From assembly GCA_053919585.1 (NCBI GenBank), contig CM132786.1: DNA of 64,000 nucleotides; one strand, written 5' to 3'. Position numbers and translations under genes: made by a program. The notes under the pieces were generated by a model. It saw only the letters and a list, made by a program, of their open reading frames with translations. It ran no database searches and was not told the DNA's origin. Source of the stretch: Euprymna scolopes (taxonomy: Eukaryota). This document shows positions 1 to 64,000 of this stretch, piece by piece. Within the stretch, counting starts at the first letter, position 1. The number at the start of each line of letters is the position of its first letter.

Positions 1-1206
1 GATAAGGTATGGCATAAAGACCTAGTTCACAATATTTCCAGCTACGGTATTACTGGAAATGTTTTCTCAATCATTAAATAATTTCTCTCCGATAAGTTCA
101 TAAAAGTAGGGGTTGATGGGCAGAAATCAAGGGGCCACAGTATAAATGCTGGAGTCCCCTAGGGGTCCATACTGGGTCCAACTCTCTTCCTGATCTACAT
201 CAATGATCTCCCAAAACACATACTTAAATCATTCGTTGACACCTATGCTGATGACACGACCATCTATTGCAACACATCAAGGGCCGTAAATGTCTTCTCT
301 AATTCTCTCTCCTCTGATCTTGAGCACGTGGTACAATGGGGGAAGAGGTGGCTGGTCACTTTTAATGCATCCAAAATCAAGCTTCTATCTATATATCATC
401 AACGCTCAGATCGCCATCTGGCATCAATTGAAATGGATGGCTCTCGTCTTGGAGGGGCTCCATGTTTTGACAAGCTTCTGGGTTTGACCTTTACTCCTCA
501 TCTGAAATGGAACACATACATCCAATATGTTGCCAAGGGCGCTGGGAGAATGGTGGGATCCTTCTACCGCTCCAGAAGATATCTCACTACTGATGCTATT
601 CTATATCTGTATAAAAGCGAAGTACGTCCAAGGGTGGAATACTGTGCCACATCTTGACAGGAGCTGCTAAAAACAGAAAAAGCCTATCCTGCCTTGACAG
701 AGTACAAAATAGATTTCTTGGCGTATTGGGGGTGCCCTTTTCTCTTCCCTGCAACCTCTCTCTCACAGAAAAGACGTTGCGAGCCTGTCTTTGTTTTATC
801 GTTATTTCAATAGCAGGTGCTCGTCTGAGCTCCGATCCCTCATCCCCCCTTTCCAATCTTTCACGAGAAACCCCCGTCTTGCTGAAACTACTGCCAATAA
901 TTTTCCCCACTCTTTATCTGTGTCTAAATCCAAACGTAGATCCCATGAGCAAAGCTTCTTCCTTAGAACTGGACGCCAGTGGAACTCTCTGTCGCTTGCC
1001 TCTTTCCCACTAGACTGCAACTTTTACGTCTTCAAGTCCAACATAAACAAACTCCGGACAAACCGCCCCCTTAAGTAAGACACTCTATCAAAACCCCCAA
1101 TACTAATGAATACTACCATACTATCTCATTGATTATTGTACACGCAATAACGCTTATCCCTGAGTTGCCCTCGGGCCTTGATAAGCTATGCGCCCCATAT
1201 AAAAAA
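1..1206 (+). mobile_element. CR1-group (Daphne/L2-like) LINE, degenerate RT and 3' end with poly(A)
   Basis: Translates to RT motifs GVP*GSILGPTLFLIYINDL and YADDT, then RPRVEYC and FYRYFNSRCSSEL. Ends in the family 3' stem-loop (CTTATC..GATAAG, 1153-1185) and A6. Contains stops and frameshifts. Confidence 0.92.
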
Positions 1207-2325
1207 GTTATTTCCCAGATGTAGCAAGAGTTCTCAATCATTAGCCGTGCATGGCTTTCATACAGGAAGAGAATTGTATCAAGAGTGAGATATCTTCTGG
1301 AGCGGTAGAAGACCCCTACCATTTTTAATAGAGGTATTGCAACGGATTGGATGGATGTGCTCCATTTAAGATTGGGAGAAAAGTTCAAGCCAAGAAGCTT
1401 GGCAAAACATGCAGCCTTCTAAAGAAGAAAATCAGTCATTGGTTTCAAGTGACGTCAGATGAAGATCTGAGCGGTTATGATGTAAAGATAGAAGTTTGAT
1501 TTTCCATGCAGTAAAAATAACCATTTATCTCTTTCTCCATTGTACCACGTGATCAAAGAGAGAGAGATAGAGAAAGAGAGAGAGAGAGAGAGTCAACGAG
1601 AACTATGTCATTTACGGCCTTTGATGTGTTGCCAGAGATGTTAGTGTCGTCAGCATAAATTTCAACGAATGATCTTATCCTATTATTTGGAAGATCATTG
1701 ATGTAGATCAGCAAGAGAGTTGGGCTGAAGATGTACCCATCGAGACCCCAGCATTCACACTGTGCGCTTCTGATTTCTGCCCATCAATTACTAATCTCAT
1801 GAATCCATCCGACAGAAACGTTGTAATAATTGAGAATACATCTCCATCTACCTCATGGCTGTTTATCTAAAGAAGTAGACCTTTATGCCATACCCTATCA
1901 AAGTCAAGAGCAAATTCCCTAGAAGGAAAGTCTCTGTCAAGAGATTCGTTAATTCCCATAGACATAACCTTTGCATGTTACTAAGAACATTCTTTTGTAT
2001 TGTGGCTCACTACTATTTTTTATTAAGAATCCGGCAACTTACTCCTGACGCACCAGAGACTAATTGGTATGTGCTGAGAGGAAGATGACTGATTACCCGA
2101 ATTCTCAGATACTAGGCATACTGATCAGGTTTTCCAGATCGTTGGGAAGCAATTCCCATTAAGACAACGCCTAAACAGCTCTGTAAATACGGAAGTTAGT
2201 TCTGGTTGAAGCTCTTTCAGAACTATAATTGGAATGCCGGAAGGGCCAGTTGATTTAATGGGATCATTATTTTTTTACTAGCTTGGCAAGGTAACATGCA
2301 GATTGTTATATGTCGCATGCTACAA
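1207..2325 (-). mobile_element. CR1-group LINE RT fragment, inverted (tail-to-tail with the preceding copy)
   Basis: Minus strand gives STGPSGIPIIVLKELQPEL, a YADDT-like site and the ORF NFSPNLKWSTSIQSVA...FYRSRRYLT, all matching the 28-30 kb copy. Contains a (GA)n tract at 1557-1592. Confidence 0.88.
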
Positions 2326-2517
2326 ATTTTGCGTTTGAAATGTACATTAGGACTGTTTTATATTAGTTGGCATCTGACTCTTTTCAACACATGTAACAAC
2401 CTTCTTCCTGCTATTAAATGATCTAATTTTTCACTGAAAAAGCTTGATCGCAGATTATAGGAACGTGCCCTCATAGCTTTGGAGTAAAAGAATACTGTTT
2501 CGGGCTTAGAAATTAAT

Positions 2518-3736
2518 AATATTTCCTAAAGAATATATATATTGATTTCGACGGGGGTAAAATATGTTTCGACTGGGGAAAATATGTATCAGTCCGGGTC
2601 GTAAATATATGATTAAATAATCGACAAATTAATTTGGAATTGATTTTTTAATAAAGCAGAGATGTTGAAATCCAAACAGTCATGTAATAGAAATGCAATG
2701 CTCAAAATAAGAATATACGTCGTATACTCACCATACTAACCATATACGCTTTACAAGAAAATACAAAGAAATCTAGAAAACTATGCCATGGAGATACGCG
2801 TAACATGCATGCGATATAAAGCGTACGGTTAAATCATTGCAATTGCCAAGCCACTGCAAAGAAAAAGGGGTCTCTCCCCAGTGACTAAAATCTACTAACG
2901 CCTAAAACTATGATTACATATATACAGCTACCATTCGCTCATGCATAGGTTATTGTTGTAATATTTGGCCTGGGGCATCTGTTACTAGCCACTCTCTCCT
3001 CGACATTGTTCAAAGAGTGTCGCCAACCTGTGAGGTCTTAAACCGGCATCTAAGCATCACCCTTTGTCCCATCCATGAAATGTTGCAGCGCTCTTCCTTT
3101 AATACAAGTATTTTAATTTTGTGTGTCTTACGAACTACAAGCCCTGGTACGTCCTCGACATAAATATCTTCGACAAACTCGACAAGAAACTAAATCCCAC
3201 CTCTTCACAGTAATCACCGGTTTGTGTAAGAAAGCCTTCTACTCAGGCAGATGTTCAAATGTAATATGAAAAAACATCTTCCTGTTCATCTCCATTCATA
3301 ATATCCCTGTTACTTATGTCCACGAGAGGTAGTTTCCTTCTTCTTAATTGCGCTGAGCCTTGTTTGGGATGAAAACTGAATTTAAGAAAAAAATGCGCAG
3401 CTGGCGTAGGCAGTGCTTCGCTGTGAGAACAGATACTGATCTACAACATGTATCTGTAAACTAAGATGTTATATCGAGTTACGATGAAAAAACATTCCTC
3501 GATACCCAGGTTTATTAAATGAGTATTTCACGGGCTATTATTAACGTAGTGTTTAAATAACAATACTGTCTATTTTAAGCAAGACAAACCTTTAAACAAA
3601 ATATCGAGGGGACTGAAAATATTAGCGATTTGCTGTTTTCCGAAATACTTACTGAATATTTCCACTAGCGATCAAAATGATCGGTAAAATAAAACTAGTG
3701 GTACAGAGTATAAAAATTGATTGATTAAAGCGGTCA

Positions 3737-3797
<61 letters not shown>

Positions 3798-4037
3798 ATT
3801 TACTATATAGTTTGTAGTAAAGCCAATATAGAGAGTATGGTGAGTAAAAGGGATGTATTATTACTTGACCATTGTATTTCTCATATATGACTGTTTGCAT
3901 TTCAACATCTCTGCGGTATTACAAAATCAATTCAAAATTATTTTGTCGATTATTATTATTAAATCATATATTTACAACCAGAAACTGATACCTATTTTAC
4001 CCCAGTCGAAATCAATATCTCTCCTTTAGGAAATATT
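2518..4037. mobile_element. Non-autonomous element with ~230-bp imperfect terminal inverted repeats
   Basis: 2518-~2755 (AATATTTCCTAAAG..ATTGATTTCGAC..GCAGAGATGTTGAAAT..TACTCACCATACT) is the reverse complement of ~3812-4037 (AGTATGGTGAGTA..ATTTCAACATCTCTGC..GTCGAAATCAATAT..CTTTAGGAAATATT). No transposase ORF inside. Confidence 0.8.
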
Positions 4038-4069
4038 CATATAATATATATAATATATAAACACTAACA

Positions 4070-5235
4070 TAATAAAACTCCTGACCGAAAAACCATACGG
4101 ATTTAGGCAAGACCGTTCAACATCTTTACTGTAATCTCTAAACGTATATACCGTTCACTGGACAAAGCAGACGGCAACCCTCGGTATATCCAAGGCTTTT
4201 GACAGGGTATGACACGATGATTTTCTAAGGAAAATTAGATTACTGGAAGAATACATGATGTAATTAATCCTTCTGAATTAAGAGAGACATCCAAGTTGCT
4301 CTCGACAGTCGTACATCTAAAATATATGATATAAATGCGGGAGTACCTTAAGGGTCAATCCTTGCACATTTATATTTCTGATATCCATAAATGACCGCCC
4401 TGATAAAATTGTTTCGGAGTTGGCTATATTTGCTGATGACATCATCTTATTATAGGCACACGGACAAAACAAATAAACATATATGCAAGGAAATAGCAGA
4501 AACACTAGAGTTTGACATCCAATCCGTAGATGAATGGGGACAAAAATGAATGGTCACATTCAATGCTGCCAGGACTAAGCTTGCTGCTTTCAATAACTAA
4601 AATAAACCGACTTTACAACCAATAGCAATGGGGAAGGCCACATTAATTGAAAGCACTTCCTTTAAACTCCTAGACCTAACTTTTGCAGCGAACATAAACT
4701 GGAAAATATATTTTGAGAGCAGTGCCAACGCTGCTGCAAAGAAGCTGCGCTCTCTCTACTGTGCTAGAAAATTACTTACGCCTGAAGGTATCATGCACCT
4801 CAATAAGGCCCCCCTATTTTCCTATGTCTTGAGCAGTGTTGTAACCTTTGGCCTGAAGCATCTGCTGCATGTCTCTCACTCCTTGACAACGTTCAAAAGA
4901 TAGTCGCTAACCTGATACGTCCTGAACTGCCATCAAGTCTGCAGCCTCTGTCCGATCGACGAAATGTTGCATCCCTCTGCCTGTTCTATAAATACTTTAA
5001 TGGTGAATGATCTGACGAACTACAAGCACTTGTACCTCCTGGACGTGACTACCCCCTACACCCGACAAGCAACTAATCCCCACCTGTTTATTCGAGATAT
5101 CCCTAGGTGTAAGGAAGCCTCCTACTCACATAGATTATTCCCCAGAACTGCAATACTTTTGAACGCCCTTCATGGATTCTACTTTCCCAGCTGTACCGAT
5201 ATGCAGAAGTTTAAGTGTAATGTTAACAAACATCG
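4070..5235 (+). mobile_element. CR1-group LINE fragment, a more divergent second subfamily
   Basis: Degenerate YGFR, KAFDRV, FADD and SLQPLSDRRNVASLCLFYKYFNG motifs, ending FKCNVNKH. Confidence 0.85.
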
Positions 5236-5542
5236 TGCTACTAATCCCATAAATAATGCCCCTGCAACTTATATTCTATATAGTAGCCCTTTCCTTCAAA
5301 GTTATACTGTTNNNNNNNNNNNNNNNNNNNNNNNNNNNNNNNNNNNNNNNNNNNNNNNNNNNNNNNNNNNNNNNNNNNNNNNNNNNNNNNNNNNNNNNNN
5401 NNNNNNNNNNNNNNNNNNNNNNNNNNNNNNNNNNNNNNNNNNNNNNNNNNNNNNNAAACATGTTAAAAAACCCATGAAAAATAGTTAAAAACACATTTAA
5501 TCTGAAAAGGAAACATTTGATATGTGGATAGTCTTTAATCAG

Positions 5543-5582
5543 CGGAGTTTCGAATAAACAATTTCCTTCTCATCAGAGGGTA
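5543..5582 (-). ncRNA. Truncated hammerhead ribozyme motif (Penelope pLTR-like)
   Basis: Minus strand reads CCCT-CTGATGA-GAA(GGAAATTGTTTA)TTC-GAAA-CTCCG. Both core boxes and a GAA/TTC helix II are present; the UH and 3' helix I strand are missing. Confidence 0.5.
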
Positions 5583-5949
5583 GGAATTAGGAAAATACTG
5601 GATCGTATTTTACATACAAAAGTATTTGATGAAACAACAAGTAAGTCAAAGATCTTACTTGATAACAAAAAAGTGAAACAGAGGCAATATGGTGAAGAAA
5701 AGGGTGATTACACGTGAATGGATAGTCTGGTGAAAGATAAATAATCAAATAACGGTAAAATCGAAAATATAACTCCAATAAAGTTAATTGAATTCCCATT
5801 TGCACAAGGAAAATCTCAGGAAATCCCGTAATTGGAAGATCGTCCAAAATAATCCTAAGGCCGGAATTCGATGGAATAATTCACAAATATGTACAAGGGA
5901 AAAGGGGGAAATTCCAATAATATTAATAAAAGAAGAAAAATGTTTATTC

Positions 5950-6006
<57 letters not shown>

Positions 6007-6048
6007 AATGGTTGTGCATATAGATATTTATATACATATACGTATGGA

Positions 6049-6091
<43 letters not shown>

Positions 6092-6983
6092 TCATAACTT
6101 ATATGTATATATATTTAAGTAGTATGTACAGTTATTATTGAAAAACAAATTCGAAAGGAAATGTTTTTAAAAACAATAGGAAAATAAGTACATCAGCTCA
6201 GATGTATTTATTCTAAAACAAATTTTACGTTAATATTACAAACTCCGTCCGATTAATTCATTTTTACCTTCTATAGTTTAGATATTAAAAATTAAAACTT
6301 ATTTAGCTGGTGCTGAAGCTAATCTTAAGGTATTTTATCTCGTGCTTTGTGTATGATGGTGGAATGGTTGGTTAAAATTCAAAATCTAATATAAATTAAT
6401 GCGGAATATTAACATTTTAATGCAAATTGAGACTTTATTGTTAACTGGAGAAACATCAAACCATTTCTGAAATAAATGCATGTAAAAATTTTAACCAAAT
6501 CAAAATCTTTTTGTTAAGGAAATATAAGTTTTTTCACTTAATGTTACATGTCGTGGAATATAACGTTAGATAGTTATTAAGATGTTGGTCATATCAACAA
6601 GGCTTATTAATTAATAGAGAATTATTACATTATTTGCTACAGGTATAGGGTCATCGTTGTAAGCACACCATACAATAACACTAAAAAATTAAAACATTTA
6701 ATCAACACAAATAACGCATTTGTTTGTTATATTTTCAAATTGCAAAATGTTGAATTATTAATTTTCCCATTAAGCAGAGTAAAGAGAATATTTCTTTTTC
6801 TACAAATATGTTTTAAATTCGTCATAGTACGTTTATTATATTGCGTTCATTATATTCAATCTATAACTGAGAAAGTTAGTATATTAAGTATTTTTACAAT
6901 TTAGAAAAATCCCTACGTATACTATTAAAAAATTAGATTAACCTTTTATTTTCTCAAGCTTTCGTGTGGGTTTTTGTCAACAC

Positions 6984-6986
<3 letters not shown>

Positions 6987-7042
<56 letters not shown>

Positions 7043-7116
7043 TTAACATCATCATCATCATCATCAGAACCATCAGCAGCAGCATCACCATTATTATTAT
7101 TATTATTATTATTATT
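6987..7116. repeat. Compound trinucleotide microsatellite (AAT)n-(ATC)n-(AGC)n-(ATT)n
   Basis: Directly visible; it is the source of the poly-N, poly-D and poly-I ORFs. Confidence 0.95.
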
Positions 7117-7399
7117 TGATTCTCCTCGTCCTAAATTTATATTGTTCATCTTAATGTATAGAATTAATAGCAAAAAAAGGTTTCATTACTGTCATCTTCC
7201 CAAATGACTCGAAAATTGTCTAGATTTGGTGTCAATATATTGACACAGCATATGATTAAATATGTCCCTAAATACCACAGGAATCTGAAATAATTGTTCT
7301 TTATAATGTAGAATAAAGAACCTTATTTTAAACTGTATATGATTTATATTCCATTATAAGAGAAATGTTGCTTTATATGGCAAAATGTTTGTATTTTAA

Positions 7400-8525
7400 A
7401 TGTTCAGAACAGTAAGAAGTCAGTGTAGATTTTAGTTAATTGGGAAACTTCTATCTGTGCTTCTAAACAACTTTAAACAAGAACTGTGTTTGGTTAACTT
7501 GGAAAGTAATTGATGAGTTGAAATCTTGTATATAATCAGCACTGATTCTACTGCATCATGTAGTAATTTTATCTGTTTAAGAACATTAGCATAATACTGT
7601 TTAGATTGCTATGATGCTGGATAAAATTTAAGAAATTCTGGTAATATTCCAAGTGCAGCAATAAACGTTTTCGTGTTGCAGGGAAATATTCTTGATGAAC
7701 CACTTTCAAGTTAGATTCAGTTATAAAGGTTTTCCTGGGTATCGCTGAGCTTTGTAACTCAATTTGGCAACCATAAACTGCTTTGTGTTATTATTACCTT
7801 GGTCATAAAAAAATGCTAAGCCTGGAAGTTTTCATAAATATATACGTGAGGTGTAAACACTTTCAATGTTGCATTAGAAACAACTCTGTTGATGAGTTGG
7901 TAGTTCTCAAATGTCTATAATCAAAATACCTCATTTCCTTGAGCACTAGCTGCTGAGTGACAAGTATACCAGACCTGTGCATATACTTGGACATAGAATA
8001 AATTGAACTGCCGCTGACCGTCTATTTCATTTTAGACAACGTGAACTGAGATTGTATATTTATACAGTAGATGTCTTATGTCATAAACCGCGCTAAATGA
8101 CAGAAACCTGTCTTCCGTCCTTCTAACCTTCAAAATGTCTGGTCTTCAAACAATAATAGTGTCAGCGGTAGGAATTATTTGTCATAAACATGTTACTGGT
8201 ACACCTGGAGCTGTACGCGTACAAATGCAATGGGTTTATTTTATTTTTGAATACTGGAAATTTTGTTCTCCCTAATTCTCTGGTATTAAGGAGTTTTAAT
8301 GGTGCAACCTACTTGTGGACATCACGGAAAAGTTTATTCTGTGGTTCGCTTGTTGAACCCTTCAGGAGAACTTCAAATGCGTTTGCAGGTAGCTGTACAT
8401 AAATGTGATTACGGCAAAGGAATATGAGAAGTTGGCGTCATTGTTTCTGTTTAAACAGTGTCCTTGCACCAGAATGATTGCCTTTGTTGTCAGCGGTTCT
8501 ATCAAATTACATTGATGTAGGTCAG
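7400..8525 (-). mobile_element. hAT-superfamily (hATm-like) transposase pseudogene
   Basis: Minus-strand translation gives FDRTADNKGNHSGA (cf. FDTTASNTG..GA), LLIFLCRNHIY (cf. LACRHH), HLARFMT.DIYC (cf. HHARWMAKAIY) and IQDFNSSIT..QFLFKVV.KHR.KFP. Confidence 0.72.
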
Positions 8526-9459
8526 TTAATAATGTAATATTTTTTTTTACTAATGTTCACACGTTACAAAGCATATCGCTATCTGGTCGCAAGTGGCCAC
8601 TATTTGTCTAGGAATGATTAATACGATATTTGTTAATATAACATTTTAACTCCTTCATATCAGTACAGGCGGGGAAGCAGACAGCAGGAAGACGAATTTA
8701 AACAACTAGCACTTCGAGGGAAGAAACTATTAGATGAGACAGCTTTCTGGCACTTAAAGTTTTATACTCTAAATTGGAACTGACTCACCGATTTCTGAGA
8801 AAGACGTGGACATAAACTAAGGAATATAAAGTGTCTGATAATAAACAAATAGATGTGAAGTAGCAAACAATGAATCTTTAGGTATTTTAAGATCGAGCCT
8901 TTTAGATTTGACAATGACAAGAGAAACCTACAGATTTGATATTAACAATACAAATCTATAGATTACAAGAGACGGGCAGCTTCTGGGTTGCCAGGGATGG
9001 GAATGTCTTCAGATACCAACAGAGAATACAGTTAGTTGACATAGATCTATCAGTTGCGACGCATCAAACTGATAGCGACATATATGGACAATGTTTAGAG
9101 TTGCCTGCGGAACCGAGAAAGAGACGAATTGCGACTAACATACGATAATAACTTTGGTTGTACGCGAGGGTTGGACTATTGTTTCACACACACCCAGATT
9201 TCAACTGATATGTATGTGAATCATTGCCGTTATGTTTTTCGTGTATTTTTAACATTTCTACTTTGTGAAACGACGTGTGTTTCCTTCGACAGTCGCCAGC
9301 AAGAAAATAACGATCCGGCCATAAGAACAGCGAGCGAAAAACCACGGCACACGATGTTGGAAGTCGGCGATATTTTGGGGTCGCACAAGTCTGGTCACAT
9401 GGGACAATAACAGTAAAGACCGTAGAGCTTATTGCTAGTCGGATTTGTCAGGGACTTGA

Positions 9460-11900
9460 CTCATACTATCATGTCTCATTCCCCAACATTAGGGGCCAAC
9501 GTTCTAATCTTTCAGAGGTTAAAACGCGTTTTTAGGAAACTAAACCAGTCCTATTGTTTCTAAGCGAAACAGGCATTTGGACAGACGATTTTACTAGAGG
9601 AGTTTGTAATTAAAGGATGCTCTAACTTAACTTCAAAGTCCTACGCCCAATATCGCCATGGGCATGGAATATGTGCCTATATTAAAGATGGCTTTCCATG
9701 TGGTAGGGGCATCTCCAGAGAATATCCTAGCATACCGTATATGTGTTTCCGGGTTAGACTTGCTGTTACTACTGCATTCATATTTACTCTCTGTCACCCC
9801 CACAACAGCGTAAATTCTATCTTTAAAAGAACTATGTTCAGGCTCCGTTCTGTTTCCTCTTGGATCTTCTGACCATTATGGTGTATCAAATAAGATAAAA
9901 ATGAAATGTAACACGTCCTCAGACAACTCTCCATCGTACAGTACCTCGATACACTATGGCTGACTGTATATCAGATCAACCTTTTCCTCGTTTAAAAATG
10001 GTGTTTCTTCTATTGTATAAGACCTGACGGAATGGTTAATTATAGGTATATACCTTTTCTTACTCTCGAAAATATTTCAGCAAAAACCTAACAGACCACC
10101 ATGGTTCTCTCCAGAATCTGCTGATGACATTTCGCACAGAAATCGCTTCTTTTATTACTTCCAACGTAATAGATGTATGGAGATTAAAGCCGCTTCCAAG
10201 ACTGCCAGCAACAACTGTAAGAAGGTAATAAAGCACGCAAGAGTGGTGTATGCTCAATCCGTCAAGTCCAAAGTAGCTCAGATCCGGCTCAGTTGCCACC
10301 AGTTTTGGCAAATAGCAAACAGAATGCTGAACAGAAGCGTGTGCTCTCTCCCAAGTATCATCAAGGACCTGAGGTAATCTCGGAAGTATCAGAAAAAGCC
10401 AAACACTTTGACACGTACTTTGCAGCTTATTCTACCCTCTGCAACTAAGGCCGCCAACCTCAAATACTTCCTCCTATATGAGAAAACACGCTAGGTTATA
10501 TACAAATATATGTACGTAATGTTGCCAAGCTAATCGAAAACCTTGATTCAAGTATAGCAACCGGCCCTCGCGGTATTCAGTTACAGTACTCAAACAAACT
10601 CTAACCAGAACTATCGCCCATACTTTAAAAAAAAAACTGTTTAAACGTTGTCTTAGAGAGAATTGCTTCCCATCACCCTGGAAAATCTCATCAGTATGCC
10701 CTGTATTTAAGAATTCAGGTGATCGCTCATCTCCCTCTCAGTGCAGACCATATGTCTCCTGTGCGTCATGAGTGAGAATCTGTGTTATATAGAAAGTAAT
10801 AAACCATCTCAGCAAAAATAAGATTTTTAGTGATGTTCTGTTAGATCTACAGCAGATTAGCTTACATAGGATTAGCGAATCTCTCGACGGAGGCAATCTT
10901 TCTAAGGCAATGGCTATTGACATATCAAATACCTTCTACAGGGTACGGTATAAATGTTTACTTCATAAGATCTCCAGCTATGGTATAGCTGGAAATGTAT
11001 TCTCAATTATCACATAATTTCTGTCTGATAGGTTCATAAGAGTAGTAGTTTATGGAAAAAATCAGGAGTGGTTGGTTACTTTTAATGACTCCAAAAACAA
11101 GATCCTCTCTTTATATCGTCAACGTTCTGATCCAATCTGGAATCAATTGAAATTAATAGGTCGCGTTTTGCGGAGGCGTAATGTTTTGACAAACTTCTGG
11201 GTTTGAGCTTTACTCTTGACATGAAATGGAACGCGTACATCACATCTGATGCCAGAAGCGCTGGAAAAATTGTTGGAGCCTTCTATCCATCCTAAATATC
11301 TCACTGTGTGATGCAATTCTCTATTTCTATAAGAGCCAAGTACATCCAAAGATGTAGTACTGTTGACATTTCGGCTAGAGCTTCTTGAAAGGAGGCCATG
11401 CCTTGATAAAGTTCAGAATAGACATCATTGCTTCGTAGGACATGCCCTTTTCTCTTCCCTGCAATATCTATCTCACAGAAGAGATGTTGCGAGTTTTTCT
11501 CTGCTTTATCTGTAGTTTCGTAGCAAGTCATCGACTGAACATCGATCCATGTTCCCCCCTCGCCACACTTTCACAAGGAACACTGCTCTAGATGAAACCA
11601 TTATCAATAATTCTCCTCACTTTTTATCTGTGCTTGCACCTAAACGTAGATTCCATGAAAAGAGCCTCTTTCTTAGAAGTGCACGCCTGTAAAAATGCCT
11701 TCTGTTTTCCTGCTTTCCAGCTGACTAAAATATGAGTGTCTTCAGGATCCACGTAAACAAGTTCTTGATGAGCCCTTCCAGTTAATTTAATTTCCATTAT
11801 TAAGGATTACTATATTGTCCAATTGACTACTGAACAGTCTTAACCCTTATCCTCGAGTGGTCTCTGGGCCTGGATCAGTGGTGAATTTTCAGTGAAAAAA
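9460..11900 (+). mobile_element. CR1-group LINE, degenerate ORF2 from APE endonuclease to 3' tail, with internal deletions
   Basis: Start translates to NIRGQRSNLSEV and GHGICAYIKDGFPC (APE N-terminus). 10130-11050 is colinear with 28170-29130. 3' stem-loop at 11846-11878, then an A tract. Confidence 0.88.
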
Positions 11901-12166
11901 GAAAATTATTTGTTTATTTTCCTAATATAACGTTGTCGTTTGTTTTAAGCGCATTTGATGCGTATTTTATTTTATTCCAATTAAAACAACGTTTCTATAT
12001 GAACTCTCATAGTTGACGTTATTTACGCGTTGCCTACGCGAAGTTAAAACATTTCAACATACAACCGCTAGAAAAAACCGCTAGAAAAAACCGCTAGAAA
12101 CAACCGCTAAAAACAACGAGCTGCACTTTACTAACAGAAGAAAAAACAAAAAAAGAAAAAATATAA

Positions 12167-12205
12167 CACGCTGAAGATGGACTATACCTCTGAAATATAT
12201 TTGTG
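12167..12205 (+). ncRNA. Minimal type I hammerhead ribozyme motif (array copy, both core boxes intact)
   Basis: CACG-CTGAAGA-T-GGAC-TATAC-CTCT-GAAA-TATA-TT-TGTG. Helix I is CACG/TGTG, helix II is GGA/TCT, and loop 3 is the palindrome ATATAT. Confidence 0.7.
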
Positions 12206-12687
12206 ATCAATTTCAAACAAGTAAAATATCTGTTTATTTTCCTAATATTACGTTGTAGTTGGCTTTCCAGCGCACTTGATGTGTATTTTATATTATTCAA
12301 ATTATAACGACGTTTCTATATGAACTCTCATCCTTGACGTTATTTTCGCGTTTCCTATGCATAATTCAAACATTTAAAAATACAACCGCTATAAACAAAG
12401 CGCGGTTCTTTCAAAACGGACTTATTTCTCAAAATTTACAAAGTGGTTATGAAAATTTAAAGGAAAAAAGAAACAAAACCACGCACTGAAGATTTAATAT
12501 ACCTATTAAAATATTTGTAATAAATTAGACACAAGTAACATATTGGTTTATTTTCCTAATATTGCGTTCTAGATGGCTTTCAAGCGTACTTGATGCGTAT
12601 TTTATTTTATTCAAATAAAACAACGCTTCTATATTAACTCTCATATTTAACGTTTTTTCTCGCGTTGCTTACGCAGAGATAAAACAT

Positions 12688-13833
12688 GGTATGTCATAAA
12701 GGCCTACATGACAAGATCTCCAACTACGGTATAACTGAAAATGTTCTCTCTATCATTAAATCATTTCTCTCTGATGGGCCCATATGAGTAGTGGTTGATG
12801 GACAAAAATCAGAGGCTTGCATTATTAAGGCTGTAGTCCCTCAATGGTTAATCCTGGGCCCAACTCTCTTCCTGATCTAAATCAATGATCTCTCTAAACA
12901 CATGCTTAAATCATTCGTTGACAACTATGCTGATGACACGACCATCTATAGCAACACATCAAAGGCCGTAAATGACAAAGTTCTCTCTGATTCTCCATCC
13001 TCTGATCTTGAGCGCGTGGTACTGTGGGGGAAGAGGTGGTTGGTTACTTTTAATGCATCTAAAACCAACCTTCTATCTTTACATCATCAACGCTCTGATC
13101 CCCATCTTCCATCAATTGAAATGGATGGCTCTCGTCTAGGAGAATACCCATGTTTCGACAAGCTTCTGGGCTTGACCTTAACTCCTCATCTGAAATGGAG
13201 CACGCACATCAAGTCTGTTGCTAAGGTCGCTGGAAAGATAGTGGGATCCTTCTACCGCTCCAGTAGATATCTCACTACTGATGCCATTCTCTATCTATAT
13301 AAAACCCAAGTATGTCCAAGGATGGAATACTGCTGTCATATCTGTGCAGGAGCTTCTCAAAACCGCCTATGCTGCATTGGCAGAGTACAAAATAGACTTC
13401 GGGGCTTAGTGGAGCTTGCCCTTTTCTCTTCCCTGCTACCTCCCTCCCATAGAAGAGACGTCGCGAGCCTATATTTGTTTTACCGTTATTTCCATTGCAG
13501 GTGCTCGTCTGAACTCCAATCAGTCGTCTTGCTGAATACACTGTCCAAAACTTTCGCCATTCTTTATCTATGCCTAAATCAAAATGTAGATTCCATGAAC
13601 AAAGCTTCTTTCTTAGAACTGCACGCCTGTGGAACTCTGTTCGGTCTGCCTGCTTCAAACCTGACTACAACCTGAATGTATTCAAGTCCAACGTAAACAA
13701 ATTCCTGATGAACCGCTCCCTTAAGTAGAAACTTTATTAACTCTTAACACTACCGTACTGTACTTACAATAAGCCTTATCCCTGAGTGGCTTCCGGGTCT
13801 TGATAAGTGGTGAACACCTTGTAAAAAAAAAAC
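12688..13833 (+). mobile_element. 5'-truncated CR1-group LINE inserted into the HHR array
   Basis: Contains the 257-aa ORF 12902-13675 (YADDTT, PRMEYCCHIC, SHRRDVASLYLFYRYFH), the 3' stem-loop at 13775-13807 and an A11 tail. Monomer sequence resumes at ~13834 with about 25 bp missing. Confidence 0.93.
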
Positions 13834-16390
13834 ACTCGTGGCTTTTTACATACTTCTTTCTCCAAATTTACAAAAGAAAAACGGGGACAAAAGAAACAAA
13901 ACAACACACTAAAGATGGAGTATACCCCTGATATATATTTGTTATTAATTTCAAATAAGTAAACCATTTGATTAGTTTCATAATATTACGTTATATTCTG
14001 CGTTCAACAGCACTTGGTGCGTATTTTATTTTATCCAAATTAATACCACGTGGTTATATGAACTCTGATCCTTGACGTTATTCTCCTATTGTCTAAGCAA
14101 ATTCCAAGCATTTCAAAATGCAACCGCTAAAAACAACGCCCGGTTGTTTACAAACCTTGTTGTTTTCCAAATTTAAAACATAGCAACAAAACGAAAACGG
14201 GGGAAAAGCACACTGAAGATGTAATATGCTCTAGGTTATATTTGTGTATAATATTATACAAGTAAAATATGTGTTTATTTTCCTTATATTACGCTGTGTT
14301 TGGGTTTCAAACGCTATCGATGCGTTTTTATTTTATTTTATTCAAATTAAAACAACGTATCCATATGAAATCTCATCATTTACGTTATTCTCACGTTGCC
14401 TATGACAATTCCAAGCATTACAAAATACAACCACGAAAAAAAACAAAAACATACGGCTTCTTACAAAAAATACTTCTTTCTCCAAATTCACAAACTGATA
14501 ATAAAAAAGAGGAAAAATTAATAAAAGAGTGAGTATACGTCTGAAATATATTTGTGATCAATTTCAACAAGTAAAATATTTTTATATTTTCATAATGTTA
14601 CGTTGTCTATTGCTATCAAGCGAACTTCTTGCGTATTTTATTTTATTCAAATTAAAACCACGTTTCTATATGAATTCTTGTCCTTGCCGTTATTCCCGCG
14701 TGCCCCACGCACAGTTAAGACATTTCAAAATAGAAACCAGTCGCGGCTCTTTACCAGCGGACGTCTTCTTCTAAAGTTGAAACTTGGCCAATAAGAAGAA
14801 AAGGAAAAAAGAAACACACCTGCCTACTGAAGAGTGAGTATACTTCTAAAATACATTTGTGATGAACTTCAAACAAGTAAAATATGCGTGTATTTTCCTA
14901 ATATTACGTTGTATTTTGCTTTCAAGCGCACTTGATGCGGATTTTTTAATTCAAATTAATACAACGTTTCTATATGAACTCTAAACCTTGACGTCATTCC
15001 CGCGTTGCCTACGCACAGTTCAAACATTTCAAAATACACCCGCTAGAAGCAACGCATAGCTCTTTACAAACATACTTCTTTCTTTAAATTTACATCATGG
15101 CAAGGAAGCAGTAAAAGGAAACAAAAAACAAAACAAAACAAAAGAACACACTGAAGATAGACTATACCTCTAAAGTATATTTGTGATGAATTTTAACATA
15201 AAATATGTGTTTATTTTTTAATATTATACTGTATTTGAATTTCAAGGTAAATGTATACGTTTTTTTTCATTCCAGTTAAACCAACGTGTCTATATTAACT
15301 CACCTCATTGACGTTATTCTCCGTTACTTATGCGCAATTCAAACATTTCCAAATACAACCACTAGTAACAACACTCGGCTCTTTTCAAACAGAGTTCTTC
15401 ATCAAAATTTACAAAATCGCAAGGAAGAAGAAAAGAAAAACAGACACAAAACAACCAACTGGGGATGAAGTATACCTCTCTTATATTTTGTGTATATTTC
15501 ATACGAGTAAGATATTTATATGTTTTCTTAATATTACGTTGTCTACGGCTTTCAAGAACACTTGAAACCTTTTGTTATTTTATTCCAATTAAAACAACCT
15601 TTCATATGGACTCTCATTATTGACGTAATTCCCGCGTTGCCTACGCAAATTTCAAATATTTCAAAATACAACGGCAAGAAAGAACGCACGGCTTCTTACA
15701 AACATATTTCTTTCTCCAAATTTGCAAAGTGGTAATTGAGAAAAAAAGGTGAAAAAGAAACAAAACAACACATTGAAGAGGAGTATATCTCTGTAATATA
15801 TTTTGGTAAATTTTAAACAAATAAAATATTCATTTGCAAAATATTATTGTATTTGGCTTCAAATCGCACGTGAAGCGCTTTTATTTCATTCAAATAAAAA
15901 AAATGTCCATATGAACTCTTCTCATCATTTACGTTATTATTGCGTTGCATACACACAGTTCAAACATTTCAAATTACAACCGTTAGAAACATCGCGGGAC
16001 TCTTTACGAACAGACTTCTTTTTTTTCCAAATTTACAACATGGCAAGAAGAAGAAAAAGAAAAAAAGAAACAAAACAAGACACTAAATATGGAGTATACC
16101 TTTGAATGTATTTGAGTATAATTTTAAAAAAAGTAAAATATGTGTTGTTTTTTTAAATAATATTACGTTGTATTTGGCTTTGTAGCGCAGTTGATGCGTT
16201 TTTTTATGAATAGTAACACATCTTTTTATATGCACTCTTATCCTTGACGTTATTCTAGCGTTGCCTACGCATTTCTCGAACATTTCAAAATACAAGCGCT
16301 TACAACAACGCGCGGCTCTGTACAAAAAATACTTCTTTCGAGAAATTTACAAAATAGCCAAAAATAAGATAAGGAAAAATAGAAACAAAA

Positions 16391-16435
16391 CAACACACTG
16401 AAGATGGAGCATACCTCAGAAATATATTTGTGTTG
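16391..16435 (+). ncRNA. Minimal type I hammerhead ribozyme motif (best array copy)
   Basis: CAACACA-CTGAAGA-T-GGAG-CATAC-CTCA-GAAA-TATA-TT-TGTGTTG. Perfect 7-bp helix I, intact CUGANGA and GAAA, GAG/CTC helix II, palindromic loop 3. Predicted cleavage 3' of 16428. Confidence 0.8.
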
Positions 16436-19075
16436 AATTTCAAACACGTACTATATTTGTTTATTTTCTTTATAGAAGGTTGTATATGGCTTTCAAGCGC
16501 ACGATTGGTTCTTTTACTATTTTATTCAAATTAAAACAACGTTTCTATATGAAATCTAATCTTTGACGTCCTTCTCGCGTTGCTTTCGCAGAGTGCAAAT
16601 ATTTTAAAATACAACCGCTAAAAACAACACACAATCCTTATCAAACAGATTTCTCACTCAAATGTACAGCGTTGTAAGTAAGGAGAAAAGAAAAAAAGGA
16701 AAAAAAAACATACAGAAAATGGAGTATACCCTTGAAATATATTTGTGATGAATTTAAAACGAATAAAATATGTGTTAATTTTCCTTTTATTACCTTGTAT
16801 TTGGCACGAAAGCGAACTTAATGCATGTTTTATTTTATCTCAATTAAACCATTTCTATACGAATTCTCACCTTTGACTTTATTCTTGCCTTGCGCAATCA
16901 CAGTTCAAACATTTCAAAATAGAAATCAGTCTCCGCTCTTTATCATCAGACTTCTTTTTCTCAAATTTACAACATGGCAGGGAAGAAGAAAAGGAAAAAC
17001 ACAACAACATACTGAAGACGGAGAATACGTCTGGTACACATTGGTGATAAATTTCAACCAAATAAAATATTTGTTTGTGTTCCTAATATTACGTTGTATT
17101 TTGCATTTACGCGCACTCGATAGTTTTTTTTTATTTATTCAAATAAAAACAATGTTTCTATATGAACTGTTATTCTTGACCTTCTTCTCGCGTTGCCTAC
17201 GCATAGTTCAAAAATGTCAAACAACAACCGCTAGAAACAACGCGAGATTCTTTACAAACATACTTCATTTTTCAAATTTACAACACGTGGAGGAAGAAGA
17301 AAGGGAAACACCACAAAAACACACTGAAGATCGAGTATACCTCTAAAATATATTTGTTATACATTTCAAACAAGTAAAATATTTGTTTGTTTTGCTAATA
17401 TTACGCTGTATTTTAATTGTTAGCGCCCTTTGGCTTTTAAACGCACTCGATACGTATTTTATTTTATTCTTAATGTATCGTTGTCAACGGCTGGTTGCCG
17501 ATCACTACGTTCATCCTCTTAAAAAATCTCGTTGCCACCACGAAATTTATTAAACTATTATTGTTCGGTGCGTGCAGTAGTAGTTTTTATGCAACACACT
17601 TTGGTTATATCGCAAGCTTTGTCAGCAGATTTTTGACCTAGCTTGTATTAAAAATATATAAAGTGTGAATTTATTTTTTCGAGTTTGTATTAAACATTGT
17701 ACCAAGCACCAATTGCTTTTTAAAACATTGTGATTTAAAGGTATCGATAGAAAGCAACACACTTGTTAAAAATGATATATAAATTAACGGCAGTTAACGA
17801 AATCTTATTTGGAAATAAACTGTACATTCTTCTCAACCTTATAGGTGACTATAATTTTTCGAAAGGTCATTGATTGTGCAAGTCAATTTTTTAAAATTGA
17901 ACATTATATGTGATTTGTATGTTTAACTTATTTTTATAGTATTTTCTTTTAGATAATATTTGTGACCTTTTACTTGTAACTTGTCAATTATATTGTTGGC
18001 AAATAGTTTGTTTCATGCAGTATTTTTTATGTATTTTGATTAATTGAATACATATTTCGTGAAATAATTGTTTATGGTGTCTAACTTCGTTATTTTGTTG
18101 AACTTGTTTTGCTTACCTATATATGTTTGTTTAATATATCATGCATAACTGCATGATATGTCTAGACTGCTTCAAAAAATAAAATCGAACGTGCATCCGT
18201 TTTGTTGTAGTAAATCTGTTAGCACTTTTCTCCAATTAAGAATATGGTTGATGCAAATGTCAATATGACGAAATTTGTAAATGATAATTGTAAAAACCAA
18301 AACAAGTCGTCCTTCACCTTTGAATAAAGTCATCTGATTTTTACGATAACTTTGCTATCATCAATATTTTAACAGAAAACACTGCTCTTACTACAAAAAA
18401 TAGCATGCTATTGTGTCTATGCTGACGATTGAAACAAGACTGACACGATTGAAACTATCAAATATCTATAAAAGCTGAACGTGGCTGACGATAAAATAAC
18501 ATAACACTTAAAAACTTGGCATTAAATTGACTTACAGATAAAAGAAATATATTACGTATACATCCATATCCTTTCACAGTTTACGGGGAAATTATGAACG
18601 TGATTTTGGGTGTGGCGCGTATTTTTTAAGTCTATGCTAAAAGCAAACACATTGGAACCGCATTTATCAAAATAGAAAAGGCATGAAATTGTGAAATGCA
18701 TGGAAATCCATACAAACGCTTGTCTCACTTAAAAGATTAAGCTGACGTTGACCCAAGACAAACTTTGTGTAAAGACACATGAGATGTGGTGAATGCGATA
18801 TATCCAACAGTAAAGAATATTACAAGCACATAGTTTTAACAAATATATTAATAAAATCAGTGACGATGATATTGTTCAGGTTAAAATAAGAAGAGGTATT
18901 GGAAATATAGCGTTATAATCAGAAACACTCATCAATTAAACTAGTACTCTATCACACTTTTCTCTCTTACACGCATGCATATTATATTCTATTTGCATCT
19001 CTGTGCATTTGTTTCATATACAGGGTTTTCAAAAATTCATATGGCTTACGCACAGATATATATATATATATATTC

Positions 19076-19124
<49 letters not shown>

Positions 19125-20832
19125 AAGTAACGAGCTGTTTTAACAAATGATACATGGACATAAAACTTCAAGAACGTGCATGCCTGAATTACAAAGTGGT
19201 TTATATCAGTAAATATCTAGATTTAAGCTAATGAATACTTCCACGAAGAAAAACAGGGTGATTAGAATAGAGAATACTGCAGGAACATATGCCAAACAAC
19301 TACGTGTTTGATAAGAGCATCTTACACTAATTGATGGCAAAATTGTTACGGACACTTATATACATTCCGAAAGGATTAAGATAACAACCAATGACTTATC
19401 TTGAACACCTTATCCTGCAATAAAGACATAGGGAAAATTGATCATTACTTATAGGAGTATGAGAAAATCACCATGGACTTTTGTTACTATGGCTAAGACA
19501 ACCGCATATTCATTTCATTCTTTTTGAATCTCTAACGCGTATCCATTAATGTCTCCTACGCTTTTATATAGATAAATGTGGTTCTCGCTTAATTAACTGT
19601 GTCTAACTGTGTCGGATAAAGACTAAAGTTTCAAAACAATGGAAAGCATATTATTTTGGCATACCCATTCGTGACTTCATAAGGTGAAGCAGAAAATTCT
19701 TTTTACCGTCCCATTGACCTATATAAGTCTGCCAAGTACTAAGTGTGCGAATTAATGAATACAATACACTACAATGTAAAACAAATATTACAACATTTTG
19801 TTAAAACCGTTCTATTGATATAAGAAATCGTAAGAAAAATGAACGAAGTCGGTCCAAGAACTCTATTAAAATGAGTACATTTTAAACATAGATAAAATTA
19901 TCATGCACCAAAAATAAACCTACAAAGAAGTTATCCTTTATAGATGATATTAAAATGGCTGCTTGACCGATTTGATAAGAAAAATAGAGAGCATAATTGA
20001 TTTTAAAAATTTACATCAAATGACCTTCTATTATAGTTATACAGTCTAGTAATCATCCAGGGCTATATCTCATGTTCCGTAAATCCCAAGGCTCGAAATA
20101 TCATATACAGCCAAGTACTGTTTTAAAAACAGATTTTAATATAAAGATGGCATGCTTTTAATGCAGAGGTTTACGACGTTCGGCAATCTCTTTAGAGTGC
20201 AACTATCCTATTTGTATTGGAATCAGTCAAACAGGATATCAACCATAGACATACTAATACCCTGCCCCTATACAGTTAGTGGTAACAGTACTTGCATTAT
20301 ATTTGGAAGTGTGTGTTTTAATTCAATAATGTTTCTATTGAAATAGAATTGCTATTTCTTCTGTTCATGAACGAGTTACTTATTGTTTCATATTTTCTAA
20401 AATACGTGAAAGCACGACCTCTTAGAGCTAAGATATAATCCAATGAACACAGAAATTAGGGTCGTGTAGTTCTACATTGTTCCGATTAAAACATTCATTG
20501 GAGTTTAGTAGAGCGACCTCCCTCGCTTAAGCGAAGACGGTGTTGATGTGAGATTGATGTAATTGTTGTCTAACAGTACTCAAACTCTCCATGGATAATA
20601 AGCGTTATGGGCCGAATACCGGGCGATAGTTGACGATCCTCCCTTCTTGCTGGTTGTTTTGTAAAAAAGATTAGTGTAATTTGGTCTCATTCATCTGCAG
20701 TAAGCCACAAGTTGACGATAGAAAAATTATTGTCTGGGGCAATTCCGTCCATTATAGGTAGTTTGATAAAATTCGCGCCCTTAGCTTACTATATTCCGAA
20801 AGAAAATGTTGAGTATAACCCGACCCCCCCAC

Positions 20833-21230
20833 TTTTTTTTTTTACACGGTGGTCACCACTTATCAAGGACCGGAAGCCGCGCACGGATAAGTGTTATTGC
20901 AAGTACAGAACGTTAATGTGGAGATTTGATGAAGTGTTTACTTAAGCGGGCGGTTCATTAGGAATTTGTAAACGGTGGACTTGAAGACATCGAAGTTGTA
21001 GTCAGATGGGAAGCAGGCAGACGGAACAGAGTTCCACAGGCGTGCAATTCTAAGAAACAGCTTTGTTCATTGAATCTCCGTTTTGATTTAGGCACATATT
21101 AAGAGTGGGGGGAATGTTTCACAGTGGATTCAGCTAGACAGGTGTTTTTCGTGAAAGATTCGCGAGGGGGGACCAGAGGTTGGAGTTCAAACGAGAACCT
21201 GCCATGGAAATAACGATAAAACAAGGATAT
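20833..21230 (-). mobile_element. CR1-group LINE 3' end (5'-truncated)
   Basis: Minus ORF SLFYRYFHGRFSFELQPLVPPRESFT, 3' stem CACTTATC/GATAAGTG (20857-20893) and a T11 tract (poly-A on the minus strand). Confidence 0.9.
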
Positions 21231-21244
21231 TATCCTACATGCAC

Positions 21245-22620
21245 ATATTAGTGATCGATCTGTTTCCCAGTAAAGGTTGGTTTTCGGCAAATTGATGTCA
21301 TATAATTTAATGAGGTTTTCGTTATCATTGCATCAAAGTAAGCTAAATTAACGTTGATGTAGCCCTCATAAGTATACTTTAATATGGGATGCATTTTGTT
21401 GAGTAAAAGGAATATGTTTTTGTCTCCGCCTGATTATTAAATATATCATCTCCGTATCGAAAGTAGACAAACGTTTTTATTGGTTCAGATATTTTTTTTT
21501 CATATAAACCCACAAATATATTCTTATTATTGGTCAGAACCGATTGCCACATCATCTATTTGTGATGCATTATATTTCTGACACTGAATTAAACCGATCT
21601 TATGAGAAATTTCATTTATTCAGTAAATATATTTTCAAAAATAGGGGCACAAATGAATAATTTCCTAATATCACAACAGCACCTTAATTTATTGGCGCCT
21701 TTATAATTTTACATTAAATTAGCAAACTCAAATCATTTTTACGCAGTATTTTATATAATAATTCGCAAGTGGTTGTAAAATGTTAAAGATCCATTTTGCA
21801 ACCTTGTGTTGTGCAGACTAACATAGAAAGAATAAGCCTGAAAAGAATATCCGTTTTATGGGTTTTATGTAAGGCATACAGCCTGGGGCGGGTAGAGGTC
21901 TGGTCTCTTTAGCTATGTCACAAGGGAGTACACCACTACTAATTTATCTTGAAATTTAGATTGTAAGGAAGCAGTGGAATCATGATTATTAACAGGACTT
22001 AATTTAATACATTTTTCAGTGTCATCAAGGATCACCGACATTTTATCAACATAATTATGATGATTTAGTGCCACCACTCCCAAGCCCTTATCCGGTCTAG
22101 TTATAACTAGATATGTATTATTTTCTATAGCCTTAATGACAGCAAAGTGTTTTTTGCGCCATTTACACTCAGAAAGGGATACTAGTGTACTCGCATATTT
22201 ATGAGCCAGGTTATTAAATCTTGCTTTTAGGTCCCTTGCCTTGGTTTCAGAGACTCGTTGAAGCCTCATTGCCAGAGCATTACATATTTCAAATTATGAA
22301 AATTATTTCTTAAAATTTACCAGAAGGTGGCACACAAAATATATAAACCGTGATCCAGTACAAATACCTCAGCAGGAGACTGTTTTTTAGAACTAATTAA
22401 GGACATTTTTACCTGTATTTGAATTTGTTGACAAACCAAACTTTGTATGCATTAACTGCTGCAATTTTTTATTAAATTGAAGTGTAAGCTTTTTACGACC
22501 ACGCTCTTGTAATATTGCTATATACCGCGAAAAACGCCCTATCACAGCAAGCAAGAACATACTTGGGTATAATGTGTTCAAAATGTTCTAGATAGAATGC
22601 TAAACATTTTGAATAAATGC
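21245..22620 (-). mobile_element. Penelope-like element (PLE) reverse transcriptase pseudogene
   Basis: Minus strand gives VITRPDKGLGVVALN..YVDKM (PLE DKG motif), RPRLYALHKTHK (cf. PxLYGLPKxHK), QIDDVAIGS (cf. QIDGVAMGS) and YFRYGDDIF (cf. YFRYVDD). The 3' GIY-YIG region is absent, cut at the LINE. Confidence 0.85.
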
Positions 22621-22926
22621 ATTCTGTATTTTATGTGCTAAAGGTAATTTCGTTTTTTTTATTTTCAATATAATATATGAAGGAGTTACATTATTTTTAA
22701 CACAATACTGTAGAAATAGTAGTTCTTCTTGCGTTGACCTTATTTTACATTTTACCAGGGGAATAGAGTGTAATTTCCTAATTTAACCCGGATTGTACCG
22801 AGTCTCACGATATTTCATTATTTTGGGGTGGGTACAAAACTTTGTTATAGCTATGAAAAATAGAAGACTGTTTGTTTTTGTTGTATCTATGCTAAAAAGA
22901 AGGAGGAGGGAAACCATTTAATGAAA

Positions 22927-22972
<46 letters not shown>

Positions 22973-23455
22973 TTTCGTTCATTTATAATATACAATCAAC
23001 ATTCAAATGAATGATTTGACGATAATTACGGTTTTCAAAAGGCGAACAATTAAAATATACATCTGCCTCACTTAAAAGTGCTAGGTTTATTTATGGTGTA
23101 TTTTACATTAAAAAAAAACAATAATTTTGCTGATGAGGAGACTTTGTATTTAAAAAAAAACTATATGTCAAAATTATTCTCCGTTACTTTATGTCTATCA
23201 CAATGAAAACATCGTTTCCGAAACGATCGTACAAATTATTGACTTTGTTGTTGCTTCTTATGAAACAGATTTAAAAATTGTTATTCTAATTTACATTTNN
23301 NNNNNNNNNNNNNNNNNNNNNNNNNNNNNNNNNNNNNNNNNNNNNNNNNNNNNNNNNNNNNNNNNNNNNNNNNNNNNNNNNNNNNNNNNNNNNNNNNNNN
23401 NNNNNNNNNNNNNNNNNNNNNNNNNNNNNNNNNNNNNNNNNNNNNNNNNNNNNNG

Positions 23456-25063
23456 ACTCTAGTGACAGACTATTATAGAATTGCCTCGTTTTTGACGCAT
23501 ACCGAGTAAATTCTCTGAAGAGTGCAAGCAGATAAAGAAGACAAGGAAAAACTTCTGCTCAGTATCGTCAGAGATGACAGTAACATCAAACACATCCTAT
23601 TGAGGAGGTTCTTCTCCCATTACAAGATGAAGTTGATCTCACTGACTATCTTGCTACCCACACTCTAGAGCACAACAGGGGATCCCCCAAACTGATCATC
23701 ACAACTATTTATGGATACACTAAGAGCAACAAAGACCTGGTCTTTGAAGTAAATTACCATGAGAAAGCAGACAGGCTGCTGATTCACCAGGGTCTGCCAT
23801 CTTCACTTCAAAACCCACCTGTTGCAAAGTTTGTATTTTTCTCCCCAGACACGAAGTTATAGTACGTATCATAGCAAACTATGGCCTATTGCTGAAGCAC
23901 GTCCATTTCTATGACCTCTGGTGTTATACAAATTGCACCACTGTGGCGAGCTTAAGTTAAAGAAAGGCAAACGCTTTCCCAGCCGGAAACTGGGGGCGAA
24001 AACACAGGGAGGTTCACCCATATATGCAAGAAATCCTTGATGCAGATCTACCTCAAAGCAGATGGAGATGTTGGCAATGCTCTGCAAATCCTTATGGATG
24101 AAGCAGAATTGAGAGAGGGAATGCTGTCAAAACTGGAGTCCTTTTCATGTGCAGCTTACTCGCGAAATGGGATCACCATAAGAACAATCCCTGAACGGCA
24201 ATAGCATCTGTTCTGCAAGCATAGGGCAGAAAGTGGCAGGCTCCCTCAAACACCTGGAGCTCCTAAGCAGCATATTATTAGAATCCATGTCCAAGCCAGT
24301 GTATGGACACAAGCAGTAATAGCTCTGCAGATTTCATAACTGGATCCCCTGGAATATGTGTACTTCAAACAATTGGATGACATCCTGAAATCACTGACCA
24401 CAGAAAACTTCCAAACCCCTAAGGCAATCCTTCAGATGGTTACATGCACATATATATTTGACTGTTCTTCTTGCAGATTGTTTCTGCAGGTCTAAAGACT
24501 TAGCCTGTACTGACATGTGCCAGTGCAGCAGCAGTGCGAAAACGATACAGATTCCCAAGCTGTGATATATTAAAATGATGGTGATGATGATGTTGATGAT
24601 GATTATGCATAGACTATGATTAAACATCTCATTGTGTTTACAATGGTTGCACAAATATTCAAAGTTTGCAGTTAAAGGCATTTCCATAAAAATAACTCTA
24701 ATTTAGTATCTGATTAAATGTCAGAGTTGTTAAGATTTTTACCCATATGGTGGATTATGTGTTTCAATGGGGGGTTACAAAAGGTGAAATAATAATTGGA
24801 CCGTTGACTTACTTGACACTGAAAATGTAGGTTTAACAGTTAAAACCAGTGCTCCAGCTTATTTAGAAGCCGAGATATTACAAAACGTACATCTTGCGGC
24901 GACCATTTTGACAATCAATATGGCTGCCATATCCACATCTGTGCAAATGCAAACATTGGTTTTCTGATTCCTGAGACAACAAATCTTTCCAAAAATCTAT
25001 AGGTTTGCAAATCTCCAAGAAGTTCCCACAAAAGTTTAAATTGTGCCATTAGGAACCTGACTA
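23456..25063 (+). mobile_element. Academ-type DNA transposon 3' remnant (XPG/PIN-like domain, Cys-rich finger, right terminus)
   Basis: Translates to LVFDAYRVNSLKS, HEKADRLLIH, SPDT.V and LPQTPGA..QHIIR, then CSSCRL.CRSKDLACTDMCQC. Ends GTGCCATTAGGAACCTGACTA, fitting the 5'-TAG..CTA-3' termini known for Academ. The left part is lost in the gap. Confidence 0.72.
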
Positions 25064-25172
25064 ATAGCTATGTCTAAGGATTAATTAGCTGAAAGTATTT
25101 CATTCAAATTCCCTGACTTATTGTTAACATGGAGCATGAGTTTCAACATATACCCAAAGAACACTGCTAGGG

Positions 25173-25173
<1 letters not shown>

Positions 25174-25215
<42 letters not shown>
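25174..25215. repeat. (CT)n microsatellite
   Basis: Directly visible. Confidence 0.95.
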
Positions 25216-25217
<2 letters not shown>

Positions 25218-25219
25218 GT

Positions 25220-25590
25220 GTGTTAAAAAGTACTTACACCTGTATATATCCTGTACATCTACTAGCCGCCAGTCTCCGATGTATGGAGTATTGTTGTCAA
25301 TTTGGGCTGATGCACCTTTTACTAGTAGCTCGTTCTTCGACAGGGACCAACATAGAGTCGCGAAAATTCTAGGTTCTGAACTATCATCCAAGCTACAGCC
25401 TCTGTGTAATCAAGGAAATGTTGTATCCGTGTGCCTGTTTTTCAAATAGTTTAATTGTGGATGCTCTGAGGAACTACAGGCCTTCAGGACCCCTCGACGT
25501 ATATACCAGCGATATACTTTACAATCATTAAAATACCACCCCTACACAGTAGGTATACCGAGAAAGAAAGCTTCCACTCTATTAGTTTCT
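25220..25590 (+). mobile_element. CR1-group LINE 3' fragment
   Basis: RCMEYCCQ and SKLQPLCNQGNVVSVCLFFK.FNCGCSEELQ; similar to the 4070-5235 subfamily. Confidence 0.7.
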
Positions 25591-26199
25591 NNNNNNNNNN
25601 NNNNNNNNNNNNNNNNNNNNNNNNNNNNNNNNNNNNNNNNNNNNNNNNNNNNNNNNNNNNNNNNNNNNNNNNNNNNNNNNNNNNNNNNNNNNNNNNNNNN
25701 NNNNNNNNNNNNNNNNNNCGCCCAATCATACAAAGTTAATTAACATATTTAGTAATAGATAAACTACTATATTTTGTGTGTTGTTTTTATTTAAAACACA
25801 CAAATTGTTTGAAGCGACTGGCGTGTACCCGTTAGAAACCAAACACCCTACTTCACCAAATAATCCAGACATGAACTAACCAATAAACATATATTTACTT
25901 GGAGTAAAAAAAGCGATTGTTTTTTTTTATTTCTTTAAATAATTAATAATAATAATGTAGTCTAATTGTTGAAAGAAATAATGAGAAGATTTGAAAATAG
26001 TTAAATGAATATTTTTTTACAGAAATACAGACAAGTAAGTTAATTGAGTAGAAACTCTACTCAACTTAAAACAATTAATGCTACGACTATCCCATTCGTA
26101 GAAGTAGATTCAGACTTACTGCATACTAAATCCTGCTTAGCGGAAAGCACGAGTCGATAATAAGAATCTGCGGGGGATCACCTTATCATCCACCCATTA

Positions 26200-27065
26200 C
26201 ACTTTTTCTTTCGTAAAACTGGATATTATTTCTTTCGTTCGAGTTAATTATTGGAGTATTAGTGTTTTCTTTCCAAACAGACCGCTGATGTTCTAATGTT
26301 GATTAAGAGGATCGAGAATGTGTGTCTCGAAAATTGAATCAGCCGGTTCCTCTCGGTCCTTGCACAATATATTCGCTGTCGCCAACTCTTTACTGATTGT
26401 ATCTACATCCAAGAATAGGGTGTTGCTCCTATAGCTGCTGAAGATATCTCTCTCCCGGGACGAAATGTTTACTTGTATTTGTATCTGTATTGATAAGAGT
26501 TTGTCAAACACAGATCATTGCGGGCGAACGTAGTTTTTATAGTTGAGTTCACTGTAAGAGTGTTCGGATTAGATGTTTTTCTATACAGGTTTAGGAACTG
26601 TTTGAGCTACTCAGCCGTCGGTCTACCTTGAGCCTTACTCAGGGAATTTTTGGTGGATACTCGACACTTTCCACCTGTAGAGTGATATTGAGGAGTGGTG
26701 CCGAGTTGAACTTATCGCAAAAACTTTTTGAAATCTGCAAATGTGAATTTGGCGCCATCATCGTACAGGATGCTGTCTTACACCACGGAAACGTGAAAAA
26801 CATTTATTTAAATATGTATTGCTGATTATGTTGTTGGCATATTGCACATTAATATTTTCGGTCTCTCAGTGGTGCTATCGACTACGATTAATCAATAATT
26901 GTCATGGAGGGAACATCCAAAGTCAGAGTGAATTCTTGGCCACGCTGATCAGTTTCGGCCAGGGTTTAAATAATATGTGAACTCCATTTGCATCTAGAGC
27001 GAAACATCTAATAAAATCGATCATCATAGATTATGTATTTGTTAGACAAATGGACGTTGCATCCC
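26200..27065 (-). mobile_element. Ty3/Gypsy (K02A2.6-like) integrase remnant
   Basis: Minus strand gives WPRIHSDFG..LIVVDS (cf. PWxRIHxDFAG..LIVVD), YDDGAKFT (cf. SDNGxQFT) and TPQYHS. Confidence 0.65.
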
Positions 27066-27419
27066 ATTAAGGCTTTCATTCAATTTTTTTCCTTAGAATT
27101 CTTTTCTGGTGACATTTTTGAATTTCAACATTTTCGAGCGCGAATACTCCTTGGGCGTTGTTTTCTTCCATAATAGTCTTACATTTGATGTCACAAACGA
27201 GAGCGTATTTTTCTGCTTTAGGTAAGGGTGCTTATACTCTATATTTGCGTACCATCCTATATATTTCTCAATCAGACGACGTGCAGATATTATGGAATCC
27301 TCAAATGTGTCCCTTTTTTCATATAAGTCTTGAATACCATTAGCATAATCAATCTTTTTCAATTTCAGCTACTCCAATTTAAAGTTTTAATTTAGTAGAA
27401 TAGTACACCATCTGAATAG

Positions 27420-28022
27420 TCTATTAGCAGTAGTCTTCGGTAAGCTTTTTTATCCGAAAATTGTACGACGAAAGATCGGGTACTGTTGCCACAGCTGGAC
27501 ACGAGCTTATTGAAGCAGCTCATCTTACCTTGACAGAGTTCAAAATAGATTTCGTATCGCGGTAGAGGATTCATCTTCTTTCTAACAGAAGAGATGGTGT
27601 GGGGCTGTTTTTGTTTTATCGTTATTTTCTTGAAAAGTGCGTGTGTGAGATTCAATCCAGGGCTCCTTTCTCTAAACATTCAGGAGAAACATTCGTTTGG
27701 CTTAAAACACTATCAATAATGTCTTTCACACTTTGTCTGTGCCTAAACCTAAATGTAGATTCGCGGGACAAAGCTTCTTTTATTACAACTTCACACCTAT
27801 GGAACTCTCTCCCGTTTCCCTGCTTTTAAGCTACCTACAGTACGGTCGCCTTCAAGTCCAATGTAAACACGTTTTTGTGAGCCGCCCCCATTAAGAAATT
27901 CATTTTCAACATTTCCACCTCTAACGATATAAAAATATTACCCTGTGCAACTATACACACTTTAACACTTATTCTTCAGTGGCATCTCCGCCTTGATAAA
28001 TTCTTCATTCTTTGCAAAATAA
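27420..28022 (+). mobile_element. CR1-group LINE 3' fragment
   Basis: GLFLFYRYFLEKC and HLWNSLPFPCF, followed by a degenerate 3' stem-loop at 27968-28000. Confidence 0.85.
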
Positions 28023-28143
28023 TACATGTTGTTGGACGCACAAGGCATGCGATGTTTTATAGAAATCAGATAAAAGTGTTCCAGTCCTAGAAAGCATAAA
28101 AGTGATAGTATATTATCAGTAGCGGGCATGTTCCTTATGGTTT

Positions 28144-28755
28144 ATGCTTTCTTTTGCGCGTCTTCCATTTTCCTCGATTGCGCACAGAAATCACTTTTTC
28201 CACTGTTTCAAACGTAATAGATGTATGGAAACTAAAGCCGCTTTCAGGACTGCCAGCAACCATTGTAAGAAAGTAATAAAGAGCGCAAGATGGTTGTATG
28301 ATAAATCTGTTAAGTCCAAAGTAGCTGAGCAGCGGCTTGGTTCCCACAAGTTTTGGCAAATAGCAAACAGAATTCTGAACAGAAGTGTGCGCTCCATTCA
28401 ACCTATCATCAATGGACCTGAGGTAATCTCGTCAGCATCAGACAAAGCCAAACTCTTTGTCAAGAACTTTGCAGCTAATTCTACCCTTTGCGATCAAGGC
28501 CGCCAACCCCCAATACTTCCCCCTGTATCTGAAAACACATTATGTGATATACGTATATCTGTACGTGATGTTGCCAAGCTAATCAAAAACCTTGATTCCA
28601 GTAAAGCAACTGGCCCGGACGGTATTCCAATTATTGTACTCAAAAAACTTCAACCTGAACTAGCGCCCATACTTACAACACTGTTTAAACGTTGTCTTAA
28701 GGAGAATAGTTTCCCATTCTCCCTGGAGAATTTCATCTGTATGCCCTGTATTTAA
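28144..28755 (+). pseudogene. LINE ORF2 linker/pre-RT region (203 aa, frameshifted)
   Basis: KFWQIAN, DKAKLFVKNF and KATGPDGIPIIVLKKLQPELAPILTTLF, typical pre-RT motifs of APE LINEs. Confidence 0.88.
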
Positions 28756-30210
28756 GAATTCAGGTGATCGCTCATCCCCCTCTCAGTACAGGCAAATAAG
28801 TCTCCTGTGCGTCATGAGTAAGTTGCTGTAATCTGTGTTAAATACAGAAGTAATCAACAATCTCAACAAAAATAACCTTCTTAGTGACACTCAATATGGT
28901 TTCCGTTCTGCTAGATCTACAGCAGTTGTGCTTACAGTTATATCTCACAGGATTACCAAATCTCTCGACGGAGGCAACCTTTCTAGGGCAATTGCTCTTG
29001 ACATATCTAAGGCCTTTGATAGGGTATGGCATAAAGGTTCACTTCATAAGATCTCTAGCTATGGTATAGCTGGAAATGTCTTCTCAATTATTAAATCATT
29101 TCTTTCTGATAGGTTCATAAGAATAGTAGTTGAAACCCACAGTATTAATGCCGGTGTCCCTCAGGGATCCATCCTGGGCCAAACTCTTTTCCTGATCTAC
29201 ATTAATGATCTTCAAAATCACATCCTTAAATCATTTGTAGACATTTATGCTGACGACACTACCATTTATGGTAGCACATCTAAGACATTAAACGACCAAG
29301 TTCTCTCCAATTCTCTCTCCTCTGATCTTGAGCATGTAGTACAATGGGGAAAGGAGTGGCTGGTTACTTTTAATGCATCTAAAACCAAGCTTCTCTCTTT
29401 ACATAATCAACATTCTTATCCACATCTGGCATCAATTGAAATGAATGGCTCTCGTCTTCAGGAGGCCTCAAGTTTTGACAAGCTTCTGGGCTTGACCATT
29501 ACTCCTGATCTTAAATGGAACACGTCCATCAAATCTGTTGCCAAGGCCGCTGAAAAAATGGTGGGATCTTTCTATCGATCCAGTAGATATCTCACTGCTG
29601 ATGCAATTCTCTATCTATATAAGAGCCAGGTACGTCCAAGGATGGAATACTGTTGCCACATCTGGGCAGGAGCTGCTAGAAAGGACTGGGCCTGCCTTGA
29701 TAGAGTTCAAAATAGACTTCGCAGCCTCGTAGGAGATGCCCTTTTCTCTTCCTTGGAACCTCTATCTCACAGAAGAGATGTTGCGAGTTTGTCTCTGATG
29801 TATCGTTATTTTCATGGAAAGTGTTCGACTAAGCTTCAATCTATGGCCCCCCCTCGCCAAACTTTCACAAGAAACACTCGTCTAGCTGTAAACACTATCA
29901 ATAATGCCCCCCATTCTTTATCTGTGCATAAACCTAAGCGTAGATTCCATGAACAAAGCTTTTTTTATTAGAACTGCACGCCTGTGGAATTGTCTTCCGT
30001 TTTCCTGCTTTCCGGCTGACTACAATATGGTTGTCTTCAAGTCTTACGTAAATAAGTTCTTGATGAGCCGTTCCATATAAGTCATCAAATTTAACAAAGG
30101 TTCATTACTAATGATTATTATATTTTCTAATTTCTACTGTACACTCTTTAGCCCTCAACCTTGAGTGGCCTCTTGGCCTTGATAATGAGTTGATACCTAT
30201 GAAAAAAAAA
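28160..30210 (+). mobile_element. CR1-group LINE, best preserved 5'-truncated copy
   Basis: Two long ORFs separated by a frameshift, followed by a 3' UTR, the stem-loop and A9. Confidence 0.95.
28835..29971 (+). pseudogene. LINE reverse transcriptase domain (378-aa open stretch)
   Basis: QYGFRSARST, LDISKAFDRVWH, GVPQGSILG, YADDTT and RPRMEYCCHIW. Confidence 0.95.
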
Positions 30211-30234
30211 AGAAAATATCCAAAGGTAGCAAGT

Positions 30235-30386
30235 TCTAATTGAATCGTCCCCCTAAGTAATCCAAGTTGTAAAATTCCCACTGTTTACTATGCTAAAATC
30301 ACAATGACTAATGTATACCTATTAACCCTTATCCTCGAGTGGCCTCTGGGCCTTGATAAGTGGTGACACCCTTGTAAAAAAAAAAA
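30235..30386 (+). mobile_element. Second, very short LINE 3' end stacked on the previous poly(A)
   Basis: AAGTTCTAATTGAATCGTCCCCCTAAGTAA (ORF end), then CTTATCCTCGAGTGGCCTCTGGGCCTTGATAAG and A11. Confidence 0.85.
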
Positions 30387-30639
30387 TTCGTGACCTGTGT
30401 ACTTTATCTCGTTAAGGAGGAAGTCAAACTTGGCCTCTTTTACTTTACACTAGAAGTTTTCAATACTTTAAAAAAAATCTCATGTATATGTTTGGGTTCT
30501 CGTCTGCGAAATCTACTGAAAATAACGATGTTGTCCACGTAGGTGAATGCGAATTCGAATCAGCGTCGCATAGTATGCATGACCTGCTAGACGATCGCAG
30601 GGACGAGATTGACTACTAAAAATTGTAGAATCAACACTG

Positions 30640-31800
30640 TATTGATTCAGAGGATTTTAGAGTATTCCTTCAGGGCGGGGATCTGTAGATACTCATCAAT
30701 TATATTCAGTTTAGAGTATATTAACAACCGTTGAGTTTGCTGAATACCCTTTCTCGTGTGGGGAAAGAATAGTGTTGAAATTTTAGAGCCGCCTTGAGAC
30801 ATGTGGAAAAATAAGCACAGAAACGAATGAGGTTTTGGTTGTCTTATCGTATCCGGAAGGTGTAACTCATTCACTGTTGCTTATTAACGATAGGATTGTA
30901 GCCCTTTTAGCCGATCTAGTTCCTTATCAATTTTCTCGACCCCGCAAACAAGCAATTCCCTTACGTTTTCGACACGGGTAGAGTGTTTTCCATTTGCTTC
31001 AAATATGGTTCTAGCATCAGTACATGTTTCTACTCCTGACAAAAAAAACTTCCAGAAAATTTTCATTTAACTCTTCATTAAATTGATGGTTTTCTTCCTT
31101 TTTGAATAATTTCCTTATCGGTTGGCCACACGGTAAACATTGCCCCAGCCAAGCTGTTTTGAAGAGAGTGTTGGGGTTATTTTTTGCACAAAACCCTTGT
31201 TTTGTTTGCTTTCATTGTATAATTGAATGATATAGCTCTCACTAAAATTTTATATGATCTCATGTAGCTGCCAGAACTACATTGTAATTCTCATCATCGT
31301 TGGTTTATTCAGCGTGATCCATGTTTGGATGATGCTGATTGACAGATTTAGATCAAAATCATGCTGAGGATGTAAAGGGGAGCTTAATTCCGCCGGTTTC
31401 TTCCCGATACAATATTTGATATCGCTTATTGCACCTTGTTATTATTTATGCTATTTCAGCAATATGCCGATTCGTTACCTTTCCGGATATGCACTTTGCA
31501 TGTTTTATATCTGTAAAAACAATTTATAGACCAGTGATGTTTGCAGCAACAGCTGCACAACCTTGCGAGTGATATTGGTTTGGAGATTAGATGAACGCAC
31601 CTTTTTTATATGCTCCAGTTTGCCCGAGAAATTACGCATTAGGTCTGTAACTTGTCCCTCGCACGTATTACACGCGTGCCTCTCCAATGCTTATTGACTC
31701 GTTCTTTACGCTGACTACGCGTTGGTAATCTGTACAAGGTTTTGCAGTGCTATTCCTTGTTTGCGTTCGAGTCTCATTACTGCGTTTCCTTTCTTTTTTT
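30640..31800 (-). mobile_element. Ty3/Gypsy (K02A2.6-like) gag-pro-RT remnant
   Basis: Minus ORFs give SGKLEHIKKVRS (decayed CCHC knuckle), KIDKELDRL and IYSKLNIIDEYLQIP..EYSKIL.INT (cf. FSKLDLSDAYLQI..EESxKLLTINT). Confidence 0.7.
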
Positions 31801-34599
31801 TTTTGAGGTGACAAGGCACTGAAGAAAATCAAACATATGAAAGCTTAGCCAAGGGAATGCCTTCATCGTGAGGCGGTTTACAATAAACGTGAAGGTGAAA
31901 CATTCTTCCGCCCATGGTTTCACTATGAAAAAACTCCCATATTTTGTGTAAAATGTGCTGTATATGGGGCTAAATGGTTTGGATAACAGCTTGATTGCTT
32001 TGAAGAATTCTACTTAGCTCATCTTCTACGTTAGTATATATTAGACGAACTTACTATGCCCTGTGGTATTTAGTTTTCCGAAAAAGTAGGCGGCCATTTT
32101 GGCATTGCTCTACGTTTGGCAATACACACTGAAAAAGTTATCTCATCTCCTATGAAAAAAACAAAAACATATATAACGTGTTATCTGCTCCGGTACAGTG
32201 CTGTACATTTCAATGGGATTCATATCTCCTCCATAATATCTTGCCGCTGATGCTGTTTACATTTTTCTTTGTATAGTTGATTTTGTCAGATTCCTAACTG
32301 ATCCTAGTTGAATTGCAGGATAAATGTTGTGGTTGCTTGAACTGTTATTGAAATTGCAACTGGTGTTGTCTATTTTGTTATTTACATTTTCTTCAGTATT
32401 TTGCTGGTAGTAGACCTGAAACATAAGTAACTATGATATAATAGCCTTGAACGTATCCACATAAAATATCTCACCACAGCGAACGTCATTTTATATTTTC
32501 TGTTTAACAATCGAAGGAAACAAATCAAAAGAAACATACCATTTCTACATTCCCTTTGTGTGTTTTAATGTGTTTCTTTTTATCAGTCAGGGGTACCGGG
32601 TATAAACATTGAAAGTCAATATACCAAGGGGGAACTTTTTTCAAAAATGATACAGTGGAAAACCTTGTCGTTTTTGCCCAATACACAAAGAATGGGGAAA
32701 ACAGAGAATATTTGCATAAATTTTAGTATTCAACAAATAGTTCACTTACAATGAGAGATAAGAAAAATAAGAGTAAGCACTTCAAAACCCATGTGAAAAC
32801 ATCTAGAACAAATGAAATATCATGAGTCTAATTCCTATTTTTTCTCTCGTCCAAAACAGAAAATAATATGATAATTTGCCTAACACAAAACTTCTGTTTG
32901 GAATGAATTACCGTCAATGCAAACGAGAACCGAAATTAGGTGAATACTTTAAAAGTGGACAATTTTTCAACAGAATAAAAAAAAAGTAATGGACGCCAAA
33001 GGATCATTTAAACAAAAGCCTGTTTATTTTACGTTTTTTTCCAAAAGAGAAAAGAATGATGGTATTTACAATAAAAAGAATTTACTCAGTAAATGCATTT
33101 GCGTAAAGAATTTATCTTTCCCTTATTTTATCCGATTTTTCCTTTTCATGAGTTTTATGGTTCTCCGTTATCACATTTGCTGTGCAGCTTTCTCGAAAAA
33201 AAACCCAAAAAACAAACATTTTCCTCTCGAGCTAACACCAGCCAGATGGTTATTTTGTGAATTCTTCGCATAATGTATTTTCTAATTGTCGCTTATTATT
33301 ATCTTTAGATTCAAATTAAGTTGTCACCAGGAGGGCTTGAAAACAGTGAAATAATTAATGTATTATCAAAAATACAGTTAGGTGAGAACTCAACACAACT
33401 GAAAAACGAGTATTGTTACGAATCTCTTCCTCTTAACATTGAGTATAAAGGAAAACGTGTGTATCAAAAGTGACGCCTACTTATCTTACATCATCGATCT
33501 TTAAAATAATATCTTCGATACCAGTACAAAATATTAAACTACACGTCTTCTCGTTTTCTAAATAATCTATCTCTTACCGTTCTGGCATGTCAGCACACTT
33601 ATTTTAAAGAAAGTATGGCTTAATATAAATAAGGGAGATTTGTCGTTGAACATTCTTTACATTGGCTTTATATTTAAAAATACATCTAGGATTAGTTACA
33701 CTTGCTGGAAGTGATATTACTAATCGTGTTTAATATCAGGAACAGACTCCGGCAAACCACCGTTTACTGCTAAAATTCGAAATGTTACTCTGTTGGTTTG
33801 ACAATGTGTATGGGGTTATCAGCGTTTATGTTTTGTTTTGTTTTTGTTTGGTTGTATTTCCTCAAAATACAATTGGAACAATTTTGCTGTGAAAAACAAT
33901 TAGCTATAAAAAGAGCTATGTTTGTTAATGCAGATCAGTACGGAACCAATTAAAAAATTACAAAGTTATTTTGTAAACGCTTCCACACAAAAAATAAACT
34001 ATGTAGTTTTAAGTTCAATAGTTATGATTGGAGGCGTTGATGTGAGTAAATATTACAAGTTTTCTGGGCAGAACCGAAAAACCTTAAACTAGATACATTT
34101 AACTAATATCTGGCATGCATGTTGGTGATTAAGCGTACATGACAAGGGTGTGTGTTGAGTAATTTTGTGGTGTTGCTCCTGAATTACATGCTACAGTTAT
34201 TAGAGTGGTGCTAAACTAATGCCGGTTTTTGACGAAGGTGAACATCAAAAATGACATTATTTGCACCATCCTAATATGAGTTATGACGAATAGTCAAACG
34301 AATAGTGCATGGACAAGAGGGAATGGACAAGAAATAAAGTTATATAGTCCTTATTACTTACTCTCCAAATATGATTTACACTGGCTCAATAAAAGAATTA
34401 TTAAAATAATGTTAACGTTAAGATAAGCAGCTTTTTGTGAAATCCATGTCTTAAATAGTATACGGAAATTGTAGTCTCACGATTAGGGGGAAAGAGAGTG
34501 TATACTAGACGCCAGTAGCATTTATATTCATCTACCTATTCTTCGCCACAGTTCAGTTGTTACCTTGAAGCCCTCCAGCACAAACTGATATCGTTATAT

Positions 34600-35330
34600 C
34601 ATAACCTTATCATAGAAGTTATTAGGTCTTATAAATGAAAAAGAGAAGATTTGTTTCGATGGGCACATTCATACAAGAAAGACTGCAATGTCAATTACTA
34701 TTATGTAGAGACATGGTAAGAACCTATATTTTGTAAAGACTCCTTAACCATCTGCCTGGTATGACTAATTTGGTACTAATAATCACAATCACGACCTTGC
34801 ATATGCAGAAATAGCATCCAGAAAACGCATCGATAAAATGAAGAAAAAACAACAGAAACAGAAAATAAACCTGGATATGCCTGGTATACTTACCCGCTTA
34901 TTCAAGTTTTTATAACTTAGTGATCAGCAAAAAAATATTCTGTAACTTAAAAGCAAAACGTTATCCGCAAGTACAATAGAAAATTGAAAATCTTCACATT
35001 ACTAGCAAATAAAAAAAAAAAACTACGGTTGGGTTCAAACTAATTTTGTTATTAGACAAACGGCCCAACACAATAAATCGCATCATATCATTTGCGTTTA
35101 AGGAATAACGACAATGACATATTTTTTGCATGTGTATGACTGATTGATGGGAATTATACACTGATAATATAAGGATGTGTACAGCTTTATACAATACGCT
35201 GCTCGATTGGTTATATTGCAGTTTCTAAATTTTTAGTGTCCGAAGAATAGGACACAATAAACCTATGAACCAATAATAAAACAATCATTGACTGCTGTCG
35301 TAATATTGACATTTTCCAAGATCGAACAAT
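34600..35330. mobile_element. Possible MULE (FLYWCH-type) transposase remnants
   Basis: Plus strand KICFDGHIHTRK...TNNHNHD resembles a FLYWCH finger. Minus strand LNPTVV resembles a MULE motif. Heavily decayed. Confidence 0.35.
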
Positions 35331-36494
35331 TATCATCCTCGACTTAGAACATGCGACTATCTAAGCAATGATCGGTATTTTTTTATTTTTTCTATTATAT
35401 AAGTGAGAATACTTAGAGAAAAAATGCGGGACCTTGGCGTTACAAACAGTGAATACTTTTCTGAAATTGGTGACATATTTTTTAGAAGATTTTCAAGTAA
35501 AAATGTAATTACTCAAGGAAAAATATCATGATGATATGTTTCTGACACATATATTCTGGATAGGACATGAAGCAACTAGCCATTGACTTATGAGAAACGC
35601 ACCTTATTTCCAATCTTAATTTTGGTATCTTTATATCATAAATAAAAGTTTAAAAACAAACAACGAATATAATGAGTAATGCGACATATTTTATCATCTT
35701 ATTGTTTATCAGCACACATCTATCTTTAAACTGATCAGAATATTTCCATAGAAAGAGGTCGGTTGAGTGCAGTAGACATCCCATGATATACACGCTGATC
35801 TGCTACAAAAACAAATATAGATTTTTTTCTATTACTACACAAAAAAAGAATATAGATGAGTTAGACCAATGTTAAGTGGACTTTGTTACAACCTACTATT
35901 GTTAAGTATATTTTAATTTAATTATTTTTAATTGGTATTTATGTAAATGAAAACTGAACTCAATCACTTCGTTACTCACAAAATGAGAATGTTTCTTTTC
36001 AGTTACAGATAGACGACCCGAAAGAATAAAAAAGCATTATTTTTAGACTTTAACGTAAGTTTAATGTAAAACAGTGACCCACATTCTGACGAACTGACGT
36101 CTTGAAAAATTGTACCCGGTATTTTTCTCTTAACGGTTAAGAAATGTGTTTTTTTATGGTAAGGAAGTAGCTGTTCCAATGTAAATTCCACACAATACAC
36201 CACAAGCAAGTCATCGTACGTACACTCTCAGAAAATAGAAAGGTCGCGTTATATGTATTTAAAATTTATTTTGTCAGACATTAGCTCAGAAATGAGTGGT
36301 CACTTGAACGTATACGCAAAAATGATCAAATACTTTAGAGTCACTTAATATATTAAAATCATTTTGTTTTATTCAGAGCAATTGTTTAATTTTATTTGAA
36401 GATAAACATGTAGAAAATAATTAGAAATTCAAAGTTACTGTGTCAATTTCATGCTAAGAGAGATTTTAAAAAAATCATACAAATATCAACCAAG

Positions 36495-38470
36495 TTAGGG
36501 TAGGGCCAGGTAAGCGGCCCAGTCAAAGTCAAAGGCCAACCCCCAGAAACCAAGGGACAATACCCACCTTGGGGCATTTGGATATCGTCGTTTTGCCCGT
36601 TGACGCTGCAGCACGAGGTTTTGAAGCCTCCATGCAAAAGGTACGTTTTTTATAAAATTTCGAAAAACTAGACCATATTTTTTACCTTTTGTCTTCAGAA
36701 TGGTTTCGACACTGTATAGGCAACAGATACATTTCTAAAATGTTTTCATTTATATGTTAGAGGAATCCTTCGCGCACCATTCAATGTCTGCTTTCTCGAT
36801 AGGCATAAACTAAGCATTCGGCAGTCACAAGCAACACTCCTTTCCCGTGCAGTGGAGTTCAACAAGGAGCAAGTCCAGATTTATTTTGCCTGTACAAAGA
36901 GCTCCTGGATAATCATGAGTACCCGCCCTCAAACATTTGGAATATGGACGAATCGGGACCCTCAACTGTGCAGAAACCTGGGAAGATCATAGCTCCAAAG
37001 ATGCTTGCCAAGTTGGGAATGTAACCAGCGCTAAGTGTGGGTCTTTAAAAACAGTTTAGCACCCATGTACATCTTTCCTCGAAAGAGAATGGTGGGCTCA
37101 CTGATGAATGACACCCCAATTCAAACGGTAGGTTATGCATGTCCAAGTGGCTAGACATATTCTGACCTCTATATGAGGTGGCTGGAACATTTAGCGAAGT
37201 TTACCAACGCCTCGTGTGACAACCCTCATTTCATTCTGCTAGATGGGCATCACAACACCCAAACACTGGCAACTGTTGAATTCTGAAGAGAAAATGGATA
37301 GAACTTCTGATACTGCTGCTTCATCGCACACACAAGCTGCAGCCTCTGGATAAAAGTTATTTCAAGGCTCTCAAAACAACCCTACACCCGGAATGGGCAG
37401 CTGGATGGTTGCAAATCTCGGCAAGCGAGTCAATATCCATGACATTGCTGGCCTAACAGGAAAGGCATTTATGAGAACTGCACTTCCTGACAGGGCAATG
37501 CAGGGATTCAGGATATGTTGTTTCTGGCCATATGATCCAACCACCTTCAGTAACGTCGATTTGGAGCCAACCTTGATGACTTAAGATGTCCCAGAGTTCA
37601 GCCACCCCAACTGCTTGTAGCCCTGACCATGCGACTCCATCTCAGCAAGAAGATGCTAATAGTGACCATCCAGGAGTCAGAAACCAGCCAACTAAGCGCA
37701 CTCCTGATCAAAAGGCTGCCAATGTAGAGACTCCAGCTCATTAGGCTGACATTGAGGTCATTACAGCATCAGAAGACGATCGGTGCTTGTTTAGAAGTAT
37801 AGTGATAAGCTTGGGCAGAAGGCTTCAAACTGTCCAAAAGGATGGGTATGACAAACTGTTGAGCACAGTTCTGCATGCCGTAAAGACTGGCAAGGCAGAT
37901 GTTCTCTAGGTACAGGTCATCTCTTTCATGTGAGGCAATTAGAACGGATACAAATACATTGAAGTTGAAAAATCAACTCAGATTTATCGCACTGGATTCA
38001 CTTTGATTCCATTGATGAACGCATTGTCGCCATGGTCGACTCATAATCACTACCTGGTGCGATTGAATTCTTGGCGAAAAGCAAGGTCCTGGAGGAAAAA
38101 ATTATGTTTTTGAGCTTAAAGAGCATGCTGATCTAAACCTAAGGAGAATATACCCTTTCTAGACTGGTCGTCCAGTTCAGGAACATTAGCCAGAATATTG
38201 GCCACTACGATTGTGTCGTGGGCAGGTAGGTTGACAATCCTTAAGGTCCTACTCCAGAAGCTGAGATCCCTGGGGCGTCTTCATTCTCACCTCCATGCTC
38301 AGCTTATTTGCTCACACGCCCTGACACCTCATCTTCATTTATCCCACAAGAGCAGAGGACAAAGCACAGGGCCTCAACCACTAGAAAAGAAATGATTGCA
38401 GAGCCATAGATTTTCTCCACGCCCTAAGATCCGTCCAAAGAAGGCAGAATCTGTCCAAGGGCATCAAGTA
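36495..38470 (+). mobile_element. pogo-like (DDE_1, Tc1/mariner superfamily) transposase pseudogene
   Basis: IWNMDESG.STVQKPGKIIA, IFPRKRM, ILLDGHH, HRTHKLQPLDKSYFKALK and GFRICCFWPYDP. TIRs not resolved. Confidence 0.85.
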
Positions 38471-39055
38471 TTTACGTATGACATTTTTAGTTGTATTTTC
38501 TTCGATTGTGGGGGTAGATTTTTATTAAATATATTAATGGAGTTTGCATTGTGACGTTGGCTAATATAATTAATAGAATTTTAAAAGGATTCGTTTTATT
38601 TGTTAATCCACAATGTAATTAGGAAAACGATAATTGATGAATATTTGTTTAATGTTTTTTTATTTTAATTGGTAATGCTTTTTTGTAGAATATATCATTT
38701 TAGCGCGATTTAATGTTTTTTTTTTTATTATGGCTAATTTGTACCTCTATAGGGCACGCACTGTTAAAGTTCAGGGGGCTGAAGTTTATGCTCCTTGTTT
38801 TTGTATATAAAGAGGTATTGAAAGTAGTATAAAACATGTCAATAAGGGCATCGAGTAATGAAATGTTATCATTATTATTTAACTGTACTGTATATTTAAG
38901 AATTCAGTACTGATTCATATATTTTATCAAGACCGATAGTGGTCCTCGTTTACAACCGTTAACTATTGTTTTTTCCGTAGCTAATCTTTGCAAAATCTTT
39001 TGAAGCTTTTTTTTTTCGAAATTCCACATGTATAACTGATATTCACACTTTGCAA

Positions 39056-39114
<59 letters not shown>

Positions 39115-39117
<3 letters not shown>

Positions 39118-40825
39118 CTTTTAGACCAGTTTGATACATTCACTTAATGTATGGTTATGGTTTCCTCTCTTTTGACGGGGTCTGCATTTCCTGGTTTCTT
39201 ATTTTATTTGTCGATTTTTGCTTCGATGTGGATTGTTTTTATCGGGGTATCTTTTTCTGCCTTCATAAGGAATTCACTGTCAAGGTTTACGTGTTCTTTT
39301 CACATCCATGTCACAGTGTTTTCGTTAATCTCATATTTTCTGTTCCATATGAATCTTCGGTGTAGTTGTTTCTCTTTCAATTTTTATTTTCTTAATTTAT
39401 CCTTTTTCTCTGTTTTCTGTTTTATTGATTTTTTCCGTGTATCTAGCTGCCATGATTATCTTTTCAGTGTTTTGTATTATGTATTTTCTAGTGTTTTGTG
39501 TCATTGACATAGTTTTCTATAAAACCAGATCCCTGCCGCCACCGTTCTTCATCACATGCCGTCGAGTAACATCGTTCTTAATATGTAGTTAATTGTGCGT
39601 GGCCATGGGTTTCCTTGTTTTCTGATTGAGCTGTCTCAGTCCTTCTTTAAATCACCCCATGAACAGCCCAGATTATCTTACTATTATATTGCCGTTATAT
39701 TTGTACCGTTTATAATGTTCCTTCTATAAAATTTTGTTTCGAGTATTGTTCTTGTTCTCCTGAAGTATTACTTTCCAACTCTCTCTTTCATTTCTATTCC
39801 TTAGATAGCGTCTGCTTCCAGAACTCCCATGTATTTATAGGCTTTTGTTACACTAGTGTTCTCATCATTGTTTTTTGGGTAGTTTCTATGTCTTCACTCG
39901 TCTTCAGTTTTCCATTTTTTATCACTAGTAGTTCGGAATTTTCCATAAAAAAACTCCATTTGGGTATCCTGACTGACGATCATGGTGGTGTGTATTAGTG
40001 TCTCGAGTCTGCAAAATTTAAAAATCGCCCATGTACATCAGGTGGTTACATTTTTCTCCCTGTTACATAGCTTGTATCCGACTTTGCAATTTCTCAGTAT
40101 ATTCTTCAGAGGCATCATGGCTATGCTGAACAGTAATGTCTATACTAGATCACCTAGGTAGATGCTTCTTTGTATGTTTATTTCTGTTATGTGTTGCCCA
40201 ACATCTGTTAGTTCCAGTTGCAATTATTTTATTGCATTTTCAAAAACGGTGATGATCCTGATTGGTATTTTATACATTGTAGCCATTCAATTATCCATGC
40301 TTGGGGGAGTCTGTAGAACGCCTTTTTGTAGTCGATCCATACCTGGGTTTATTTCTTTATTCATAGTTTTAACTCCTTTAGGACCTTTTGATCTATGTAT
40401 AGCAGATCAAGTGTTCCTGTTTTTTCTGTCTGGCATCCTGGAGTCAACGCTTATTGAGTGAATAGTAGATTTCTTGCATGAAGTGTGCTGTTAGCATTTC
40501 CCACAATCTCGTGATAGGCTAATAGTTGCTGGTGTAGTTCCTTTCTCTGTGCCCTTCTGCATCAGTGGAGGTATGCCTTTTGCCATCTAAGCTGGCACGT
40601 TTGTTTCCCGTATACATCTCATTCCTTCGACTAGTTTTCTGTTTAGTACTCGGATCGTTTTTGAACTAGTATGTATGTATCCCCACGTGTCCTGCTGCCT
40701 TCCAGTTATCCATTTTTCCTTTTTTAATTGTTTCTTTGCTGATACTATTCACTGCTCCTTTTGTTTAATGTCTTTCAGCCAATTGGGATTTCTGTTGTTC
40801 TGCCTTTCTTACTACCTGTCTACTT
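39115..40825 (-). mobile_element. R4/Dong-like (RLE) non-LTR retrotransposon, RT and CCHC region, degenerate
   Basis: Minus strand gives RSIYLGDLV.TLLFSIAMMPL (cf. RGIFQGDSLSPLLF..M.PL), NHLMYMGDF (cf. NHLxYMDD), YKYMGVLEA and CRP..ET..H.LSECIKL. Ends at a (TA)n tract. Confidence 0.8.
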
Positions 40826-40829
40826 GACA

Positions 40830-41580
40830 AGCGTAAATGTATATGTTTTATAGAGAAGATACACTCCATATTCACAGCACCCCTCAAGTTACAAACTGAT
40901 ATGGAAGAAAGTCCCTTACGCTTTCAGGTTCCCTACGAGTTTTCAGTGGCTGACTCGGCCTTCCATGATTCGGGGTCTGAGTACTCAAGCAGGAAGGCTC
41001 CTCAGTGCGAGCCTGTCTGTGTGCTCTAATATATCTCGCTCTGAAATGTTTCGATTCTCAAAGGGGCAGTTCGTTCCATGTCAGAATTTGTTTATAGACA
41101 AGTACGGTTTTTCTGGGCTGATCCTTCATCTGTCAGGGATTCAGCAGTTCGCCGATCCGAAGAGTTTGACGGAGCCCCGACGAGACAGTGTCATTAGACG
41201 ATGTGTCAGGAGCAATTTCAGTACCATGATAATCCAGAGGGATTTCAGTATAAGAGGGAGTTATCTGCCCTCAGGGGTTTCCACATTGCTGGTAGATATC
41301 CGGCAGGTGTTAAGTTTCTTAGAGACAGATTAGACTCTCTACAATCTGCATGTTGTACTAGAACGTATTGGAGGTTCACCTCCATGAGATCTTTCTCGTC
41401 AATTAAGGGATCATTCTTGGTGTAATGTGAATGTCGTGAAACACAATACCGGATCGAAACAGCCAAGATGGAAACGAAGATCCCACCGGTTTCCACCGCT
41501 GAAAAGGTAAAACCTTTTATGTTGGATGGCATTCGTGGTGGTACACAATAATGATCGAATGGCGTATAGAGCGACAAAAA
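40830..41580 (-). mobile_element. RTE-like LINE APE endonuclease fragment nested in the R4-like element
   Basis: GC-richer block; TKNDPLIDEKDLMEVNLQYVL resembles the APE PT...EKD.FY..LQ motif. Low-identity call. Confidence 0.45.
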
Positions 41581-41843
41581 GAGACTGCATTTGTTTTTTT
41601 GTATTTTTCGGCCATGTTGTGTTTATCTTCCCATCTCCGTTTTCTTGTCATATAGATGATTTCTTTTTGTATCTTGCATGTTTCTTCCGTGTCTCCGGTT
41701 GAAGTAATTATTATTGTAGTGGCCCCTCATGATGTACTTTTCGAATCCATTTTGTGTATTTTACACCGCCTTTTATACGGGCCAGTCCTCCTCCGTCGCT
41801 CCTATTTACATTTAATCTTACAGTATCATCTTCGGGTGTAGTG

Positions 41844-41917
<74 letters not shown>

Positions 41918-41919
41918 TT

Positions 41920-42400
41920 ATTGGCTCACCTGTAGCATTCACACGAGTCAGTAAACGATCTGATTGGAGACCTGTGGTGTTCTCTGGAAGCTGAGTGGCA
42001 ACAAGTCCCCGCAGACGTACAACTCTCTCCTCCTCTTCGATGGCATTTGCAAATAAATTTGCATCATCGGAACATCCTCTTACCATTGATTTCTCGCTGT
42101 CAGTTGGCATTGGTTTATACTGGAATGTGAGTGGCACTAAGCCTCCCCAATTATTATTATTATTTTTATTATTGGCTCACATGGAACTTTCACACAAGTC
42201 AACAAACGATCTGATTGGAAACCTGTAGTATTCTCTGGAAGCTGAGTGACAACACGCCTCCCCAGACGTCCAGACCTCTCCGTCTCCTTCGATAGTATTT
42301 GCAAATGAATTTGCATCATCGCAACAGCCGCTTACCATTGATTTCTCGCTGGTAGTGGCCATAGGTTTATGCTGGAATTTGACTGGCACTCAGCCTCCCC
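41920..42400 (-). repeat. Two ~230-bp direct repeats separated and flanked by (ATT)n; probable 5' region of the R4-like element
   Basis: ATTGGCTCAC...GGAAGCTGAGTG...GGCACT(A/C)AGCCTCCCC at 41920-42149 and 42172-42400. Confidence 0.85.
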
Positions 42401-42599
42401 AAGGTCCCAGTTCTTTATGCGTTTGTCCAGCCGAGGTCTGGTTGGCGCTCGCTCCTCGGTCTTTCAGTGCTTATTGACCCTTCTCGGTCCTTTGGTATCA
42501 TTTTTTGGGGGGGGGGGGATCGGTGATGAAACCATGGGGGGGGAGTGCATGATGTGGGGTGTAGAACTTGTAAATATGCAGTTTCTGTGTTCTTCATTC

Positions 42600-43067
42600 C
42601 CTATAACGCTTATTCGTTATATTGTCCTGTATTATTCTGCGCATTCAAGGTTTTCCTTAATATTTCAGTCGTTTTCATTATTGTTAGTCGTTGTACTTTT
42701 ACAGTTGTTCCTCTGATTCAAATTTCTGACATTCTTTTTTCGATGTTTTTCGGGATTGTTCCTAGTGCTCCTCCTATTATCGGTACTATTTGGATTTTCT
42801 TCATCATCCAAATCCCTTTTAACACTCTGGCTATCTCTGTGTATTTGCTTCGTTTCTCTTTTTCTTTCATACTCACCCTGTGATCAGCTGGGACTGCAAA
42901 GTCCACGATTAGACAGGAGTTTGCTTTCTTGTTAATTATTACGACATCTGGTCTTCTTGCTGGGATGGGTTTGCCCGTCTGTATGTCCATATCCCATAGG
43001 ATTTTGTGGTCCTCGTTTTCGAGTGCTGTTGCATGTTTATGCTTGTACCCTTTGTCTGTTCGCTCAA

Positions 43068-43068
<1 letters not shown>
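42600..43068 (-). mobile_element. R4/Dong-like restriction-like endonuclease 3' fragment abutting (TAA)n
   Basis: ORF 42718-42990: ARRPDVVIINKK..CLIVDFAVP..KEKEKRSKY..IVPIIGGALGTI, a PD..D RLE signature. Confidence 0.9.
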
Positions 43069-43120
<52 letters not shown>

Positions 43121-43285
43121 CATCGTTATTGTTGTTTAATATGTTATTATTATTTTAATATTATTATTATTGTTAATGTCATTATTATTATCGTCATTGT
43201 TTTAATATTATCGTTATTGTTTTTATTATTGTTATTATTATTATTATTGTTGTTATTATTATTACTATTGTTATTTTTATTATTA
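43069..43285. repeat. (ATT)n and degenerate (ATT/GTT)n microsatellite
   Basis: Directly visible. Confidence 0.95.
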
Positions 43286-45004
43286 TTCAGCAAGTATACA
43301 ATAAAGTAAATTTTTGTCTGTATTCGACTCAATTTTGCTCTTGAAACGGTGTTGAACTCCACCAGATTTCAACCATTGAAACTGCTTTTGCTTAATATCA
43401 AGTATTTACATCCTTAGAGATGGTGTCGCCAATATTATTTACTGGAGACGTTTAACCAATAACTAGAGTAATTGTTACTATGNNNNNNNNNNNNNNNNNN
43501 NNNNNNNNNNNNNNNNNNNNNNNNNNNNNNNNNNNNNNNNNNNNNNNNNNNNNNNNNNNNNNNNNNNNNNNNNNNNNNNNNNNNNNNNNNNNNNNNNNNN
43601 NNNNNNNNNNNNNNNNNNNNNNNNNNNNNNNNNNNNNNNNNNNNNNNNNNNNNNNNNNGTTGTAGAAGAAATATTAATGATATTCATGTCTTGTTTAGCT
43701 GTTTTTTTTTTAAAGTTTTGTCTGTTCAGTGCAACAGTCTTCTGTAATATAATTATTCCTATTCCTAGTATCACTACATGTAGTAATGCTACTGCTAATT
43801 ATACTAAATCGTTCTCTAATTATTATCTGTGCTTCAAACATTTATAAAAGTTGTCCTCCGTTAATCCTTTATATGTTTTATTCTTTGGTTTGTTTTATTC
43901 CCTTCTACTTCACATTTCCGTCTCCTACTTCATTCATTTTCCATTTTTAACTTTCGTATTTATATTGCGATTCCAGCTATCTTTTCCGCACATCCCCTTA
44001 GAAATCATTCCCCTAATATGTCTGTTCGTGTTCAGTTTTTTTTGTTTTGTTTTTTGCTTTGTTTTGTAAAAGTGCTTTGTCTTTACTGCGCATAACAGCG
44101 AACAATCTAAAGTTTTGCTTTCTGTTTTCTAAAAGTTCATTCGTCTTCTAATTAATTTTCATTTCACTTGGCATAAAGAAGCAATTAGTCTTCCGTTTTC
44201 CATTTCAAGTATTTGGTCCTGATTTAACTTCCTCCCGTTTCTACGTTTGTGTTTTCTTGAGAGAATGTCTATACGTAGTTGTACCAAACGACATGGAAAT
44301 TTACAATTAGACAACAAAACATAGACCGTTTCAGCATCTCAAATTGAAAACTAAAATAAAATAACCAGAATTAATCAGTAAATTGGAATAGACAAGGAAC
44401 AAACAAATACGGTATTCCAAACAACGAGTTCATGGCTTCAGCTCTTTTAGAAATCGTTGATCAATATAACGAGTGTAGTAGAAAAATTGCTTAGATTATT
44501 TCTGTCTCATCTATTAATCAATGAAACAGTTCACATAGAACATAGACAAATTGTCAACAATAATATAATGCAAGTATTATAAAAAATAATACTTTCTGCA
44601 TGCATTCGTTTTAGTTGACGTAAAATCTATGATAATCGTAATGTGAACAATCTTGTCACATATATTTATAAAAAGCTAGACACGTGTATACATGCATAAT
44701 TGCGTATGCTAAAATAATCCCTAAAAAATACAGGGATCATGCAAGTCAGATTCTTTCTAAAATACTTATTAAATCAATATTATTTGGCGGAATTGAGAAT
44801 AGATAGGGGAGTTCTTGTATTATTCTCCAAAAGCCCATGATTTATTTCTATGCAGGTTAGTTAGTTCTGTTCCGTTCTGCAAACTAACTAAAACGAGTGA
44901 AAATTACTCTTAGTTTTATTTAGAGTAGCCTATTAAATAATATACCAATTATAGTATTTCGAAACAACTCATATTGGCATCATAAAATATGATTTTATAA
45001 TACA

Positions 45005-45339
45005 ACTGCCATCCGTAGTTGTTTTCGTCTCACGACATTTCTGACCAATTTACCTCGCCTTCGGTGGGATTGGCACGCCTTCGGTGGGATTGAAACCGCT
45101 ATCTTCAGACAATGTTCATCTGAATCGTAGATCAGATAATAAATACACGTGGATTTATAAGATCAAAGAATCCAACCTTGATCGCCCTTCGGGGCCCGTG
45201 GCGCAGTTGATAGAGACGTTGAATCTCTACGGTTCCAGATGAACATTGTCTGAAGATAGCGGTTTCAATCCCACCCAAAGCGTGCCAGAGGTTAATTGGT
45301 CAAAAATGTGGTGAGACGACAACAACTACGGATGGCAGT
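45005..45339. repeat. ~115-bp inverted repeat (arms 45005-45131 and 45226-45339)
   Basis: ACTGCCATCCGTAGTTGTT..GGGATTGAAACCGCTATCTTCAGACAATGTTCATCTG is the reverse complement of CAGATGAACATTGTCTGAAGATAGCGGTTTCAATCCC..AACAACTACGGATGGCAGT. The left arm has an internal duplication, CGCCTTCGGTGGGATTG x2. Confidence 0.95.
45184..45287 (+). ncRNA. tRNA-like Pol III head (SINE-like or pseudo-tRNA)
   Basis: A box TGGCGCAGTTGA at 45199-45210 and B box GGTTTCAATCC at 45261-45271. Anticodon-like stem-loop GAAT-CTCTACG-GTTC and variable-arm hairpin CAGATGA-ACA-TTGTCTG. Confidence 0.65.
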
Positions 45340-45370
45340 GATGGCTGAGAATGCAGTAAGGAGATTCGAA

Positions 45371-45434
45371 GTTCCTATCCGTCGCGGTTACCACCTGACG
45401 AAGGCCAGAGGAAGTTGGCCGAAACGGTGTGAAC
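45371..45434 (+). ncRNA. Type III hammerhead ribozyme
   Basis: CCGTC^ - GCGG-TTA-CCAC - CTGACGA-A - GGCCA-GAGGAAGT-TGGCC - GAAA-CGG. Helix III CCGT/ACGG is extended by GTTC/GAAC. GUC triplet, perfect 5-bp helix II, and one C-A mismatch in helix I. Predicted cleavage 3' of 45383. Confidence 0.85.
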
Positions 45435-45538
45435 CAATAAAAAGATCCAAAAACAACAACTAACAAAGATGAGACTAATAGTTAAAAATAAAAATTAACT
45501 TATAATGCTCATCTCAAAAAAATTAATTCCAATTAAGG

Positions 45539-45594
<56 letters not shown>

Positions 45595-45604
45595 GCTAGG
45601 TAAT

Positions 45605-45986
45605 ATACAAATATTTGTGCGTGAGGTCGCCAAGCTAATCAAACACCTTTATTCCATTAAAGCAACTGGTTTGACACTATTCCAATTATAGTGTTAAAAA
45701 GCTACAACAACAACTTGTCCCGATACTTACCAAACTGTTTAAGCGCTGCCTTAAGGAGAAGTGTTTTCCAACACCCTGGAAAACCTCATCAGTATTACCT
45801 GTATTTAAGAATTCATGTGATAAGTCATCTCCCTCTCATTATAGACCAATACGTCTCCTGTGTCTCATGAGTAAGTTAATAGAATCCATATTAAATACTG
45901 AAATAATCAACCACCTCTGCACAATAACTTAGCTTCCTAGTGGCACGCAATATGGTTTCGGTTCTGCTAGATCTACAGCAGATGTG

Positions 45987-45988
<2 letters not shown>
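45605..45988 (+). mobile_element. CR1-group LINE internal fragment between two (TA)n tracts
   Basis: Colinear with 28555-28930 (IPIIVLKKLQQQLVPILTKLFKRCLKEKCFP, QYGFGSARSTA). Confidence 0.88.
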
Positions 45989-46055
<67 letters not shown>

Positions 46056-46974
46056 GAAAAGTAGCCTGCGAAATACATTCCTCGCATATAAATGTGGAGA
46101 GTATGGAAACAGGCTACCAATTCAGAGCATTGAGTTGTCTTACACATGCATGACAAAGAGAAGACGGTATTGTAATGTTTCGTACATTTCGTATAATCAT
46201 TTATTTTAAAGGGGCAGTAAATTACTTAATCAATAAATAAGGCCCAACATTTTGAGGTCTGCAAATAAAATATTTCGAGAACAAAGACTAGTATTGTAAT
46301 CGTTCCCTGTGTTTAATTAATAACGCATTCCTTTTCCTGATCTGTTATCAACATTTTCAACTCATAATGTTTTAAGTTATTATGCAGTTTGATTTAAGAG
46401 AATTAGCAATCGGTTATTGTTTTAATACATACCAAGCCTAACAGTAGTAGCGGAACTCGTTTATGATAGAGGATTCCATTTAAAACAGATTTGTTATTTA
46501 ATTTATTTAAATTCAATTTAAAAACCTATTTTCCCGTACATCACCCACACACATACACACATAACACTTTTTATAAAAGTAATAGCAAGGGGAGAATTGA
46601 TTCCATATATTTCTCATTTATTATATCTCCCCTCTTTTTGGAAATATGGTACGATGTTTAATATCACAACTCTCAAATAATCCTCATACAGTTTTAAATT
46701 TATTTTATGTATAAAAAACGACACAGGAAGGTATAATATATAACCTATTTTGAACCAGTTCCTCCCTTTATTTTATTTAATGTCATGTGCACCAAGTTTA
46801 ATTCTCCCCTCACCAAAGTTACGGATTTTGGGGAAATATCTGAAATTGTGTAGTTCATATGCACAACTAGAAAACAAATTAATATGATTGAAACATTAGT
46901 TAAACTACAGTAGCTGTCAACCCTCATAAAAAACGAGTAGTTTCTCATAATATGAAGAAATAATAGTGTCAAGA

Positions 46975-47390
46975 GAGGATCTATATCAATTTAAGGTTAA
47001 ATAGACATCAACTTTATAGACGCATTTAAGGTGGGTCTGTTATTTTTGTGTAGGTGGTGTTCATAACCAAATCGCTCCCTAGTACACGAGCACAAAACAA
47101 TACCTACGAAACATGTGTTTTGGATATTTTCGAGTGTGCTGAAAACGAATATGGCATGTACATTTTCAGTAAATACTTATTCTTCAGGTATTAAATAATG
47201 ATATGCTTTATGGTATAAGTAGTGCACGGAATGGTTAAATGCGATATTAATGTTCAGCACGTGCGAAAACAATATAAAAGCAACATTTTAAAGTAAGTTT
47301 GTTGTTTATCTACATACAACAATAAACACTACGACTACCAAAAATAACAAACCTTCTCAAAAAGGGGGTCTTTAAACTGGACCTCATTTT
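46975..47390. mobile_element. Possible degenerate MITE (nested imperfect inverted repeats)
   Basis: GTTATTTTTGTGTAGGTGGTGTT versus AACACTACGACTACCAAAAATAAC, and TTTTCGAGTGTGCTGAA versus TTCAGCACGTGCGAAAA. Confidence 0.45.
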
Positions 47391-48028
47391 ACGATAATCT
47401 CATAGAAAAAATTGATCCCCAACTTTTGGAAATATTAATTTATGTAGATTTCGGAAACTAGACGTTTCATAGAATTCAATTGAGTATTTTAATTTCATTA
47501 TTCTCGAATCCTATATTATTTGTAATTTTAAAGACCTGTTGATTATAGAAAGATATGCACCTCTACGGAAACATTAAAGTCTGTACGAATGAGCCAAAAA
47601 TCATCTATGGATGATAAATGATCCTTTTAATGGGACGAATGTTACAGAGCCCAATAGAAAATGTCGGTCATTACCTTTCAAAAGAGCTTGCTTCATTGTG
47701 TTCTGATGAACACGCGATGAGGTTTGGAACATTTANNNNNNNNNNNNNNNNNNNNNNNNNNNNNNNNNNNNNNNNNNNNNNNNNNNNNNNNNNNNNNNNN
47801 NNNNNNNNNNNNNNNNNNNNNNNNNNNNNNNNNNNNNNNNNNNNNNNNNNNNNNNNNNNNNNNNNNNNNNNNNNNNNNNNNNNNNNNNNNNNNNNNNNNN
47901 NNNNNNNNNNNNNNNNNNNNNNNNNNNNNNNNNNNNNNTTCATTGTTCGACTTAATACTTTCCCAAAAATAATTTACAAAGCCCCTTTTCCGGGGAGTTT
48001 TAAAGAATTCTATTCTTGTTATTCTTTT

Positions 48029-48075
<47 letters not shown>

Positions 48076-48476
48076 CAATGACCACTTATTCATTTCTTAA
48101 TCGCTATACTCTACAAACACTCTCATAATGCACTTTAAATCTTCCAAAATATCTTTCTCGCAATACTGTAATACCTGGAAAATTATTCCTTAATAAATAT
48201 TTTCTAATAGTTATGCTTACAACAGCTCGTGCATTTGGATCTTTGTGAAAGTTTTGCAGTCTTTACAAATATTATTTTAATAATGCATCGTTAGGATTGC
48301 ATAACCATTATGAAGAAAAAACATATTTAAACCAATCAAATATGACCAAATGGTTTTACATTTGTACGTATAGTGACATGATAAGGAAAGCTGCCGTTTT
48401 ACTGCTTTAGGATCAATTTTACTAAGGGCTTTTCTTTGCTTGTTTTTATCTCTTGTGGCTGTGTCAAACAACTTAA

Positions 48477-48544
<68 letters not shown>

Positions 48545-50470
48545 TTCTGTAGAAATGTATTTTTCTTTATATATCTAACCTCATATAAGAAACTCAATAT
48601 GATTACAGAGCAATATATAGATCAAATGACAAAACTTTATACTCCAAAATTCATGATGTTGAAAATATTAATNNNNNNNNNNNNNNNNNNNNNNNNNNNN
48701 NNNNNNNNNNNNNNNNNNNNNNNNNNNNNNNNNNNNNNNNNNNNNNNNNNNNNNNNNNNNNNNNNNNNNNNNNNNNNNNNNNNNNNNNNNNNNNNNNNNN
48801 NNNNNNNNNNNNNNNNNTTGGATTCAAAATAGCTTGGAATCAAAATTATGATAGTATTAAAAATTATTAAAGCATGTGTGCGACTAAATCAAGGCAAAAT
48901 GTTATTAAATATGAGTACATTTTAGTAAATATATATTTTTGATATAACGTCGTAGCTTAGATCGAATAGTTAAATCACGTCTTAAGAAAAGCAGAAATTA
49001 ATGGAGAGTCTATCATCCGTACCCCTTGAAATACTTCATGTTACTCAGAATTCAAGACCTTCTTCATCCAGATGGCGATCACACAGTCTTCAACAACAAT
49101 CAACAGGGACTTATATATTTCTTCGATAAATCCAATTTCTCACTCGGGGAATCTTTGTTGTTGCTGATATTTGTAGTTCTAAAACATCCTTGTATTTTTC
49201 AACACTTCTAACCTCACAAGATTTTAAGATATTTGCAAAAAGGACAACTAGAGAAGCAGGTGTGTCAGACAAAAATATCTCAACTGCAGTTCTTACGACT
49301 TGATTTTAACTTTCTAAGAAATATATACTCAAACATGCTTCATTGTAACTGCCAACATTTTTTCATCAATATATTTTAGGAAAGATGGTGAAGTGAATCT
49401 TCCTACTTAGTTAACAAAGGGCATCGGAAAGAAACATCCACAGTGACTTCGGTGCACAGAAAACACACTCTCTTTAACATCAGACCTTCTTTTATCCTGT
49501 TCCATGCGTTGTTTCTCCAGGTGTTACAAAATGGAACCTGATTATAAATAATATTTTATTCCAATTTAAAATGGAGTAAGAGTTCTCATTTGGATCAGCA
49601 GTGACTTGAGTAACTTTTTCGTTTGTGAAATAAACTCCTTGACCATTTTAAAGCTGAACACCAAACTGCAGAGTGAAAAATGCCTCCCATTAAAAATAAT
49701 CTAAAATACGCCCAAAAGTTACATTAGTACCTATATAACTACCACGCTCATATTGAGTAAATTAATGACTCACACATTTATAAGGAAAACATGGCGGCAT
49801 CAGATCGTTTATTTATTCATTTACAAATATTTATAATATACTTTACAAGGTTGCAAATTTACTATTTATATGAACATTGTGTTCTTTGAAAGTTTGGGGA
49901 AGTTTGGTACAATGAAGCTATTGGCAAACCAATGCATGCAAACAATAGTTTTCAATTTTCAGCCTGTCTTTTTTTTCTATAAAACGGATTATCATCCTCA
50001 CTAAACAATTTTCCGGTATAAATTTTCTAGGGCATATTTTGTACATTGGCCATCAAGCATGCAAGGTGAATTTCTATTATATTCCTATCAGGAAACGTAG
50101 CATATATAGTTGAATCAATTAGCTTGTAGTTGGACTTCGGATGAGTTACAGTTGTATATGCGCATTAGGCAAACCTCTCTTTCTCTTCTCAGTTGTCTAC
50201 ATGCAGTATCGTAATGACCAACGATTTCTGTTGCTTATCAAATTCCTCATTTTTATTATGTCTAATCGAGGCACTCTGGCCAATAGATCTTGCCTATTAG
50301 TGTATCTTTGTCCAGTGCCATGTCTATTAGTATCTTTTCCACTTCGTATGTTGAGTTAATGTGATAAAATTACTCATTCTGCGTGATTCTTGAAATGTCA
50401 TAGAATCTTGGGCCCATTCAATATATATCGTTGAAATGTGAGGCTAAAAAGTTAAAGGCCTGTTTGACCA

Positions 50471-50520
<50 letters not shown>

Positions 50521-64000: not shown

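What the first reader, a model, noticed from the sequence alone, without database searches (positions are those of the whole stretch)
11902..17470. Tandem ~311-bp satellite in which every monomer carries a minimal type I hammerhead ribozyme (retrozyme-like array)
Seen: 14 evenly spaced copies of a motif with consensus CAACACA-CTGAAGA-T-GGAG-TATAC-CTCT-GAAA-TATA-TT-TGTG. This gives helix I, the CUGANGA box, a 4-bp helix II (GGAG/CUCU), the GAAA box, a palindromic loop 3 and a UH. CTGAAGA is exact in 8 copies, GAAA in 4, and both in 2 (12171, 16398). Established: minimal type I HHRs with palindromic loop 3 occur in Penelope pLTRs and in metazoan non-LTR retrozymes or satellites (newt satellite 2, cricket pDo500, schistosome SMalpha). 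Those multimeric transcripts self-cleave to monomers that can circularise. Inference: this is the genomic footprint of a ~311-nt non-coding self-cleaving RNA amplified by rolling-circle-like reverse transcription, probably an uncatalogued family. Copies here are diverged, so this locus may be old.
Basis: partly seen in the sequence, partly recalled or inferred. Interest (0 to 1): 0.9.

Follow-up and report, generated by a model that had tools for sequence, protein, structure and literature searches.

The report
Decayed array of hammerhead-bearing retroelement units
This is an old, mutated 15-unit tandem insertion of a small non-coding jumping element whose ~317-bp units each carry a minimal hammerhead ribozyme motif of the kind found in Penelope-like retrotransposons; the kind is already known, and this copy is dead.

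Summary
Window 11895-17470 (+) contains 15 tandem units of 296-326 bp, broken by a 1,142-bp LINE fragment.

The motif is not a chance look-alike. A relaxed hammerhead descriptor gives 0 hits in 20-30 Mb of matched random sequence. It recovers both this family and the genome's Rfam-grade hammerheads.

Related subfamilies keep the catalytic boxes while changing loop 2 and N7. Helix I changes by compensatory pairs. One sister family has U3-A8 in place of C3-G8.

The extra U after A9, the short helix I and the palindromic loop 3 are published hallmarks of Penelope-type minimal hammerheads. That explains why Rfam finds nothing.

The family is a dispersed retroelement:
- more than 2,000 exact-anchor copies;
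- 3' ends clustered about 90-140 nt past the cleavage site;
- scattered 5' ends;
- head-to-head pairs;
- (TA)n at 3' junctions.

The genome's canonical retrozymes share this layout.

The window array decays neutrally and has no intact motif. Self-cleavage, circular RNA and rolling-circle copying remain unshown.

The scan had already found canonical hammerhead retrozymes elsewhere in this genome.

Verdict: a new member of a known kind, of modest interest.

The parts
11895..17470 (+). Whole tandem array: 15 units of the ~317-bp family (subfamily A). The 5' end is truncated inside unit 1. The 3' end lies at the family's usual terminus (...ACGTATTTTATTTTATTC).
11895..12140 (+). Unit 1, 5'-truncated (starts ~20 nt past the predicted cleavage site, no motif). 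Contains a 13-bp micro-repeat (AACCGCTAGAAAA x4.2) at 12063-12117.
12165..12207 (+). Motif copy, unit 2. Both boxes are intact, but helix II is broken (GGAC/CUCU) and helix I carries a change.
12480..12521 (+). Motif copy, unit 3. CTGAAGA is intact; helix II and GAAA are lost.
12691..13832 (+). Inserted 5'-truncated LINE fragment (RT C-terminal part, ORF 12902-13675, YADD motif). Not part of the element; it interrupts unit 3/4.
13903..13945 (+). Motif copy, unit 4 (CTAAAGA, GATA: both boxes mutated).
14207..14248 (+). Motif copy, unit 5 (CTGAAGA intact; helix II and GAAA lost).
14516..14558 (+). Motif copy, unit 6 (first box lost, GAAA intact).
14821..14863 (+). Motif copy, unit 7 (CTGAAGA intact, AAAA in place of GAAA).
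15145..15187 (+). Motif copy, unit 8 (CTGAAGA intact, AAAG in place of GAAA).
15453..15493 (+). Motif copy, unit 9 (CTGGGGA, GAAA lost).
15767..15807 (+). Motif copy, unit 10 (TTGAAGA, GTAA, bulged U deleted).
16077..16119 (+). Motif copy, unit 11 (CTAAATA, GAAT).
16392..16434 (+). Motif copy, unit 12. This is the best-preserved copy: both boxes are intact, and only the 10.1-11.1 pair is broken (G/A).
16707..16749 (+). Motif copy, unit 13 (CAGAAAA, GAAA intact).
17006..17048 (+). Motif copy, unit 14 (CTGAAGA intact, GGTA in place of GAAA).
17318..17360 (+). Motif copy, unit 15 (CTGAAGA intact, AAAA in place of GAAA). The unit ends at the family's 3' terminus at 17470.
10967..11894 (+). Flanking 5'-truncated copy of the same abundant LINE, whose 3' end abuts the array start. 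Context only.

Best explanation
The array is one old, multi-unit insertion of a non-autonomous, non-coding retroelement family. The unit is ~317 bp at 33% G+C. I estimate roughly 10^4 units in this 5.9-Gb genome. Earlier scan notes and run labels call the genome a mollusc.

Each unit carries a Penelope-type minimal type I hammerhead. Its parts are: helix I of 4-6 bp; CUGANGA; one unpaired nucleotide after A9; a 4-bp helix II (GGAG/CUCY); GAAA; a one-pair helix III capped by the palindromic loop UAUA; and a U-U cleavage dinucleotide. A conserved ~95-nt tail follows and ends at the element's 3' terminus.

Shown:
- the family is dispersed, with 3' ends clustered at two preferred sites and scattered 5' ends;
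- it forms partial tandems and head-to-head pairs, as Penelope-like elements do and as the canonical hammerhead retrozymes of this genome do;
- the hammerhead architecture has been maintained by selection across subfamilies;
- the window copy is dead.

Inferred mechanism:
1. Tandem units are transcribed.
2. Two neighbouring motifs pair through their palindromic loop 3 into a double hammerhead and cut the transcript, probably inefficiently.
3. A Penelope-like RT/GIY-YIG enzyme supplied in trans starts cDNA synthesis at an AT-rich site about 90 nt (less often about 130 nt) downstream of the ribozyme, at a nick that often lies next to (TA)n.
4. It copies more than one unit of a multimeric or circular template. 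The usual product has fewer than 2 units; occasionally a long homogeneous array such as this 15-mer results.
For: Array and decay. Unit identities show no dependence on distance within the array, so the units diverged in a star-like way. This fits a single birth event.

Family structure:
- copies on all large contigs.
- one full unit plus a partial unit is the common form, and inverted pairs are frequent.
- 2,049 exact-anchor copies, against 0 for the control pattern.
- 3' ends fall at consensus positions 120-139 in 32 of 62 elements and at 150-179 in 17 of 62. (TA)>=5 lies at the 3' flank in 16 of 62 and at the 5' flank in 0 of 62; background is 4.5%.

Same layout in Rfam-grade hammerhead retrozymes of this genome.

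Motif is not chance. The relaxed descriptor gives 0 hits in 20-30 Mb of composition-matched random sequence. The partial descriptor gives 2 per 30 Mb. The same descriptor finds 62 canonical hammerheads, 28 A-type copies and 11 B-type copies.

Selection on the fold:
- The core boxes, the unpaired nucleotide, helix II and loop 3 stay fixed.
- N7 and loop 2 vary.
- Pair 1.2-2.2 is G-C, A-U or C-G in different subfamilies.
- Pair 1.4-2.4 is G-C or U-A.
- C3-G8 becomes U3-A8 in sister family E, whose tail is homologous.
- 92.9% of cells are paired, against 83.4% in shuffles (0 of 500 reach the observed value).

Literature:
- PMC7229834 and the preprint 10.64898/2026.07.22.740005 describe tandem non-LTR retrozymes as PLE derivatives.
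- PMC8557442 describes PLE tandem and inverted insertions, a (TA)n bias, and non-autonomous derivatives that share 3' ends with their partners.

RNA libraries from several studies contain family sequence.
Against: - No Rfam hammerhead model matches any copy, even at E<=10 on ~460 nt.
- The A-type motif folds into the hammerhead secondary structure, but at only -3.7 kcal/mol, no better than shuffles.
- Subfamilies C and D have a weak helix I (2+2 or 3 bp) yet still multiplied. Mixed A/B copies with a C-A mismatch also exist.
- 5' ends do not cluster at the predicted cleavage site.
- The unit RNA is not highly self-paired: z = -1.35, against -3.4 for the canonical retrozyme.
- No read-level RNA data were available, so cleavage and circles are untested.
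- Helix II (4 bp) is shorter than the 6-8 bp reported for schistosome and Drosophila PLE hammerheads.
Confidence: 0.62

Rival explanations
1. The motif is a real hammerhead by descent but no longer works as a ribozyme in this family. It persists as part of the 3' module that the reverse transcriptase recognises. Multimers arise because RT initiates internally on uncleaved, linear read-through transcripts of tandem copies. No self-cleavage or circular RNA is involved.
For: - PMC11167929: a Poseidon PLE initiates RT internally. Hammerhead mutations do not affect insertion in vitro, and no RNA-seq reads end at the cleavage site.
- PMC4209133: PLE minimal hammerheads cleave poorly in vitro.
- PMC8557442: Naiad PLEs thrive without canonical hammerheads.
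- Here, 5' ends are not enriched at the cleavage site and 61 of 62 elements are shorter than 2 units.
- The motif is thermodynamically weak, and subfamilies with a weak helix I still amplified.
- The ~95-nt tail is the most conserved part between subfamilies A and B.
Against: The U3-A8/C3-G8 swap and the compensatory helix I changes preserve catalytic geometry specifically, not merely a hairpin. The invariant boxes are exactly the catalytic nucleotides. The 15 units of the window array were near-identical at birth, which is easiest to explain with a circular or very homogeneous template.
Confidence: 0.25
2. The motif is a chance resemblance to a hammerhead inside an AT-rich satellite or SINE.
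For: Rfam finds nothing. The boxes are short and the sequence is AT-rich. In the window only 2 of 14 copies keep both boxes.
Against: The descriptor gives 0 hits in 20-30 Mb of matched random sequence, so the expectation is about 1e-8 per unit. The motif sits on the sense strand at the same place relative to the 3' terminus as in Rfam-grade retrozymes of this genome. Covariation includes U3-A8. The odd features are the published PLE hallmarks (PMC4209133).
Confidence: 0.02
3. The array is an ordinary satellite grown in place by unequal crossing-over or replication slippage, with no RNA intermediate.
For: It is a 5.6-kb head-to-tail array of diverged units in an intergenic, repeat-rich region.
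Against: Thousands of dispersed short copies have clustered 3' ends and variable 5' ends. The window array ends at that same terminus. Unit similarity does not depend on distance within the array, unlike arrays homogenised in place. A possible 12-13-bp target duplication is seen at L028.
Confidence: 0.03
4. The family is a SINE mobilised by the CR1/L2-like LINE that abuts and interrupts the array.
For: Two same-strand copies of one LINE family touch the array.
Against: There is no similarity between the LINE 3' end and the unit. The LINE is simply abundant: it occurs in 12 of ~57 unrelated 3-kb loci and about 7 times in this window. Partial-tandem and head-to-head structures and (TA)n junctions are Penelope-style, not LINE-style (PMC8557442).
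Confidence: 0.04

Closest known systems
Minimal hammerheads of Penelope-like elements (min-HHR; Cervera & de la Pena 2014, PMC4209133)
   Same: CUGANGA and GAAA boxes. A conserved unpaired nucleotide between A9 and G10.1. G10.1-C11.1 (G-U in the commonest subfamily). Short helix I (4-6 bp). A one-pair helix III with a palindromic loop, implying action as a dimer. Many fast-evolving consensus families per genome with compensatory changes. A U3-A8 variant. Occurrence in direct and inverted repeats.
   Different: Helix II is 4 bp here, against 6-8 bp in schistosome and Drosophila examples. The motif sits in a ~317-bp non-coding tandem unit; it was not seen next to an RT/GIY-YIG ORF. No partner PLE was identified.
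Metazoan non-LTR retrozymes (Cervera & de la Pena 2020, PMC7229834; Li et al. 2026 preprint 10.64898/2026.07.22.740005)
   Same: Units of ~150-450 bp, low G+C, dimers to large multimers, one type I hammerhead per unit, non-coding, dispersed, and linked to PLEs.
   Different: Classical retrozymes carry canonical type I hammerheads with loop 1-loop 2 contacts and give highly self-paired circular RNAs. Here the ribozyme is of the minimal PLE type, Rfam does not detect it, the unit RNA is weakly structured (z = -1.35), and circles are unshown.
Canonical tRNA-headed hammerhead retrozymes of the same genome (e.g. the 410-bp family at C8:10.43 Mb; Rfam RF00163, 42-57 bits)
   Same: Same insertion anatomy: variable 5' end, full units plus a partial unit, preferred 3' end(s) ~70-100 nt past the ribozyme, head-to-head pairs, (TA)n flanks, and a palindromic loop 3.
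   Different: No sequence similarity outside the boxes. The canonical family has a GC-rich 6-bp helix I, a 2-bp helix III, no unpaired nucleotide after A9, a tRNA-like segment and a strongly structured unit.
Newt satellite 2 / axolotl HHR_Amex1
   Same: A tandem ~330-bp unit. The hammerhead has a single-pair helix III and a palindromic tetraloop, and is active mainly as a dimer.
   Different: The amphibian motifs keep the loop 1-loop 2 tertiary contacts and the canonical A9-G10.1 junction.

Membership tests
PLE-type minimal hammerhead (min-HHR) | Catalytic boxes CUGANGA and GAAA in the right order and spacing | tested here: met
   Family consensus and subfamilies A, A', B, B2 and C. Family E has UUGANAA, the documented U3-A8 variant (PMC4209133). 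In the window only 2 of 14 copies keep both boxes.
PLE-type minimal hammerhead (min-HHR) | [quoted passage not shown] | tested here: met
   U in subfamilies A-D and A in family E; invariant within each.
PLE-type minimal hammerhead (min-HHR) | G10.1-C11.1 closing pair of helix II | tested here: met
   G-C in A', B, B2, C and E. G-U in the commonest A type (a CpG site, CTCCG to CTCTG).
PLE-type minimal hammerhead (min-HHR) | Short or absent helix III with a palindromic sequence, allowing a double hammerhead | tested here: met
   A15.1-U16.1 plus loop UAUA (AUAUAU is palindromic), invariant in all subfamilies.
PLE-type minimal hammerhead (min-HHR) | Helices supported by compensatory changes between consensus families | tested here: met
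   Three pairs carry changes on both sides. 92.9% of cells are paired, against 83.4% in shuffles (0 of 500) and at most 61% when partners are slid. The rows are seven consensus motifs read, so they represent few independent events.
PLE-type minimal hammerhead (min-HHR) | Location in the pLTR/tail of an element encoding RT and GIY-YIG | not tested
   No autonomous partner was found. Further loci could not be fetched. Only the PLE-style insertion anatomy was shown.
PLE-type minimal hammerhead (min-HHR) | Site-specific self-cleavage | not testable with these tools
   Needs in vitro transcription or end-mapping of RNA.
Rfam Hammerhead_1 (RF00163) and other Rfam hammerhead models | Score at or above the gathering threshold | tested here: not met
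   No hammerhead hit at the gathering threshold in the window. None at E<=10 on the array, on an A-type copy 96% identical to the consensus or on a B-type copy. The same model finds at least 73 hits of 42-57 bits elsewhere in the genome.
Metazoan non-LTR retrozyme | Short (150-450 bp), low-GC tandem units, each with a type I hammerhead, dispersed in the genome | tested here: met
   317-bp unit at 33% G+C. Copies range from 0.5 to 15 units and lie on all large contigs.
Metazoan non-LTR retrozyme | Expressed as unit-length, highly self-paired circular RNA | tested here: inconclusive
   Family sequence occurs in contigs of poly(A) RNA-seq libraries, but contigs show no ends, strand or junctions. 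The predicted fold of the circular unit is only 54% paired, z = -1.35.
C/D-box snoRNA (weak Rfam snoR160 look-alike) | Score at or above the gathering threshold | tested here: not met
   17-23 bits against a gathering score of 42, E 0.7-8. Judged chance, from UGAGGA/CUGA-like words.

The most novel reading that the evidence does not exclude
These Rfam-invisible minimal hammerheads are catalytically active as dimers in vivo and process tandem transcripts into ~317-nt linear and circular RNAs. That would make this a second, hidden class of retrozyme in molluscs beside the canonical ones. The A/A'/B/C/E series would then be a natural mutational ladder (bulged nucleotide, G-U against G-C at 10.1-11.1, U3-A8) for asking what a Penelope-type hammerhead needs in order to work.
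Probability: 0.3. Interest if true: 0.5.

Novelty: new member of a known kind. Interest (0 to 1): 0.35.

Why it matters
This case shows that standard covariance models miss a whole, abundant hammerhead-bearing family, on the order of 10^4 units plus sister families. The same genome's canonical ribozymes score 42-57 bits with those models, so counts of animal hammerheads and retrozymes based on Rfam are underestimates. The family offers side-by-side natural variants, including a U3-A8 core swap and compensatory helix I changes, in elements with a homologous tail. That is a convenient system for testing whether Penelope-type hammerheads cleave in vivo or serve another role in retrotransposition, a question the literature leaves open. 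The window locus itself is a dead fossil with no functional consequence that I can see.

Tried and rejected
- Rfam at gathering and at E<=10 on the array, on an A-type copy and on a B-type copy gave no hammerhead. Only sub-threshold snoRNA or miRNA look-alikes appeared, which I judged to be chance.
- tRNA scan of the array: none. Unlike the genome's canonical retrozymes, this family has no tRNA-like head.
- Similarity between the 410-bp canonical retrozyme unit and this unit: none beyond 7-11-mers.
- LINE partner hypothesis: rejected.
- Higher-order repeat or in-place growth of the array: rejected, because identity does not depend on distance within the array.
- Preferential conservation of the motif within the window array: absent, 84.2% against 83.3%, as expected for a dead copy.
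- 5' ends at the cleavage site: no enrichment.
- RNA evidence: Logan contigs from four runs contain many family variants but give no ends or strand.
No RT/GIY-YIG neighbour could therefore be examined.
- A pattern expecting CUGANGA upstream of family E's helix II found nothing. This is what revealed the U3-A8 core.
- Complex prediction and the protein tools were not relevant.

Full report
**1. Observation**

The repeat is real. One unit used as a BLAST query hits 15 consecutive places on the + strand between 11895 and 17470. The periods are 296-326 bp, and MAFFT aligns the units end to end. TRF reported only two units at period 319 because the copies are 66-84% identical.

The first unit is 5'-truncated and has no motif, so there are 14 motif copies (coordinates).

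A 1,142-bp 5'-truncated LINE fragment (12691-13832; ORF with a YADD motif) splits units 3 and 4, with about 25 bp of the unit lost. Another copy of the same LINE (~10967-11894) ends exactly where the array begins.

**2. The array belongs to a dispersed family with retroelement anatomy**

The window lies in a 5.9-Gb assembly, on contig C4. Earlier scan notes and the labels of public runs call it a mollusc; I did not verify this.

A single unit finds copies on all large contigs. In 29 fetched loci the usual form is a variably truncated 5' part, one full unit, and a partial unit. The partial unit stops at one sequence...CTTGATGCGTATTTTATTTTAT(TC). The window array ends at that same sequence, at 17470.

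An exact 20-nt anchor from the tail occurs 2,049 times, against 0 for the reversed control. Allowing for about 7% decay, this implies on the order of 10^4 units.

For 62 elements in my loci:
- 3' ends fall at consensus positions 120-139 in 32 and at 150-179 in 17;
- (TA)>=5 lies at the 3' junction in 16, at the 5' junction in none, against a 4.5% background;
- 5' ends are scattered, and 61 of 62 elements are shorter than 2 units.

Head-to-head inverted pairs are frequent. L028 shows a possible 12-13-bp target duplication.

This is the anatomy described for Penelope-like elements and their non-autonomous derivatives: partial tandems (pLTRs), inverted 5'-truncated copies, a 30-40-bp 'tail' variant of the end, and a (TA)n bias (PMC8557442).

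**3. The same genome supplies a positive control**

Rfam Hammerhead_1 finds at least 73 hits of 42-57 bits in this genome. One example is a 410-bp tandem family whose ribozyme is GUCUAA-CUGAUGA-GCCC-loop-GGGC-GAAA-C-UCGA-G-UC-UUGGAC.

Its copies have the same layout as my family: a variable 5' end, full units plus a partial unit that ends ~70-100 nt past the ribozyme, inverted pairs and (TA)n flanks. There is no sequence similarity between the two units outside the catalytic boxes.

So the motif in my family sits on the sense strand, at the same position relative to the 3' terminus as a bona fide hammerhead in elements of the same design.

**4. Is the motif a hammerhead?**

Rfam says nothing. 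This holds at the gathering threshold and at E<=10 on the array, on a copy 96% identical to the family consensus and on the best subfamily.

The architecture is nevertheless far from chance. I wrote a relaxed descriptor with these elements:
- CUGANGA;
- a 0-1 nt bulge;
- helix II of at least 4 bp;
- GAAA;
- 1-2 bp of helix III with a palindromic tetraloop;
- U16.1;
- H17;
- helix I of at least 4 bp.

It recovers 62 canonical hammerheads, 28 A-type copies and 11 B-type copies in my loci. It gives 0 hits in 20-30 Mb of order-1 Markov sequence with the unit's or the window's composition. Even without the helix I and palindrome requirements there are only 2 hits per 30 Mb. The expectation is about 1e-8 per unit.

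**5. Subfamilies show selection for the fold**

An unbiased list of 100 anchored copies, my loci and two further pattern searches define these types:

| Type | Helix I 5' | Core box | Unpaired nt | Helix II 5' | Loop 2 | Helix II 3' | Box 2 | Loop 3 | Site | Helix I 3' |
|---|---|---|---|---|---|---|---|---|---|---|
| A | AACACA | CUGAAGA | U | GGAG | UAUAC | CUCU | GAAA | UAUA | UU | UGUGAU |
| A' | as A | as A | U | GGAG | as A | CUCC | GAAA | UAUA | UU | as A |
| B / B2 | AACAUA | CUGAGGA | U | GGAG | UUUAG / UAUAG | CUCC | GAAA | UAUA | UU | UAUGUU |
| C | AAAAUA | CUGAGGA | U | GGAG | UUUGA | CUCC | GAAA | UAUA | UU | UAAAUU |
| E | AAAAGA | UUGA(U/C)AA | A | GGAG | UCUUA | CUCC | GAAA | UAUA | UU | UCUUU |

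Family E has 623-747 exact hits and occurs as ~300-bp tandem or inverted pairs. Its tail is recognisably homologous to the A/B tail.

What stays fixed across these types:
- the catalytic nucleotides;
- the presence of an unpaired nucleotide after A9 (U in A-D, A in E);
- helix II;
- loop 3;
- the U-U site.

What changes:
- N7 (A, G, U or C);
- loop 2;
- pair 1.2-2.2, which is G-C in A, A-U in B and C-G in E;
- pair 1.4-2.4, which is G-C or U-A;
- the tertiary pair C3-G8, which becomes U3-A8 in E.

On the seven consensus motifs, 92.9% of cells pair, against 83.4% in shuffles (0 of 500). Three pairs carry changes on both sides. Slid controls reach at most 61%. I read these rows from printed matches and they represent few independent events, so the statistic is illustrative rather than formal.

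Between A and B the ~95-nt tail is almost identical, the motif carries 7-9 structure-neutral changes, and the body is ~15-20% diverged.

**6. The odd features are the published hallmarks of Penelope-type minimal hammerheads**

Cervera and de la Pena (PMC4209133) describe the following for PLE min-HHRs:
- a short helix I (4-5 bp);
- a conserved G10.1-C11.1;
- palindromic positions 15.2-16.2 and loop 3;
- many rapidly evolving consensus families with compensatory changes;
- a U3-A8 variant in schistosome Cercyon elements;
- action as dimers;
- low activity in vitro.

All but the last two can be tested here, and all are met. The only difference is a 4-bp helix II, against 6-8 bp. The G-U at 10.1-11.1 in the commonest A type is a CpG-to-TpG change of the A' state.

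That also explains the Rfam silence: relative to the model there is a one-nucleotide insertion, a missing 15.2-16.2 pair and AU-rich short helices.

**7. What is not shown**

*Catalysis and circles.* The A motif's minimum-energy fold is the hammerhead secondary structure, but at only -3.7 kcal/mol (z = 0.15), against -18.7 kcal/mol (z = -2.8) for the canonical ribozyme. The circular unit is 54% paired with z = -1.35, against z = -3.4 for the canonical retrozyme.

*RNA.* Contigs of poly(A) RNA-seq libraries from several studies hold family pieces. The C11.1 variant makes up 33-55% of contig depth in two RNA runs, against 13% in a run that may be DNA. Contigs cannot show ends, strand or junctions, and this difference is only suggestive.

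*Other weaknesses.* 5' ends of genomic copies are not enriched at the cleavage site. Types C and D, with a weak helix I, still multiplied.

*Published counter-example.* For a real PLE, Frangieh et al. (PMC11167929) showed internal initiation of reverse transcription. Hammerhead mutations had no effect on insertion in vitro, and no reads ended at the cleavage site. The preferred 3' ends seen here, ~90 nt (less often ~130 nt) past the ribozyme, fit internal initiation.

*What this leaves open.* The shortage of copies longer than 2 units fits linear templates. The star-like divergence of the 15 window units fits a circular or very homogeneous template. I cannot decide between the two, and both may occur.

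**8. The window locus itself**

It belongs to subfamily A. The units are ~16% diverged from their common ancestor. The motif columns are no better conserved than the rest (84.2% against 83.3%), and no copy passes the descriptor. It is a dead, old insertion.

The neighbouring LINE copies are coincidental. That LINE is everywhere in the genome and shares nothing with the unit.

**9. Verdict**

It is unproven on self-cleavage, circular RNA and rolling-circle copying.

The kind is known: PLE minimal hammerheads and non-LTR retrozymes derived from PLEs. Earlier work in this scan had already found canonical hammerhead retrozymes elsewhere in this genome. This is a further family, invisible to Rfam, with a nice covariation series.

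Noticed in passing
window 12691-13832 and ~10967-11894; also 9-1088, 1252-1835(-), 20834-21224(-), 27731-27895, 29026-30385: An abundant CR1/L2-like LINE family (RT C-terminal ORF with a YADD motif). One 5'-truncated copy is inserted in the array and another abuts its start, both on the + strand. The same LINE occurs in 12 of ~57 unrelated 3-kb loci, so the adjacency looks coincidental.
   Followed up: partly
window 12063-12117: A 13-bp unit (AACCGCTAGAAAA) of the monomer has expanded to 4.2 copies in unit 1 only: a micro-repeat born inside a satellite unit.
   Followed up: no
genome, e.g. C1:118814089-118814445, C2:166685349-166685702 (not in the window): Sister family E: ~300-bp tandem or inverted units whose hammerhead core reads UUGA(U/C)AA-A-GGAG...CUCC-GAAA, i.e. 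U3-A8 in place of C3-G8, with helix I UCUUU/AAAGA. It has 623-747 exact pattern hits. Its tail is homologous to that of the window's family.
   Followed up: partly
genome C8:10432194-10435515 (L035-L043): A very young array (99.5-100% identical units) of a 410-bp canonical hammerhead retrozyme with a tRNA-like segment. It begins directly after a (TA)n tract. I used it as a positive control.
   Followed up: partly
loci L002-L030, L051-L080 (element 3' junctions): (TA)n tracts lie at the 3' junction in 16 of 62 elements but never at the 5' junction. If the elements simply landed inside (TA)n, both sides should show it. The tract may be extended or created at priming, or the upstream part may be lost.
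   Followed up: no
window 45184-45522: Another first-reader note places a tRNA-headed element with a type III hammerhead here. The Rfam gathering scan of the whole window returned no family at all, and my type I descriptor found nothing on either strand. I did not examine the site further.
   Followed up: no
window, 11 runs of N (e.g. 5312-5455, 52627-52908): 1,866 masked or gap bases in 11 blocks of 128-282 nt. I left them untouched.
   Followed up: no
window 14516-14796 and 16707-16979 (units 6 and 13): These two units, seven apart, share an indel and five derived substitutions against an otherwise star-like array. This may be a small gene-conversion tract, or chance.
   Followed up: no

What the first reader, a model, noticed from the sequence alone, without database searches (positions are those of the whole stretch)
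45184..45522. tRNA-headed element carrying a type III hammerhead ribozyme and an A-rich tail
Seen, in order: a C(UUCG)G hairpin (45184-45195), Pol III A and B boxes in a tRNA-like fold, and a ~90-nt body. Then a complete type III HHR (GUC at 45381-45383, CUGACGA, GGCCA/UGGCC, GAAA, helix III extended by GUUC/GAAC), AATAAA at 45436, a terminal hairpin AGATGAG..CTCATCT (45467-45514) and A7. Established: animal genomic HHRs are mostly type I, type III is typical of plant retrozymes and viroid-like RNAs, and schistosome SMalpha is a precedent for a tRNA-related repeat with a type I HHR. Inference: a ribozyme-bearing SINE-like element in which self-cleavage defines the 3' end of a ~200-nt Pol III RNA. 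I do not recognise this combination as a described family.
Basis: partly seen in the sequence, partly recalled or inferred. Interest (0 to 1): 0.85.

Follow-up and report, generated by a model that had tools for sequence, protein, structure and literature searches.

The report
Mollusc retroelement copy with Penelope-type hammerhead
This is one damaged copy of a very abundant non-coding jumping element of a mollusc genome.

Summary

**What the locus is.** 45129-~45543 is one 5'-truncated copy of a very abundant non-coding repeat of a large mollusc genome (rough order 10^4-10^5 copies). An inverted partial copy of itself (45005-45131) precedes it, and it ends at a (TA)25 tract.

**The tRNA head.** A- and B-box-like motifs exist (45199-45209, 45261-45271). 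No tRNA fold is detectable. Other copies continue about 100 nt upstream of the boxes. The A7 run is internal.

**The type III hammerhead.**
- It scores 16.3 bits against Rfam's threshold of 48.5.
- So relaxed a motif arises by chance in about 5% of windows.
- It loses a helix III pair in the family majority, which has U rather than G at 45427.
- It is 9-10 kcal/mol less stable than a competing hairpin.

**A better fit.** The same core matches the minimal type I hammerhead of Penelope-like elements:
- an unpaired A between A9 and G10.1;
- a G10.1-C11.1 pair;
- a palindromic C15.2-G16.2 with no loop 3;
- a GU(U/C) site, cut after 45428;
- helix I formed by 45386-94 and 45429-35.

Its chance rate is 0.002 per window. 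This copy has G at U16.1 and is probably dead.

**Novelty.** The kind is known (Sm-alpha, animal retrozymes). The scan has already reported sister families in this genome.

The parts
45005..45131 (-). Inverted, 5'-truncated partial copy of the same element (equivalent to 45226-45339). It holds a 20-nt tandem duplication at 45056-45072 / 45076-45092.
   Evidence: the repeat finder I8 and I11. blastn gives 83% over 128 nt, E 3e-34.
45129..45198 (+). 5' leader of the direct copy. It is truncated here: other copies carry about 30 or more further conserved letters upstream. It contains the GCCC-UUCG-GGGC hairpin at 45184-45195.
   Evidence: Many contigs of other copies align from 45129 and run on upstream with a shared consensus (loose ends). 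Depth rises gradually from 45129 to 45240.
45199..45209 (+). A-box-like motif (TGGCGCAGTTG; 1 mismatch to TRGCNNAGTGG).
   Evidence: It belongs to the only A+B pair in the window; chance gives 0.07 per window.
45261..45271 (+). B-box-like motif (GGTTTCAATCC; 2 mismatches to GGTTCGANTCC), 51 nt after the A box.
   Evidence: There is no tRNA model hit.
45271..45325 (+). Unit-1 module, a degenerate paralogue of the hammerhead module. It keeps the CCACC / hairpin / AAAC-GU / GUGAGAC layout but has no CUGANGA and no GAAA.
   Evidence: Local alignment of unit 1 against unit 2 scores 37, against a shuffle mean of 22 (sd 4.3); 4 of 500 shuffles reach it. The family consensus of the two modules is near-identical over about 40 nt (loose ends at 45281/45291 and 45413).
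45386..45435 (+). Penelope-type minimal type I hammerhead motif.
- Helix I 5' strand: 45386-94
- CUGACGA: 45395-401
- Unpaired A: 45402
- Helix II: 45403-07 / 45416-20
- GAAA: 45421-24
- C15.2-G16.2: 45425-26
- U16.1 position: 45427 (G in this copy, U in the family)
- H17: 45428
- Helix I 3' strand: 45429-35
   Evidence: The family majority has T at 45427 (about 100% of depth in 4 runs). The type I descriptor is met with that letter and has a chance rate of 0.0023 per window. The minimum-free-energy fold of 45340-45440 has the same topology. The features match PMC4209133.
45376..45430 (+). This is judged a by-product, not the functional fold.
   Evidence: Rfam Hammerhead_3 scores 16.3 bits against 48.5. 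Chance rate is 0.0525 per window. Folding energy is -12.3 against a minimum of -20.9 kcal/mol, or -8.1 against -17.9 with the family-majority letter.
45436..45543 (+). A-rich tail specific to a minority subfamily (GC 0.20). It holds AATAAA, a 7-bp inverted repeat and an internal A7 run. There is no TTTT anywhere on the + strand of the element.
   Evidence: Depth falls from about 1 million to about 9 thousand across it. Homology to another copy runs through 45525-45543.
45543..45593 (.). (TA)25 microsatellite abutting the 3' end of the element.
   Evidence: Junctions of other copies also carry TA or ATATATA (table 5c).

Best explanation
45005-45543 is an insertion of a very abundant, non-coding, non-autonomous retroelement family of a large mollusc genome. 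The family unit carries four things:
- a leader;
- Pol III-type A- and B-box-like motifs;
[quoted passage not shown] Shown here:
- the high copy number;
- the linkage of the box region and the hammerhead core in other copies;
- the inverted 5'-truncated partial copy at the 5' side;
- the (TA)n at the 3' side;
- the fit of the family-majority sequence to the PLE minimal-hammerhead design.

Inferred mechanism. Family RNA may start from the internal boxes, or it may be read-through or multimer RNA. Two hammerhead motifs pair through the ACGU palindrome (A15.1-C-G-U16.1) and cut the RNA after GU(U/C), at the position equivalent to 45428/45429. A PLE reverse transcriptase / GIY-YIG nuclease then copies the RNA into TA-rich targets. 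This process leaves partial tandem and inverted copies.

This particular copy is 5'-truncated and has G instead of U at position 16.1 (45427). Its own hammerhead is therefore most likely inactive. The 'type III' hammerhead is the same core read with a neighbouring hairpin and an upstream GUC.
For: **Repeat family.** Summed contig depth reaches about 2.7 million over 45238-45261, against 16.7 on the unique left flank in DNA run X1. The family is also present in RNA-labelled runs and in several organisms, including mollusc metagenomes.

**Linkage.** Contigs from other copies span 45209-45407, 45237-45411 and 45255-45413 (table 8).

**Minimal hammerhead.**
- T at 45427 accounts for about 100% of depth in all four runs. 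H17 is U or C in subfamilies and never G.
- With that letter the type I descriptor is met. Its chance rate is 0.0023 per window, against 0.0525 for type III.
- The type I helices fold at -14.0 kcal/mol, against -8.1 for type III with the majority letter.
- The minimum-free-energy fold of 45340-45440 pairs 45386-89 with 45432-35 and the CCAC region with the strand after GAAAC.
- There are 15 common polymorphic sites in 45163-45369 and none in 45370-45447. The expected number is 5.7, P 0.0035. Variation inside the motif is an indel in loop 2 (table 4).

**PLE-style architecture.**
- The inverted 5'-truncated copy abuts the 5' end.
- 'Opposite strands' and 'goes back' joints occur at varying positions in other copies (table 5).
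- (TA)n lies at the 3' end and in other junctions.
- These are the features described for PLE insertions (PMC8557442).
Against: - No autonomous PLE with a matching terminal repeat was found. The only reverse transcriptase in the window is a generic non-LTR type.
- The inverted arm copies an internal stretch (equivalent to 45226-45339), not the present 3' end. It needs either a short form of the element ending near 45325-45339 or a second, independent insertion. One contig supports the short form (table 5c).
- The left flank is only TA-rich, not a microsatellite, and no target-site duplication was found.
- The dimer helix III would be only 4 bp. A competing hairpin (45380-45400) that pairs CGUC with GACG is 4-7 kcal/mol more stable than the type I helices.
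- My type I descriptor was written after seeing the sequence.
- All comparative evidence comes from one read-laying run on assembled contigs. Contigs drop rare variants and clip diverged copies.
- No cleavage or RNA-end data exist.
Confidence: 0.6

Rival explanations
1. This is a tRNA-headed, LINE-type SINE in which a monomeric type III hammerhead cuts at 45383/45384 and sets the 3' end of a roughly 200-nt Pol III RNA.
For: The motif satisfies a relaxed type III descriptor. It is the best Rfam family for the 96-nt stretch (Hammerhead_3, 16.3 bits, E 0.26). A- and B-box-like motifs lie upstream. The + strand has no TTTT.
Against: - The score is far below the gathering score (48.5) and is invisible in wider searches.
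- The chance rate is 0.05 per window.
- Helix I has a C.A mismatch and a 3-nt loop.
- The family majority has U at 45427, leaving helix III with 3 bp before a large internal loop.
- Folding energy is -8.1 to -12.3 kcal/mol, against minima of -17.9 to -20.9.
- No tRNA fold is found.
- The family extends upstream of the head and downstream of A7.
- Type III is not the usual animal topology (PMC7761336).
Confidence: 0.05
2. There is no working ribozyme. This is an ordinary tRNA-box SINE-like repeat, mobilised by a LINE or unknown partner, in which the hammerhead-like core is a chance motif or a long-dead relic. The inverted arm is an unrelated neighbouring insertion of the same abundant family.
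For: - The paralogous unit-1 module keeps the hairpin and flanks but has no CUGANGA or GAAA, yet it is equally abundant.
- A bare core (CUGANGA, a helix of 4 bp or more, and GAAA) arises 0.26 times per window by chance.
- A more stable competing hairpin exists.
- With about 10^5 copies, adjacent insertions are likely.
- A LINE-type reverse transcriptase lies in the window, and an unconfirmed RT-like fragment adjoins the locus.
Against: - The full minimal-hammerhead design, including the unpaired base after A9, G10.1-C11.1, the CG palindrome, H17 = U/C and a 7-bp helix I, is rare by chance (0.0023 per window).
- The motif lies in the least polymorphic part of the family.
- Inverted and tandem joints recur at other loci.
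- The A run is not the element's end, and no target-site duplication was found.
Confidence: 0.25
3. This is a foldback or MITE-like DNA transposon. 45005-45339 would be a hairpin element with about 115-nt terminal inverted repeats and a 94-nt loop, and the downstream part would be unrelated.
For: The arms 45005-45131 and 45226-45339 are 83-96% complementary.
Against: - In other copies the sequence from 45129 on is preceded by a different, conserved upstream sequence, not by the inverted arm.
- Contigs of other copies run straight across 45339/45340 into the hammerhead unit.
- Inverted joints in the family lie at varying positions.
- No target-site duplication was found.
Confidence: 0.05

Closest known systems
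Minimal type I hammerheads (min-HHR) of Penelope-like elements (Cervera & de la Pena 2014, PMC4209133)
   Same: - The conserved core.
- One unpaired nucleotide between A9 and G10.1.
- The G10.1-C11.1 pair.
- A long helix II (5-6 bp).
- A short helix I.
- No loop 3, with a palindromic 15.2-16.2, so the motif would have to act as a dimer.
- Massive genomic copy number.
- Motifs on opposite strands a few hundred bp apart.
   Different: No PLE open reading frame or terminal repeat is attached here. Helix I has a 2-nt bulge. The motif lies in a short non-coding element behind Pol III-type boxes. This copy has G at U16.1.
Schistosoma Sm-alpha / Sj-alpha SINE-like elements (Ferbeyre 1998, Laha 2000; as summarised in PMC6765202)
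   Same: A short non-coding retroposon with a Pol III-type promoter followed by a type I hammerhead. It has a high copy number and partly tandem copies.
   Different: Sm-alpha has a canonical type I hammerhead with a real, if short, helix III and shown cleavage. Here the motif is the minimal PLE form, cleavage is untested, and the host is a mollusc. No sequence similarity was tested.
Metazoan non-LTR retrozymes (Cervera & de la Pena 2020, PMC7229834; Li et al. 2026, bioRxiv 10.64898/2026.07.22.740005)
   Same: Non-coding units of 170-400 nt with low GC and type I hammerheads. They are proposed to depend on PLEs and have been described in a mollusc (mussel).
   Different: Retrozymes are defined by tandem arrays and circular RNAs. 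This locus is a single unit. Only a rare head-to-tail joint (period about 392) was seen in the family, and no circular RNA evidence was obtained.
Type III hammerheads of plant retrozymes and viroid-like RNAs (Rfam RF00008)
   Same: The same conserved core letters, and an extra A after A9 as in the CChMVd plus-strand hammerhead (own knowledge; De la Pena & Flores 2001, cited in PMC4209133).
   Different: The score is below a third of the family threshold. Helix I is mismatched with a 3-nt loop. Helix III is not kept in the family majority.
Ceph-SINEs of squids and cuttlefish (Akasaki 2010; Kojima 2018, PMC5786205)
   Same: Abundant tRNA-related SINEs of cephalopod molluscs with modular bodies.
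   Different: The 23-nt RTE-like signature of the Ceph domain quoted in PMC5786205 is absent from the whole window at up to 3 mismatches.

Membership tests
Hammerhead ribozyme type III (Rfam RF00008) | Conserved core CUGANGA ... GAAA ... UH | tested here: met
   45395-401, 45421-24 and GUC 45381-83.
Hammerhead ribozyme type III (Rfam RF00008) | Covariance-model score at or above the curated gathering score | tested here: not met
   16.3 bits against 48.5, seen only when 96 nt are searched. No hit.
Hammerhead ribozyme type III (Rfam RF00008) | Closed helices I and II and an open, stable helix III, kept across relatives | tested here: not met
   Helix I has a C.A mismatch and a 3-nt loop. The family-majority U at 45427 cuts helix III to 3 bp. 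Energy is 9-10 kcal/mol above the minimum-free-energy fold.
PLE-type minimal type I hammerhead (PMC4209133) | [quoted passage not shown] | tested here: met
   A45402; G45403-C45420 (criteria).
PLE-type minimal type I hammerhead (PMC4209133) | No loop 3; palindromic 15.2-16.2, followed by U16.1 and H17 | tested here: inconclusive
   Met in the family majority (GAAA-CG-U-U/C). Not met in this copy, which has G at 45427.
PLE-type minimal type I hammerhead (PMC4209133) | Helix I formed by the strand 5' of CUGANGA and the strand 3' of the cut site | tested here: met
   45392-94 / 45429-31 plus 45386-89 / 45432-35, with a 2-nt bulge. No covariation data.
PLE-type minimal type I hammerhead (PMC4209133) | Location in the terminal repeat of a Penelope-like element | not testable with these tools
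   No other part of this genome could be searched. No PLE open reading frame lies in the window.
PLE-type minimal type I hammerhead (PMC4209133) | Self-cleavage (as a dimer) | not testable with these tools
   This needs in vitro transcription or RNA-end mapping.
tRNA-derived SINE (LINE-dependent) | A tRNA-related head at the 5' terminus | tested here: not met
   No tRNA by ARAGORN or the Rfam model. Other copies extend upstream of 45129 with a shared sequence.
tRNA-derived SINE (LINE-dependent) | Internal A and B boxes at tRNA-like spacing | tested here: met
   45199-209 and 45261-271, with a 51-nt gap. Chance gives 0.07 per window. Promoter activity is untested.
tRNA-derived SINE (LINE-dependent) | A LINE-like or poly(A) 3' end and flanking target-site duplication | tested here: not met
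   A7 is internal. The element ends at (TA)25. No duplication was found between the flanks.
Metazoan non-LTR retrozyme | Head-to-tail arrays of 150-450-bp units, each with a type I hammerhead | tested here: inconclusive
   This locus is a single unit. One head-to-tail joint (45521 to 45153, period about 392) was seen in DNA and RNA-labelled runs at low depth.
Metazoan non-LTR retrozyme | Circular RNA monomers | not testable with these tools
   Only assembled contigs were available.
PLE-mediated insertion | An inverted 5'-truncated copy at the 5' end, partial tandems, and a (TA)n target bias (PMC8557442) | tested here: met
   Recurrent inverted and tandem joints, and TA at junctions, are. (TA)25 is. 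Caveat: the arm copies an internal part, not the present 3' end.

The most novel reading that the evidence does not exclude
The family is a true 'Penelope-dependent SINE'. It would be a Pol III-driven (A/B box) short element whose hammerhead-bearing tail and insertion machinery are borrowed from a Penelope-like element rather than a LINE, amplified to about 10^5 copies in a cephalopod-like mollusc. The papers I read describe SINE-LINE pairs and PLE-derived retrozymes, but no tRNA-box SINE with a PLE tail outside Schistosoma Sm-alpha.
Probability: 0.35. Interest if true: 0.55.

Novelty: new member of a known kind. Interest (0 to 1): 0.3.

Why it matters
The finding's headline claim was a plant- or viroid-style type III hammerhead inside an animal SINE. 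That claim would have been surprising, and it does not hold.

What remains is a further family of hammerhead-bearing, probably Penelope-dependent short retroelements, with Pol III-type boxes, at very high copy number in a mollusc. This adds to the evidence that such elements make up a sizeable part of some invertebrate genomes.

It also gives a natural test case. One element holds an intact minimal-hammerhead module and a degenerate paralogue of it. Comparing the two could show whether these minimal hammerheads are needed for propagation.

It is also a caution for motif-based ribozyme calls. The same conserved core can be drawn in two topologies, and only family-level data tell them apart.

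Tried and rejected
- **Other copies in the window.** blastn of 44950-45600 against the window found only the inverted arm.
- **Public collections.**
  - A 20-mer from the most conserved stretch gave 0 viral contigs and 1 metagenome contig. That contig is a CRISPR array sharing 22 nt by chance.
  - A gapped helix II pattern gave about 200 chance hits in GC-rich bacteria and phages. None holds the element.
- **Rfam.** The gathering and E<=10 searches on wide stretches found no hammerhead or tRNA.
- **Weak Rfam hits.** SNORD107, mir-297, mir-1277 and Pestivirus hits are low-complexity or chance matches.
- **Ceph-SINE membership.** The published 23-mer signature is absent.
- **Literature search by sequence strings.** This found nothing relevant.
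- **Target-site duplication.** None was found.
- **Partner element in the window.** Only a generic RVT_1 open reading frame is present, and no GIY-YIG was seen (Pfam/NCBIfam scans of the large ORFs).
- **The search of earlier findings by sequence.** Blank.
- **Papers not held.** Ferbeyre 1998 and Lunse 2016 could not be read.

Full report
**1. The observation**

- the GCCC-UUCG-GGGC hairpin (45184-45195);
- GUC (45381-83);
- CUGACGA (45395-401);
- GGCCA/UGGCC (45403-07 / 45416-20);
- GAAA (45421-24);
- AATAAA (45436-41);
- the 7-nt inverted repeat (45467-73 / 45508-14);
- A7 (45516-22).

An A-box-like 11-mer lies at 45199-45209 and a B-box-like 11-mer at 45261-45271, 51 nt apart. They are the only such pair in the window. 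First-order Markov simulations of the window give 0.07 such pairs per window.

A tRNA-like fold is not supported. ARAGORN finds no tRNA in the window. The Rfam tRNA model gives nothing even when only 116 nt are searched at E<=10.

**2. The type III hammerhead**

- Rfam finds no hammerhead at gathering thresholds in the window, nor at E<=10 on 1.2 kb.
- Only when 96 nt are searched alone does Hammerhead_3 appear. It scores 16.3 bits against a gathering score of 48.5, with E 0.26 for that tiny search space.
- The drawing needs three concessions: a C.A mismatch and a 3-nt loop in helix I, an extra A (45402) between A9 and helix II, and a helix III of 4 bp followed by a large internal loop.
- A descriptor that allows these liberties finds this site. 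It also hits 0.0525 times per simulated window. The bare core (CUGANGA, a helix of 4 bp or more, and GAAA) hits 0.255 times.
- The drawn structure evaluates at -12.3 kcal/mol, against a minimum-free-energy fold of -20.9. In that minimum fold CGUC (45380-83) pairs with GACG (45397-400), inside the core. Folding z-scores are unremarkable.

**3. What the locus is**

Contigs of four public runs were laid on 44950-45650.
- The unique left flank has depth about 17 in DNA run X1.
- Depth rises gradually from 45129 to about 2.7 million at 45238-45261. It stays at 1-2 million through 45405, then falls to about 9 thousand by 45502-45525.
- The stretch is also held by RNA-labelled runs and by runs of several organisms, including mollusc and invertebrate metagenomes.

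This is therefore one copy of a very abundant repeat. The copy number is roughly 10^4-10^5; the tool warns that depth is not a copy number.

Other copies do not begin at the 'tRNA head'. Many contigs align from 45129 and continue upstream with a shared roughly 30-nt consensus that this window lacks (table 7). One contig shows (TA)n followed by that upstream sequence (table 5c).

Other copies also do not end at A7. A head-to-tail contig continues with letters that match 45525-45543 at 17 of 19 positions. The element here ends at a (TA)25 tract (45543-45593).

Box region and hammerhead core are linked in other copies. Contigs span 45209-45407, 45237-45411 and 45255-45413 (table 8).

**4. The inverted arm**

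45005-45131 is the reverse complement of 45226-45339, at 83% over 128 nt with E 3e-34. It holds a 20-nt internal duplication and abuts the point (45129) where the direct copy is truncated.

In the family, 'opposite strands' joints and 'goes back' (tandem) joints occur at several different positions. Junction fillers are TA or ATATATA (tables 5 and 5c).

Craig et al. 2021 describe exactly this for Penelope-like elements: strong 5' truncation, partial tandems, an inverted 5'-truncated copy next to the 5' end, and a bias for (TA)n targets (PMC8557442).

There is a caveat. The arm copies an internal segment, not the present 3' end. So either a short form of the element ending near 45325-45339 was involved, or this is a second insertion. 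One contig shows such an end followed by (TA)n. No target-site duplication was found.

**5. An internal duplication**

The element holds two paralogous modules. The module at 45271-45325 aligns with 45385-45440. The window copies score 37, against a shuffle mean of 22 with sd 4.3. The family consensus fragments of the two modules are nearly identical over about 40 nt (loose ends at 45281/45291 and 45413).

The first module keeps the CCACC strand, the GGCC hairpin and the downstream GUGAGAC strand. It has CAAAGC(A/G) in place of CUGANGA and AAAA in place of GAAA. Only the second module has a hammerhead core.

**6. A better reading of the core**

At 45427 the window has G, but about 100% of contig depth in all four runs has T (table 3). 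Position 45428 is U, or C in a subfamily.

The family-majority sequence then reads as follows:
- helix I 5' strand, 45386-94;
- CUGACGA;
- an unpaired A;
- helix II of 5-6 bp;
- GAAA, then C-G, U and U/C;
- helix I 3' strand, 45429-35 (3 bp, a 2-nt bulge, then 4 bp).

This is the minimal type I hammerhead that Cervera and de la Pena defined for Penelope-like elements. [quoted passage not shown]

Supporting results:
- A descriptor for this design is met once 45427 carries the majority letter. It arises only 0.0023 times per simulated window, about 20 times rarer than the type III descriptor. The descriptor was written post hoc.
- The type I helices evaluate at -14.0 kcal/mol, against -8.1 for type III with the majority letter.
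- The minimum-free-energy fold of 45340-45440 already has the type I topology.
- Among sites where 10-90% of X1 depth differs, 15 lie in 45163-45369 and none in 45370-45447. The expected number is 5.7, P 0.0035. The one common change inside the motif is an indel in loop 2 (table 4). Contig clipping may inflate this contrast.
- The decayed tandem array elsewhere in this window (16391-16435) carries the same design, with an unpaired U after the core and an AU palindrome as helix III.

**7. Mechanism**

Shown: the copy number, the linkage, the architecture, and the fit of the motif to the PLE design.

Inferred: RNA of the family starts from the internal boxes or arises as read-through or multimer RNA. 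The + strand has no TTTT over 417 nt, although T runs occur about 10 times per kb in the window. Paired minimal hammerheads cut this RNA after the 45428-equivalent. A Penelope-like reverse transcriptase and nuclease then copies it into TA-rich DNA, leaving inverted and tandem partial copies.

This copy is 5'-truncated and has G at U16.1, so its own ribozyme is probably dead.

Points against:
- no partner element was found;
- the dimer helix III would be only 4 bp;
- a competing hairpin is 4-7 kcal/mol more stable than the type I helices;
- there are no cleavage data.

**8. Comparison with known systems**

- A Pol III promoter followed by a type I hammerhead in a SINE-like repeat is the Schistosoma Sm-alpha design (PMC6765202).
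- Hammerhead-bearing short non-autonomous elements of animals, including a mussel, are the non-LTR retrozymes (PMC7229834). These are now argued to derive from PLE terminal repeats (bioRxiv 10.64898/2026.07.22.740005).
- The Ceph-SINE signature is absent.
- Earlier notes of this scan report several sister families in the same genome, described as 5.9 Gb and probably cephalopod. These have tRNA-type boxes plus a hammerhead, sit in (TA)n, and some are inverted pairs. The notes are unverified AI notes.

**9. Verdict**

The family is ribozyme-bearing and SINE-like. It does not have a type III hammerhead, a tRNA fold, an A-tail end, or an undescribed design. It is a new member of a known kind, of modest interest.

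Noticed in passing
window 45690-45987: An open reading stretch in the frame of 45690, with one stop near 45930. To my eye, from memory, it resembles the palm-region motifs of non-LTR (LINE) reverse transcriptases. It lies between two (TA)n tracts (45543-45593 and 45988-46051). The 80-aa piece gives no Pfam hit.
   Followed up: partly
window 28835-29971 (+): A 378-aa ORF with a clear RVT_1 domain (E 8.4e-27). It is a generic non-LTR type. No GIY-YIG domain was seen nearby, so it is not evidently a Penelope-like partner.
   Followed up: partly
window 16391-16435: The hammerhead of the decayed roughly 311-bp array has one unpaired U after CUGAAGA and an AUAUAU palindrome as helix III. This is the same Penelope-type minimal design as the family-majority form of 45386-45435, although the two repeats share no detectable sequence similarity.
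   Followed up: partly
window 45056-45092: A perfect 17-nt direct repeat at 20-nt spacing (CGCCTTCGGTGGGATTG, twice) inside the inverted arm. It is a local tandem duplication absent from the direct copy. On this strand each copy can form a C(UUCG)G-type hairpin.
   Followed up: no
window 45271-45325: A degenerate paralogue of the hammerhead module. It has the same hairpin and flanking strands but lacks CUGANGA and GAAA. It appears as abundant in the family as the intact module, which raises the question of whether the ribozyme core is needed at all.
   Followed up: partly
L001 500-720: The only metagenome hit for the 20-mer probe is a CRISPR array whose repeat shares 22 nt with the B-box region by chance.
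   Followed up: yes
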